From: Macrostomum lignano
Taxonomy: Eukaryota
Direction: 5' to 3'
Assembly: GCA_002269645.1 (NCBI GenBank)
Contig: NIVC01002839.1
Coordinates: 1 to 64,000 of the forward strand
Length of the DNA stretch: 64,000 bases
In this document: piece after piece, positions 1 to 64,000 of the stretch
Position numbering within the stretch: the stretch's first letter is position 1
Layout: the number at the start of each line of letters is the position of its first letter
Made by a program: the position numbers and the translations under genes
Notes under the pieces: model-generated
Database searches by the model: none
What the model was told of the DNA's origin: nothing
Seen by the model: only the letters and a program-made list of their open reading frames with translations

Positions 1-640
1 CAAAATCTATCTGCATAAAAAATGTCGTTACTTTTAATCTTCTGTAGCCTTCCCTCCATGATTGCCAAGATAAAATAAACTCCTAAAAGATGAAAAAGGG
101 CAGTTAAAAATTCGCTTTCATTATCTTTCTGAACAGCTTTGCTATTCAGTACAAAGGATGCTTCGGTTTAATTAAAAACTAATAATTAGCAAGCGAAATT
201 AAACTCCTTTCCCGTTGAGAACTGAGGCAGGTTCAAGAGCCATTTAGACCTAATCTTCGATATCCGTTAACAAAGGGAAACGCAAACGCGGCTCCACCTC
301 AAATAATTCGCTTCTATCAGCCGAGTAGGACGCAAACCGATGCCGCTCCTTTGTCCAACCTAATCCGAAAGGGGTGGCGCCTGAGCTCTATGAGACACTC
401 GCTTTCCTCAGTCTGCGAATCAGGCTGAAAACCAATGAGACTCTGGCATTGGCCTCATCCCGAGTTCGCCTCAGCCGTTATTGCTTAAAAGTATAAGCCA
501 GACTCCGATGTCTTCCTGCTCAGCTCCCACTAGACATATTTTCCTTCCTTTGGCAAGAGTTTTTGCAGCATTCTGCTATTTTATTTATCCCAGTGACTGA
601 TTAACAGATCAGGTAAGTTAGTTATGCTTTCTGTAAGGTG

Positions 641-1029
<389 letters not shown>

Positions 1030-1361
1030 TTATGAAGTATTGTGTCAATTGTAAGCAGAATGGAAGCCAGTCGGGGTCGAAAAAACAGCAGCAGACTGTT
1101 TTTATCGATTTGAATCACCTGCAGCTGCTTGAATATTTCGACGATAAGTTAGTGGCCTGTGATAAAAAAACAAATTTTCGCACCTGAAGCGCCGGCTATT
1201 TTCAAATAAAATGCGCCAATCTGCAAGTCAACACCTGGAAAAGAAAAAAGTCCAATCTGAGCTAAACAGGGAAATCTGAAAGGTTTTTAACTTCACCTCC
1301 ATTTGGTTTCAAGATTAAAACAGCATATTTCAGCGTTCCACACTGACAGAAGTTTGAGGAC

Positions 1362-2735
1362 AGATCTCTGTTGAACACCTGTGAGAATAGAGATAAGATC
1401 CCTGCTGAACACCTGTGAGAATAAAGATAAGATCCCTGCTGAACACCTGTGAGAATAAAGATGAGATCCCTGTTGAACACCTGTGAGAATGGAGATGAGA
1501 TCCCGGTTGAATACCTGTGAGAATTGAGGTGAGATCCCTGCTGAACACCTGTGAGAATAAAGATGAGATCCCTGTTGAACACCTGTGAGAATGGAGATGA
1601 GATCCCGGTTGAATACCTGTGAGAATTGAGGTGAGATCCCTGTTGAACACCTGTGAGAATAGAGATAAGATCCCTGTTGAACACCTGTAAGAATGGATAT
1701 GACATCCTTGTTGAACACCTGTGAGAATGGATATGACATCCTTGTTGAACACCTGTGAGAATGGAGATAAGATCCCTGTTGAACACCTGTGAAAATAAGA
1801 TCCCTGTTAAACACCTGTGAGAATGGATATGAAATCCCTGTTGAACACCAGTGAGAATGGAGATGAGATCCCTGTTGAACACCTGTGAGAATAGAGATAA
1901 GATCCTGTTGAACACCTGTGAAGATGAGATCCCTGTTGAATACCTGTTAGAATGGAGGTGAGATCCATGTTTAATACCTGTGAGAATGGAGGTGAGATCC
2001 CTGTTGAATACCTGTGAGAATGGAGATGAGATCCCTGCTGAATACCTGTGAGAATGGATATGAAATCCCCGTTGAACACCAGTGAGAATGGAGATAAGAT
2101 CCCTGTTGAACACTTGTGAGAATGGAGATGAGATCCCTGTTGAACACTTGTGAGAATGGAGATAAGATCCCTGTTGAACACTTGTGAGAATGGAGATGAG
2201 ATCCCTGTTGAACACTTGTGAGAATGGAGATAAGATCCCTGTTGAACACTTGTGAGAATGGAGATGAGATCCCTGTTGAACACCTGTGAAAATAAGATCC
2301 CTGTTGAACACCTGTGAGAATAGAGATAAGATCCCTGTTAAACACCTGTGAAGATAAGATCCCTGTTGAACACCTGTGAGAATGGATATGAGATCCCTGT
2401 TGAACACCTGTGAGAATGGATATGAGATCCCTGTTGAATACCTGTTAGAATGGAGGTGAGATCCATGTTTAATACCTGTGAGAATGGAGGTGAGATCCCT
2501 GTTGAATACCTGTGAGAATGGAGATGAGATCCCTGCTGAATACCTGTGAGAATGGAGATGAAATCCCTGTTGAATACCTGTGAGAATGGAGATGAGATCC
2601 CTGCTGAATACCTGTGAGAATGGAGATGAGATCCCTGTTGAATACCTGTGAGAATGGAGATGAGATCCCTGTTGAACACCTGTCGGAATGGAAGTGAGAC
2701 CCCTGTTAAATACCTGTGAGAATGAAGATAAGATT
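1362..2735. repeat. 34-bp minisatellite (GAGATGAGATCCCTGTTGAACACCTGTGAGAATG), about 40 units
   Basis: Unit recurs at 34-bp spacing (e.g. 2521 and 2555). Confidence 0.95.
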
Positions 2736-3149
2736 TCAGTTCATTCGCATTTTGTAAGAACTTAATCTATAAATTCCAGAATATTTATTGATGTTAATTC
2801 CACATCAATGTTAACTCGGCTTTCCATTCGGGGAACAGAACTCGTTTTGCGAGTAATAAAACATTCTGAAATATCGGTGAAATATCGCCATGCAAAAAAC
2901 CCGCTGAAGCTGAGGTTAGCGGCCAATCACACAAGAATGATTGATGCTCTTGAGTTTATTGAGCACGAAATGCGCGCTGTTGATGCAGAGAGTACATCGG
3001 GTTATGGACATTCTCATACTCCTCCGTGTAGTTCCGTGCTGCTTGCTTTGAAAAATTGCCTTCCTGCCTGCGGAGCCCAACGTAAATTGAATTTCTTTAA
3101 TTCCTGTTTGTGTTGAAATGACTGCGACTTTAGATTCTTTTTTTGGTAT

Positions 3150-3772
3150 CCATGAGAAAGTGAGAATCCTGTTGAAATTACCTGTTGAGAGATTGAGACT
3201 CCCGTTGAAGTTGTCTGTTGAGAAAGTGAGACTCCTGTTGAAGTTACCTGTTGAGAGATTGAGACTCCTGTTTAAATTACCTGTTAAGAGAGTGAGACTC
3301 CTGTTTAAATTACCTGTCAAGAGAGTGAGACTCCTGTTTAAATTACCTGTCAAGAGAGTGAGACTCCTGTTAAAGTTACCTGTTGAGAGAGTGAGACTCC
3401 TGTTTAAATTACCTGTCAAGAGAGTGAGACTCCTGTTAAAGTTACCTGTTGAGAGAGTGAGACTCTTGTTTAAATTACCTGTTAAGAGAGTGAGACTCCT
3501 GTTTAAATTACCTGTCAAGAGAGTGAGACTCCTGTTTAAATTACCTGTTAAGAGAGTGAGACTCCTGTTTAAATTACCTGTCAAGAGAGTGAGACTCCTG
3601 TTTAAATTACCTGTTAAGAGAGTGAGACTCCTGTTGAAGTTGTCTGTTAAGAAGGTGAGCCTCCTGTTGAAGTTACCTGTTAAGAGATTGAGACTCCTGT
3701 TGAAGTTTACCTGTGTGAAAGAGTGAGACTCCTGTTGAAGTTACCTGTGTGAGTTTGGGACTCCCGTTAAAT
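3150..3772. repeat. 33-bp minisatellite (GAGACTCCTGTTTAAATTACCTGTCAAGAGAGT), related to the 34-bp array
   Basis: 11-aa periodicity in ORFs 3118 and 2916; shares GAGA..CCTGTT.AA..ACCTGT with the 1362-2735 unit. Confidence 0.93.
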
Positions 3773-3863
3773 GAGTCCTAATGATAATTTAGGTAATTTC
3801 ACAGCAGAATCTAAGAACTAATCAATCGATCGATCCAATCTCATCAGTCCAGAGCCCTCCAGC

Positions 3864-6800
3864 ATGCCTCACTGCATGGGAGTCTGCGCTTGCATCGGAC
3901 ACCAACTCGAGTCCGAGCAGCCTCCTCAACAGCGCTACTCAGTGTGGACTCTGACTCACGGACAAATAGAGGTCAACTTGACCGGCGACAGCTGCGCTCT
4001 GGCTCACGAAATTCCCGTCACGGTGGATTGGCAGAATCGTACAGGTCGCGATTTGGCGAGAGTACTGCTCACGACTTACCTGGCACCGCCTGTGATACTC
4101 ACCACCGTGCTCACCAACATTACTATCTGCATTGTGCTCACTAGAAAGCACATGGTCTCCCCGACCAATATCATTCTGCTGTGCATGGCTCTGTCTGACA
4201 TGCTTACTGGTGAGAATTTTATCATTTTGACTGCGTGCAGCGACTTTTTGTAAACTACTATAAGTAGTTTTGAATAGAAATAGCATCAAACTGATAAAAA
4301 TATATTTGCTCAGTTAGAAATCGAGCAGCAGTGCAAGGGCGCTGTACGAGAAAATTTAAGATTTCCTAAAACTTCATCAAAGCTTAACTAGATTTATTAA
4401 AATTGCATCAATTTTGCTTTAAAAAGCTACGGCTGAACATAGATTTGAACCCGAGTCCTTTGAAATGATAGCGCGACGCGATACCGCTAAGCCGGGAGGA
4501 TCGAAGGCGGAATCTACAGTCTATTAGCAATAGTACAAGCCAGCTAGCAGTCACGTGACCCCAGCAATTTTGCCAACCAATCACAGACAGCCATTTTGGA
4601 GACAATCGACTTTCATGTTATAAAATGCAAGCCAGAAAGTCTGAGATACAAATTGACCACCTTAGCTCTGGCCAAACCGGAAAGTGTATCGACAGAAAAT
4701 CGCATTTTTCGCTTATGCTTTTACTTACGGTTAGCAGCAATTCTGCAGTAGCTACCTGTATTTGAATTCGTGCCATTTTGAGGCGGTTTGTTTTGCTATA
4801 ATAGATTGGAAAAAGAATCACTTCCCAAATTAAGTGGAACTACGAGTTAAGTCTCATGGCAGAGTTATGATCACTGTAGGTTACTCGTAATTAGGGGAAA
4901 GTGCTGATCAATCAATCAATAGATCAACAAACCAATCAACTAATCAATCAAAAAATAAATAAATCAATCAATCAATCAAAAAATAAATAAATCAATTAAT
5001 CAATCAGACAATCAACCAATCAATTAATTAAATTAATAAATCAACTAATCAAATCAATCAGCTATTCAATCAATCAATCAAATCAAATTAAATCACATCA
5101 GTAAATCAATCAATCAATCAATCAACCAATCAAATCAATTAATCAACCATTCAATCAATCAATCGTTGAATTTATCAAAAAATCAAAAAATAGATAAATC
5201 AACCACCAGACCAATCAATCTACAATGAGCCAGTATAAAGAAGAGAGCCAAGCTATCAATCAACAAAAGCATGTAATGAAAACAGGTCTCACGGGTCTGA
5301 TTATGATTTATGATGCATTCCCAATCGATCAATCCTGGCCAATTCGTTGATTCGCTGCAGAAGTCAACATCAAGATTCAAAAAATATATATTCTCAATGA
5401 CTAAAGCTTTACTTGGATTTCTATTACACGAACACAGCTCCATGACAGCTGTGGTCCCTGATAAGCCTATAGCTTAGCGATAGCCTAATTGCTCAAATAG
5501 CTCGTAGGTCTTTAGAAATGCGTTGCTTCTTTGCAAATAGCAAAAATGCGGTCGCGGTTCTCGTAGATGATGGTGGGCTGAATTACAATTGCTTCTAGAA
5601 GCAGCTGGAAGCGAACGTCGCTGGGCAAACATTCTATGAAATTCTCGTGGATTTTTGTTGTACTTTTTAAAAACAAAATATCGTCTTAGTAACAAGTGAC
5701 AGTCAGAGAATACTCTTAGTCTTTAGTTAATAATTCATTCAAAAGCTTCGAAGAAGTCATAAAATCATGAACTCACTCAGGAACTCACGAAATCATTCAG
5801 GAAGTCACCCGCGAACTCACTAAGGAACTCATGAACTTATTCAGTACTCATAAACTCATAAAGGTTTTCGAGAATTCGCAAAGGTACTCATTGAAAAAAG
5901 TCACGAACTCTATCATGACCCCAAACCGCCGCAGGACTGTGCCCGCTGCCCATGTACCTGTTATCGGAGTTCGCCCACAGCTGGACAGTCAGCCAGGTGT
6001 GCCAGAGCCCTCTAGTGGTCAACCTGGTCATGATCAGCTGCAACACGCTGCCAACAATATTTCATACGGTGTCGATTTGGCTAACGGTAATCTTGGCGAT
6101 CCAGCGATGGATTTACATCAATTTCCCCATGTCTGTCAGGAGGTTCTGCACCAATCGAGCCTCAATCAAGGCGGCCATCAGCGTGCTGGCAGTGGTGACC
6201 GCCTTCATGTGCGCCTGGTTCTACATCGATGGGCCGTACAAAATGGCCAACGAAGCTGACGAAAGCGACAGCCTGCAAGAGCAGTTAAAGTTTGTCGTGT
6301 CGTGCACGGAGCTTCAGGAGAGGCCAATCTTCAAATCGATGGTGTACATTCGTACCCTGCTAGCCAACGTGGCCCCCAGCGTCCTGCTGATTGTGTTCAC
6401 CGGCCTGCTGATCAAAGGCATCAGCAGGGCTGCCAGACGGCGGAAAAGTCTGGGCGGCAGCCAGCGACAACGGGCCAAGTCAAAGAGAGCAAAGCCTTCT
6501 TCAACGAATCCGGCAGTGAGTACCTCGACACCGCTGTCTCGGCAAGCTTCAAGTCGGCGAGTTGAAGAGGCCGGCAACACCACCATAATGCTCACCATTG
6601 TAGTTGGCCTATTCATGATCGTTGAGCTGCCTATGACCGTGGTCATGGCACTGTACCTGCTCAGGATGGAAGGCCACGTGACCAACATTGACCTGGTGAT
6701 GGGCTACGCTATGCCCGTCATCAACTTCACCATTCTGGTCACTTATCCGCTGAACTTCTTCATCTATTCGATGATGTCTGCCCAGTTTCGCAATACATTC

Positions 6801-7040
6801 TTCGGCATGTTCAGCGGACTGCAGGAGGCATGGAGGAGGTGGCGCGGCAGGCGGGAGGAGCAGCAGGAGCAGCGCCAGCGGTTGATGAGGGCCCGCGAGG
6901 AGCAGCCACCCATCGAGATGACCGACTTCACTGGGAGAGGAGGACGAGAATGCGGCTACGGCGAAGCCGCAGCTGGCAATAGCGAGGGCGACGGTGACGG
7001 AACTCCGCCGGAAGCTCAGGCTCTGCTGCTCATTGGCTGA
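3864..7040 (+). CDS. Rhodopsin-family peptide GPCR, sex peptide/myoinhibitory peptide (FMRFamide-type) receptor-like, 483 aa
   Basis: Exons 3864-4209 and 5935-7040, phase-1 GT-AG intron, joining SDMLTG-LCPLPMY. Seven hydrophobic segments; TM1 TN, TM3 LAIQRW (QRY-type), TM6 ELP, TM7 YPLNFFIYSMMSAQFR. Confidence 0.9.
4430..4500 (-). mobile_element. Degenerate tRNA-derived (SINE-like) Pol III box pair in the GPCR intron
   Basis: Minus strand has A-box-like GGCTTAGCGGT (4493-4483), B-box GGTTCAAATC (4451-4442) and then TTTTT; acceptor and T stems do not pair. Confidence 0.35.
4905..5250. repeat. Degenerate (ATCA)n low-complexity tract
   Basis: Repeated AATCAATC motifs in the GPCR intron. Confidence 0.8.
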
Positions 7041-7312
7041 CTGATCTGCCTGATTTATGGATTGAAGACTTTTTAGAAGATAAATTGAGATTCAGATTAA
7101 TTGATTAGTTTGTTGATTGATTGATTCGCAAATTGATTTGACGAATAGATAGTTTTTAGTTTATTGGATTTATTAGTTGATTAATTTTTGACAGATGACA
7201 CTGATAAACTGAACAGGTACATGTACAGATAATAGAATAACTAGATATGTAACTCGCAATCAAATTTGTGAAAAGTTGAGTAGTTGTCTGTGCAGTGTCA
7301 CTTAAATTTAAT

Positions 7313-7517
7313 TAGCTCAGCCAATGAGGGAGCAGTAAGGAGAGAGGGTCAAAGTCAGACGGACGAAACTCAGCCTAGGGGGCAGGCCTAACCTAGCTCA
7401 GCCAATGAGAGAGCAGTAAGGAGAGAGGTCAAAGTCAGACGGACGAAACTCAGCCGAGGGGGCAGGCCCAACCTAGCTCAGCCAATGAGAGAGCAGTAAG
7501 GACGAAACCCAGCCTCC
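7313..7517. repeat. 80-81-bp tandem repeat, about 2.5 copies, 3' of the GPCR
   Basis: TAGCTCAGCCAATGAG starts at 7313, 7394 and 7474; the third copy is internally deleted. Confidence 0.9.
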
Positions 7518-7612
7518 CTACATTTACAGGGTAAGAGTGCTAATATAACGGGTTTGCTTGTGGAAGTCCAGAAGGCGATCGCTACAGATTTAAAAAACTC
7601 TCTAGCTAAATT

Positions 7613-9496
7613 TTATAAATCCTCAATTCTACCGTCATAGTAGAGCAAGTTCTTTTTCTCAACAGACACTAATTTGAATTGTCCTTGAATAAACAAATAA
7701 AACTCAAGTTTTGCTTGATAATTGATGTAATGTTGTGCGTTCAACTCTTGTTTACAATGGCACATTGTCAGGTTCCTGGCAGAAACATAGTAGAAAACAT
7801 ATTCATCACAACACTGTTGTTCGTGAATTGAAGCTAGATTTATACTCGTACCATTTTTTTGAGATAAGATATCCCAATTATAGTACAAATGTTATAGATC
7901 AACAAAACACTTGTTTTTGTCTGAAAGACACACTAGTAAAATATTTTACCAATTCATTAAATTTGTGTTTCAGTCCGACACAAATCAGCACTGAGTGCAT
8001 TTGCTATTAATTATTTCGTCGGAAAAAAAGAAATGTAGCATTGAAGGGAATGCAGGGTTAAAGGGAATGTAAGGTTGAAGGGAATGCAGGGTTGAAGGGA
8101 ATGTAGGGTTGAAGGGAATACAGGGTTGAAGGGAATGTAGGGTTGAAGGGAATGCAGGGTTGAAGGGAATGTAGGGTTGAAGGGAATACAGGGTTGAAGG
8201 GAATGTAGGGTTGAAGGGAATACAGGGTTGAAGGGAATGTAGGGTTGAAGGGAATGCAGGGTAAAAAGAAATACAGGTTTGAATTGGGAATGCAGGGTTG
8301 AAGGGAATACAGGGTTGAAGGGAATGCAGGGTTGAAGGGAATACAGGGTTAAATTGGGAATGCAGGGTTGAAGGGAATGCAGGGTTGAAGGGAATGCAGG
8401 TTTGAATTGGGAATGCAGGGTAGAAGGGAATGTAGGGTTGAAAGGAATGCAGGGTTGAATTGGGAATGTAGGGTTGAAGGGAATTTAGGGTTTAAGGGAA
8501 TGCAGGGTTGAAGGGAATGCAGGGTTGAAGGGAATGTAGGGTTGAAGGAAATCCAGGGTTGAAGGAAATGCAGGATTGAAGGGAATGCAGGGTTGAAGGA
8601 AATGCAGGGTTGAAGGGAATGTAGGGTTGAAGGAAATGTAGCATTGAAGGAAATGCAGGGTTGAAGGAAATGCAGGGTTGAAGGAAATGCAGGGTTGAAG
8701 GGAATGCAGGGTTGAAGAGAATACAGGGTTGAAGGGAATGCAGGGTTGAAGGGAATGTAGCATTGAAGGGAATTTAGGGTTGAAGGGAATGTAGGGTTGA
8801 AGATAATACAGGGTTGAAGGGAATGCAGGGTTGAAGGGAATTTAGGGTTAAAGAGAAGACAGGGTTGAAGGGAATGCAGGGTAGAAGTGAATGTAGGGTT
8901 GAAAGGAATGCAGGGTTGAAAGGAATGTAGGGTTGAATTGGGAATGTAGGGTTGAAGAGAATTTAGGGTTTAAGGGAATGCAGGGTTGAAGGGAATGCAG
9001 GGTTGAAGGGAATGCAGGGTTGAAGGAAATGTAGCATTGAAGGAAATCCAGGGTTGAAGGAAATGCAGGATTGAAGGGAATGCAGGGTTGAAGGAAATGT
9101 AGGGTTGAAGGAAATGCAGGGTTGAAGGAAATGCAGGATTGAAGGAAATACAGGGTTGAAGGGAATGTAGGGAGTCTATGAATAGAAAATCTGGGATTTA
9201 AGGCAATGTAGGGGACGTAAAAAGGCTAAATGTGACCAAAATTGAATGAAATGTATCATCATTATCTTTTCATCAAGACATAAGCTTTTATTTCATTGCA
9301 CTCAAAAAAGTGTCGCACACAAACCATGAGCACAATCATCAAGGATATATCATAACTATAGCATTTGTTCTTCAACTCAAAAGCATTCTCAAGGTCGTTA
9401 ATATCTTCCGTCTTTCGATAGTAGCCGATCTGATTGCATGCGCAATCGAAAGTGTCATTCAATCTTGGATGGATATCTCTTGGAATTGACTGGGGC
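7613..9496 (-). pseudogene. Possible two-exon remnant of an unidentified, perhaps TPR-like, gene
   Basis: Strong acceptor before 9496. Segment 9496-9357 (PQSIPRDIHPRLNDTFDCACNQIGYYRKTEDINDLENAFELKNKCY) joins in phase to 7920-7613 through GTTATG...TTTCAG, but there is an in-frame TAA at 7894-7892. Confidence 0.25.
8031..9172. repeat. 17-bp G-rich minisatellite (GAAGGGAATGCAGGGTT), about 65 units
   Basis: Regular 17-bp period with two GGG runs per unit. Confidence 0.96.
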
Positions 9497-9699
9497 CTAC
9501 TAGCCAGAAGAACAACAAAGCGAAATTAACGTGAAAGAGTCAGACAGATTCTAAATATTTCAACAATTGTAAAGTAAAATAAAGCTACCGTTATATATGA
9601 TATTTATATAATCAGGTATCATTTACTCTCGTTTATTTAATAAAATTTGTAATTGGACCGCTCTAAGTAGCATACTAAGCTTTTCAAACTCTTTTTCGC

Positions 9700-9965
9700 G
9701 CGCACTCTCAAAGACTTGTCTGCTGGGTGGTGGCCTGGGTGGACTCGGTCCTAGCACCGTCCCTGATTCCACTTTTGGGTTGGCGGTGCCTTAGTCCATA
9801 GGCTTGGGTTAGTAGTAGTTCACACCCATCCCTAGCCAAGACGTTAGGGTCTAACAAAGTTTAGTGGGTATCTCGGGCTTAGGCCCCTGGAAGTGCCCAT
9901 CAGCGGCAGAGCCCCTCCCAGGGCTGATCCGCGGGTAGCCCCCGACTTCCCACCCCGTTTAACAA
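9700..9965. other. GC-rich hairpin-forming element of unknown class next to a telomeric tract
   Basis: Nested pairings GCCT/AGGC (9733/9800), TGGACT/AGTCCA (9740/9793), GCACCG/CGGTGC (9754/9784); further hairpins CTTGG..CCAAG and AGCCC..GGGCT. Confidence 0.5.
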
Positions 9966-10033
9966 CAGGGTCAGGGTTAGGGTTAGGGTTAGGGTTAGGG
10001 TCAGGGTCAGGGTCAGGGTCAGGGTAGGGTTAG
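9966..10033 (+). repeat. Interstitial telomeric sequence (TTAGGG x4 with TCAGGG variants)
   Basis: CAGGG TCAGGG (TTAGGG)4 (TCAGGG)4 TAGGG TTAG. Confidence 0.92.
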
Positions 10034-10725
10034 TCGTAGTCTCGGGTCCCTGTTAGAATAACAAAAGTAACAAATAGCTATATTAACAATAATAATAATT
10101 CGTGGAATAAATCAGTTATTACAGGTAATAAACACAGATAAGTATCAAGGGTCTCGCCTCGTTAAACCTCTGTAAAAATAATAACTTTATGTACACTTCA
10201 GTTTTGAAGAGACAAAAAATCTAGCATGGCTAAAAGTTTTCTATTAATTATAAAAATCTAACGTTGGCCGCAAAAAATATATAACAAATTTATAACAAAA
10301 ATGAACAGGAAATTCGCGTCAACTTTTATTTTCAGATAAAAAAGCATACTAATAAACGCATAAACTACTTGCCTATTAGAGTGAATTGAGACAGTAGACA
10401 GATTGGATTTTTTGTTCAAATCAGGAGATTTGAGATTGAGAAGGAACAGATGAAAAAAAATAAAGCATATTATAGAAGTGTACCTATGCAAGTTATTATA
10501 ATACGTTATTTTACAATACATAGCTATATCAGTAGGCACTTTATTCATATAAAAGTAGCAAGCAACTAAAACAAAGAAGCGTAGTTAAAAAAATAAATTA
10601 CGAAGAAAGTTTGCAAGCTAAACAATCCTGACAAATCTATCAGTTGAAACACGGAAGTCAACAGGCAATTAGTAACAATCATTTAGCTCGATCGTGCGAC
10701 AATGTTGGAGGTAGAAAGAGATTCA

Positions 10726-10985
10726 GGGTTGGTTTCTAACTATTCAGGAGTGGTTTCTAAATATTTAGGGGTGGTTTCTAACCTATTCAGGAGTGGTTTC
10801 TAACTATTCAGGAGTGGTTTCTAACTATTCAGGGGTGGTTTCTAACTATTCAGGGGTGGTTTCTAACTATTCAGGGGTGGTTTCTAACTATTCAGGGGTG
10901 GTTTCTAACTATTCAGGGGTGGTTTCTAACTATTCAGGGTTGGTTTGTAACTATTCAGGGCGATTCCTACCATTCAGGGGTGATT
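10726..10985. repeat. 21-bp minisatellite (GGTGGTTTCTAACTATTCAGG), about 11 units
   Basis: 7-aa periodicity in ORF 10793. Confidence 0.93.
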
Positions 10986-11385
10986 TACTAACTAATTTCA
11001 GGTGTAATTCCTAACTGAATATTGAGGGCCGATTCCTTACGATTTCCTATAAAATACTCATTACTATTAAGAAGCAAAATCTATATAACGTTACAAGACC
11101 AAGGCGGGACATGTTTATTTACCTATCACAGCTACTATATTCAGAAGGCTCTGAAAGCTTGGTGACATAACAATTTTACAAATTAGAAGCAAAATTCAAT
11201 AAGTAAAAACGCTTGAAAATTAAAAAGAAAGAAGAGCATCTCGGATCTCTGTCAAATGGCTAATTTCAAAATTTTCATTTTGGCATTTTTGACTTTCACG
11301 AAGTTGTGATAAACATGTGCATCCCTGTCACCTGTAGGAGTGCACCTGTTAACTGTTTTCGATTGAAGTTATTACAGACTGGTTG

Positions 11386-14300
11386 CTATGGCTGCGGCTG
11401 CTGATGCTGCTGATGATGCCTGCCTGCTGAGTCAGGGTGAGTTGGGACAATTATTGCCACCGTTGTGCAAACTATTAAAATTTGAAATCTCTCCCCATTA
11501 TGAGGGACCAGGATTATTTCTCATGAGGGATCAGGATTCTTCCCCATTTTGAGGGATCAGGCTTCTTCCCCATTTTGAGGGATCAGGATTCTTCCCCATT
11601 TTGAGGGATCAGGAGTCTTCCCCATTTTGAGGGATCAGGATTCTTCCCCATTTTGAGGGATCAGGATTCTTCCCCATTTTGAGGGATCAGGATTCTTCCC
11701 CATTTTGAGGGATCAGGCTTCTTCCCCATTATGAGGGATCAGGATTCTTCCCCATTACGAGGGATCAGGATTCTTCCCCATTATGAGGGATCAGGATTCT
11801 TCCCCATTATGAGGGATCAGGATTCTTCCCCATTATGAGGGATCAGGATTCTTCCCTGTTTTGAGGGATCAATATTCTTCCCCATTATGAGGGATCAGGA
11901 TTCTTCCCTGTTTTGAGGGATCAATATTCTTCCCCATTATGAGGGATCAGGATTCTTCCCCGTTTTGAGGGATCAGGATTCTTCCCCATTATGAGGGATC
12001 AGGATTCTTCCCCATTATGAGGGATCAGGCTTCTTCCCCATTACGAGGGATCAGGAGTCTTCCCTATTATGAGGGATCAGGATTCTTCCCCATTACGAGG
12101 GATCAGGATTATTCCCCATTATGAGGGATCAGAATTCTTCCCCATTACGAGGGATCAGGATTATTCCCGTATTACGAGGGATCAGGATTCTTCCCCATTA
12201 TGAGGGATCAGGATTCTTCCCCATTATGAGGGATCAGGATTCTTCCCCATTATGAGGGATCAGGATTCTTCCCCATTATGAGGGATCAGAATTCTTCCCC
12301 ATTACGAGGGATCAGGATTATTCCCGTATTACGAGGGATCAGGAGTCTTCCCTATTATGAGGGATCAGGAGTCTTCCCTATTATGAGGGATCAGGAGTCT
12401 TCCCTATTATGAGGGATCAGGATTCTTCCCTATTATGAGGGATCAGGAGTCTTCCCTATTATAAGGGATCAGGATTCTTCCCCATTATGAGGGATCAGGA
12501 TTCTTCCCCATTACGAGGGATCAGGATTCTTCCCCATTTTGAGGGATCAGGCTTCTTCCCCATTTTGAGGGATCAGGATTCTTCCCCATTTTGAGGGATC
12601 AGGATTCTTCCCCATTTTGAGGGATCAGGATTCTTCCCTATTTTGAGGGATCAGGATTCTTCCCCATTATGAGGGATCAGGATTCTTCCCATAATGAGGA
12701 ATCTAGAGTGCTTCTTAGAAAACGCACTCATCTTACCTGCGGCGGCACCTCCAGCTCGCGCCCTCGAGCCCGACTGCTGCTGTTTGCTGTGGTCAGCGCC
12801 AGCCGAGTTGCTGGTAGCTCCGCCGCCGCCAAACTTGAGCATGTTCCAATCGAACACGTAGTCATAGGTGAACCCCTCCCGGTGGAACAGGTTGCGGAAC
12901 AGCTGCCTCAAATAGCTATAATCAGGCTTGTCGTCAAACCTCAAGGAGCGGCAGAAGTTCAAATAGGTGACAAACTCAGCCGGGTAGCCCTGGCACAGAG
13001 ACTCGACTGGGGTCTGCATTTTCTTCTCGCTAATCCGTTCGTACTTTTGTCGCTTTGTGTTGGCGCGCAGGCCTTGCCAGGGCAGGGCGCCGCGAAGGAA
13101 GTACAGGAACACGTAGCCTAGGGCTTCCATGTCGTCTCGTCTGGCTTGCTCTGATCAAGTGAATATTATATTCTTTTTGTATTATTCATTTAGGCATTGA
13201 AAAAACATACGAGACCTACCGCTAAGGAACTTGTATTAGTTATCTGGATCATCTCTGAAGCTAGAGCCCCATCACAGTGCTCAGCATCCCCTCTGTAGCT
13301 GGCAGCATCCCCTCTGTAGCTGGCATCATCCCCTCTGGAGCTGGCATCACCCCTCTGTAGCTGGCTTCATCCCCTCTGTAGCTGGCATCATCCACTCTGT
13401 AGCTGGCATCATCCACTCTGTAGCTGGCATCATCCACTCTGTAGCTGGCATCATCCACTCTGTAGCTGGCATCATCCACTCTGTAGCTGGCATCACCCAC
13501 TCTGTAGCTGGCATCACCCACTCTGTAGCTGGCATCACCCACTCTGTAGCTGGCATCATCCACTCTGTAGCTGGCATCACCCCCTCTGTAGCTGGCATCA
13601 TCCACTCTGTAGCTGGCATCCAGCTGCCCTACTATCAGTAGTAGGCTGTAACACACGCACCAATTCCAAGGTGAGTGTTGACGCTGGCATATCGCGCCGT
13701 GCCAGTGAGGTTCTTGTTCTCCCTGTACGGAATATGCTGATGCGTTCTGGAGTCGCGGTACTTCTTAGCCAAGCCGAAGTCGATGATGTACACCAGGTTG
13801 CCCTTCTTGCCCAAGCCCATCAGAAAGTTGTCAGGCTTCACGTCTCTGTGAAGAAAAGTTGCACAGAGCTAAAAATTAATCCGAAATTTATTGAAAATTT
13901 CACCCAGTGAGATTGGGGCATTTACACCCGAAATCTCACCCCGAGATTGGGGCATTTACACCCGAAATCTCACCCCATGAGATTGGGGCATTTACACCCG
14001 AAATCTCACCCCATGAGATTGGGGCATTTACACCCGAAATTTCACCCCATAAGATTTGAAGAATAAAACCAAAATATCACACTTAAGATTAGATCAAAAA
14101 GCAATATAATCTCACCTATGAATGAAATTCTTGCTGTGAATGAACTCAACCCTATTGAGCAGCTGGTCAGCCAACAGTAGCACAGTCTTTAGCCGAAATT
14201 TACGACCGCAAAAATTGAACAAATCCTCCAAACTGGGGCCAAGCAGCTCCATCACCATGACATTGTAATCACCTTCTGTGCCGCACCATTTAATAGTTGG

Positions 14301-14495
14301 TATGCCAACCCCACCTTGCATCAGCTTGTAGATCTTGCTTTCAATATGCAGCTGAGGATGCTTAGTGCGCACGCACTCCAGCTTGATGGCGACCTCTTCA
14401 CCATTGGTAATGTCTGTGCCAAGGTAGATGTCGCCAAAAGAACCGCTGCCAATCTTTCTACCCAACCTGTACTTGTTGCCAACCCTTAGCTCCAT
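11386..14495 (-). CDS. CSNK1D: Casein kinase I delta/epsilon, about 354 aa
   Basis: Exons 14495-14116, 13845-13661, 13150-12737 and 11471-11386 (last exon less certain). [61 protein letters not shown] acceptor at 14516-14511 just upstream of the ATG. Delta versus epsilon cannot be resolved. Confidence 0.95.
11495..12692. repeat. 26-bp minisatellite (GAGGGATCAGGATTCTTCCCCATTAT) filling CK1 intron 3, about 46 units
   Basis: Period 26 (11525, 11551). Confidence 0.96.
13275..13622. repeat. 21-bp minisatellite (CTGTAGCTGGCATCATCCACT) in CK1 intron 2
   Basis: About 16 units; source of ORFs 13261 and 13347. Confidence 0.95.
13895..14052. repeat. About 36-bp repeat x4 (GAGATTGGGGCATTTACACCCGAAATCTCACCCCAT) in CK1 intron 1
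   Basis: Four direct copies visible. Confidence 0.9.
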
Positions 14496-15699
14496 GGTGA
14501 CCAAGTTGGTCTGAAATGTTTTTACAATGTACAAGACATCATTATATATGACATAATGACAACGAGTTAGAAATAAGATAGAAAAGATTTTACAGATATT
14601 AAAACTGCCTATGTTTGCTTATTGATACTACTAGTGGGCTCCTAGTACTCAACTGCCTAACTTAAGACAATTGACTAAATAAATAATAGAATATTCTGAT
14701 AGAAAATATATTATTATCAAGAATAAGGTTATTTTTAGCTAAACTAGTTATATAATCAAAGTTGAAATATTGATTTTTTAAAGAATATCAAGCAAGTTTT
14801 AGACAATACTTCAGATAAATTTATTTGAATATCTTGTTTAGTCTTGCTCAACATTGAAAAATATTAAGATCTTGATATTTATTTAGTCATCTTAAAAATG
14901 ATTTTGATACTTCAGAACTTAAAAAAATTATACTATTTTTAATTCTATAACTGATTATTTATATATTTGAAAAAATATTAAACATTTCTATGGATAAGCA
15001 AATCTTAAAAAATAAATTATTACTAGGCCTATTATTTAGTATCATCTATATAATTGCTACCTTTAAAGCCAATGATTCTATTTTTTACAAATTTAGGCAT
15101 CTTATTAATGATAAAAGTTTTATAAATACTATTGCATTATTATTAACTCATTGTACTTAATTACTTTATAGACTTCATTAAGAAGATAATAAGCCAAATA
15201 AAGTATTTCCTTGGATACGCCCCTGGGTGGTAGTGTTGCTATAATGCTATGCCTATAATGCTATATTGAAATTGGGGAATATTTATTCCCCCTATATATA
15301 TTATTTTTCTCATTCAAAAAATATTTAAAAAATAAACCCAATAAAAATCCCAGTGTCAAAGCACGATAAACTATAGATTAACTTCCGCTCCAATTAAAGT
15401 TATTACTAAATTTGCAATTTGCAATTGCTTCCACCATAAACATGTCATGGGCAAAGCACAAAGAAGATAGATCTGACAGGTGTGTTCATTCATCTTGTAG
15501 TATTATCTTGTAATTTAAAGTGCTTAGTGTTTCGAAGTTGAAATGCTGACAAAATGCAAATTTTCTACATATTTTAAAGTTAAAGAATTATTTATTATGC
15601 TGTTTTTGTACAATTCTATTAGCTTTGTCAACTTGCGTATATTATAGACATTACTTTTTTCTTCGACTTCTAGACTTTGTTTTTCTAGAAAAAATTTGC

Positions 15700-16200
15700 G
15701 AAAATACATTTTATACGAAATAAAAAAGAAGTTTATCTCTTTTATGCAAAAATTGCAAGGACTTCGAGTGTTAGAGTGAATATATATTTCTGGTCGGCAT
15801 TTATTTTTGGTAAAAAAATGAATAAATTCAGTCTAGCCTGCTATAATTGCAATTTTATGCTAATAACTTTTAAGTGATATTTTTCAGATAATTCGACATT
15901 CGACATTATTTTAATATCCAGAGCAGAGTCGCATACAGCTTTCATCGATCTATCGTCTATATCATATTTTTTTGAAGGACTGGGCCGATTCTGTAATTTG
16001 TAGTACCTGAAAGTTTGTCATCTAGAGTATTAAACATAGGATTAAGGAAACTCAATGGGTTTGCAACACATGTGCAGTCAAATGCAACAAAGGCGCATCA
16101 ATTTTAAAGACCAACACACTGGCAACATGGGCAACAAGGGAGTAAATTTATGTGCCAATCATTGACAATCGATCAAGTTCAAGTAATTGAAATAGTCTAT
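15700..16200. promoter_or_regulatory. Putative shared divergent promoter for CK1 and the OCRL-like gene
   Basis: CpG-retaining island between two CpG-depleted flanks, lying between head-to-head genes. Inference only. Confidence 0.25.
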
Positions 16201-16403
16201 ACAATTTTTTTCTTTCATAATAAAAGTTTCACTATTTGTATATACTTCAAGGACATATGAGTAATAAAATATTGCTTATAGACTATGACACTATAGGCAG
16301 TGGCAGATCTAGAATTTCATTTTGGGGGTGGGGCAGTCCAAGTTTAGGGTGCCAACATGAGGATAATGGGTGCCAATTTTTAAGTTAAGGGGTGCAAAAA
16401 ATG

Positions 16404-17116
16404 GGTATCTAGTCAATCCGGCAACAGACAATCTGGCGACAGTCAATCCAGTGACAGATGATCCGGCAACAAATATTAAATCAAGATATATCAGCATATA
16501 GTTAAGCTATTATTTTTAGCTCTTTATTATTACTTAGTAATACTTAAATAATTGAATAAAAATTACTTGAACTATAATTTTTGCAGTTTTATTTTTACAG
16601 CTATATATAGCTGTTGATTTTCAAAATGTTATTTTCAAAGAAAGGTTGTGTTTTGCTGGCTAATTTTTCTAGATCGTTTTAGCTAAATTTTAGATTAACT
16701 TCTTTCTGAATACAATTTTATCAGTTAAATCTGCTTGGAAATCAAATTTGTATGACTATGATCCAATATTATATTCTACACTATTTGCTTTTTCGCATGT
16801 TGATATAAATATAAAATTCGGCGGTAAAAAACAAGCTAAGCCTATTTTTTAGGCTTTCTTTGAAAATGACATTTTGAATATCAACAGCTATAACTTATAA
16901 GTACAGCAGTAATAACTGCAACAATTGTAGTTTAAGTAATTATTATTAAAGTATTTAAGTACAAGTACAAAGAGCTAAAAATAGTAGCTCAACTAATCCG
17001 TATATATGCTAATATATGTTGATTTAATATCTATCGCCGGATCGTCTGTCGCCAGATTGACTGTTGCCAGATTGTTTGTTGCCAGATCGTCTTGTCGCCG
17101 GATTGTCTGGAAGCCC
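16404..17116. mobile_element. MITE B with long TIRs and subterminal CAATCCGGCGACAG repeats (MULE/foldback-like), nested in A
   Basis: About 130-bp inverted arms (16404-16530 vs 16965-17116); flanking direct repeat AAAAATG; element D shows the empty site. Confidence 0.75.
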
Positions 17117-17224
17117 AAAAATGTATGTAAGGGGTGAAAAATCAAGCTTAAGGGCAAAACAAGGCATTTGGAGGCAAAAAATCAAGTTTAGGGAGTGCAA
17201 TTTTAGGTTTTTAGGGGGCACAAT

Positions 17225-17696
17225 CAGGGGTATAGCCAAAGGGGGGGGGGTCATGGGGGTCATGACCAATGGTAGATCTAGAATTTCATTTTGGGGAGGT
17301 CCAAGTTTGGGGCACCAACACAAGTATAAGAGGCACCAATTTTTAAGCTAGAAGGTGCCAAAATGCGTGTATGGGGGGAAAAGTCAAACTTAAGTGCATA
17401 TAAAGGCATTGAGGGGCAAAAAAATCAAGTTTAGGGGATGCAAACTCAGGTTTTGGGGGGCGCAATATGTTCTTTCAAGCTTTTGGGGAGGCCGCTGCAC
17501 CCTGCCCCCTCCTTTTTTGTACAAAAATTGTCCTAAATCCACCCCTGGTCATGACCCCCCCCAGCCTGCTGATCCAGGCCAAATTTTCAGCACCCCATCT
17601 CCCCCGTCATAGAGGCCTAGCACCCCCTGCCCCCAGTTGCTACTGTGAGCCTATGACTATGACCCCCCTCAGAAGGAAATCCTGGCTATGTCACTG
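17225..17696. mobile_element. hAT-type MITE C nested in A
   Basis: Left TIR CAGGGGTATAGCCA; right TIR reverse complement CAGTGACATAGCCA; exact 8-bp TSD GGCACAAT at 17217-17224 and 17697-17704. Confidence 0.87.
17267..17547. mobile_element. hAT-type MITE D (281 bp, same family as A) nested in C
   Basis: Left TIR CAATGGTAGATCTAG; right TIR reverse complement CAGGGGTGGATTTAG; exact 8-bp TSD GTCATGAC at 17259-17266 and 17548-17555; body colinear with A. Confidence 0.88.
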
Positions 17697-18713
17697 GGCA
17701 CAATATATTCTATCAAGCTATTTTTTTGGGCAGAGGGGAGGGGTGGCCATCCCTCTTGCCCTCCCCCTAAATCTGCCCCTAACTATAGGTCTAAATTTGG
17801 GTTATAACTTTCAATGACACCTTTTGCTTCCTAGCAAAAGTATTTATTTTGTATATTGGCTATAATAATACAACTAATATCAGTGTTCACTTATTTGGTC
17901 TAGGTCACTAGGACTAGATATAAATTATTTAGGGTATAATAGAGATTAGAAATATTAAAATTTAATTATGATATAATTTAGCCTTTTTGTATTTGCTATT
18001 GGTATATTGCTAGGTCTTTGTATGATTAAATGCTAGTGCCTAGACCTACAATATTCAAAAAAGAAATCTTGAAATTTGACACAAATAGGTTTTAAAAATG
18101 CATACACAATACCTAGTTGACTTGATAGATCTAGCTAGGTAAAGAAGGCTATTGGCCAAGGTAAGCTAGCAACAAAACCTACCCCTCCCTTAGTCAAAAA
18201 TAAAAAAACAGTTTAAATTAGTTAAAGCCTGATGAAGCCAAGAAATAGGCAAGATATGAAGAAGATAAAGTAAAGTAAATATAAATATAGACAAGAGAAA
18301 CAATAGCAAAAAGGAGAAGGAAAACATAAAAGAAGTTGCAACTGGACCACTATATCAAGCTTAGTTATATTTGTGCAGATTAAAAGTTCATGAACATGCA
18401 TGCATGAAATTATTTCAAGTATCAAATTATTAGCCCTAGTAATGCTATTTAAAAATCAGTTATTTAAGTAGAAAAAGACTTTAGCACATAGGCCAATATA
18501 TTATGTATTTAATAAATTTTATTGTTGTTTAATTTTAAGTTGTTTGATATTTTAAAAGTTGAACTTAATCTTGTGTACTATTGTAAATACTAAAACATTT
18601 TACTATTTAATTTTAACTTTTGTTAACAAAACTGATATCCATATATTTTTATGCCAAAACATAGAGACCATTCGAGTTAACAATACATCTCAACTCAGAA
18701 GCATTCCCAAGTC

Positions 18714-25098
<6,385 letters not shown>

Positions 25099-25264
25099 CG
25101 ATCGTTGTGGCCAAGTTTATAGCGGTGAGACAGATGCCTATAGTAGTAGTGTACTTGTATATTATCCCTATCTTTTATTTAGATTCCTAATTCCCAATCT
25201 ACTTTAGATTCTACTTGCTATAAATCTATGATTCTATTGAATCTATCATCGATTATACTTTTAG

Positions 25265-25965
25265 CAAAATCCCCGATCCTATTAGGGAAATCTCCGATCA
25301 AGGGGAATCCCTGATCCTATTAAGGAAACCCTGGTCCATATCCTTTTAGGATAATCCCTAATCCTATTAGAGGAATCCCCGATCCTTTTAGGGAAATCCC
25401 AATCCTATTAGGGAAAGTCCGATCCCATTAGGGAAATCCCCAATCTTATTAGGGAAACCCAGATCCTATTAGGGGAATCCCCGTTCCTATTAGGAAAAAC
25501 CTGATCCCATTATGGGAATCCCCGATCCTATTAAGAAAATCCTGATCCCTTTAGGGGAATCCCTGATCCTATTAGGAAAATCCTGATCCCATTAGGGGAA
25601 TCCCTGATCCTATTAGGGAAACCCTGATCCCATTAGGGGAATCCCCGATCCTATTAGGGAAAGTCCGATCCCATTAGGGAAATCCCCAATCTTATTAGGG
25701 AAACCCAGATCCTATTAGGGGAATCCCCGTTCCTATTAGGAAAAACCTGATCCCATTATAGGAATCCCCGATCCTATTAAGAAAATCCTGATCCCTTTAG
25801 GGGAATCCCTGATCCTATTAGGAAAATCCTGATCCCATTAGGGGAATCCCTGATCCTATTAGGGAAACCCTGATCCCATTAGGGGAATCCCTGATCCTAT
25901 TAGGGAAACCCTGATCCCATTAAGGGAATCCCCAATCATATTCAGGGAATCCCTGATTTTACTTT
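25265..25965. repeat. 20-21-bp minisatellite (GGGAATCCCTGATCCTATTA) 3' of OCRL
   Basis: Degenerate tandem units with block duplications. Confidence 0.9.
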
Positions 25966-27608
25966 AGGAATCTCCTAAGGTGCGTGAAAATCGAATAGTC
26001 TATGTGGTAATCCCCTTCCATGTAGGAACCCGCCTATTCCGCGTGATAATCCAATCCCTATACTAAAAATGGTTTTCCTATCTATAATAGTGCTCAATTT
26101 TACAACCTTTACAATTTCCAGCTTATGTCAGCGATGGTCTGCCCAAATAAATGTTCAAGCGCCGTTTATTGAAACCAGCTTAATGTATAACAAGTTTTAT
26201 TGATATTTACTGAACATAACACATTACTGAAACAGCATGTTCTCATTAGCGACATAATATTCTGGATTTTTTTAGTTATATTCCCAGGAAAAAAGGTATA
26301 GGTGACATTTATAACCTCTATATGCATATCTACCTACATGTGAACGCTAATAGAGACTAACAGCTTCAAAATGGACAGCTCTCTTGATACCTTTTACTTT
26401 CCTATATCATTTCTATCATTCTATGGTTGTCGTGTTTATTGGCAATGAGTTCAAACTATCGCTACTATTAGTAGGGCATTTCTTGTTTCAATCTTAGCAG
26501 AACTTATTTTTAGTTTATTGCGTGTTGAGTTATGAATATGTCTGTTTAGAGATTTCGGTTCAAAATTCAAGTCAATTCCTTTTAAAAGCCATGAAATGCC
26601 TTATTTGAGTATTTAAATTAATAATCATCAATCAATATTGCTTCAGGTGCGCAACATGCCTGCCGTACTTAAATTTCTGAAAATATTTTTGTACTTTCAA
26701 CAATAATATACACTATGCATGCAAAAAACTTGACATTTATTTTATAAAAAGAAAATACCTATTATTTTCAATGAGCAGTGCCATAACTGCAGTTATAAAA
26801 ATATTTGTGTTTTTATTGTATTCAATGTTTTGTCAACAGTAGAAGCAGCCGCTGTGAGAGATGTGACCCGGTGTTTTTGTGATGAAGTTGAATGGCTTTT
26901 ATCTTGATTTCGACTCCTTCAAATTGAAATTAAAATTGGACATCACCTGGGCTGCCTCCCTGCAAAAATAATGCCAGGAATTATGGACTGGCATTCCATT
27001 AGGATGTTGAGTTGACAAAATACATATGCGATGTTTAAAACGATTTAAAGCCAATTGTCCAGCTTCCATGGAGTATTTCGAGATTATCTGAGTGGACTGG
27101 ACTAAACTTAGCATAAGATGGGTAACTACGCGTTTCTGGGAAAACTTTAGGTGGTAGGTTTTGCCGAAGAATGCACTATTTCGTTTCATTTTTCAGCAGA
27201 ATTGTTATTGATTTTGATACGTCTTGCCTTTCTTAAAGCTCTATTGATATTCATAGTTAACAGTGATAAAATATAACCCTGAGTAGATGTCATCATGGGA
27301 ATTTTGACGATTTCTAGGCTTTTTCACTTTATCCCCCCTTAGATCATCAACTGCTAAAATCTATTTAAACATAATTAATTCCCTAACACCTAAAAGCAAC
27401 CACCCCATCAAAATACTTACAACTACTAGTCTGAGGGGATTTTGTTTTTTTGTGCCAAAACCCCCAGTAAAAAATCAACACCTAACACCTGACACCCATC
27501 ATCTGACACCCAACACCTGACACCCATCATCTGACAACCAACACCTAACACCCGACACCTAAATCCTAAACCCTAGAGCAATTTCTTTGCAGCTCTATCT
27601 GCTTTTCG

Positions 27609-27788
27609 TCATTGCATACCACAGATACTATATAACTGTATATAGCATGACTTTTCATACAGAAAAGTCATACACAGGTCATCGCAGATGTCGTTGTTAA
27701 GCTCTTGAAGTATAAAGTCTGAGCGATAAATTTTCTGTCCTTTTAAGTAATTTCTTAGTTCTTCGGGTGGAGCTGTTCCATAGTTATC
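27609..27788 (-). pseudogene. C-terminal fragment of a Polinton/adenovirus-type cysteine protease (adenain)
   Basis: Translates DNYGTAPPEELRNYLKGQKIYRSDFILQELNNDICDDLCMTFLYEKSCYIQLYSICGMQ*. Matches the D-S-Y-G..PP and Q-x6-C-G-x2-C-x2-FL pattern, with G changed to D after the Cys. Confidence 0.75.
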
Positions 27789-27789
27789 A

Positions 27790-28260
27790 GGTGTCAGGTG
27801 TCAGGTGTTGGTGTCAGATGCTGGGTGTCAGATGTTGGGTGTCAGATGATGGGTGTCAGATGTTGGGTGTCAGATGATGGGTGTCAGATGTTGGGTGTCA
27901 GATGATGGGTGTCAGGTGTTGGGTGTCAGATGATGGGTGTCAGGTGTTGGGTGTCAGATGATGGGTGTCAGGTGTTGGGTGTCAGATGTTGGGTGTCAGA
28001 TGATGGGTGTCAGGTGTTGGCTGTCAGATGTTGGGTGTCAGATGATGGGTGTCAGGTGTTGGGTGTCAGATGCTGGGTGTCAGATGCTGGGTGTCAGATG
28101 TTGGGTGTCATGTTGGGTGTCAGATGATGGGTGTCAGGTGTTGGGTGTCAGATGTTGGGTGTCAGATGATGGGTGTCAGGTGTTGGGTGTCAGATGATGA
28201 GTGTCAGGTGTTGGGTGTCAGATGATGGGTGTCAGGCGTTAGGTGTCAGGCGTTGGGTGT
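27790..28260. repeat. 14-bp minisatellite (TGGGTGTCAGATGA) in the right Polinton arm; short inverted copy at 27478-27560
   Basis: Direct observation. Confidence 0.93.
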
Positions 28261-28904
28261 CATCGCTTAAAATCCGCTTAGATTAGTAGTTGTAAGCATT
28301 GCGATGGGGTGGTTGGTTTTAGGTGTTAGGACATTATGTTTAAATAGATTTTAGTAGTTGATGATCTAAGGGGGATACTCGTAAATTGAAAAAGCATAGA
28401 AATCGCCAAAAGTCCCATGATGACATCTACTACCCTGGACTGCTACTCGTCAGCACATTGCGAATGTATATACTAATTTTAGTTCTTGAGGAGACCTACA
28501 TGTACTGATCCCAATTAGATTGCCAGGCCTTTAGCCAACTATAAACAGTACAGGTATAATCCAAAACAAATAAAATCAACCTCATTATTTAATAAAGTAT
28601 AAAAGTATAAGTTACACTTTCAATATAGTGAAACTTTATTTTCAAAGCTTCGGTTTTGTTGATAAACAATATTGATACATAAGTTTATTATTATAATTAT
28701 AAAACCATGTGTTTAACTACTTTAAATAAGTTGGTTGAAGATAAATGTAGTTCGCAAAAATACAATTAAATCAATAAAGAACGATTGAAAAAATACAGTC
28801 CACAGTTTAGCAGTTACAAAAGTACAAGTACAAAAATGCCGTTAAAAATACATCAATTGTGAGTTACATAAAGATGAAAAGCAATGAGAAATAGACGCGG
28901 AACT

Positions 28905-29620
28905 AATCATGTAGACTCGGAACTCACGAGATTGAGAAGTAGACTCAGAACTCGTGAGATTGAGAAGTAGACTCGGAACTCGTGAGATTGAGAAGTAGAC
29001 TCACGAGATTGAAAAGTAGACTCTGAACTCATTAAATTGAGAAGTAGACTCGGAACTCATAAAATTGAGAAGTAGACTCGGAACTCATTAAATTGAGAAG
29101 TAGACTCGGAACTCATAAAATTGAGAAGTAGACTCGGAACTCATGACATTGAGAAGTAGACTCGGAACTCATGACATTGAGAAGTAGACTCGGAACTCAT
29201 GACATTGAAAAGTAGACTCGGAACTCATGAGATTGAGAAGTAGACTCGGAACTCATGAGGTTGAGAAGTAGACTCGTAAGATTGAGAAGTAGACTCGGAA
29301 CCCATGAGGTTGAGAAGTAGACTCGTAAGATTGAGAAGTAGACTCGGAACTCATAAAATTGAGAAGTAGACTCGGAACTCATTAAATTGAGAAGTAGACT
29401 CGGAACTCATGAGATTGAGAAGTAGACTCGGAACTCATGACATTGAGAAGTAGACTCGGAACTCATGACATTGAAAAGTAGACTCGGAACTCATGACATT
29501 GAGAAGTAGACTTGTGAAATTGAGAAGTAGACTCATGAGATTGAGAAGTAGACTCATGAGATTGAGAAGTAGACTCATGAGATTGAGAAGTAGACTCATG
29601 AGATTGAGAAGTAGACTCGG
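28905..29620. repeat. 28-bp minisatellite (GAGATTGAGAAGTAGACTCGGAACTCAT) with 20-bp variants, just 3' of the LIG1 stop
   Basis: Direct observation. Confidence 0.94.
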
Positions 29621-29656
29621 AGCTAATCTGATGCAGGGTGGAGTCTCCAACAGAGC

Positions 29657-31440
29657 TCAGTAATAATCCTCATCCTCATTCTGACCGCCGGCAGTGGCAG
29701 CGGCAGACTTGACCACCTCCTGGCTGCTGTACATCTCGGCCAGCTGGGCGGCCGTAGTCGCCTCCTCTGGCCGTTTGTCCTCGCGGCGGCGAACGAATCT
29801 GGGGAATCGGAGGCTGACGCCGCGGCGAGGGTCGGCCAGGCCGATGGCGGCCATGTAGGCGGGGCTGAGGCTCAGGTCGGCCGCCTTCACCTCCCAGACG
29901 ATGGCCGGGTCGAACCAGACGTCGGCATTTGAAGCGCCGCCGCAGCGGACGTAGGGCTTCGGCGCGGCGACCCGGTGCTCGGCCAGGTCGCGGGTGAACG
30001 CGTCCAGATCTTCGTCGGAGAAGCCGGTGCCGATTTTGCAGACGGTCTGGTATTCTTCGTCGTCGGGATTGTAGCAGGCCAACAGGAAGCCCCCAAGCTT
30101 GCCGGCCCGCTTCCCGGTGCCATGGTAACCACCGACAACCACGAGGTCGAGCGTGTCGCCAACACCGTCGACGTAGTCTTTTTTGAGCTTCAGCCAGCTG
30201 TGCGACCTGCGCGCGTTAAATTAATTGATTGATTTGCTTATTAGACTACTTATTAGATAAGTTCGCGTGAGTAGGATGAAGAGCTTTGTGTCTAGGAATA
30301 TTATAATAATATTACTGCCAGTAATATTAGGCAAACTGGCAGTAATATAAAACTACTGCCAAACTACTGCCAAATATAAAACTGGCAGTAATATTACTGC
30401 CAGTATGCGTGATAGGAAAAGCAGTTTAAAATCTAATACAAGCGTAAGAAGTGGATACAGTAGATAGATGAGCTCGTAGTAGATCAGGTAAATAAGATAG
30501 ATGTACATACATATGCTGACAACTCATTTTTAGTATATTGGAAGTAGACAAGTTATACAGGTGACAAGTAGACAAGGTAGACAAGGTAGACAGGTGAGAA
30601 GTAGACAAGGTAGATAGGTAAGATCAGATAGACAGGTGACAAGGTAGAAAGGTGACACGGTAGACAAGGTAGACAGGTGAGAAGTAGACAAGGTAGACAG
30701 GTGAGAAGTAGACAAGGTAGATAGGTAAGATCAGATAGACAGGTGACAAGGTAGACAGGTGGCACGGTAGACAAGGTAGACAGGTGACACGGTAGACAAG
30801 GTAGACAGGTGACACGGTAGACAAGGTAGACAGGTGACACGGTAGACAAGGTAGACAGGTGACACGGTAGACAAGGTAGACAGGTGACACGGTAGACAAA
30901 GTAGACAGGTGACACGGTAGACAAGGTAGACAGGTGACACGGTAGACAAGGTAGACAGGTGACACGGTAGACAAGGTAGACAGATGATACTGTGCGCGTA
31001 CCTCTTAGCAATCTCGTAGGTAGCCTCAGTGTCCAAGGCTTTAAGCATGAGTCCTTCGCAGTTTCCTCGAATAGCTTCATCCAGGAAGACCTGAATCTCC
31101 TCTGTGTCGGAGCAGTCCTGCCATTTGGCCAGGGCGAAGTGGCCCGCCTGCTCTGTCTCGGCAAAGTTGAACCCATCGCGCAGAACTTTGCGTCGCTGCC
31201 TTAATGATTTCTCAACCAGCGACTCGCCGTTGTAGTACAGAATGTCGAACACGAACACGCACACCTGGACTTTGATTGAGCCCGCGTCAGCGTCTTTTCG
31301 CTTCCGGGTTGTTAGCACCTGGGGGGGGGGGAGGTGCAGAAGGTGGAGTTTCTAAAGTTAAAACCGTTATTAGCTAGTTATGTAGCGCCACGAAAGTCAG
31401 GGTCACTGTGCACCCTGTGAGAGTGTGTGCGATTGCGTGC

Positions 31441-31473
<33 letters not shown>

Positions 31474-31516
31474 GCCTATCTGTCTGTCTGTCTGTCTGTC
31501 TGCCTGCCTGCCTGCC

Positions 31517-31561
<45 letters not shown>

Positions 31562-31576
31562 GCCTGCCTGCCTGCC

Positions 31577-31613
<37 letters not shown>

Positions 31614-34600
31614 GCCTATCCGTCTTTCTGTCTGTCTGCCTGCCTGTCTGTCTGTCTGTCTGTCTGCCTATCCGTCTTTCTGTCTGTCTGCCTGCCTGTC
31701 TGTCTGTCTGTCTGTCCAGCTCACCTGGAAAGGCAGTATCTGTCGCTTCTCCGTATCGAAGGCCACAGCTTCAGCATCCAATATGAAGTCAACCGGCTGA
31801 CGGCCAGCCAGCAGGTCGGGCACCCTGGCGGCGATGTCCGGGTACTTGCTGGTGTTGTTCTCCTGATTGCGCGAGTACACCCGAACGGAGCCGTCTGACA
31901 GACGGTGAATCTGAGCGCGCTCGCCGTCGTATTTGAACTCGCAGGTGAAGGCGCCGACGCTTTCGAATCGTTTGAGCACCTCTGCGACGCCGCGGGTTGG
32001 ATGGGCCAGCATGGGCTTGAGGGGCAGGCCGACTTGAAGCTGACAGCGAGACAGAAGGCCGGACAAGTCGCCGGAGCTGCAGGGGTCGAGTATGGAGTTC
32101 GAGCATTGTTATTGATCGAAACAAGATCAAATTGGCAAATCAATTTCATCTTTTCTACGTTTTTTAACAATAAAAAATTGTTATGGAAAACCAGGTGGCT
32201 CTCGTAGCTTTGCCGATAGTAATAAACTTGTTTTCTGAGAACGCAATACGTTAAATTTTCAAGAATTATTTTAATTAATTAAAAATTCTTTTTCTAAGAA
32301 ACCACTTCCCATTTTCTAATAAACCTCTTCCTGTTTTCTAAGAATCCACTTCCCGTTTTCTAAGAATCCACTTTCCGTTTTCTAATAAACCACTTCCCGT
32401 TTACTAAGAATCCACTTCCCGTTTTCTAATAAACCACTTCCCGTTTTCTAAGAATCCACTTCCCGTTTTCTAAGAATCCACTTCCCGTTTTCTAAGAATC
32501 CACTTCCCGTTTTCTAAGAATCCACTTCCCGTTTTCTAATAAACCACTTTCCGTTTTCTAAGAATCCACTTCCGTTTTCTAATAAACCACTTTCCGTTTT
32601 CTAAGAATCCACTTCCCGTTTTCTAATAAACCACTTTCCGTTTTCTAAGAATCCACTTCCCGTTTTTTAATAAACCACTTCCCGTTTTCTAAGAATCCAG
32701 TTCCCGTTTTCTAATAAACCACTTCCCGTTTTCTAAGAATCCACTTCCGTTTTCTAATAAACCACTTCCCGTTTTCTAATAAACCACTTTCCGTTTTCTA
32801 AGAATCCACTTCCCGTTTTCTAATAAACCACTTTCCGTTTTCTAAGAATCCACTTTCCGTTTTCTAATAAACCACTTTCCGTTTTCTAAGAATCCACTTC
32901 CCGTTTTCTAATAAACCACTTTCCGTTTTCTAAGAATCCACTTCCCGTTTTTTAATAAACCACTTCCCGTTTTCTAAGAATCCAGTTCCCGTTTTCTAAT
33001 AAACCACTTCCCGTTTTCTAATAAACCACTTTCCGTTTTCTAAGAATCCACTTCCCGTTTTCTAATAAACCACTTTCCGTTTTCTAAGAATCCACTTCCG
33101 TTTTCTAATAAACCACTTTCCGTTTTCTAAGAATCCACTTCCCGTTTTCTAATAAACCACTTTCCGTTTTCTAAGAATCCACTTCCCGTTTTTTAATAAA
33201 CCACTTCCCGTTTTCTAAGAATCCAGTTCCCGTTTTCTAATAAACCACTTCCCGTTTTCTAATAAACCACTTTCCGTTTTCTAAGAATCCACTTCCCGTT
33301 TTCTAATAAACCACTTTCCGTTTTCTAAGAATCCACTTTCCGTTTTCTAATAAACCACTTTCCGTTTTCTAAGAATCCACTTCCCGTTTTCTAATAAACC
33401 ACTTTCCGTTTTCTAAGAATCCACTTCCCGTTTTTAATAAACCACTTCCCGTTTTCTAAGAATCCAGTTCCCGTTTTCTAATAAACCACTTCCCGTTTTC
33501 TAATAAACCACTTTCCGTTTTCTAAGAATCCACTTTCCGTTTTCTAATAAACCACTTTCCGTTTTCTAAGAATCCACTTCCCGTTTTCTAATAAACCACT
33601 TTCCGTTTTCTAAGAATCCACTTCCCGTTTTCTAATAAACCACTTCCCGTTTTCTAAGAATCCACTTTCCGTTTGCTAAGAAACCACTTCATGTTTTTTT
33701 AGAATCCACTTCCCGTTTTCTAAGAAATTACTACTGTACTTTTGTTTTCTAAGAAACGGTTTAATTGTTTTCCAAGATCTCATCCATTAGACCCTCCACA
33801 GAAACTTCTTAAACCAATAGTCCCGCTTTCTAAGAATTCTGTTTTAACGTCTAAGAATTCAAATGCCTTAAACAGGCTCACCAGTCTTCATCCCGAGTCT
33901 CCTCAAGCAGAGCGGCAACCAGCAAGTCATAATTGGGGCAGCGGCAGTAGGCGGTCCGCACTAGCAGAGCCGCTTCGTCTTGGCGTCGTTTCCAAGAATC
34001 CGCAGATTGTCCACGCGAAGCGTCCGGAGTTTTCAAATTCGGCGACCGGACAAAAGCATGGCCGAGAGCGGACAGGACAGAGAGCTCGGCCAGGCCGATT
34101 CTGAGACGACCGGACAAAGATCGGATGAGGTATTTGGCTTCGCACTGGCGACAGGAGACTAGCAGGGATTGAATTTTTGACACCTGCGGGTTTTGTAAGA
34201 AACTTTGATGTGACAATTAACCACCACAAATAGTCAACTCTATTACTAGCTGTGAGCCTACATTAGATACCACAGCTGAGTAATTAGCTACCAAAGATAC
34301 CACAGATGAGTAATTAGCTACCAAAGATACCACAGATGAGTAATTAGCTACCAAAGATACCACAGGTAGATAATTAGCTACCATAGACACCACAGCTGAG
34401 TAAATAGCTACCAAAGATACCACAGGTAGATAATTAGCTACCATAGATACCACAGGTAGATAATTAGCTACCATAGATACCACAGCTGAGTAATTAGCTA
34501 CCAAAGATATCACAGGTAGATAATTAGCTACGATGGATACCACAGGTAGATGATTAGCTACGATGGATACCACAGGTAGATACTCGTAATTAGCTACCAT

Positions 34601-36173
34601 ATAGATACCACAGGTAGATGATTAGCTACGATGGATACCACAAGTAGATAATTAGCTATCAAAGTTACTGGTAGGTGTTAAGCACCTTCTTCTGCTGCGC
34701 GGCATTCCCAGAGAGATCGGCCACCTCGCGTAGCCGCTGAAATACGCCGGCAACAGTCAGAGGTTTCGGCTGGCACATCACAGCTTGACGCGAACGTAGC
34801 GACTCGCTCACTGCGCCAAGATCGCCGACAACTTGAGCACGTTGGCGAATTTTATCTACGGTAGAGCCGGTGCTCAAAGCCATGGCTTTTATCAGCACGG
34901 AGTCACCGACGCCCAGTTCAACAGCCTCGTAAGCTGGCGCCAACTGATTCAAGCACAGATAGACGCACGGCAGCAAATCTTTAGGGCTGAGCAGACGAAC
35001 TGAACGAAGAAAATTGCATAGCAACTCTAAGATTCTTAACCGGCCAGGCGTGGCCTCGATGGCTTCGAATGTTTTGGCCAGAGCCAAGTAGGGCACCGGC
35101 TGGCCGCTCGACCAGCTCGCATCCTCTATGGGATCGTAGCGAGCTTTGCCGGGATTATAACCCGATTCTTCCTTCGGCTGCTGCTCAGACGGCGCTTCAG
35201 CTGCTGTCTTCTTCTCCTGGTCCGATTTTTCAACCTCTTTTACCTCGGCGGCGATTTTGTTTGCCTGCTTCTTTTCCGGCTTACTTGTGGCAGATTTTTT
35301 CCTGGCTACTTTTGGTTTTGCGTCAGATTTCGGTTTTGTGTCAGATTTCGGTTTTGTGTCAGATTTCGGTTTTGTGTCAGATTTCGGTTTTGTGTCAGAT
35401 TTCGGTTTTGTGTCAGATTTCGGTTTTGTGTCAGATTTCGGTTTTGCGTCAGATTTCGGTTTTGTGTCAGATTTCGGTTTTGTGTCAGATTTCGGTTTTG
35501 TGTCAGATTTCGGTTTTGCGTCAGATTTCGGTTTTGTGTCAGATTTCGGTTTTGTGTCAGATTTCGACGGTTTCGGTTTCAATTTAGATTTGCTTTTATC
35601 GGAAGCAGATTCGGAAGCGGCAGATTCGGAAGATGACGAGGAGGAAATCATTCGGCGACGCTTGGCAGGCGGAGATGGAGAATCCTGTTGTTGCTGAGGC
35701 GACGACAAAGACTCATCGTTGGATTCAGAATCAGAGGAACCGGACTCAGACTCAGCCTTCTTTCGCTTGTTCCGCTTGTCTTGTTTATCTGGCCCATCTA
35801 AAGACAATTTATTTTCTTTCTTAATTGTCGAAGTCTCCGCTTTCGAAGTCGGCGACTTCACCTTCGCGTCGGTAGTAGTCTTTGTTGGCGGTGTGGTCGA
35901 TAAAGGGCGTCGAGTACTATCGGTGATAATAGTACTACTATCTGACTGTGCCGCAGAAGAGGCGGCAGTTTTCGAGAAGAAAGAAGTGATGGAACGTTGT
36001 TGCTGCTTCTGGCTTCCATTTTGCTGTTGCGGCATTGCGCAGGGCGAGTTTAAGATAGATAGTATTGACGTTGTTCGTACAAACAATGGGCTTGAGCAAT
36101 GAAGGAAAACAGCCGACACACCTTTCTGACGTATTAAGGATGGCGCTAGTAACGTTAATAAACGAGGTAGCAT
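29657..36173 (-). CDS. LIG1: DNA ligase I (ATP-dependent): 1002 aa from AUG1, 956 aa from AUG2 at 36035
   Basis: Exons 36173-34686, 34183-33882, 32076-31725, 31318-31002, 30206-29657, all in frame. PIP box QRSITSFF, motif [38 protein letters not shown]. Confidence 0.96.
30545..30985. repeat. 25-bp minisatellite (GTAGACAAGGTAGACAGGTGACACG) in LIG1 intron 4
   Basis: 25-aa (3 x 25 bp) periodicity in overlapping ORFs. Confidence 0.94.
31440..31716. repeat. (TGTC)n/(TGCC)n microsatellite in LIG1 intron 3
   Basis: Direct observation. Confidence 0.96.
32300..33722. repeat. 22-bp minisatellite (CCACTTCCCGTTTTCTAAGAAT / ...CTAATAAA) in LIG1 intron 2, about 65 units
   Basis: Alternating variants with larger block duplications. 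Confidence 0.96.
34235..34660. repeat. 30-bp minisatellite (AGATACCACAGGTAGATAATTAGCTACCAT) in LIG1 intron 1
   Basis: 10-aa periodicity of ORF 34217. Confidence 0.93.
35311..35565. repeat. Coding 18-bp minisatellite in LIG1 exon 1, encoding about 14 KPKSD(T/A) units
   Basis: CGGTTTTGTGTCAGATTT units, in frame within the LIG1 N-terminal region. Confidence 0.96.
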
Positions 36174-36247
36174 GAAATGTGCCGCGTTACGTTTAAGATT
36201 TTCATGATAATATAAAGCAATTACTTTACACCAATTACTTTACTTTA

Positions 36248-38405
36248 CACTTTTTCTCCCATTAACAATGTATTTTTACACCAAATGTGCACACATTCCA
36301 ATATTTAAGACCAACTAGCTCTATACCAACTAGACCAAACACATTCCAGAACCTATGACCAACTAACTGTACACATATTCTAGAATCTATGACCAACTAC
36401 ACACATTCCTGAATCTATGACCAACGAAATGTACACACATTCCTGAATCTATGACCAGCTAACTGTACACACAATCTTTAACCTATGATCAACTAACTGT
36501 ACACACATTCTAGAACCTATGATCAACTAACTGTACACACATTCTAGAACCTATGACCAACTAGCTGTACACACATTCTAGAACCTATGACCAACTAACT
36601 GTACACACATTCTAGAATCTATGACCAACTAACTGTACACATTCCAGAACCTATGATCAACTAACTATACACACATTCTAGAACCTATGACCAACTAGCT
36701 GTACACACATTCTAGAATCTATGACCAACTAACTCTACATCATAGGTAACAGAAAAACACTTTTTCTCCCATTAACAATGTACTTTTTACACCAAATGTG
36801 CACACATTCTAATATCTATGACCAACTAGCTGTACACACATTCCAGAACCTATGACCAACTAAATGTACACACATTCCAGAACCAATGACCAACTAAATG
36901 TACACACATTCCAGAACCTATGACCAACTAAATGTACACACATTCCAGAATCTATGACCAACTACACACATTCTAGAATCTATGACCAACTAGCTGTACA
37001 CACATTCTAGAACCTATGACCAACTAAATGTACACACATTCCAGAACCTATGACCAACTAAATGTACACACATTCTAGAACCTATGACCAACTAAATGTA
37101 CACACATTCCAGAATCTATGACCAACTAAATGTACACACATTCCAGAATCTATGACCAACTAAATGTACACACATTCTAGAATATATGACCAACTACACA
37201 CATTCAAGAATCTATGACCAACTAGCTGTACACACATTCTAGAATCTATGACCAACTAGCAGTACACACATTCTAGAATCTATGACCAACTAGCTGTACA
37301 CACATTCTAGAACCTATGACCAACTAGCTGTACACACATTCTAGAACCTATGACCAACTAGCTGTACACACATTCTAGAATCTATGACCAACTAGCTGTA
37401 CACACATTCTAGAACCTATGACCAACTAACTGTACACACATTTTAGAATCTATGACCAACTAGCTGTACACACATTCTAGAACCTATGACCAACTAACTG
37501 TACACACATTCTAGAACCTATGACCAACTAGCTGTACACACATTCTAGAACCTATGACCAACTAGCTGTACACACATTCTAGAACCTATGACCAACTAGC
37601 TGTACACACATTCTAGAATCTATGACCAACTAGCTGTACACAATTCTAGAACCTATGACCAACTAGCTGTACACACATTCTAGAACCTATGACCAACTAG
37701 CTGTACACACATTCTAGAATCAATGACCAACTAGCTGTACACACATTCTAGAACCTATGACCAACTAACTGTACACACATTCTAGAATCTATGACCAACT
37801 AGCTGTACACACATTCTAGAACCTATGACCAACTAACTGTACACACATTCTAGAATCTATGACCAACTAGCTGTACACACATTCTAGAACCTATGACCAA
37901 CTAGCTGTACACACATTCTAGAACCTATGACCAACTAACTGTACACACATTCTAGAATCTATGACCAACTAGCTGTACACACATTCTAGAACCTATGACC
38001 AACTAGCTGTACACACATTCTAGAACCTATGACCAACTAGCTGTACACACATTCCAGAATCTATGACCAAATAACTGTACACACATTCCAGAATCTATGA
38101 CCAACTAGCTGTACACACATTCTAGAATCTATGACCAACTAGCTGTACACACATTCTAGAACCTATGACCAACTAGCTGTACACACATTCTAGAACCTAT
38201 GACCAACTAGCTGTACACACATTCCAGAATCTATGACCAAATAACTGTACACACATTCCAGAATCTATGACCAACTAGCTGTACACACATTCTAGAACCT
38301 ATGACCAACTAACTGTACACACATTCTAGAATCTATGACCAACTAGCTGTACACACATTCTAGAATCTATGACCAACTAACTGTACATCATAGGTAACAG
38401 AAAAA
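36248..38405. repeat. 34-bp minisatellite (CTATGACCAACTAGCTGTACACACATTCTAGAAC) within a tandemly duplicated cassette upstream of LIG1
   Basis: Period 34 (37501, 37535); unique head near 36248 and 36760, unique tail near 36735 and 38385. Confidence 0.94.
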
Positions 38406-38912
38406 CATGTAGACAAATATACGTGTACTTTTAAATTGTGACATTTATTGAATGACTTCAAAGGAAGGGGTGTGCTGATCCACTTGCAGAAATCCGTGAA
38501 TTCACAATTTTCAGGTATTTAAGCAAAGCAAACACAAGGCTAACATTAAAAATGACTTGGACCAATTGACTAAGAAGTTAGCTTTAAATAAATAAATATA
38601 TATATAATAAATATCAACACTTATAAGAAATACTAAACTGGATGCATTCAGACTAGAAGTTAATGTGGATTAGATATGCTTTAAATGATATAATATATCT
38701 AAATTTGCATTTATAAAACTTGCCCCGCAAAGCTCTGGGAGTTGAAAATACTCGCAACTTGCAATGAGTAACTGTTTTGTGAAATAAAATCAACTCAAAA
38801 TACACCGATGCTAAAGCGGTGATGATGATATTCAATAATCAGGAAAATATGCAGAAGACACTTTATGAACGCTTTTTACATTCAATCTGTTTAAATATTA
38901 AGCGAAAAGTGG

Positions 38913-39398
38913 TTAATCCGCTGGATTTCCGCACAGGTTAATTCGCTGGATTTCCACACAGGTTAATCCGCTGGATTTCCACAGGTTAATCCGCTGGATT
39001 TCCACACAGGTTAATCCGCAGGATTTCCACAGGTTAATCCGCTGGATTTCCACACAGGTTAATCCGCAGGATTTCCACAGGTTAATCCGCTGGATTTCCA
39101 CAGGTTAATTCGCAGGATTTCCACACAGGTTAATCCGCTGGATTTTTCACACAGGTTAATCCGCAGACCGCAGGATTTCCACACAGGTTAATCCGCTGGA
39201 TTTTTCACACAGGTTAATCTGCAGACCGCAGGATTTCCACACAGGTTAATCCGCAGGATTTCCACACAGGTTAATCCGCAGGATTTCCGCAGGTTAATCC
39301 GCAGGATTTCTACACAGGTTAATCCGCAGGATTTCCACAGGTTATTCCGCTGGATTTCCACAGGTTAATCCGCTGGATTTCCACAGGTTAATCCACAG
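38913..39398. repeat. 23-25-bp minisatellite (CAGGTTAATCCGCTGGATTTCCA)
   Basis: About 20 direct units. Confidence 0.93.
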
Positions 39399-39944
39399 AA
39401 TTTACGCTTCGTTAATCCCCTCTCCCACAACGGATTTAACGCGACCCGAGCAAAATAATAATTAAATACAAAAATAATGCGACCTGTGTGTTTGTTTAGT
39501 TGTTTGTTGCAAAAACTGAAAAAAAGTAGAAAAAATCGACTAGATAAACAAGTATCAGGTGACTATTTAAACAAAATGTATACAAAAGGCTGAAGGTTAG
39601 GCCATTATACAATGGCATGCTTCAAGCAAAATGAAACGAATTCAAATTAATAGAGTGCATGCAATTAGCTAACTAAACGATTAGGAAATCACTACATACT
39701 CTCAGAAGCATAATGATTTGCATAGACCAAAACAGGGCATTGGGCGTCGGAGGGCATAATAAGTACATTGGATGTGTACTTAAAAGACTTTTATCACAAT
39801 ATGAAACGTTATGACAGTTAATCTAGATTATCGCTGTAAAACTAACGACCAATATATCGATATTTAGTCTTAGATATAGTTTTAGTCTTTAGAGTTTTGA
39901 AAAAGAAAGTGCTAATGACTCGTTTAGAATACTTGCCCAGATTT

Positions 39945-40595
39945 GGAATCTTTGGGATCTGATTTGGAAGTGGGGATCTGGGACTTTTTGAGTTGGGGAT
40001 ATGGACTTCTTGAGCTGGGGATCTGGGACTTTTTGAGTTGGGGATTTGGGACTTTTTAAGTTGGGGATCTGGGGCTGTTTGGGTTGGGGATCTGGGACTT
40101 TTTGAGTTGGGGATCTGGACTTCTTGAGTTGACGATCTGGACTTCTTGAGTTGGGGATCTGGGACTTCTTGAGTTGACGATCTGGACTTCTTGAGTTGGG
40201 GATCTGGGGCTGTTTGGGTTGGGGATCTGGGACTTTTTGAGTTGGGGATTTGGGACTTTGAATTGTGGATCTGGGGCTGTTTGGGTTGGGGATCTGGGAC
40301 TTTTCGAGTTGGGGATTTGGGACTTTGAATTGTGGATCTGGGGCTGTTTGGGTTGGGGATCTGGGACTTTTTGAGTTGGGGATTTGGGACTTTGAATTGT
40401 GGATCTGGGACTGTTTGGGTTGGGGATTTGGGACTCTTGAGTTGGGATCTGGACTTTTTTGAGTTGGGGATCTGGACTTTTTGAGTTGGGGATCTGGACT
40501 TTTTGAGTTGGAAATCTGGGATTCTTAGAGTTGGGGATTTGGGATTATTTGAGTTGGAGATCTGGGACTTTTGAGTTGGGGATCTGCGACTTGAG
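39945..40595. repeat. G-rich minisatellite of about 22 bp (TTGAGTTGGGGATCTGGGACTT), 3' of the RGS gene
   Basis: Variable-length tandem units. Confidence 0.9.
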
Positions 40596-40863
40596 GTCAT
40601 AGGATTCTGATCCCATGGTATTTTTTACATTTCGAATCATAATCATAAGCTAAAGAGTAAAAAATTAGGAATTGGGATAAATAAATCCCATTTGACTATT
40701 CTTTATTTTAATTTCTGCGAATTAAATGTCTGTAGACTAACAAAATTATTACCTATATCTTTAAGCCAATACAGACGAATATCATTTTGACTAAAAAATC
40801 AAATATGAAACAAATACAACTCAATCAAAAGCTACTTAGAGTAGTGCTCGAGTGCAATTTTGT

Positions 40864-41709
40864 TTAATTTGCGGCGTCGGTCATTTCGGCCCCGGGAATT
40901 GTTACGGCGTCGACAGTTCCAGCGTCTCTCGATCGTCTGGCGGCCGCAGCGGACGCCGTGTTGACGTTAACGGCGTTGGTCGCCGCGTCGCTACTTGACA
41001 ATCGTTGCTGCTTTTTGCTGCTTAATTTTTTCTTACCACTTGCTAACAATTGCCGGTAGAATTCTGATCGCAGGAATCTGCCGTAGGAGTCGGACTTCAT
41101 CAGCTGAAATATGTGCTCCTCGGCCGCTTCGAATGCGTAACGATCAGCTGAGGCGGCTGTAGCGCTGGACATCCGTTTTCGGACAGCTTCGGCCACCGGG
41201 CCGGCCACGTTGACCGGCTCCGTAGCGTCCGGTCCAAGGAAGGTGTCGTAGATCCGATTGACCTCCTTGTGTACCTGACTGGCCGGGGCGTGGCGCAACC
41301 GTTGGCAGGCCTCCCAGAAGGCCAAATTCTCGGCGCTAACCTCTTTTAGTAGCCATTTCTCGAATTCCTGCCGGCCGGCCGGGTCGCGCAGCAGCTCGTG
41401 AATGCTGAAGCCCCAGCGCTTCACCCGCCTAGCCGGGACGTCCCGGGTTCGACGCTCAGATTCCCAATAGTCGGCGCTGTCCGATACCCACGGATTCTGG
41501 CTCTGGTCGGGCAGGCCGCCGCCAATGAATGCGTCAAATTCGGCATACTGCTGATAGTAGCATATGGCGCTCTCGGCCGCTTTGGACACTTTCACGCGAC
41601 TGAGAGGGGGCGGGCGTTTGGAATCGGTGCCGCGATTGCCTCATTTCTGGTATACGAACTGGGCCTCACTGTCTTAGTGTCTTAGTGTCTGGCTGTCTGT
41701 CTGTCTTAG

Positions 41710-41754
<45 letters not shown>

Positions 41755-41801
41755 TAGTGTCTTAGTGTCTGTCTTAGTGTCTTAGTGTCTTAATGTCTGC
41801 C

Positions 41802-41866
<65 letters not shown>

Positions 41867-44800
41867 TAGTGTGTCTGTCTTAGTGTGTCTGTCTTAGTGT
41901 CTGTCTTAGTGTCTGTCTGTCTGTCTTAGTGTCTGTCTGTCTGTCTGTCTTAGTGTCTGTCTTAGTGTCTGTCTTAGTGTCTGTCTGTCTTAGTGTCTGT
42001 CTGGCTGTCTGTCTGTCTGGCTGTCTTAGTGTCTGTCTGGCTGTCTGTCTGTCTGTCTGTCTTAGTGTCTGTCTGGCTGTCTGTCTGGCTGGCTGTCTGT
42101 CTGGCTGTCTGTCTTAGTGTCTTTCTGTCAGCCGGTCTGTCACCTGAGACTAACTCACCGCCTAGCCAGTGCCTGCCGCAGTTTGTCAGCCTTCGCGGCT
42201 GGCTCACACGGCTCCACGGGACTGAGCCGGCCGCTCGGTATGGGGAAGGTGGCGGGCCTGGTGGCCACCTTCTTTGGCCGTTTAGCCCGGCACAGCTTGC
42301 GCATGTCGACCTCCGTGGCCACGACTGCGCCAGGCGGCGGCCTGTAGAGCAGCCAGAAGCCGCGCTCCTGACTCTCCAGCACCATGCGCTCGAGCCGTTC
42401 CAGCTTCCTGCACAGGTTGAGAGTGGCGGATAGAATGATTAATTAGCGTGTCTGTGGTGGTGTCTTTTGCAGTATCCGTTGTAGTGTCTGTGGTTGTGTC
42501 TGTGGTAGTGTCTGGTAGTGTCTGTGGTAGTGTCTGGTAGTGTCTGGTAGTGTCTGTTGTAGTGTCTGTTGTAGTGCCTGTGGTAGTGTCTGCTGTAGTG
42601 TCTGTGGTAGTGTATGTTGTAGTGCCTGTGGTAGTGTATGTTGTAGTGCCTGTGGTAGTGTCTGGTAGTGCCTGTGGTAGTGTCTGTGGTAGTGTCTGGT
42701 AGTGTCTGTGGTAGTGTCTGGTAGTGTCTGTTGTAGTGTCTGTTGTAGTGCTTGTGGTAGTGTCTGTGGTAGTGTCTGGTAGTGTCTGTTGTAGTGTCTG
42801 TGGTAGTGTCTGTTGTAGTGTCTGTTGTAGTGTCTGTTGTAGTGCTTGTGGTAGTGTCTGTGGTAGTGTCTGGTAGTGTCTGTTGTAGTGTCTGTGGTAG
42901 TGTCTGTTGTAGTGTCTGAAAAATTTACAGACCGCTCGTAAGCAGAACAGAGGGCACTAAAAGCACAGCTGCTACCCGTGAATGCACAGAACAATTTTAT
43001 GTATCAGTGTATTTAGGAATTAGAAAATTCTTTTCAAAACTGTCCGCTGCGTGACTAACGGGCCGGTCCATTGTTCCGGACTGCGGGCCCATGATAAGCG
43101 CAGAGGCGCCGCTGTCTCTCTTGCAACCCAAACTGCCAACTCCGATGCGACACTGTGAGAACTGCTGTCAATATCAGAGCTCAACTGGGTGCGAATTTGC
43201 CTCTGATGTCTGCATATTGAGCAGCTGGAGGCGCAACTACTGATAATGTAAGCTGAGTGGCTGCTGCACCTGGGTCTGGGAGGGTGGTGGCTGAGCCTGG
43301 GGTCTGGGAGGGCGGTGGCTGAGCCTGGGGTCTGGGAGGGTGGTGGCTGAGCCTGGGGTCTGGGAGGGCGGTGGCTGAGCCTGGGTCTGGGAGGGTGGTG
43401 GCTGAGCCTGGGGTCTGGGAGGGCGGTGGCTGAGCCTGGGGTCTGGGAGGGCGGTGGATGAGCCTGGGGTCTGGGAGGGCGGTGGATGAGCCTGGGGTCT
43501 GGGAGGGCGGTGGCTGAGCCTGGGGTCTGGGAGGGCAATGGCTGAGCCTGGGGTCTGGGAGGGCGGTGGCTGAGCCTGGGGTCTGGGAGGGCGGTGGCTG
43601 AGCCTGGGGTCTGGGATGGTGGTGGCTAAGCCTGGAAGGGCGGTGGCTGAGCCTGGGGTCTGGGAGGGCGATGGCTGAGCCTGGGGTCTGGGAGGGCGAT
43701 GGCTGAGCCTGGGGTCTGGGAGGGCGGTGGCTGAGCCTTGGGTCTGGGAGGGTGGTGGCTGAGCCTTGGGTCTGGGAGGGCGGTGGCTGAGCCTGGGGTC
43801 TGGGAGGGTGGTGGCTGAGCCTTGGGTCTGGGAGGGTAGCGGTGGCCCAATAATTTGGCCTCATTTACGTGGAACTAAGATGATAGAGCTTGGTAATTCT
43901 ACAATCCAAAAGATCCATTGTAACAAAAATAAAGCCGAAATCAGCTTTACCTATCAACCTTAGCCTCGGCCTCCGCCTGCAGGTAGATAAACTCCCATTT
44001 GTGAGACAGTAGGCGCTGCAGCCTGGCCAAATTCTCAGCCTCATAATTGGCCAATTCCAATCGCTGCTTATTGAGCAGTGTTCGCTTGCACAGGTAGACA
44101 GCATAGTCAGTGTTGTCCAGCCGATCTGGTGATTTACTGGGCCACAGACAGGGCGTTTGAAATCGATAATAGGAAGAATCGTTGCGTACAATCAGAGCCG
44201 TGCCTTCGACTGGGATGATGTAACCGTGAGCTGCCAGCATGCTGGCCACGTGACAGGCCTCCTGCGGTAATGGTCGGATCGGAGAGTCATTAGTTAGCCA
44301 GTAGCTCGAATGTGTTTAGCAAATTGAATAAAAATTGACTGCTGCTACTGTTAGTAGCACTACCTACCTAGCCCAAGGCACTACCAACACTAATATTACT
44401 AAAACTACAACAAATATTACTACTAATAGTCCAAGTACTACTGCTAATAGTACACTACTAGCACTACTACTACTGCTACTAATACTACTACTACTGCTAC
44501 TACTGCCACTACTACTACTGTCTCCAAGTGAGAGGAAGCGAGAGTGAGAGAGTGAGAGGAAGCGAGAGTGAGAGAGTGAGAGGAAGCGAGAGTGAGAGAG
44601 TGAGAGGAAGCGAGAGTGAGAGAGTGAGAGGAAGCGAGAGTGAGAGGGAGTGAGAGGAAGCGAGAGTGAGAGGAAGCGAGAGTGAGAGAGTGAGAGGAAG
44701 CGAGAGTGAGAGAGTGAGAGGAAGCGAGAGTGAGAGGGAGTGAGAGGAAGCGAGAGTGAGAGGAAGCGAGAGTGAGAGAGTGAGAGGAAGCGAGAGTGAG

Positions 44801-46063
44801 AGGGAGTGAGAGGAAGCGAGAGGGAGTGACGGAGAGTGAGAGAGAGTGCGAGGAAGCGAGAGTGAGAGAGATGGAGAGGAAGCGAGAGTGAGTGAGAGGA
44901 AGCGAGAGGGAGTGACGGAGAGTGAGAGGGAGTGAGAGGAAGCGAGAGTGAGAGGGAGTGCGAGGAAGCGAGAGTGAGAGAGAGTGAGAGGAAGCGAGAG
45001 TGAGAGGGAGTGGGAGGAAGCGAGAGGGAGTGAGAGGAAGCGAGAGTGAGTGAGAGGAAGCGAGAGGGAGTGACGGAGAGTGAGAGGGAGTGCGAGGAAG
45101 CGAGAGTGAGAGGGAATGAGAGGAAGCGAGAGTGAGAGGGAGTGCGAGGAAGCGAGAGTGAGAGAGAGTGAGAGGGAATGAGAGGAAGCGAGAGTGAGAG
45201 GGAGTGCGAGGAAGCGAGAGTGAGAGGAAGCGTGAGGGAGTGATGGAGAGTGAGAGGGAGTGAGAGGAAGCGAGAGGGAGTGAGAGGAAGCGAGAGGGAG
45301 TGAAAGGAAGCGAGAGGGAGTGACGGAGAGTGAGAGGGAGTGAGAGGAAGCAAGAGTGAGAGGGAGTGAGAGGAAGCGAGAGGGAGTGACGGAGAGTGAG
45401 AGGGAGTGAGAGGAAGCGAGAGGGGGTGAGAGGAAGCGAGAGGGAGTGACGGAGAGTGAGAGGAAGCGAGAGGGAGTGACGGAGAGTGAGAGGAAGTGAG
45501 GGGAAGGGTGGTGAAGGGAGAGGAAGCGAGAGTGAGAGGGAGTGAGAAGAAGTGACTTGGAGTGAGAGAGAATGCCAGGGAGTTGAGAGGGAGAACGGAG
45601 ACAAAATAAAAAAGGCCGAGTCAGAAGACAGAGGGTAGAAAAGGAGGATATCAATTTATCGACAAGTGCAAGTTTCAAAATATTTATTGTTAGAGAAAAA
45701 TAATGACAGTAAGACTCGATATGCCCTAACCTGAGCATCCTCTGCATCGGTGTTACGCAGAAGCCAGCCGCACAGCTCCGACCCAGTGAAACAAGACGGC
45801 TGACAGGACATAAAGGATTTAACAGTGCGCACAGAGATGCCTGCGTCTTCCTGTTGTAGCCGTTCTAACAGTCGCTCTAGTCGGGACCATTGGTAAGCGT
45901 TGGGATGCGGCGGGCGGCCAGCCTCAGTGGTGACTGGTGCTGTTTTTGCTTTAGCGTGTCTGGCGTGGTGTCGTATTACTGAGGTGGATGTTGCACTGCT
46001 GCTGCTGCTGCTGCTGCCAGCACTGCCGGAGCTGCAGGCAGCCTGAGTCTGTTGCTGCTGCAT
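40864..46063 (-). CDS. RGS7: R7-family regulator of G-protein signalling (RGS6/7/9/11, EGL-10-like): DEP, DHEX, GGL and RGS domains, 542 aa
   Basis: Exons 46063-45731, 44261-43951, 42407-42159, 41599-40864. DEP VRTVKSFMSCQPSCFTG; DHEX LANYEAENLARLQ and ESQERGFW; GGL KVSKAAES..YAEFDAF..NPW; RGS EVSAENLAFW..LMKSDSYGRF. The exact paralogue cannot be assigned. Confidence 0.92.
41670..42120. repeat. (TGTC)n with TTAGTGTC interruptions in RGS intron 3
   Basis: Direct observation. Confidence 0.93.
42445..42918. repeat. 9/12-bp minisatellite (TGTGGTAGTGTC) in RGS intron 2
   Basis: Direct observation. Confidence 0.92.
43270..43842. repeat. 28-bp GC-rich minisatellite (GGCTGAGCCTGGGGTCTGGGAGGGCGGT) in RGS intron 2
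   Basis: About 20 units with G-quadruplex-type G runs. Confidence 0.95.
44342..45595. repeat. (CTA)n tract followed by a purine-rich GAGAGTGAGAGGAAGC array in RGS intron 1
   Basis: CTA tract 44342-44520; GA-rich array 44528-45595. Confidence 0.94.
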
Positions 46064-48927
46064 TTAGCAACAAGCAGTTGCCTTACGCTTTCAGGTCACT
46101 ATCTATACTATTATTATTGTTATCAAACTGATATATTTTTGGTGCAGGAACTCCCTAGTGGTGACCAAGTGTAGAAATTATCAATTTTTATAGCTGAAAC
46201 TAAGATTATTGATGACAAATATAGGCAAATATTTGTTTTAGCTTAGAGAATGAATTATAGCAAAAAACATAATCTTTTATCAAACATATGAAACCTTAAA
46301 AATTTACATTAGACATAAAACTTAGTTTTAACATTTTTTAATTGAAATTGGTCAAATAATAGAGGTCCTGTTGGAAAAGTTATGCACCTGCATTGGCATA
46401 AAAGGTGAGCAAGGTGCTAGGTGCACAAAAGAGACAATTTAGTGGCCTATTTTGGGTGTGTTTTGGAAATGCACCTGAGCGCACCTTTTATGCATAAATG
46501 TCACTAATATTTTGAAAAGAGGCATGAAAAATGCACAATCAGTGAAGTGGTCAGACATTGGGGGGATTGTCAACTTTGATTGGTTGCGGCAGTATGGGCG
46601 TTAGAGGTGCATTAAGTGTATATGTATGGTGTAAATATATGCATTTCCAAAATATGCACAAAATATGTGCATTTCCAAAATATGCACAAAATATGAATAA
46701 AAATTAACTAACAGCTACATACTTATATATTGCAACCACAGATTGAACATAGAAAAGCTTTATTTACACCCATACTAATTGCTGCTATCCCCTTCCTGAT
46801 TCTGGCAAACCACAAAAGTAAACATTCCCTATACTGATAAGTTCCAATGACTTTCAACAACTGAGGAAAAGTTCCAAAAAGTGGTGAAAAGTTTTGTATT
46901 AGTGAGGAAAAGTAGAGAAGAACTTTTGCAAGTTAGAATGCCCCTTGCATTGCTTCTACACCTACAGTGCCCACTGTGCACCTTTTGTTCAACTTTTGTG
47001 CCTCTGATGCACACTTTTATGCACTTCCACTGTGGCACAACTTTTGTTCACCTTTCACTCTACCAATATCCCAATTCCTACTTTATTCACCTTTTGTGCT
47101 TCCAATGCACACTGTGCACTTTCAATACACCTAATTCCCTTATGACATCTATGCCCCTATCAACTATTTTATGCCTTAAATTCACCTTTTGACCCTACAG
47201 AAGCACTCAGGTAAACATGCACTGCACAAGTGGAACAAAATAGGCATAAGAAAGGCAAAAGTAGGGTAGAATTTACTACCTTACTACCCTATTTACTTTT
47301 GTGTACAAGGTACAAAACTCTTTACCTTTTATGCCTACCTTAAAAAATCAAAATCCAATGGGGGTCACAAAACTTTTTGTACATGTATTTGTTAGCACTT
47401 TTGTAGGCTAGTGCATTTTGCCTATTTTATACTTTGAAAATAGTTTTTATAACAAATATTTAAAGAGAAATTCAATTCTAGGGTGCTTAAAGCACAATAG
47501 GACTCAAAATAAAATTTTTGCTACTTTTTTAGTGGCCAACTTTGTCTTAAATTTATTTTTTCTATTTGGAGTAAAGTAATGACAATATAGTTATAATACT
47601 AAATAGAAAAATTTGTTTTTTGGCTAAGAAAAACAAAGAAAACCTATTAAAAAAAGTAAAGACAATAGAAGTTTATTTTAAATTTCAAATATAAATTTGA
47701 ACAGATTTGAACAAATATAGATTTGAAAGCTGTATGTTTAAAAATGAAAAATATGCCTAATCAAATATATTGGCTAATTAGCATTGCATTTTAAATGACT
47801 TTTGGCAATCCTTCTATATACCCTTGCTCTAAAAATTCCAAATGCAATTTTTTCAACTAAAAATGATTTTTTAAAGTAAATTTAAGGTATAATCTTTTAT
47901 TTTAAAATACAATTAGCTAATTTTTTAATACACTTGTATAAATGACTATTAGCCTAATCAATTAATTTTAATTAATTTATTATTACTTATTTAATTTTTC
48001 TAAAAATATATGCAAACATTATGTTTTAAAAATATACAAAAAAAGCTTTAAAAAAATCACTATAGGCATAAGCATTAAATTATATGAGGTAGGCCTTGTG
48101 CTTTAGAAATGTTTTTTAGAAAGTATTGTATTTGAAAGTATGCTAATTTGTTTAAATGCATATAATATTAAAAATATTCATACATGCGCAAACCTCCAAA
48201 ATTTGGTCAGCCATGCGACTTGGTTCTAACAAAAATGCAACATAGTTTTTGGCCAAAAATGTGACTTACATCTAAAAAACCTGAAGCAAAATTAACACAA
48301 CTTTGGGTAAATGGCGGGAGTACTATGACTGTCCTATTAAATCAAAATGCCTCATCAGCTACTTAGAAATACTACTTGGGGTTTTAGGTGGGCATTTTTG
48401 CAACTTACCTAGTTGGCCGTCAAATCAATCAGCCGGATTGGCCGACTTGGCCGACTGTTGCACATGTATGGAAATATTAAAAATATTATAAACTTTTTTG
48501 TTTAAAATCACACTGAAAAGGTCTATAAATACACAAGCAGCTAGCAAGAGAGGAATCAACTTGCTTTGTGCTTAAGACTTGTTCCATTTAAAACCTTGGG
48601 CAATACTACTTACTGACTTAGTTATTTAGAAGCATCAAAGCCCCAAGATTCGGAGAATTAGATCTGTTCTAAAAGAACTATATATCTAGATTCAGAATCT
48701 AAGAAGTTGCCTTAGAAGGCAGAAATTCTACCACAGAATAGAGTAATCTAGATTAATGAGTCTAAGAAACTTGCCTTAGGGCAAAATACCTAGCAAGTAA
48801 GCTGTGACCCTCTAATCCAGGGAATGCCTAGGACTGACTGAGAATAAAATTCCTTAAAGGAGTATAAGGATAGAATACACAGTGCCATAAGACCATTCAG
48901 GCCAGAAGTATAGTACATATATATACA

Positions 48928-49537
48928 CTACTAGTACCAGGGTCAGAATCGTGTACCGCTGTACGCCCGAACAAAAATTGCTTCCGTAGCTCATGCATGC
49001 AAATGTACACCAACAAACTTTTTATTGCATACAAAAATACACCAAAATAAAAATTACAAATTACAACTAATATTAAAAGCTTGCAAAATTTCAATATTCA
49101 AACAACCTATACATTAAAACTGAAAATATTTTTATTAAACTGTAGAAAACTAGTTAATTTTAACTATTTTTGTTTTACTGATACTTTTTTGGAAAAGTCA
49201 AACCCGGTTTTTTAAATTTAGTTTTACATTTTTTTTGTTAAAGGCTGGCTATTCTTTCTGATCAAAATTTTGCTACTGTAACTATGTACATGGAAACTAT
49301 GCCAAATGCAAACTTAATCATTTTTGTATGCTAATTATATAGATTGATTGTTGGGACTTGGAACTTTTGGTCCCACCTGCTGGTCTCGGCAATCTCTATA
49401 CGCCAAGCTGTATGCCAAGAGGGCACGCCAGGCGCCTTTGTACGCCAAGTTGTATGCCAATGTGTAATCTAGGTCCCTCTATATGCCGGAAAATTCTGGC
49501 ATACATGTATACCATCCGAAGTCTGGTACTAGTAGAT
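48928..49537. mobile_element. Putative MITE with 13-bp perfect TIRs, family unresolved
   Basis: CTACTAGTACCAG (48928) and CTGGTACTAGTAG (49523-49535); subterminal TGTA(C/T)GCC repeats; TSD unclear. Confidence 0.4.
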
Positions 49538-49857
49538 AAATTCATGTTTTACTAGTAACATATACATATAGGAAATTATCAATAAAAGTACAAGCATTAT
49601 AGGAGCTATAGCACAACTTTCATGGCAGTTTGTGAGATTTCCTAGTGTATAGGAAACATGCCTGTAACAACTTGGTGACAGCTATAGAATCATTTATAAA
49701 GACAGAAGAAAACCCTAGTTACATATATTACAAATATGGTATAAAATATTTTTTGTAAAAAAACAAGATAAAGTAGATTTTCAAAAAATTATTATAATTA
49801 TACTATACCATATTCTATGCTTTTAAGCTATTCTATAGCAACTTATGCCATTATGCT

Positions 49858-51176
49858 TAGTCTATGAAATTTGCTTGCGAGAAGTTTGCTTGCCGAAGTT
49901 TGCTTGCAGGACTTTTGCTTGTGGAATTTTGCTTGCCAAAGTTTGCTTCCTGAAGTTTGCTTGCGGAATTTTGCTTGCCGAAGTTTGCTTGCCAAAGTTT
50001 GCTTGCAGGAATTTTGCTTGCCGAGGTTTGCTTGCCGAACTTTGCTTGCGGAATTTTGCTTGCCGAAGTTTGCTTGCCGAAGTTTGCTTGTGGAATTTTG
50101 CTTGCCGAGGTTTGCTTGCCAAAATTTGCTTGTGGAATTTTGCTTGCCAAAGTTTGCTTGCCAAGCTTTGCTTGCGGAATTTTGCTTGCCGAAGTTTGCT
50201 TGCCGAGCTTTGCTTGTCAAAGTTTGCTTGCCGAAGTTTGCTTGCTGACTTTTGCTTGCAGGAAATTTGCTTGCTGCACATAAGCTTGCCGAAGTTTGCT
50301 TGCGGAATTTTGCCTGCCAAACTTTGCTTGCCGAATTTTGCTTGCAGTAACAGTTTTACTATTACTGATCCCTAACTACCTATATTGAATCTCTAATCAT
50401 TATACGAGTCGTATATATTGTACTAATTCTTAGAATGAAACTCTATACACCTAGTTTGAAAGCTTAGTATCAAGTCAGTTTATGTCGACGCTGATAAGAA
50501 TCCACTTGCAAAGCAACTGTAGTATGTAATAATTGACTTACCAACTTCACAAGCCAGCAAACAAGCAAGCAAACAAGAAAATAATCTGGCAAGTTAAAAC
50601 CTTGCAATTGTTATTGCAAATTTTTAGGAAGCAGACATTAAAATTCTGCAAGCAAACTTTGGCAAGCAAAATTCCGCAAGCAAAATTCCGCAAGCAAACT
50701 TCAGCAAGCAAACCTCAGCAAGCAAAATTCCTGCAAGCAAATTTCTTGCAAGCAAAGTTTGGCAAGCAGACTTTGGCAAGCAAAATTCCACAAGCAAACT
50801 TCGGCAAGCAGACTTTGGCAGGCAAAATTCGGCAAGCAAAGTTTGGCAAGCAAAGTTCGGCAAGCAAAATTCCACAAGCAAAGTTTGGCAAGCAAACCTC
50901 GGCAAGCAAAATTCCGCAAGCAAACTTTAGCAAGAAAACTTTGGCAAGCAAAATTCCGCAAGCAAAGTTCGGCAAGCAAACTTCGACAAGCAAAGCTCGG
51001 CAAGCAAACTTCGGCAAGCAAAATTCCTGCAAGCAAACTTCGGCAAGCAAACTTCGGCAAGCAAAATTCCGCAAGCAAAGTTCGGCAAGCAAAGTTCGGC
51101 AAGCAAAGTTCGGCAAGCAAAATTCCTGCAAGCAAAGTTCGGTAAGCAAACTTCCCGCAAGCAAATGTTATACTCC
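49858..51176. mobile_element. Foldback/MULE-like non-autonomous element with inverted minisatellite arms
   Basis: Left arm of TTTGCTTGC units (49865-50345) mirrors right arm of GCAAGCAAA units (50640-51167); 10-bp direct repeat CCATTATGCT at 49848-49857 and 51177-51186. Confidence 0.75.
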
Positions 51177-54100
51177 CCATTATGCTATATACCTAAATGC
51201 AAATTGATATATCCATTTTTGGCCAAACCAAAATGCATATCATTTTTTGGCAGATGTATGCCAGAATTGTCTAGCATGATGTATACTTTCTAGACAATCT
51301 AGAGTAAAATATAATGATGAAAATAAAAGGAAAAACAGTCTTTTAGTATAGTAGATATAATATTGAGCTAGTAACTAACTTTGTATACTATCAAATTTAA
51401 ATATGATAACATCATAGTTATCAATAGTCACATAGTAACAAATCTTGAACTTTTTAAGATCTCATAACCAAGATTAAGGTTTAAAAAGTGCAAAGATCTT
51501 AATGATCAAGATCAAGATCTTATTTGACTCCTACCTGACTCTTTATTTGACTCCTAACAAGGTTAGGCTATAGTAACAAGGTTGACAATGCACAAAATAG
51601 GCCTAGTCTAGGCCTAGGGTTTATTATAGCATGGTTTTCTAATTGGCTATAACTATAATAAGCTATATACCATATTGCAGAAGGTTTTCTATGTATGGCG
51701 GACACATTTTCATTGAATTTTTAATTATACGCCAACAAATTTTAAATGTACACCAACTAATGTGCGCCAAAAAAACAAAACAGAAACTAAATATAACCAG
51801 AAGTCAGAATCAGAACAGTGTATTATAATTATAAACGGTTTAATGGTAAAAAATCAATGAAAATTTAAATTTAAATTTAAATTACAAAAAATTGATAATA
51901 AAATGACAATTGTCATGATGATTCCAATAATTAAAATGATTAGTAAATGAGAAAATAGTAGCAGAAAAATGGTTTTTGAAATAACTTAACAGAGAAAAAT
52001 GCATAAAAAAATTCTTTAATTTGTATGCTAATCATGTATGCTACACTGTACACTACACTTACACTATACACAGCCAAGAGGAAGAAATGTACACTGGTGT
52101 ATGCCACAGAACTCAAGTGTAGGCTGGAAAATTCCAGCATACACCCCCCCTTCTGCAATATGGGCTATATAATTTATTCTTTAGTTGATTATTACCAGAA
52201 GGCATATATAGGATAAAAAATTGCATTCCAAATTTACTTTTAATTCATTTAATCTTTATAAGCAAAAAATATTTCTTAATTTAATAGATAGGCCTACAAC
52301 TTACAATACATTTTTGTGTTTAATTTTAAAATATATAGGCCAGATATTCACCTAGTCCTAAGTCTATTTTGTAGATAAACCCTTATTTGTTTATTAAAAT
52401 GATCTATAAAAACTACTAAAGACTAAAGTACAAGGCCTAAGCCTAAGGCTACCTAAAAGGCTAAAATCTGCTTGACACTTTGGGTTAGGGGCCTAGTTAG
52501 TATTTTTTAGTTTAGGTCATGATAGGTAAGGTAAGCCTAGGCCTAATTTCCTAAATGAAATGCTGCTGAATTGCAACTCAAAAATACATATCTGATGCAC
52601 ACTAAAACTAAGGTAAAAACTTCACTCTGCCTAGAAAATAAAGTGACTTGTAAGACATTAGAAATGTAAGATGTATCGAGCCCTTTGTGTCTTTCGACTC
52701 GGGAGTCGAGTTGTCAAAAAAAAGAATTTTGCAAAAACCTAGCCAGTAGCCTAGCCTGCCAGTCATACCTTAGCCTTAAATTTTATTTCAAGATTTACTT
52801 CTTTTAAAACCATGAAATTCAATACTACTAATACGACTGAGGCGCTGATTTATCACTATTTATTTATTATGTTTATCGTACGTACCAGTCACATAATACA
52901 AAGTTGATTTTTGAATAATAGAAAAAAAAATAAAAAACGGTCGAAAGTTAAAAGTAAATTCTGTCTAAATTATAGAGTTAAAACAAATCTTAAAAGTAAA
53001 ATAAAAAAGGTATCATCAAGCAAAACTTTTGCTCAAAAAATGTAAAAAAACTCTGACGAAATTAATACTGTTAAAAAATATTTGCGGTGCACCTATTTTG
53101 CCTTGAAGACACCCGTCCGCCTGTTGGAAAAAATGAACTCAATACTCAAGCGTTTTGAAGTATATCCTACACTTTGAACATCTCCTCAGTCCTCACGTGA
53201 ATTTTCAACTAGCTATTGAAGCAAAACTTTTTTCTATGTATATGAGGTTTTTTCTTAAGTTTATTTAGTCTAATCTGAAGTAATTAAAGTCTATATTCGC
53301 GTCGATAAGCCAAACGTTCTTTATACATGCAAGTTATTGTTTAGATTTTTTCCAATTTTCAGTAAAGTGAACATTTTAATCTATTAGCGAAAAAAGTGCA
53401 AAATAATAGCGCGTCAGTCACACAGTTTACACCAAAATAAAGAATGCTACAAAAATTATAACCCTATGGTTAAGTCTATAAGCGTCTAGGTGGACTTTCT
53501 GGCAATGTTCGTTGTTACATGAGCTCGGAGCCGGACAAATAAAGCGAAGTTTTTTCCCCGTAGCGGACGAATAACTAGTGCAATTTTGAAAACCACCGAT
53601 CTGTGTATCTTCTTAACAGTTTCTTGTCATCCACATAACTTAATGTCGGATTCGGGACATACTGAAAATCTGTGTACATCATGTAAACTATAGTCTCCGT
53701 CTGTTTACTTTTAGCAATACATTTTAGTACATGTATATGAGAACCACTACTAATAGATGTCAACATCACCTAAGCCGATTTGAAATGCAATACCGAGAAT
53801 TACGAGCGTATTATCAATTAATCAAACAGCTTATTGCATGCATCAGGAAACGTAAATTCCTGATGCATGCATCAGGAAGTGTAAAAAGTGTGTTAAAAAA
53901 GAACACTTGTAGTTTAATAATTAAAAGCGATGGGCTGCTATGTCGGCTAGCTATTGGTAACACACGGCTGAATTAGTTGATCCCGTTGTATTTGTTAGAA
54001 TTTGAAAATTGGTTGTAGAAAATAACACAGAAATATTGATGTTGACAGTTTAGTGAGTAAAAAAAGACTACGCACAGTGAATGCAAAGTGCAGGATTTCC

Positions 54101-54583
54101 ATATGTTCGATAGTATATGGTTAAATAAATACCAAATACCAAACCGGCAAAAAAGCTGAGTGTAGTCATGCGACTTGTATAAACATAAATTAACTTACCA
54201 GAAAAGTAGTCTAAAATAATAAATAAATAAATACCAAAAGCAAGGAACTAATTAGTAACATTAAAGTTGTGTAGTGCGTACGATACGACAATTTTTATAA
54301 ACATATAATGCGTGAGAGTTATGATATAGTCAGGTATTAAATAGAAAAAATAAATATTAGTAAAACAATAACAAAAAACCGAGCACGAAAGCTTTAATTT
54401 AAGTAATTGTCCGGATATTAGAATACGGAGCCAACTTCACAAAAAATAATAATGCATTTTTGAAACACGCACAGACACAAACTCACGATTGCACAACACT
54501 TTTCAATTAAATAATCACTTTTTAATATTTGTCCAGTTTTTAACATAAAGTCCGTTATGAGTTTCAGTTCAGTTCAAACTCTC

Positions 54584-55153
54584 TCAGTTTTTATCCTTCT
54601 CAGGCTCTCCCTGCTCGCCAGACTCAGCAGCCTGTTCCGACTCCGACGTCCATAGCTGAAGTTTGAAAGTTTTTATGACATACGGGCAACATGACGAGCG
54701 TGCACCCTGGCGCACTTTAAGCGACATTGTCACACAACCGGCGAGAGGCATTACTGCCCATTCGCTGACTCCCCTGAGCAGGCACACAAGCACGCAGTCA
54801 TACGCACAGGCACACTCACACAGGAGTGTACAGCGGCCCTAACTTTATTTATCGTTAGGCATGTACACTTCACTGTGCCTTGGGGGTTGGCCCACAAGGA
54901 CGTTAACTGCACGTGCAGAGTCAAGCCGAGATTCTAATTTAGCCCCAAATTAATATGACTGCACTTGGAATCGAGCCTGGGCCGCTGGCACACCAGAGCC
55001 TGCGCTAGGCTACTGGGCTACGGCCCGTCTAGCAACTGATAAGCTTTGTCCAATGCCAGCATCCTGCAGCAATTATTTTCTGCTTCTGCTTCTGCCCTCC
55101 TTCTGCCTGCCTGCCTGTGTGTCTGTCTGTCAGTCAGTCAGTCAGTCTGTCTA

Positions 55154-55218
<65 letters not shown>

Positions 55219-55219
55219 G

Positions 55220-55264
<45 letters not shown>

Positions 55265-58200
55265 TAGTGTCTGTCTTAGTGTCTGTCTGTCTGTCTGTCT
55301 GTCTGCCTACCAATCAATCGACCTGTCCATCAATCTAGAATTATAATACAATCGCCACTCACAGTGAGATTGTCGCGAAGCAGCTGCATAATAAGAGTCG
55401 AGTCTTTGTACGAGTCCTCGGCAAGCTCGTCCAGGGCAGCGATAGCGTCGTCGAATGCCTTGCAGTAGCAGTAAAATTAAGACAAAAGTAACAACCAGAT
55501 TAAGAATCAGCTGATTAAAAAAGCCCAGAAGCCAACAGGTAAACAAAGGTAAACAAACCAACCTTTTTAGCCAGCGCGCAAGCAGTTGTTGGCGAATTAC
55601 GAATCTCGTAGAAGAACACGGAATAATTTAGAGCCAGGCCGAGTCGAATTGGATGAGTAGTGGCCAGCTCGCTCTCAGCGTAGCCAGTGGCGGCTTTGTA
55701 AGCCTGCTCAGAGCTGTCAACAACCGCGTCTCGTTCAACCCCGGAGGCCACCTCGGCTAGGTAGCGAAAATAGTCGCCCTTCATCTTGTAGTAGAACACC
55801 TTGGACTCGGGATTGGACGCGTTGGCAATGAGAAAGTCGTCAAGCAGGGTCTGGCGGCGGTTGGTTGAGTTAAAAATTAATGAAAGTAACAGAAAGTAAC
55901 TAGATCTGATGGATGACTTCGCGCTGGAGCAATCAATAATAAAAGGACTTGGTAAATAATTACTTTATTAGCTTCAGGAAAGGCGAGCCTCAATAGTCAA
56001 CAAGAAGACTTAAGACCAGGTAACAAACTGGGCTTTCTAATTTGAAATGCTTTCTAATTTGAATATGCTTTCTAATTTGATTCTTCTTAACTTTAATAAA
56101 ATTCAAACTTAAATGCCTTTAATGAAGATGATTGCAATCAATTTTTAGCCTTTCTTAGTCGTGGAACACCCTGGCTTTCTGCAGCTTATGGCAAAGGCTT
56201 TGCCAAAATACAGAGTGCCTGGCCAAATTTTTTTTGCTGAAAAAGTTATCCTGGACATCTACTGCAAAGTCTGTCAGCATGTACACAAGAGCTGAATGGA
56301 TGTCCATGAAGAGAAAATGGTTAGTAGTTAGTTCAACTGCTCACTTTATGATCAACTTCTCTCAATTTAGAGTGTAGTGTTGCTATGCAGTGCACCTATT
56401 GAAAGAGTATCAACTGGTATAAACATTGCTAAGGCCCTTAATGAAGCCATTGACCAGTTCAATGTATGCTAGAAGATTGTCACCATCATAACAGACAAGT
56501 GATCATAAATGTGCATAGCTCTTCAGGAACTGGAAATTCCAAGGCAGTCTTGTGTCATTTACAAACTGCAAAACTGCATCCGGGACAGTATTCTAGATGA
56601 TGCTAAGACAGCATCTGCTTATTTTTCCATCAGAGATGCAATTGTTAAATGTTGTTTAAATGTGTGTCACTTTTCTACTTCTCTAAAGGCTTATCAAGAG
56701 TGGCCAGAGCTCTGCATTGAACTTGGTACTAAGTCAATGAAGTCCCTCATTTAAGATTTGCAGACATGCTGGGACTCCTGGCTTGCCATGCTTGAGTTGT
56801 TTTGCAACCAGACTCTTGTTGTCTAAATGTGCTAGGAACAGTGCTAGATATTACTTGCTAGTAGCACTTAATCAAGCAGACTAGGATCTTATTGATGCTA
56901 TTATCTATAGCTTGAAGTCCTTCAAGGATATTGCAATTGCCATCTCTAATGTTATCTACAAGGGGTGTCCAAAAAGTAGTGGGAATTTTCAATGTAGTTC
57001 ATAGCAAGAGTCAGATACATAATTGGCGTTGACATTTCATGAAAGCGGCTTTATTAATGAATGTCCCATAAATATACTAGTTTGGGCTCTATGCCCCACT
57101 CACTTTGTCTTTTCAATTTAACTCTAATTTATAATCATTTATTATTTTCTTTACATTAGATAAAAACTATTTTGATACTATCATACTGTTTTTGCCATTT
57201 TGCATACTATGGTATATAAGTGATAGTAGATTTTAGAGTTTTTTGCAATTTGGCATGCAAACCAAAAATACTATGTATATTCAATAAAATTAAAAAGTTT
57301 CTACCTTACAGTGTGCAATAAATTCTTGTTCAGTAGTGACTTTTGAATGACGCAACTTGCACCATGTGATGCAAAGTTTGTGTTGGATAAAGAGGGATTG
57401 GGAAGAGCAAAGGGAAAAGATTGGATAGGTTGAAGCTTTTGCCTAGAGATTGGACAATATCACATTTTTAGATCTTTGAGACCTAAGATTTTATGCTTTT
57501 GATATAATTGAGAATTAATCAAGATTCAAGATTAAGCTTAATTAGCATCTAATAGGCCTATTTACACAATTCTATCTTCTATCAGTACTAATATTATTAC
57601 CTGTTAAATGTGTACAATGATGATAGTAGAAAGAAAAACAATTATATAATATTGAGCTTATAAGTAACCTGATATAAATAAAATATAAATTTGATAATAT
57701 TGTAATCACTATTTATAAATCTAGACTTTGTTTGAGATCCTAAAACCAAGATTGATTTTGAAAAAAGTGCCAAGATCTTGATGATCAAGAATGATATTGG
57801 TATCTTGTCTAACCTCTACTTTTGCCCAGTTTTAATTGTTTTTAAAGCATTTTTTAATATTAAAATGGTTGGCCAAGTGCTAGACACTGGTCAAGACACT
57901 GCTCACTAGGGCAAAAGGTGGCAAATTTTCAATGTTGCTGAGTATATATAGTAGGCCCTATATGATTTGCACTATGATATATATAGAGATAGTGGTGATG
58001 GTAATGCAAAACTCTATCCAACAAGGCCTTATTCCAAGGTATGGTTTTGACAATAAAGATATTGTAATTTCCTTAGGCCAATCATATAAAAAACCTAGAT
58101 CTATACCTAAAAAATTATATAAGAGGGTTGTTCAGAAAGTCCATGATCAATTGTGTCAAACAGATTAATAGATTAAACAAATGTAATGCTAGTCTTCCTA

Positions 58201-61200
58201 CTTTTCAATTTAGGCACCCTTGAGACTTATGTGTTTGTGTCATCTCTCAGGCAACTTCTCAATATTAGCAACATAGAAATTGGCAGGTGACTCCTTGACC
58301 TACTGGCTAATGGCCAATGACAAGTTCTATAAATAGCTATACTAGTGACCTTGGAGGGCTTTTTATCTCTGAATAGCCAGAAGTCTATTATCTGTATCCA
58401 AAAGACCTGGATACAAGGTCTAGCAAATAGGGCAAATGTGGCAGCACCTTGAAGCCTAGGTCTAAAAAAGCAACCATTGTTGCTTGGCATTTTTGTGCTG
58501 AAAAAGATGCCACAGCTCAGCTTGCCATGTTGTTAGGACTTATAGCTTTAAGCAACTTCTGAATTAGATGTAATATTCACTATTGATTATGGCACCATGG
58601 GGAAGCCATTTGATAAGTAGAATGCCTTCCTTATATTATGGTGGCCATTTGCTTGCTAGTTGAAGATGATATCAGGCCCTTGATAAGTATGGGCTCATGG
58701 TTGGCCTTCTATACACTGCTCTGCATCTTGGACTCTGGCTTACTATAATGGAATTAGGATCTATCCTTAGTCATAATCTAGTCTAGGATAATGCCAGTAG
58801 TTTTTTAGTTAATAACTTTTGCATTGTGGCTTGGTAGTCAATCTCTAGAGCATGATGCACAAGCTTAATATTTGACCTTTTGACTATGGAGTGGCAGGCT
58901 GGCCACTCTATAGAAGGTCATCAACTGCACCTTGTTGACTATGATTTTTGATGGTGCAGTGCACATTTACAATTTTTTGCTTGTACCTTGCAAAGAATTT
59001 TCACTTGTTACTTTCTTTGTTTCCACAAAAACCAATGATAGGCTCTACCTTACTTTGCTTCTTCATTATTAAATATATTGATAAAATTATTGTAGGCCTA
59101 TGATTGAAAACACTGTAAGAAAGAAATACTTGGCTTAAACAAGAAAATTTTTGATTTAAAACATTTAGGGTATGATTTTTGTCTATAGTATAAAGTATCA
59201 AGATAAGGAAGTGACTCACTTTTTTAATTAAGCCTATCAATAGGCCTATCAGTAGTGTTGGGCACTATTAATAAAAATCTTAACTTCTATAAATGGCAAG
59301 TATTAGCATTAAAACAAAAAAATCTGTATTTATTAACTTTTAATTTTGTTGATTGAAAATTAACTGATAATTGTTAATAAGCATTAATCCATTAAAGTAT
59401 ATACAAAAAACAGAAATCTTGCACTTTTTTCTAAAACAGACTTCATAATATACTGTCTTTGCTTTTCCATCTTTTTAGCAAAACATGAAGGTCATCTAAG
59501 CAATTAACAAGATAAAAAAGTAATAAATAATAATTTAAAAACTTGTATACATAATACTACTAAAAGGCCTAAACATATAGTAAAGGCATATTTATTTGAA
59601 ACTTAAAAGCTAATTAGTTAATAATAAAATACAAAAAGGAAGGTTTTTTTAATAGCATTGGGACAAATAAGGCAAATAAGATGGATTTGTGTAGTGGTTA
59701 ATTTAGATAGTTCACAATTAGTTAGCAGATTGGCAAGCCACTTCAACCCTTAGACTTTTGCTAGTGCTACTTAAAATTGCTGAATCAGTTAATTAACTAC
59801 TTGGTGTGCCAAAGTAGACAGTGGAAGAGTTGGTATAAGGAGGCCAGACAGTGTCACAGCTAAGGGTTAGCGAGCCTAGGTTGATAAGCAAAGCAAGGGG
59901 AAGGGCAAGAGCGGCTGCTGACTGTAGTGTAAGCATATATTTAAAGGTAAAGAGATAACAACAATACCCTTAATCCAAAACCCAGACAAACAACCCCCCA
60001 CATGGCGCACAATGTACATGTACAAATTAATTGATAAATATATCATGCAAGAATAACATACATCAGTACATGTATATAAGTAGAGCTACTTTACGACAAA
60101 TAATAACAATATGAATGAAATACAAATAATAGAATAAATATATACGAGGCTACAAAAACAAAGCAATTAACAGTAAAAATAGCACGCTAATAATACATAC
60201 GAATATTGTTAAAATAAATGAAAGAATACAGTAGTAGTACGGTATGCATATGAAAATAATAGTGTTCTGCCGTAATTACGGCTACGGCTACGGCAAATTA
60301 CGGCTACGACACTTTTGAAGCCGTATTTTCATTATGGATTATGGTTACGGACATATTTTGAGCTTACGGTTACGGTTACGGATTATGGAGATTTTTCTAG
60401 ACTTGCCGTAATTGGTAGCCGTAACAAAAATTATTTATTTTTAACTGTTTAGTGTTATAAAAGAATTTTTTTATATCAACTTCAACCAGTTTTCATTTTG
60501 TTTTACTAGTTATTATTATTTTTTACATTTGTTAAGTTTCTAAATATCTACAAAACTTCTTGAAAATGAAAAACGATTTTTTTCACGAATTTTCTCATTA
60601 GGCATACTGCATAGCATAGCATAGCGATAGCATGATAGCAGCGAGACAGAGAGAGCCAGTCAAAGCCTACAAGAGACTAAGAATCTGGCATTCTTATTTC
60701 TTAGCCATATGTAGCATTTAGCTCCTTAGCATAAAAATAGGATATTAGATTTAGATTATGAGGATAAGGATGAAAGAATATTAATAAGGAAATACTAAAT
60801 AAATACTAATAGGATAAGAATATGAATTATGATTGAAAATTGATTGAAACCAAAGAAGACAATACAATAGGCAATGCAATAAAATGAAAATGAAAAATGT
60901 AACATGCAATTTCTTAGTCATCGGAAATTTTGAAGCAGTTTTATTTGAACAAATTCATATATTTATTTAATGATATTAAACATACACATTGACCTTGGCA
61001 CGTCAGTCATATATTCATATTGTAGCGAAACAAAACAGAATCACGACACAGAAAACTGAAAAAGGCACCAAGCACACAATTGCATACAACAATGCTATAG
61101 AATACTTCGATAAAGATATTATATTTACGAAAAAATAAATGAATATTAATGCATGAACGAACAACAAGTAGGTTTTATTGTTATCCTTTTATCCTTTTTA

Positions 61201-62327
61201 TCTGTCCTTTTCTGTCTGCCCTACTTTTCATGCAAAAATATCAATTTTTGTTATACATTACGGCTACGGTTATGGCAAATTACGGTTACGGACTTTTTTA
61301 GCCCGTAATGACGGCAAAATTCGGCTACGGAAGTTGCTTCTTTCTTACGGCTACGGTTACGGTTACGGAGGTCAAAACTCGTGGCGGCGGAACACTAGAA
61401 AATAAAGAAATACAATACACGCTTCTACAAATCACACTGTCACACCATTTAGTAGGCACAACAGAAAGTTACAAAATATTTGGAAAGAAAGAAATTAAAG
61501 CAATTGATGCTCATATGCAAGCAATAAAGTTTACAATTTTAATTCATTATTAAAGTTCATTAGTAAAAAGTCATTACATTTGCATGATCATTGTTATAAA
61601 CAAAGAGATTAATTAGGCATTTATCTAGGTAAATTCAAATACATTCATAATGTTGTAACTTCTCTTTAGACTTATATTTTTGTTCTTTTTTTGCATCTTT
61701 GGTCATTGACATTGCCATTAATGTTAGGCCTAACAATGAATTTGTCATTGACATTAGGCCTAATTTTAAACACAAATTTGTTAATTTATTAATTCAAAAA
61801 ATCTTAATGGCAGTCTGTTAAGGATCTGTTAACATTCATGAAAAATCTTAATGCTTATTAATGGATTAGACCTAACGCTTATTAACAGACTGGTGCCCAA
61901 TGGCAATGCTGCCTATCAGAAGGCATATCACTATTCGCTATCAACATTGATTAAAATGCCCCTAAAAATAAAAAAATCAACCTACCAGAACTTCCTTGCA
62001 GATCTTCTGAAGCTCGCTCTCAATCTTAAGACGATATTCTTTTCCCATGGCAAGTTTGGCGTTGGACTTGTCATTTGCACTCTCACTCTTGCTTTCAATG
62101 CTGGAAATTACTCTCCAGGATGAACGACGAGCTCCAACGACATTTTTGTAAGCAACGGAGAGAAGGTTTCGTTCTTCGTTGCCAAGCTCTTGGCCCTTCT
62201 CGGTAACGGACTTCATAGCTTCTGCCATGTCATCGTACCTTTCAGCTTGTTCAGCTAACTTTGCAATATGAACAAGATCATCGCGAGAATAAGAACCAGA
62301 ATTCAGCCATTCAGTAAAAGAAGCCAT
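54584..62327 (-). CDS. 14-3-3: 14-3-3 protein, 265 aa
   Basis: Exons 62327-61986, 55850-55563, 55458-55363 (AAG acceptor), 54655-54584. [67 protein letters not shown]. Confidence 0.97.
54957..55029 (-). mobile_element. 73-nt tRNA-like head (tRNA-derived SINE or tRNA pseudogene) in 14-3-3 intron 3
   Basis: Minus strand GACGGGCCG-TAGCCCAGTAG (A box) ... CTGGTGTGCCAG hairpin ... GGCTCGATTCC (B box) ... TGCAGTC; stems only partly paired. Confidence 0.45.
55095..55306. repeat. (TCTG)n microsatellite in 14-3-3 intron 3
   Basis: Direct observation. Confidence 0.95.
56128..56956 (+). pseudogene. Decayed hAT (Ac/ZBED-like) transposase
   Basis: Manual translation gives [75 protein letters not shown], with many stops and frameshifts. 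Confidence 0.8.
56957..57400 (+). mobile_element. Probable mariner terminal fragment interrupting the hAT transposase
   Basis: TA followed by CAAGGGGTGTCCAAAAAGTAG, a mariner-like TIR; weak AKFV-type motif near 57370. Confidence 0.4.
57444..57818. mobile_element. hAT-type MITE (375 bp); partial relative near 51305-51530
   Basis: Left TIR TAGAGATTGGACAA; right TIR reverse complement TAGAGGTTAGACAA; exact 8-bp TSD CTTTTGCC at 57436-57443 and 57819-57826. Confidence 0.8.
58120..58960 (-). pseudogene. Decayed mariner transposase with its 3' TIR
   Basis: Minus-strand segments [78 protein letters not shown] (stop 58200-58198); TIR-like GAGGGTTGTTCAGAAAGT at 58123. Confidence 0.8.
59253..61911. 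mobile_element. Putative older hAT-type non-autonomous element (about 2.66 kb) hosting the 60260 element
   Basis: Left end TAGTGTTGGGCAC; right end reverse complement CAGCATT(GCCATT)GGGCAC; direct repeat CCTATCAG at 59245-59252 and 61912-61919; AAAATCTTAA near both ends. Confidence 0.45.
60260..61397. mobile_element. Young hAT-type non-autonomous element (1138 bp) with (T/C)TACGG subterminal repeats
   Basis: Left TIR TAGTGTTCTGCCG; right TIR reverse complement TAGTGTTCCGCCG; exact 8-bp TSD GAAAATAA at 60252-60259 and 61398-61405. Confidence 0.9.
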
Positions 62328-63464
62328 TGCAAGACAAAATTTTAAATAATAAGATTATGAATTTATGCACAAATTTCCGCTTGTTAAAGCGTAATTAATC
62401 CAGAGATCAATAACTTTGATTCTAGCAAGTCGCAACGCTCTCAATGTTAAAGGAGATGTTGATTGATGATGATGATGTAGATAACAAATATTTCTTCCTT
62501 AATTTTAAATTTTTGCTACAATGAGTAGTATAACAATTTCAACGCAGATAATGGTAAAATTTGCACAGAAGTTAAAATTAATTACTTCTGATATTCGTTT
62601 TTATTGTTTTTAATTTATTGATTACTTTTTAAGAAAAAAGTTACTGTATCTTTGAGTATAAAGGACTCATGTAAAAATTTAAAGAGGACATCTTCGCAAA
62701 TTTTTCGCCTGCACATGCGTGCGTGATTATATTTGCTTTTGACGAATGCGTGATTGTGATCGTATCGAAAAATCAACAACTGTTTGTTTTTTCCTTACAA
62801 TCAAGATTACCGTTACACTATGAGTCCATTAACTATAAATTATCGAAGTGTACTGCTAACGGGATGATGGGAGCATTTACTTCTGGTTTAGTTGTCTACT
62901 ATACAAACAATACAACAAACTTAAACAGTAGATACTACCATAAAAAACCTCAATGTAGTGAAATCAAACCTAGCCTAGATCCAACTTTTAGTAAATATTT
63001 ATCTGATTTTTAAAACAATCAGTCACACGCGTTCTGGAGCAGAAGCATAGCTACCTCTGGCCATCCGTCTATCAGCTCATAACAGTCCCGAAAAATCGCT
63101 GTTGCACAGTGAGTTCAAAGCAAATTCATGAGTTTTTGCAGTTAATTGGCCCTTTTTTATTTTAGTTTAGGCTGCTCCTCAATAATAATGCCTTTTATTC
63201 CAATATTAATTCATTTTTGTTTAGTGAGTACAGAAGATATTCAAGAGCTCACACCTATTCCTTGGAACAAAAATATTTGTGTCAAAAATATCGGTGTCTT
63301 AGGCTTTATTTGCCAGCTATTATGTCTTTTTATTCTTTTCTCTTTTTGGTGTCAAGTTTTGTATATTGAAAAAAGGTGATATACACATCACAACTTAGGT
63401 AATTCAACTAAATACTATCACTCAACAAAAAACAAATTCTATTCAAGCTCATTCTGGACACGAA
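62328..63464. promoter_or_regulatory. Putative bidirectional promoter between 14-3-3 and the CCDC153-like gene
   Basis: Start codons are head-to-head 1.14 kb apart; the interval is repeat-free and retains CpG. Inference only. Confidence 0.4.
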
Positions 63465-63819
63465 ATGCCGCCAAAAAAGAAAGGAAAGAAAGGCGGCAAA
63501 AAGAAGAAGGATCCCGCAGTCCTGGAGATGGAAGAGAAAGTGGCTCGCGGAATCAAGGAAAACATGTCGCTCAGGTATGGATGGATTTTAACCTTGAGTC
63601 TGATTCTGATTCTAGAAGAACAAGCATATCATGACTTAACCGCGCCGCAAACTCCACAGGGAGGGCATCGCGCAGCGCAAGGACCTGACCCGCAAAGCCC
63701 TGGCCGCCGGCGTGGAGGCCGCTTCAACGAAGGACGGCGCCGTGCGCGAGCTTGAAGAAATGCAAGAAGAGGCAGCCGATGTGAATGCCTACATGAGCAA
63801 GCAGTACAAGATGATGCAG
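63465..63819 (+). CDS. CCDC153: CCDC153/DRC12-like coiled-coil ciliary protein, 5' partial (continues beyond the window)
   Basis: Exons 63465-63574 and 63660-63819. MPPKKKGKKGGKKKK start, then a coiled coil ending DVNAYMSKQYKMMQ, followed by a GT donor. Confidence 0.65.
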
Positions 63820-63902
63820 GTGGGTGTAAAAAAGGGGCCAAAAGCTTATTGTCGGAAATCATTTTTAAAGAGGCAGAAAGATTACCATGCTGAGAAAAAG
63901 AC

Positions 63903-64000
<98 letters not shown>
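63903..64000. repeat. (GACA)n microsatellite running off the window edge
   Basis: Direct observation. Confidence 0.97.

What the first reader, a model, noticed from the sequence alone, without database searches (positions are those of the whole stretch)
27282..28431. Miniature non-autonomous Polinton/Maverick retaining a viral maturation-protease remnant
Seen: a 1150-bp element with ~155-bp TIRs starting AGTAG, an exact 6-bp TSD (ACCCTG), inverted 14-bp minisatellite arms and a 59-codon frame missed by the ORF track. That frame has the adenain layout: acidic residue in DNYG..PP, and Gln and Cys seven residues apart (Q115/C122 spacing); the catalytic His lies beyond the deletion breakpoint at the minisatellite. 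Established: 6-bp TSDs, AG termini, long TIRs and an adenovirus-like protease define Polintons, normally 15-20 kb virus-like elements. Inference: a >90% internal deletion derivative, implying a Polinton/adintovirus lineage in this genome and perhaps a MITE-like satellite family mobilised in trans. CpGs are retained, consistent with a young or unmethylated insertion.
Basis: partly seen in the sequence, partly recalled or inferred. Interest (0 to 1): 0.8.

Follow-up and report, generated by a model that had tools for sequence, protein, structure and literature searches.

The report
Miniature Polinton relic with protease fragment
This is a 1.15-kb leftover of a giant virus-like transposon (a Polinton/Maverick) in an animal genome that has kept its two ends and a broken piece of its viral protease gene; such leftovers are a known kind, and it would matter mainly if many copies of this tiny form turn out to be copied around by intact helpers.

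Summary
Window 27282-28431 (1150 bp) has imperfect ~155-bp terminal inverted repeats starting AGTAG, an exact 6-bp target-site duplication, inverted 14-bp minisatellite arms and a minus-strand protease remnant. The peptide alone hits neither Pfam nor PDB. It does find five relatives among 1.84 billion proteins (E 2e-9 to 4e-6). Their profile ranks adenovirus adenain first in PDB, and a model of the best hit ranks an adintovirus adenain first among viral folds. New here: the remnant runs further than reported. After a frameshift near 27660 it continues almost to the protease's natural end, so it is the whole C-terminal half, decayed. The ends differ by about 9%, and CpG content matches the flanks, so 'young' is not supported. 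Best reading: a Polinton that lost its interior, probably by a microhomology join to its own minisatellite, and encodes nothing functional. No parent or second copy could be tested, so trans-mobilisation is open (about even odds). Non-autonomous Polintons are known (zebrafish families of 10-15 kb); this one is about ten times smaller than those. Interest is moderate.

The parts
27282..28431 (.). Whole element, 1150 bp: internally deleted Polinton/Maverick derivative
27276..27281 (+). Left copy of the 6-bp target-site duplication (ACCCTG)
28432..28437 (+). Right copy of the 6-bp target-site duplication (ACCCTG)
27282..27436 (+). Left TIR core (~155 bp), begins AGTAGA; first 19 bp identical to the other end
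28276..28431 (-). Right TIR core (~156 bp); 137 matches, 14 mismatches, 9 gap columns of 160 against the left core
27437..27476 (+). Spacer between left TIR core and left array; poorly matched and shorter on the right side (end asymmetry)
   Evidence: alignment, unit parse
27477..27574 (+). Left minisatellite arm (7/14-bp units, about 6 copies of 14 bp), fading gradually at its inner edge
27660..27788 (-). Adenain-family protease remnant, first piece (about 44 codons): catalytic acid, oxyanion Gln and catalytic Cys positions; no start codon, catalytic His absent
27602..27658 (-). Protease remnant, second piece after a frameshift near 27660: about 19 codons matching the family's last helix; this frame stops at 27566-27568 in the edge of the left array
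27647..27671 (.). Perfect 10-bp inverted repeat with a 5-nt loop; the frameshift maps in or next to the loop (a 7-bp one lies at 27628-27645)
   Evidence: (4 of 2000 dinucleotide shuffles reach a 10-bp stem)
27787..27789 (-). Deletion junction: the right array ends abruptly on the protease's Asp codon and shares two bases with it (possible microhomology)
   Evidence: sequence directly; match start
27789..28262 (-). Right minisatellite arm, about 33.5 copies of the same 14-bp unit in inverted orientation

Best explanation
It is an internally deleted, non-coding derivative of a Polinton/Maverick (adintovirus-type) element. Shown: two long inverted ends starting AG, a 6-bp target duplication, and the C-terminal half of an adenain-family maturation protease gene that is truncated, frameshifted and without its catalytic His. 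Inferred step 1: a Polinton retroviral-type integrase made the insertion, because a 6-bp staggered cut gives this duplication. Inferred step 2: the interior (polymerase, integrase, ATPase, capsid genes, first half of the protease gene) was lost when copying or repair switched from the middle of the protease gene to the element's own sub-terminal minisatellite; the junction is abrupt and shares two bases. One such event suffices if the protease was the last gene, facing the left end. That fits the tail frame stopping in the gradually fading edge of the left array. Inferred step 3: the remnant has since decayed without selection. The element makes no working protein but keeps the ends an integrase binds and the panhandle a protein-primed polymerase is proposed to use, so it could move only with a helper. 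Within this reading I put about 0.45 on its having been copied as a miniature and about 0.41 on a one-off relic that lost its interior at this site.
For: TIR, TSD and ends. Five relatives at E 2.4e-9 to 3.8e-6, 48-61% identity, in 1.84 billion proteins. Peptidase_C5 matches in 7 of 12 relatives at E up to 0.01. The profile of those 12 ranks adenovirus proteinase 1avp first in PDB, E 2.4e-6, and aligns to the window peptide with probability 99.1. The model of the best hit (pLDDT 88) ranks Terrapene adintovirus adenain first among viral folds, E 6.8e-9, TM 0.78, and adenovirus proteinase first in PDB. The family is large (5640 of 8000 scored candidates at E up to 1e-10) and short, mostly 120-160 aa among the 120 listed. 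Tail in a second frame: 4 of 5000 shuffles, 0 of 200. Polintons have 6-bp TSDs, AG-type ends and this protease. In animal datasets most large adenain-bearing contigs carry Polinton-type PolB and an integrase.
Against: No parent element and no polymerase, integrase, ATPase or capsid remnant was seen. None of the 124 relatives held carries an informative name or known gene context, so 'Polinton-encoded' is inferred for them. The peptide alone scores nothing relevant in Pfam or PDB, and only 1 of the 5 first hits passes the Peptidase_C5 cut-off. The end reads AGTAGA, one base off each of the two common vertebrate motifs. Adenain-like proteases also occur in virophages and giant viruses. Inverted minisatellite arms occur in two other small elements of this window, so they are not diagnostic.
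Confidence: 0.86

Rival explanations
1. Within the Polinton reading: a full-length element inserted here, later lost its interior in place, and the miniature never moved.
For: One copy in 64 kb. Ends and protease piece both look decayed. 96% of vertebrate Maverick loci are degraded, and Polinton remnants of several sizes are described in C. elegans.
Against: The outer 19 bp and the TSD are perfect while the rest of the TIR differs by 9.3%. Under uniform decay this has probability 0.16 x 0.56, about 0.09: a weak hint that the ends were used after the TIRs diverged.
Confidence: 0.41
2. A foldback- or MITE-like element of another DNA-transposon superfamily captured a piece of a Polinton protease gene.
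For: Two other small elements with inverted minisatellite arms lie in the same window (16416-17087, 49863-51172). IS3EU/GingerRoot also make 6-bp TSDs.
Against: IS3EU/GingerRoot ends are TA..TA or TG..CA, not AGT..ACT. AG ends, a 6-bp TSD, a long TIR and an adenain fragment would have to coincide. Neither of the other two elements shares sequence with this one.
Confidence: 0.06
3. The parent was another integrating adenain-bearing virus (a Polinton-like virus, virophage-like or MELD-type element with a retroviral-type integrase) and not a Polinton in the strict sense.
For: The protease fold is shared with MELD viruses, adomaviruses, virophages and giant viruses. The defining polymerase and integrase cannot be seen.
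Against: The top viral fold match is an adintovirus adenain, the host is an animal, and the end motif and TSD fit Polintons.
Confidence: 0.08

Closest known systems
Non-autonomous Polintons of zebrafish (Polinton-1N1_DR, -2N1_DR, -4N1_DR)
   Same: Polinton-class elements named as N families, filed under Maverick. The N suffix marks non-autonomous families in the same database's usage.
   Different: Listed lengths are 15,469, 11,092 and 10,436 bp against 1,150 bp here. Those are multi-copy families; this is one copy so far.
Autonomous Polintons/Mavericks (adintoviruses), e.g. Terrapene box turtle adintovirus, vertebrate Mavericks
   Same: 6-bp TSD, AG-type ends, TIR within the 46-1,447-bp range, adenain-type protease.
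   Different: Intact ones are 12.7-24.6 kb with pPolB, integrase, ATPase and capsid genes, all absent here. The protease is usually internal in vertebrate Mavericks. In the cane toad the gene modules point outward, and butterfly Polintons carry adenain inside the TIRs, so a terminal position has precedent.
Degraded Polinton remnants (C. elegans eri-6/7 locus; eroded vertebrate Mavericks; polB-less butterfly Polintons)
   Same: Partial, non-coding or gene-depleted Polinton leftovers.
   Different: In the passages read, those are one-ended remnants, eroded large copies or large gene-bearing elements. None is described as a two-ended, TSD-flanked element near 1 kb.
MITE / foldback-type non-autonomous DNA transposons
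   Same: Short, non-coding, long inverted arms with internal tandem repeats; helper-dependent (recalled).
   Different: MITEs are defined by high copy number and derive from cut-and-paste transposase families (recalled). Copy number is untested here, and the helper would be a virus-like element.

Membership tests
Polinton/Maverick | 6-bp target-site duplication | tested here: met
   definition
Polinton/Maverick | Long terminal inverted repeats (about 50-1500 bp) | tested here: met
   ~155-bp core, imperfect; range
Polinton/Maverick | AG..CT ends with a short terminal tandem motif, (AGT)2 or (AG)3 in vertebrates | tested here: inconclusive
   Ends are AGTAGA..TCTACT: AG..CT met, five of six bases of either vertebrate motif; invertebrate motifs not checked
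Polinton/Maverick | Adenovirus-like maturation protease gene (PRO/adenain) | tested here: met
   As a broken C-terminal half; assignment is through relatives, not by a direct Pfam or PDB hit
Polinton/Maverick (autonomous) | Protein-primed PolB and rve integrase genes; ATPase and capsid genes; 13-25 kb | tested here: not met
   The element is 1150 bp, and its only non-repeat interior (about 215 bp) is the protease piece
Polinton/Maverick (derivative) | Ends shared with a full-length Polinton in the same genome | not testable with these tools
   No eukaryotic genome collection; none in the window
Non-autonomous Polinton family / MITE-like | Several copies with the same junction and different TSDs | not testable with these tools
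   1 copy in the 64-kb window; rest of the genome not available
Adenain (Peptidase_C5) functional enzyme | His, acidic residue and Cys triad with oxyanion Gln in one intact frame | tested here: not met
   His half missing, frameshift near 27660, departures at two nearly invariant positions
IS3EU/GingerRoot | TA..TA (or TG..CA) ends with 6-bp TSD | tested here: not met
   Ends are AG..CT against the definition

The most novel reading that the evidence does not exclude
This is one copy of a MITE-sized (about 1 kb) Polinton satellite family. It would be made once by a minisatellite-guided deletion and then spread by the integrase (and perhaps the polymerase and capsid) of an intact Polinton, like a defective-interfering genome of an endogenous DNA virus. 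Such a family would set an upper bound of about 1.15 kb, and possibly only the ~155-bp ends, on the cis-sequence needed for Polinton movement. It would also show whether strict TIR identity is dispensable.
Probability: 0.38. Interest if true: 0.6.

Novelty: new member of a known kind. Interest (0 to 1): 0.38.

Why it matters
As it stands, it marks a Polinton/adintovirus lineage in this animal genome and gives a probe (the TIR core) for finding the parent. If the miniature proves to be a multi-copy family, it would be about ten times smaller than the non-autonomous Polintons I could see listed. It would then be a natural deletion map of what Polinton ends need in cis, for a transposition mechanism that is so far characterised mainly in silico. 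If it is a single copy, it is an ordinary, neatly preserved relic.

Tried and rejected
Direct Pfam scan of the peptide: only an EMP70 match at E 0.03, below cut-off. PDB sequence search: 0 hits at E up to 10. Word-indexed search of longer proteins: 2 candidates, none scoring. ESM Atlas: all shown scores under 0.9, leads only, though toward CE-clan proteases. A second copy, parent piece or His-bearing half in the window: none. The tblastn pile at 51014-51169 (9 hits, best E 0.002) lies in an unrelated minisatellite and was set aside. Rfam over 26500-29000: 2 weak matches, both outside the element and far below cut-off. Flanking open frames: no Pfam match. CpG as an age marker: rejected. The idea that the sequence after the 10-bp hairpin is a fold-back insertion ending the homology: disfavoured, because the protease tail resumes in another frame; why the hairpin is there stays unexplained. 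The 0-of-1000 figure is flattered because that null also shuffled a few matching codons; the own-frame test (4 of 5000) and (0 of 200, but null maximum 65.5 against 65.6) are the fairer ones. The Gln-Cys spacing count (7 in 61, 9 in 55 of 116) was not used, since the pattern can pick an earlier Gln. Whole-element fold only restates the inverted repeats and has no control. The founding Polinton paper is not held. Host species: not determined.

Full report
Observation. The element is in the sequence as described. Positions 27282-28431 span 1150 bp, begin AGTAGA and end TCTACT, and are flanked by ACCCTG on both sides. Of 56 boundary pairs tried, only this one gives a 6-bp duplication. A whole-window scan for inverted ends with a flanking duplication returned this pair and otherwise only 13 pairs inside an unrelated minisatellite at 49.9-51.1 kb. 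The TIR core is about 155 bp: the first 19 bp are identical, and overall there are 137 matches, 14 mismatches and 9 gap columns of 160. Inside it lie inverted arrays of one 14-bp unit, about 6 copies on the left and 33.5 on the right. The left array fades gradually at its inner edge; the right one stops abruptly. Only about 215 bp of the interior is unique. No second copy is in the window.

The protease remnant. The minus-strand frame 27609-27800 gives 63 residues, the first four from the minisatellite. Alone it hits nothing relevant in Pfam or PDB, and a word-indexed search of longer proteins failed. An exhaustive search of 1.84 billion proteins gave five hits at E 2.4e-9 to 3.8e-6 with 48-61% identity. 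Four of the five are 122-156-aa proteins with the His-Trp, Asp, Gln and Cys layout. Three of the five match Peptidase_C5 at E 0.007 or better, one above its cut-off. I aligned 12 of the 22 relatives then held, without the window peptide. Seven of the 12 match Peptidase_C5 at E up to 0.01. Their profile ranks adenovirus proteinase first in PDB, E 2.4e-6, with African swine fever virus S273R close behind at 6.1e-6. It aligns to the window peptide at probability 99.1. A model of the best hit (pLDDT 88) ranks Terrapene box turtle adintovirus adenain first among viral folds, E 6.8e-9, TM 0.78, and adenovirus proteinase first in PDB. A profile of 101 more distant relatives, found through that alignment and so not fully independent, picks this frame alone out of 3194 six-frame pieces of the window: E 3.8e-9, next best 0.33. 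The family is large, 5640 of 8000 scored candidates, but none of the 124 proteins held has an informative name or known context. That they are Polinton-encoded is inference.

The match in the reported frame covers profile positions 68-114 of 133. A different minus-strand frame, from about 27658 to 27602, matches the family's last helix. Scored on its own, 4 of 5000 dinucleotide shuffles reach it. Read through with X at the break, the match extends to position 131, and 0 of 200 shuffles reach it, though the null maximum was 65.5 against 65.6. So the remnant is the whole C-terminal half of the gene, broken by a frameshift near 27660. The break falls in or beside the loop of a perfect 10-bp inverted repeat at 27647-27671, which 4 of 2000 shuffles match; whether the hairpin caused the break is unknown. 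The remnant also departs from the family at the position after the catalytic Cys (shared by 116 of 116 relatives where the motif was found, of 124) and at the position after the catalytic acid (117 of 118). The His-bearing half is absent from the element and from the window. The piece is a pseudogene fragment.

Age. CpG observed/expected is 0.58 in the non-minisatellite parts and 0.72 in the flanks, so it says nothing about age. The two ends differ at 9.3% of aligned bases, and the remnant is decayed. Neither fits a fresh derivative. The perfect outer 19 bp and perfect TSD together have about 0.09 probability under uniform decay, a weak hint that the ends were used after the TIRs diverged. Assembly error was not excluded, although long host exons nearby are open.

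Setting. The host is an animal: spliced genes for a rhodopsin-type GPCR, a kinase, a phosphatase-family enzyme, DNA ligase, an RGS protein and 14-3-3, packed with minisatellites (77 rows). The element lies about 1.2 kb beyond the last DNA ligase exon and about 2.2 kb beyond the last long open frame of the convergent gene. The architecture recalls Macrostomum-type flatworm genomes; this is recalled and untested. Two other small elements with inverted minisatellite arms lie at 16416-17087 and 49863-51172, so such arms are a local habit and not a Polinton marker.

How it most likely works. Shown: ends, TSD and the broken protease half. Inferred: a Polinton retroviral-type integrase inserted it, since 6 bp is the Polinton TSD length and Maverick ends are AG-type. 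The interior was lost by a switch from the middle of the protease gene to the right array, where the junction is abrupt and shares two bases. One deletion suffices if the protease gene was terminal and faced the left end. The tail frame stops at 27566-27568 in the fading edge of the left array, and outward-pointing or terminal arrangements have precedent. A second junction near 27575-27600 is not excluded. The element encodes nothing functional and could move only with a helper. I give Polinton derivation 0.86, split about 0.45 for a copied miniature and 0.41 for deletion in place. Another integrating adenain-bearing virus gets 0.08 and capture by another TIR superfamily 0.06. IS3EU/GingerRoot share the TSD length but have TA or TG ends.

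Comparison with what is known. It works like a non-autonomous Polinton. It fails the test for an autonomous one (no polymerase, integrase, ATPase or capsid), and linkage to a parent could not be tested. Non-autonomous families are named in zebrafish, with listed lengths of 15,469, 11,092 and 10,436 bp (the copy column there probably counts fragments). Degraded Mavericks are the rule, 96% of vertebrate loci, and remnants are described in C. elegans. Polintons lacking polB that seem to have kept moving are reported in butterflies. In ten full-text searches and the passages read, I saw no two-ended Polinton derivative near 1 kb and no Polinton report for Macrostomum. That is weak evidence: most listed papers were seen only as listings, and Repbase, Dfam, the founding papers and bioRxiv supplements were not visible.

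Papers seen. Passages: PMC3014272, PMC6431247, 10.1101/2023.08.22.554363 (36, 78), PMC5753468, PMC4028283, 10.1101/2025.02.07.637071 (44), PMC9341505, PMC5499653, PMC8502044, PMC11296320, PMC10045372, PMC8504770. Passages and named sections: PMC8097293 (section 7 in 79) and 10.1101/2024.01.15.575659 (sections 6 and 7 in 35, 71). Supplement rows only: PMC9341512 (files 1 and 4 not searched). Nothing seen, recalled only: Kapitonov and Jurka 2006 (not held) and Pritham et al. 2007. The adenain numbering Q115/C122 and the gene names OCRL and LIG1 are recalled.

Verdict. Real, and correctly identified as Polinton-derived. The protease remnant is longer and more decayed than reported, 'young' is unsupported, and the satellite-family idea is untested. 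It is a new member of a known kind, interest 0.38. If a family of copies is found it becomes a size variant worth about 0.6.

Noticed in passing
window 16416-17087: Small element with 242-bp inverted arms (78.5% identity) that start with a 15-bp minisatellite in opposite orientations. It sits between two copies of another repeat (about 16300-16410 and 17270-17440). No clear target duplication by eye.
   Followed up: partly
window 49863-51172: Element made of two inverted arrays of a 14-bp unit (about 34 and 37 copies) around a 290-bp spacer, apparently TA-flanked; a foldback- or MITE-like element unrelated in sequence to the finding.
   Followed up: partly
window 27628-27671: Two adjacent perfect hairpins (7-bp and 10-bp stems) inside the protease remnant, at the frameshift; the 10-bp stem is matched by 4 of 2000 shuffles. 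Cause or function unexplained.
   Followed up: partly
window 27382-27412 versus 27477-27505: The TIR core holds a degenerate copy of the minisatellite unit (76% over 21 bp), which suggests the arrays grew from the element's own end sequence.
   Followed up: no
window 1-64000: Minisatellite and microsatellite arrays are very dense (77 Tandem Repeats Finder rows), many apparently in introns of otherwise conserved genes, each with a different unit.
   Followed up: no
window 14112-14618 and 12651-13154 (minus): A kinase gene whose translated start resembles casein kinase 1 (name recalled; Pfam gives Pkinase) with a large first coding exon.
   Followed up: no
window 34991-35636: An 18-bp tandem repeat lies inside the open first exon of the DNA ligase gene and encodes a repeated six-residue Lys/Ser/Asp-rich tract in its N-terminal region.
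   Followed up: no
window 51355-51511 and 57644-57790: A dispersed direct repeat of about 150 bp at 72% identity, probably another repeat family.
   Followed up: no

Follow-up and report, generated by a model that had tools for sequence, protein, structure and literature searches.

Two in-frame start codons and a presequence-like extension in DNA ligase 1 of a flatworm, Macrostomum lignano

The LIG1 locus

The minus strand of the window, as we call the 64,000-nucleotide stretch of Macrostomum lignano DNA analyzed here, carries a complete five-exon DNA ligase 1 (LIG1) gene between positions 36173 and 29657. The exons (Table 1) were modeled from tblastn alignments with orthologues and from splice sites, which gives a GT-AG structure in which all four cis acceptors read CAG. 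The predicted product is 1002 residues long if translation begins at the first of two in-frame start codons (ATG1) and 956 residues long if it begins at the second (ATG2). The translation of exon 1 is 98% identical to the UniRef entry A0A1I8HIP1 ("DNA ligase 1, Macrostomum lignano"). Missing from the public M. lignano LIG1 model are the N-terminus and exon 3 with its KYDGER active site, and the gene model presented here would correct it on both counts.

Pfam identifies the DNA_ligase_A_N, A_M, and A_C domains in the product with E-values of 1e-46, 3e-63, and 3e-23, respectively. This three-domain ligase core and the KYDGER motif are both present, as expected of a eukaryotic DNA ligase 1. The protein scores 766 bits against human LIG1, compared with 155 bits against LIG3 and 123 bits against LIG4. 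An earlier reading made from the sequence only (the sequence-only reading) had called the gene LIG1, and the name stands: the Pfam domains, and a score that is highest for LIG1 among the three human ligases, assign it to the LIG1 family.

TABLE 1 Features of the LIG1 gene and its upstream region, by position in the window
Feature	Position	Strand	Description
34-bp tandem array, 61 copies	36339..38387	.	Just upstream of LIG1
TATA-like TATATTA	36208..36214	-	Motif match; about 34 nt upstream of initiator-like CACATTT
Out-of-frame uORF, 16 codons	36155..36205	-	ATG at 36205 with A at -3, stop at 36157-36155; overlaps ATG1
E2F/initiator-like CGCGGCACATTT	36175..36186	-	Motif match; candidate core promoter
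ATG1, upstream in-frame start	36171..36173	-	Context catttcATGc, T at -3, C at +4
Candidate mitochondrial presequence, 46 codons	36036..36173	-	Net charge +4, no Asp/Glu, targeting-type motifs
Pyrimidine tract ttttccttcattgctcAAG	36091..36109	-	80% pyrimidine; ends AAG, not CAG
ATG2, likely start of nuclear PCNA-binding isoform	36033..36035	-	Context tgcgcaATGc, G at -3
PIP box QRSITSFF	35976..35999	-	Residues 59-66 counted from ATG1
LIG1 exon 1	34686..36173	-	Extension, PIP box, disordered Ser/Lys-rich linker with (KSDTKP)n repeat, start of DNA-binding domain
LIG1 exon 2	33882..34183	-	tblastn and splice-site model
LIG1 exon 3	31725..32076	-	Contains adenylation motif KYDGER
LIG1 exon 4	31002..31318	-	tblastn and splice-site model
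LIG1 exon 5	29657..30206	-	OB-fold domain and stop codon

Two start codons and the extension between them

ATG1 and ATG2 stand exactly 46 codons (138 nt) apart in the same frame with no stop between them, and a check of all frames finds zero other ATG triplets in the interval. Upstream of ATG1 the reading frame stays open until it reaches a TAA at 36242; no in-frame ATG, GTG, or TTG lies between this stop and ATG1. The sequence-only reading had placed two in-frame AUGs at 36173 and 36035, with T at -3 for the first and G at -3 for the second; the positions, the shared frame, and both contexts are confirmed by reading the sequence. The context of ATG1 is the weaker one, judged by T versus G at -3. 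Two AUGs in frame, no stop, no intervening AUG, and a weaker first context together make up the arrangement of the yeast Cdc9 and Arabidopsis LIG1 (AtLIG1) type.

The PIP box has the form Qxx[ILM]xxFF, and the identical motif occurs in many animal LIG1 proteins. It had been described as following AUG2 directly; QRSITSFF is indeed found downstream of ATG2, but it begins 12 residues past Met47.

The extension consists of 46 residues with 3 Arg, 1 Lys, 1 His, no Asp or Glu, 10 Leu, and 8 Ser, for a net charge of +4, so that the composition described earlier (three Arg, one Lys, no acidic residue, rich in Leu and Ser) is reproduced exactly. It contains an R-x|x-S (R-2 type) site at R33 and phi-x-x-phi-phi (TOM20-type) motifs at residues 2, 5, and 10. 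Arg accounts for just 6.5% of the residues. The maximal 18-residue hydrophobic moment is 0.33, versus 0.42-0.66 in four textbook presequences that served as yardsticks. The net charge, the lack of acidic residues, the R33 site, and the TOM20-type motifs are compatible with the earlier proposal of a mitochondrial presequence, but Arg content and moment are low and, as described below, the peptide does no better than composition-matched shuffles.

One 10-residue stretch of the extension has a mean Kyte-Doolittle value of 2.2, equal to the core hydrophobicity of secretory signal peptides, a further point against a mitochondrial presequence. This stretch, and the position of ATG1 as the first ATG past an in-frame stop, would suit a single long isoform made mainly from ATG1, with a tail that is non-targeting or of the hydrophobic, secretory type and with an internal PIP box. 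We consider such an isoform very improbable, since a hydrophobic N-terminus would misroute a replicative nuclear ligase, the PIP box is at the extreme N-terminus in almost all animal LIG1 proteins, and the context at ATG1 is the weaker of the two.

Chance expectation and coding signal

ATG1 may also be fortuitous. The 138 nt before ATG2 would then be promoter or 5' leader that is open by chance, ATG1 would be untranscribed or skipped, the sole functional product would start at ATG2, and the presequence look would be a by-product of T/C-rich, G-poor DNA. This explanation is a serious one, to which we give somewhat less than an even chance.

Whether the pattern goes beyond chance depends on the choice of null, and the nulls point opposite ways. 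When the 300 nt upstream of ATG2 are dinucleotide-shuffled, 5.1% of the shuffles contain an upstream ATG that is in frame and opens 20 or more codons, a rate that favors a fortuitous ATG1. Adding the conditions of no acidic residue and a net charge of at least +3 lowers the figure to 1.8%, and further requiring no other ATG lowers it to 0.45%. The full joint pattern is therefore rare, which argues against a fortuitous origin, as does the combination of a weak first ATG, a better second one, and an ATG-free interval, all of them traits of dual-targeted genes.

The composition-matched null, for which the extension's own 135 nt (T45 C37 A33 G23) were dinucleotide-shuffled, gives the opposite answer. 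Ten percent of these shuffles stay open and 21% have no ATG; 25% of the open ones have no acidic residue, a net charge of at least +4, and a hydrophobic moment at least as high as that of the real peptide. Because a quarter of the open shuffles are equally presequence-like, the presequence look of the extension is attributed to what its base composition gives, in keeping with a fortuitous ATG1. Like the 300-nt shuffles, real sequence points the other way: among 50 AT-rich ATG-initiated open reading frames in the window, none (0/50) satisfies all three criteria, and 8% are without acidic residues.

Codon usage was compared between the extension and the remainder of the gene. GC3 is 0.37 in the extension versus 0.43-0.82 along the coding sequence, and the GC content of the upstream flank is 0.31. 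Leu is encoded by TTA or CTA at 8 of 10 positions in the extension, compared with 11 of 79 in the coding sequence; this bias was rejected as decisive by itself, since TTA and TTG codons are found near the 5' end of the true coding sequence as well. A codon log-likelihood that sets the LIG1 coding sequence against AT-rich non-coding 3-mers yields -14.6, -24.5, and -10.5 bits for frames 0, 1, and 2 of the extension. Across these three frames no frame-specific coding signal is found, frame 0 being no better than frame 2, and the same measure is positive in every 45-codon window after ATG2. With a score restricted to synonymous choice, for which the tested windows were excluded from training, the extension reaches -10 to -13 bits and falls below all 45-codon coding windows, the lowest of which (codons 47-91) scores -4 to -5.

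The non-coding-like synonymous codon use, the low GC3, and the missing frame-specific signal all speak for a fortuitous ATG1. This part of the gene is poorly suited to the test, however, as the true coding codons 47-91 also score negative, and the codon evidence leans toward a non-coding extension.

Relatives and other animal LIG1 models

Residues 1-46 are aligned by none of 2644 relatives in a HMMER search of 1.84 billion representatives, in which clustering at 50% may hide close Macrostomum relatives. This result again favors a fortuitous ATG1. A word-index search with residues 1-139 gave no match and is uninformative, as the first 135 residues of Anticarsia gemmatalis LIG1, used as a query in the same way, did not retrieve that protein itself. 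Exact-protein look-ups with the ATG1 open reading frame, the ATG2 open reading frame, and the UniRef model returned no record, and neither LIG1 nor LIG3 is listed in the supplementary data of two M. lignano transcriptome papers. The literature searched yielded no mention of a flatworm LIG3 and nothing usable on nematode lig-1 in mitochondria.

The usual N-terminus of animal LIG1 is M(S/A)QRSIxSFF, and most of the proteins begin at the PIP-box Met. As in M. lignano, an extension of 32-51 residues followed by Met and the PIP box is seen in the LIG1 gene models of two moths and a whipworm. The extension is 40 residues long in Anticarsia gemmatalis (RefSeq XP_075985103; 0 acidic and 5 basic residues), 51 residues in Plutella xylostella (CAG9131317; PIP box in the same exon), and 32 residues in Trichuris suis (KFD45518; 3 acidic residues). 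Each moth extension contains 5 basic residues and 0-1 acidic ones, and the two show no detectable similarity when compared with each other (E = 1.5). All three are gene predictions with no detectable similarity among themselves or to M. lignano. At the Plutella locus an E2F site, TTTGCCGCGC, lies some 140 bp ahead of ATG1 and may be compared with the E2F-like element of M. lignano described below. Plutella differs from M. lignano in the two out-of-frame ATGs that intervene between its two starts, and Trichuris differs in its three acidic residues.

Extended models make up about 3-4 of some 28 animal LIG1 proteins with full N-termini. Because this frequency is close to the 5% chance rate, we treat these models as context, not proof; it is what a fortuitous ATG1 would lead one to expect.

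Transcription start and splicing

Sequence related to the tandem array continues to about 36247, and the unique DNA between there and ATG1 amounts to about 75 bp. Within CGCGGCACATTT, the stretch GCGGCACA shares 7 of 8 positions with the reverse E2F consensus GCGSSAAA; it also overlaps the initiator-like CACATT. From these motif matches, CGCGGCACATTT is a possible core promoter from which transcription would begin 5-7 nt ahead of ATG1. Should the motifs be genuine, such a start would exclude the uORF and make ATG1 cap-proximal and leaky; the uORF is relevant only if transcription begins upstream of 36205. The closeness of the E2F-/initiator-like element to ATG1 also fits a fortuitous start codon, as transcription could begin at or after ATG1.

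ATG1 could also be removed by splicing, if a spliced leader or an upstream non-coding exon were joined between ATG1 and ATG2. Were this always so, ATG1 would be irrelevant; were it so sometimes, it would provide the isoform switch that the sequence-only reading had suggested. The M. lignano spliced leader (CGGTCTCTTACTGCGAAGACTCAATTTATTGCATG, 35 nt with a terminal ATG) is received by about 30% of genes, and trans-splicing is enriched among conserved and neoblast genes (PMC8629364), a background that lends the idea some weight. The next upstream gene on the same strand, which encodes a DEP/RGS protein with its stop near 40864, likewise suits it; the gap to LIG1 measures 4.7 kb in full and about 1.5 kb when tandem repeats are left out. 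An operon with this gene was nonetheless rejected, as the repeat-adjusted gap exceeds the 1-kb threshold used for M. lignano operons (PMC8629364).

The pyrimidine tract ending in CAAG that had been put forward as an acceptor is present at 36109-36091, but it fares poorly in that role. It ends in AAG at 36091, as opposed to the CAG of all four LIG1 cis acceptors. YTNCAG, the top acceptor motif of M. lignano and itself found at just about 44% of known sites (PMC8629364), is absent from the minus strand between 36420 and 35950, which weakens the trans-splicing idea. Joining the leader at CAAG would furthermore place its ATG out of frame and create a 53-codon open reading frame across ATG2. CAAG was rejected as the favored spliced-leader acceptor on these grounds, and the proposed isoform switch by leader addition at this site is not supported. 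An AG at 36126 would bring the leader ATG into the LIG1 frame, and the pyrimidine tract there is moderate. Trans-splicing between the two ATGs is possible but unsupported by the sequence features, and removal of ATG1 by splicing in either form seems to us unlikely.

Proposed dual targeting by alternative initiation

Our preferred reading is that M. lignano LIG1 is dual-targeted by alternative initiation, with a probability of roughly 0.45. A single LIG1 gene would encode two proteins in the same reading frame. A start at ATG1 would yield a 1002-residue precursor, the first 34-46 or so residues of which would serve as a mitochondrial presequence, and the imported long form would seal mitochondrial DNA. 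For ribosomes that skip ATG1, the next ATG is ATG2, which would produce a 956-residue nuclear form with the PIP box near its free N-terminus, able to bind PCNA. Leaky scanning is the most likely switch. It may be aided by a very short leader, should transcription start 5-7 nt before ATG1, or alternatively by transcription start sites on both sides of ATG1.

The case for dual targeting is plausible: the layout is as in Cdc9 and AtLIG1 and is seen in the LIG1 gene models of other animals, the joint pattern is uncommon (0.45-1.8% of the 300-nt shuffles), and none of the 50 open reading frames of the window matches it. With a composition that explains the targeting look, a low moment, non-coding-like codons, and no aligning relative on the other side, it is plausible but unproven. 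The view that this animal adopts the fungal and plant solution is supported for the LIG1 identity, the two-ATG layout, and the contexts, but not for presequence-likeness, codon signal, or alignment of relatives.

The precedents cited for it are documented, as both Cdc9 and plant LIG1 form isoforms from alternative AUGs (PMC4488670, PMC3457046, PMC12838351). In yeast Cdc9, initiation at the first AUG adds a short presequence and so makes the mitochondrial ligase, while initiation at the second makes a nuclear form that carries a PCNA-binding motif (PMC4488670, PMC12838351). Saccharomyces cerevisiae CDC9 thus resembles M. lignano LIG1 in having two in-frame AUGs with the PCNA motif soon after the second Met. 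The Cdc9 presequence is 23 residues long, shorter than the 46 residues of M. lignano. It is also richer in Arg (17% versus 6.5%) and has a higher hydrophobic moment (0.42 versus 0.33). Its function is proven experimentally, whereas that of the M. lignano extension is a prediction.

Arabidopsis LIG1 has two in-frame AUGs on the same transcripts (Sunderland et al. 2006, summarised in PMC3457046), and AUG context and 5' leader length set its mitochondrial-to-nuclear ratio (PMC3457046). The very short leader that may precede M. lignano ATG1 would suit this mechanism. The Arabidopsis evidence comes from GFP fusions and in vitro translation, whereas the M. lignano start is guessed from TATA-, E2F-, and initiator-like motifs.

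In vertebrate LIG3-alpha, about 10% of initiations take place at an upstream AUG, by which a nuclear ligase acquires a mitochondrial targeting sequence (PMC4488670, PMC3315315). This is the same upstream-AUG device in a different ligase family, as the bit scores of the M. lignano protein against LIG1 (766) and LIG3 (155) illustrate.

Implications for mitochondrial ligases in animals

Every mitochondrion requires a DNA ligase. In fungi and plants an upstream AUG of LIG1 provides it, and in vertebrates one of LIG3 does so in the same way; outside vertebrates, the distribution of LIG3 is patchy (PMC4488670). We tentatively suggest, as something short of a probable conclusion, that M. lignano is an animal that uses LIG1 and not LIG3 as its mitochondrial ligase. 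Two AUGs on a single mRNA would direct its LIG1 to both destinations, and the ratio of the products would depend on a cap-proximal weak AUG1 or on the uORF that overlaps it. The arrangement may recur in moths and whipworms, and the handover from LIG1 to LIG3 may have been patchy in Metazoa. To our knowledge, the ligase that serves animal lineages devoid of LIG3 is rarely known. The LIG3 status of M. lignano is the fact that would shift the prior most.

If the extension is fortuitous, it serves as a warning that T/C-rich leaders readily translate to presequence-like peptides. If dual targeting is true, it would be an animal case of a mechanism that is already known, and would matter more if M. 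lignano is without LIG3. M. lignano is amenable to transgenesis, and a confirmed case would offer an animal example open to experiment and be of use in dating the LIG1-to-LIG3 handover.

The LIG1 protein

The sequence of the window supports a complete DNA ligase 1 of 956 or 1002 residues, depending on which of the two in-frame start codons, ATG2 (36035) or ATG1 (36173), is used. The UniProt model from M. lignano (A0A1I8HIP1) has 568 amino acids and lacks the N-terminus, as well as exon 3 (31725-32076), in which the catalytic lysine of the KYDGER motif resides. The disordered linker of LIG1 carries a (KSDTKP)n repeat encoded by an 18-bp tandem repeat. The UniProt model starts immediately past this element, suggesting that the assembly is broken at this point.

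N-terminal extensions in moth LIG1 models

The LIG1 model of the moth Plutella xylostella (positions 3850-4160 of its own locus) likewise contains an upstream in-frame ATG. This codon lies 51 codons ahead of the PIP-box Met, with both in a single exon, and a canonical E2F site is found ~140 bp upstream at the same locus. In the RefSeq LIG1 of Anticarsia gemmatalis, the residues ahead of the PIP-box Met form a 40-residue extension that is free of acidic residues. A homologous-protein search using the first 135 residues of a protein known to be present in the collection did not recover that protein, and therefore negative results for short N-terminal queries do not equate to absence.

Genomic surroundings and the upstream ORF

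Features in and around LIG1
Feature	Position	Strand	Remarks
(GTCT/CAGA)n-type microsatellites	24000-24450, 31400-31800, 41686-41990, 55053-55346
18-bp tandem repeat, LIG1 coding	35310-35566	minus	14.3 copies, 97% matches
Upstream ORF	36155-36205	minus	16 codons, overlaps ATG1, good start context
34-bp tandem array	36339-38387		61 copies, directly upstream of LIG1
DEP + RGS domain gene, RGS7/EGL-10-like	40864-46063	minus	upstream of LIG1
14-3-3 protein gene	55515-55799 + 61977-62327	minus	two exons

A 50-bp insert (aatgtgtgcacatttggtgtaaaaa..gggagaaaaagtgt), distinct from the array unit, occurs twice, at ~36810 and ~36300. The DEP/RGS gene shares the strand of LIG1, and its introns are full of repeats. 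The microsatellites, some of which fall within LIG1 introns, generate long spurious ORFs on both strands (SVCLSVCL..., DRQTDRQT...).

If transcribed, the short upstream ORF would direct ribosomes beyond ATG1 and permit re-initiation at ATG2.
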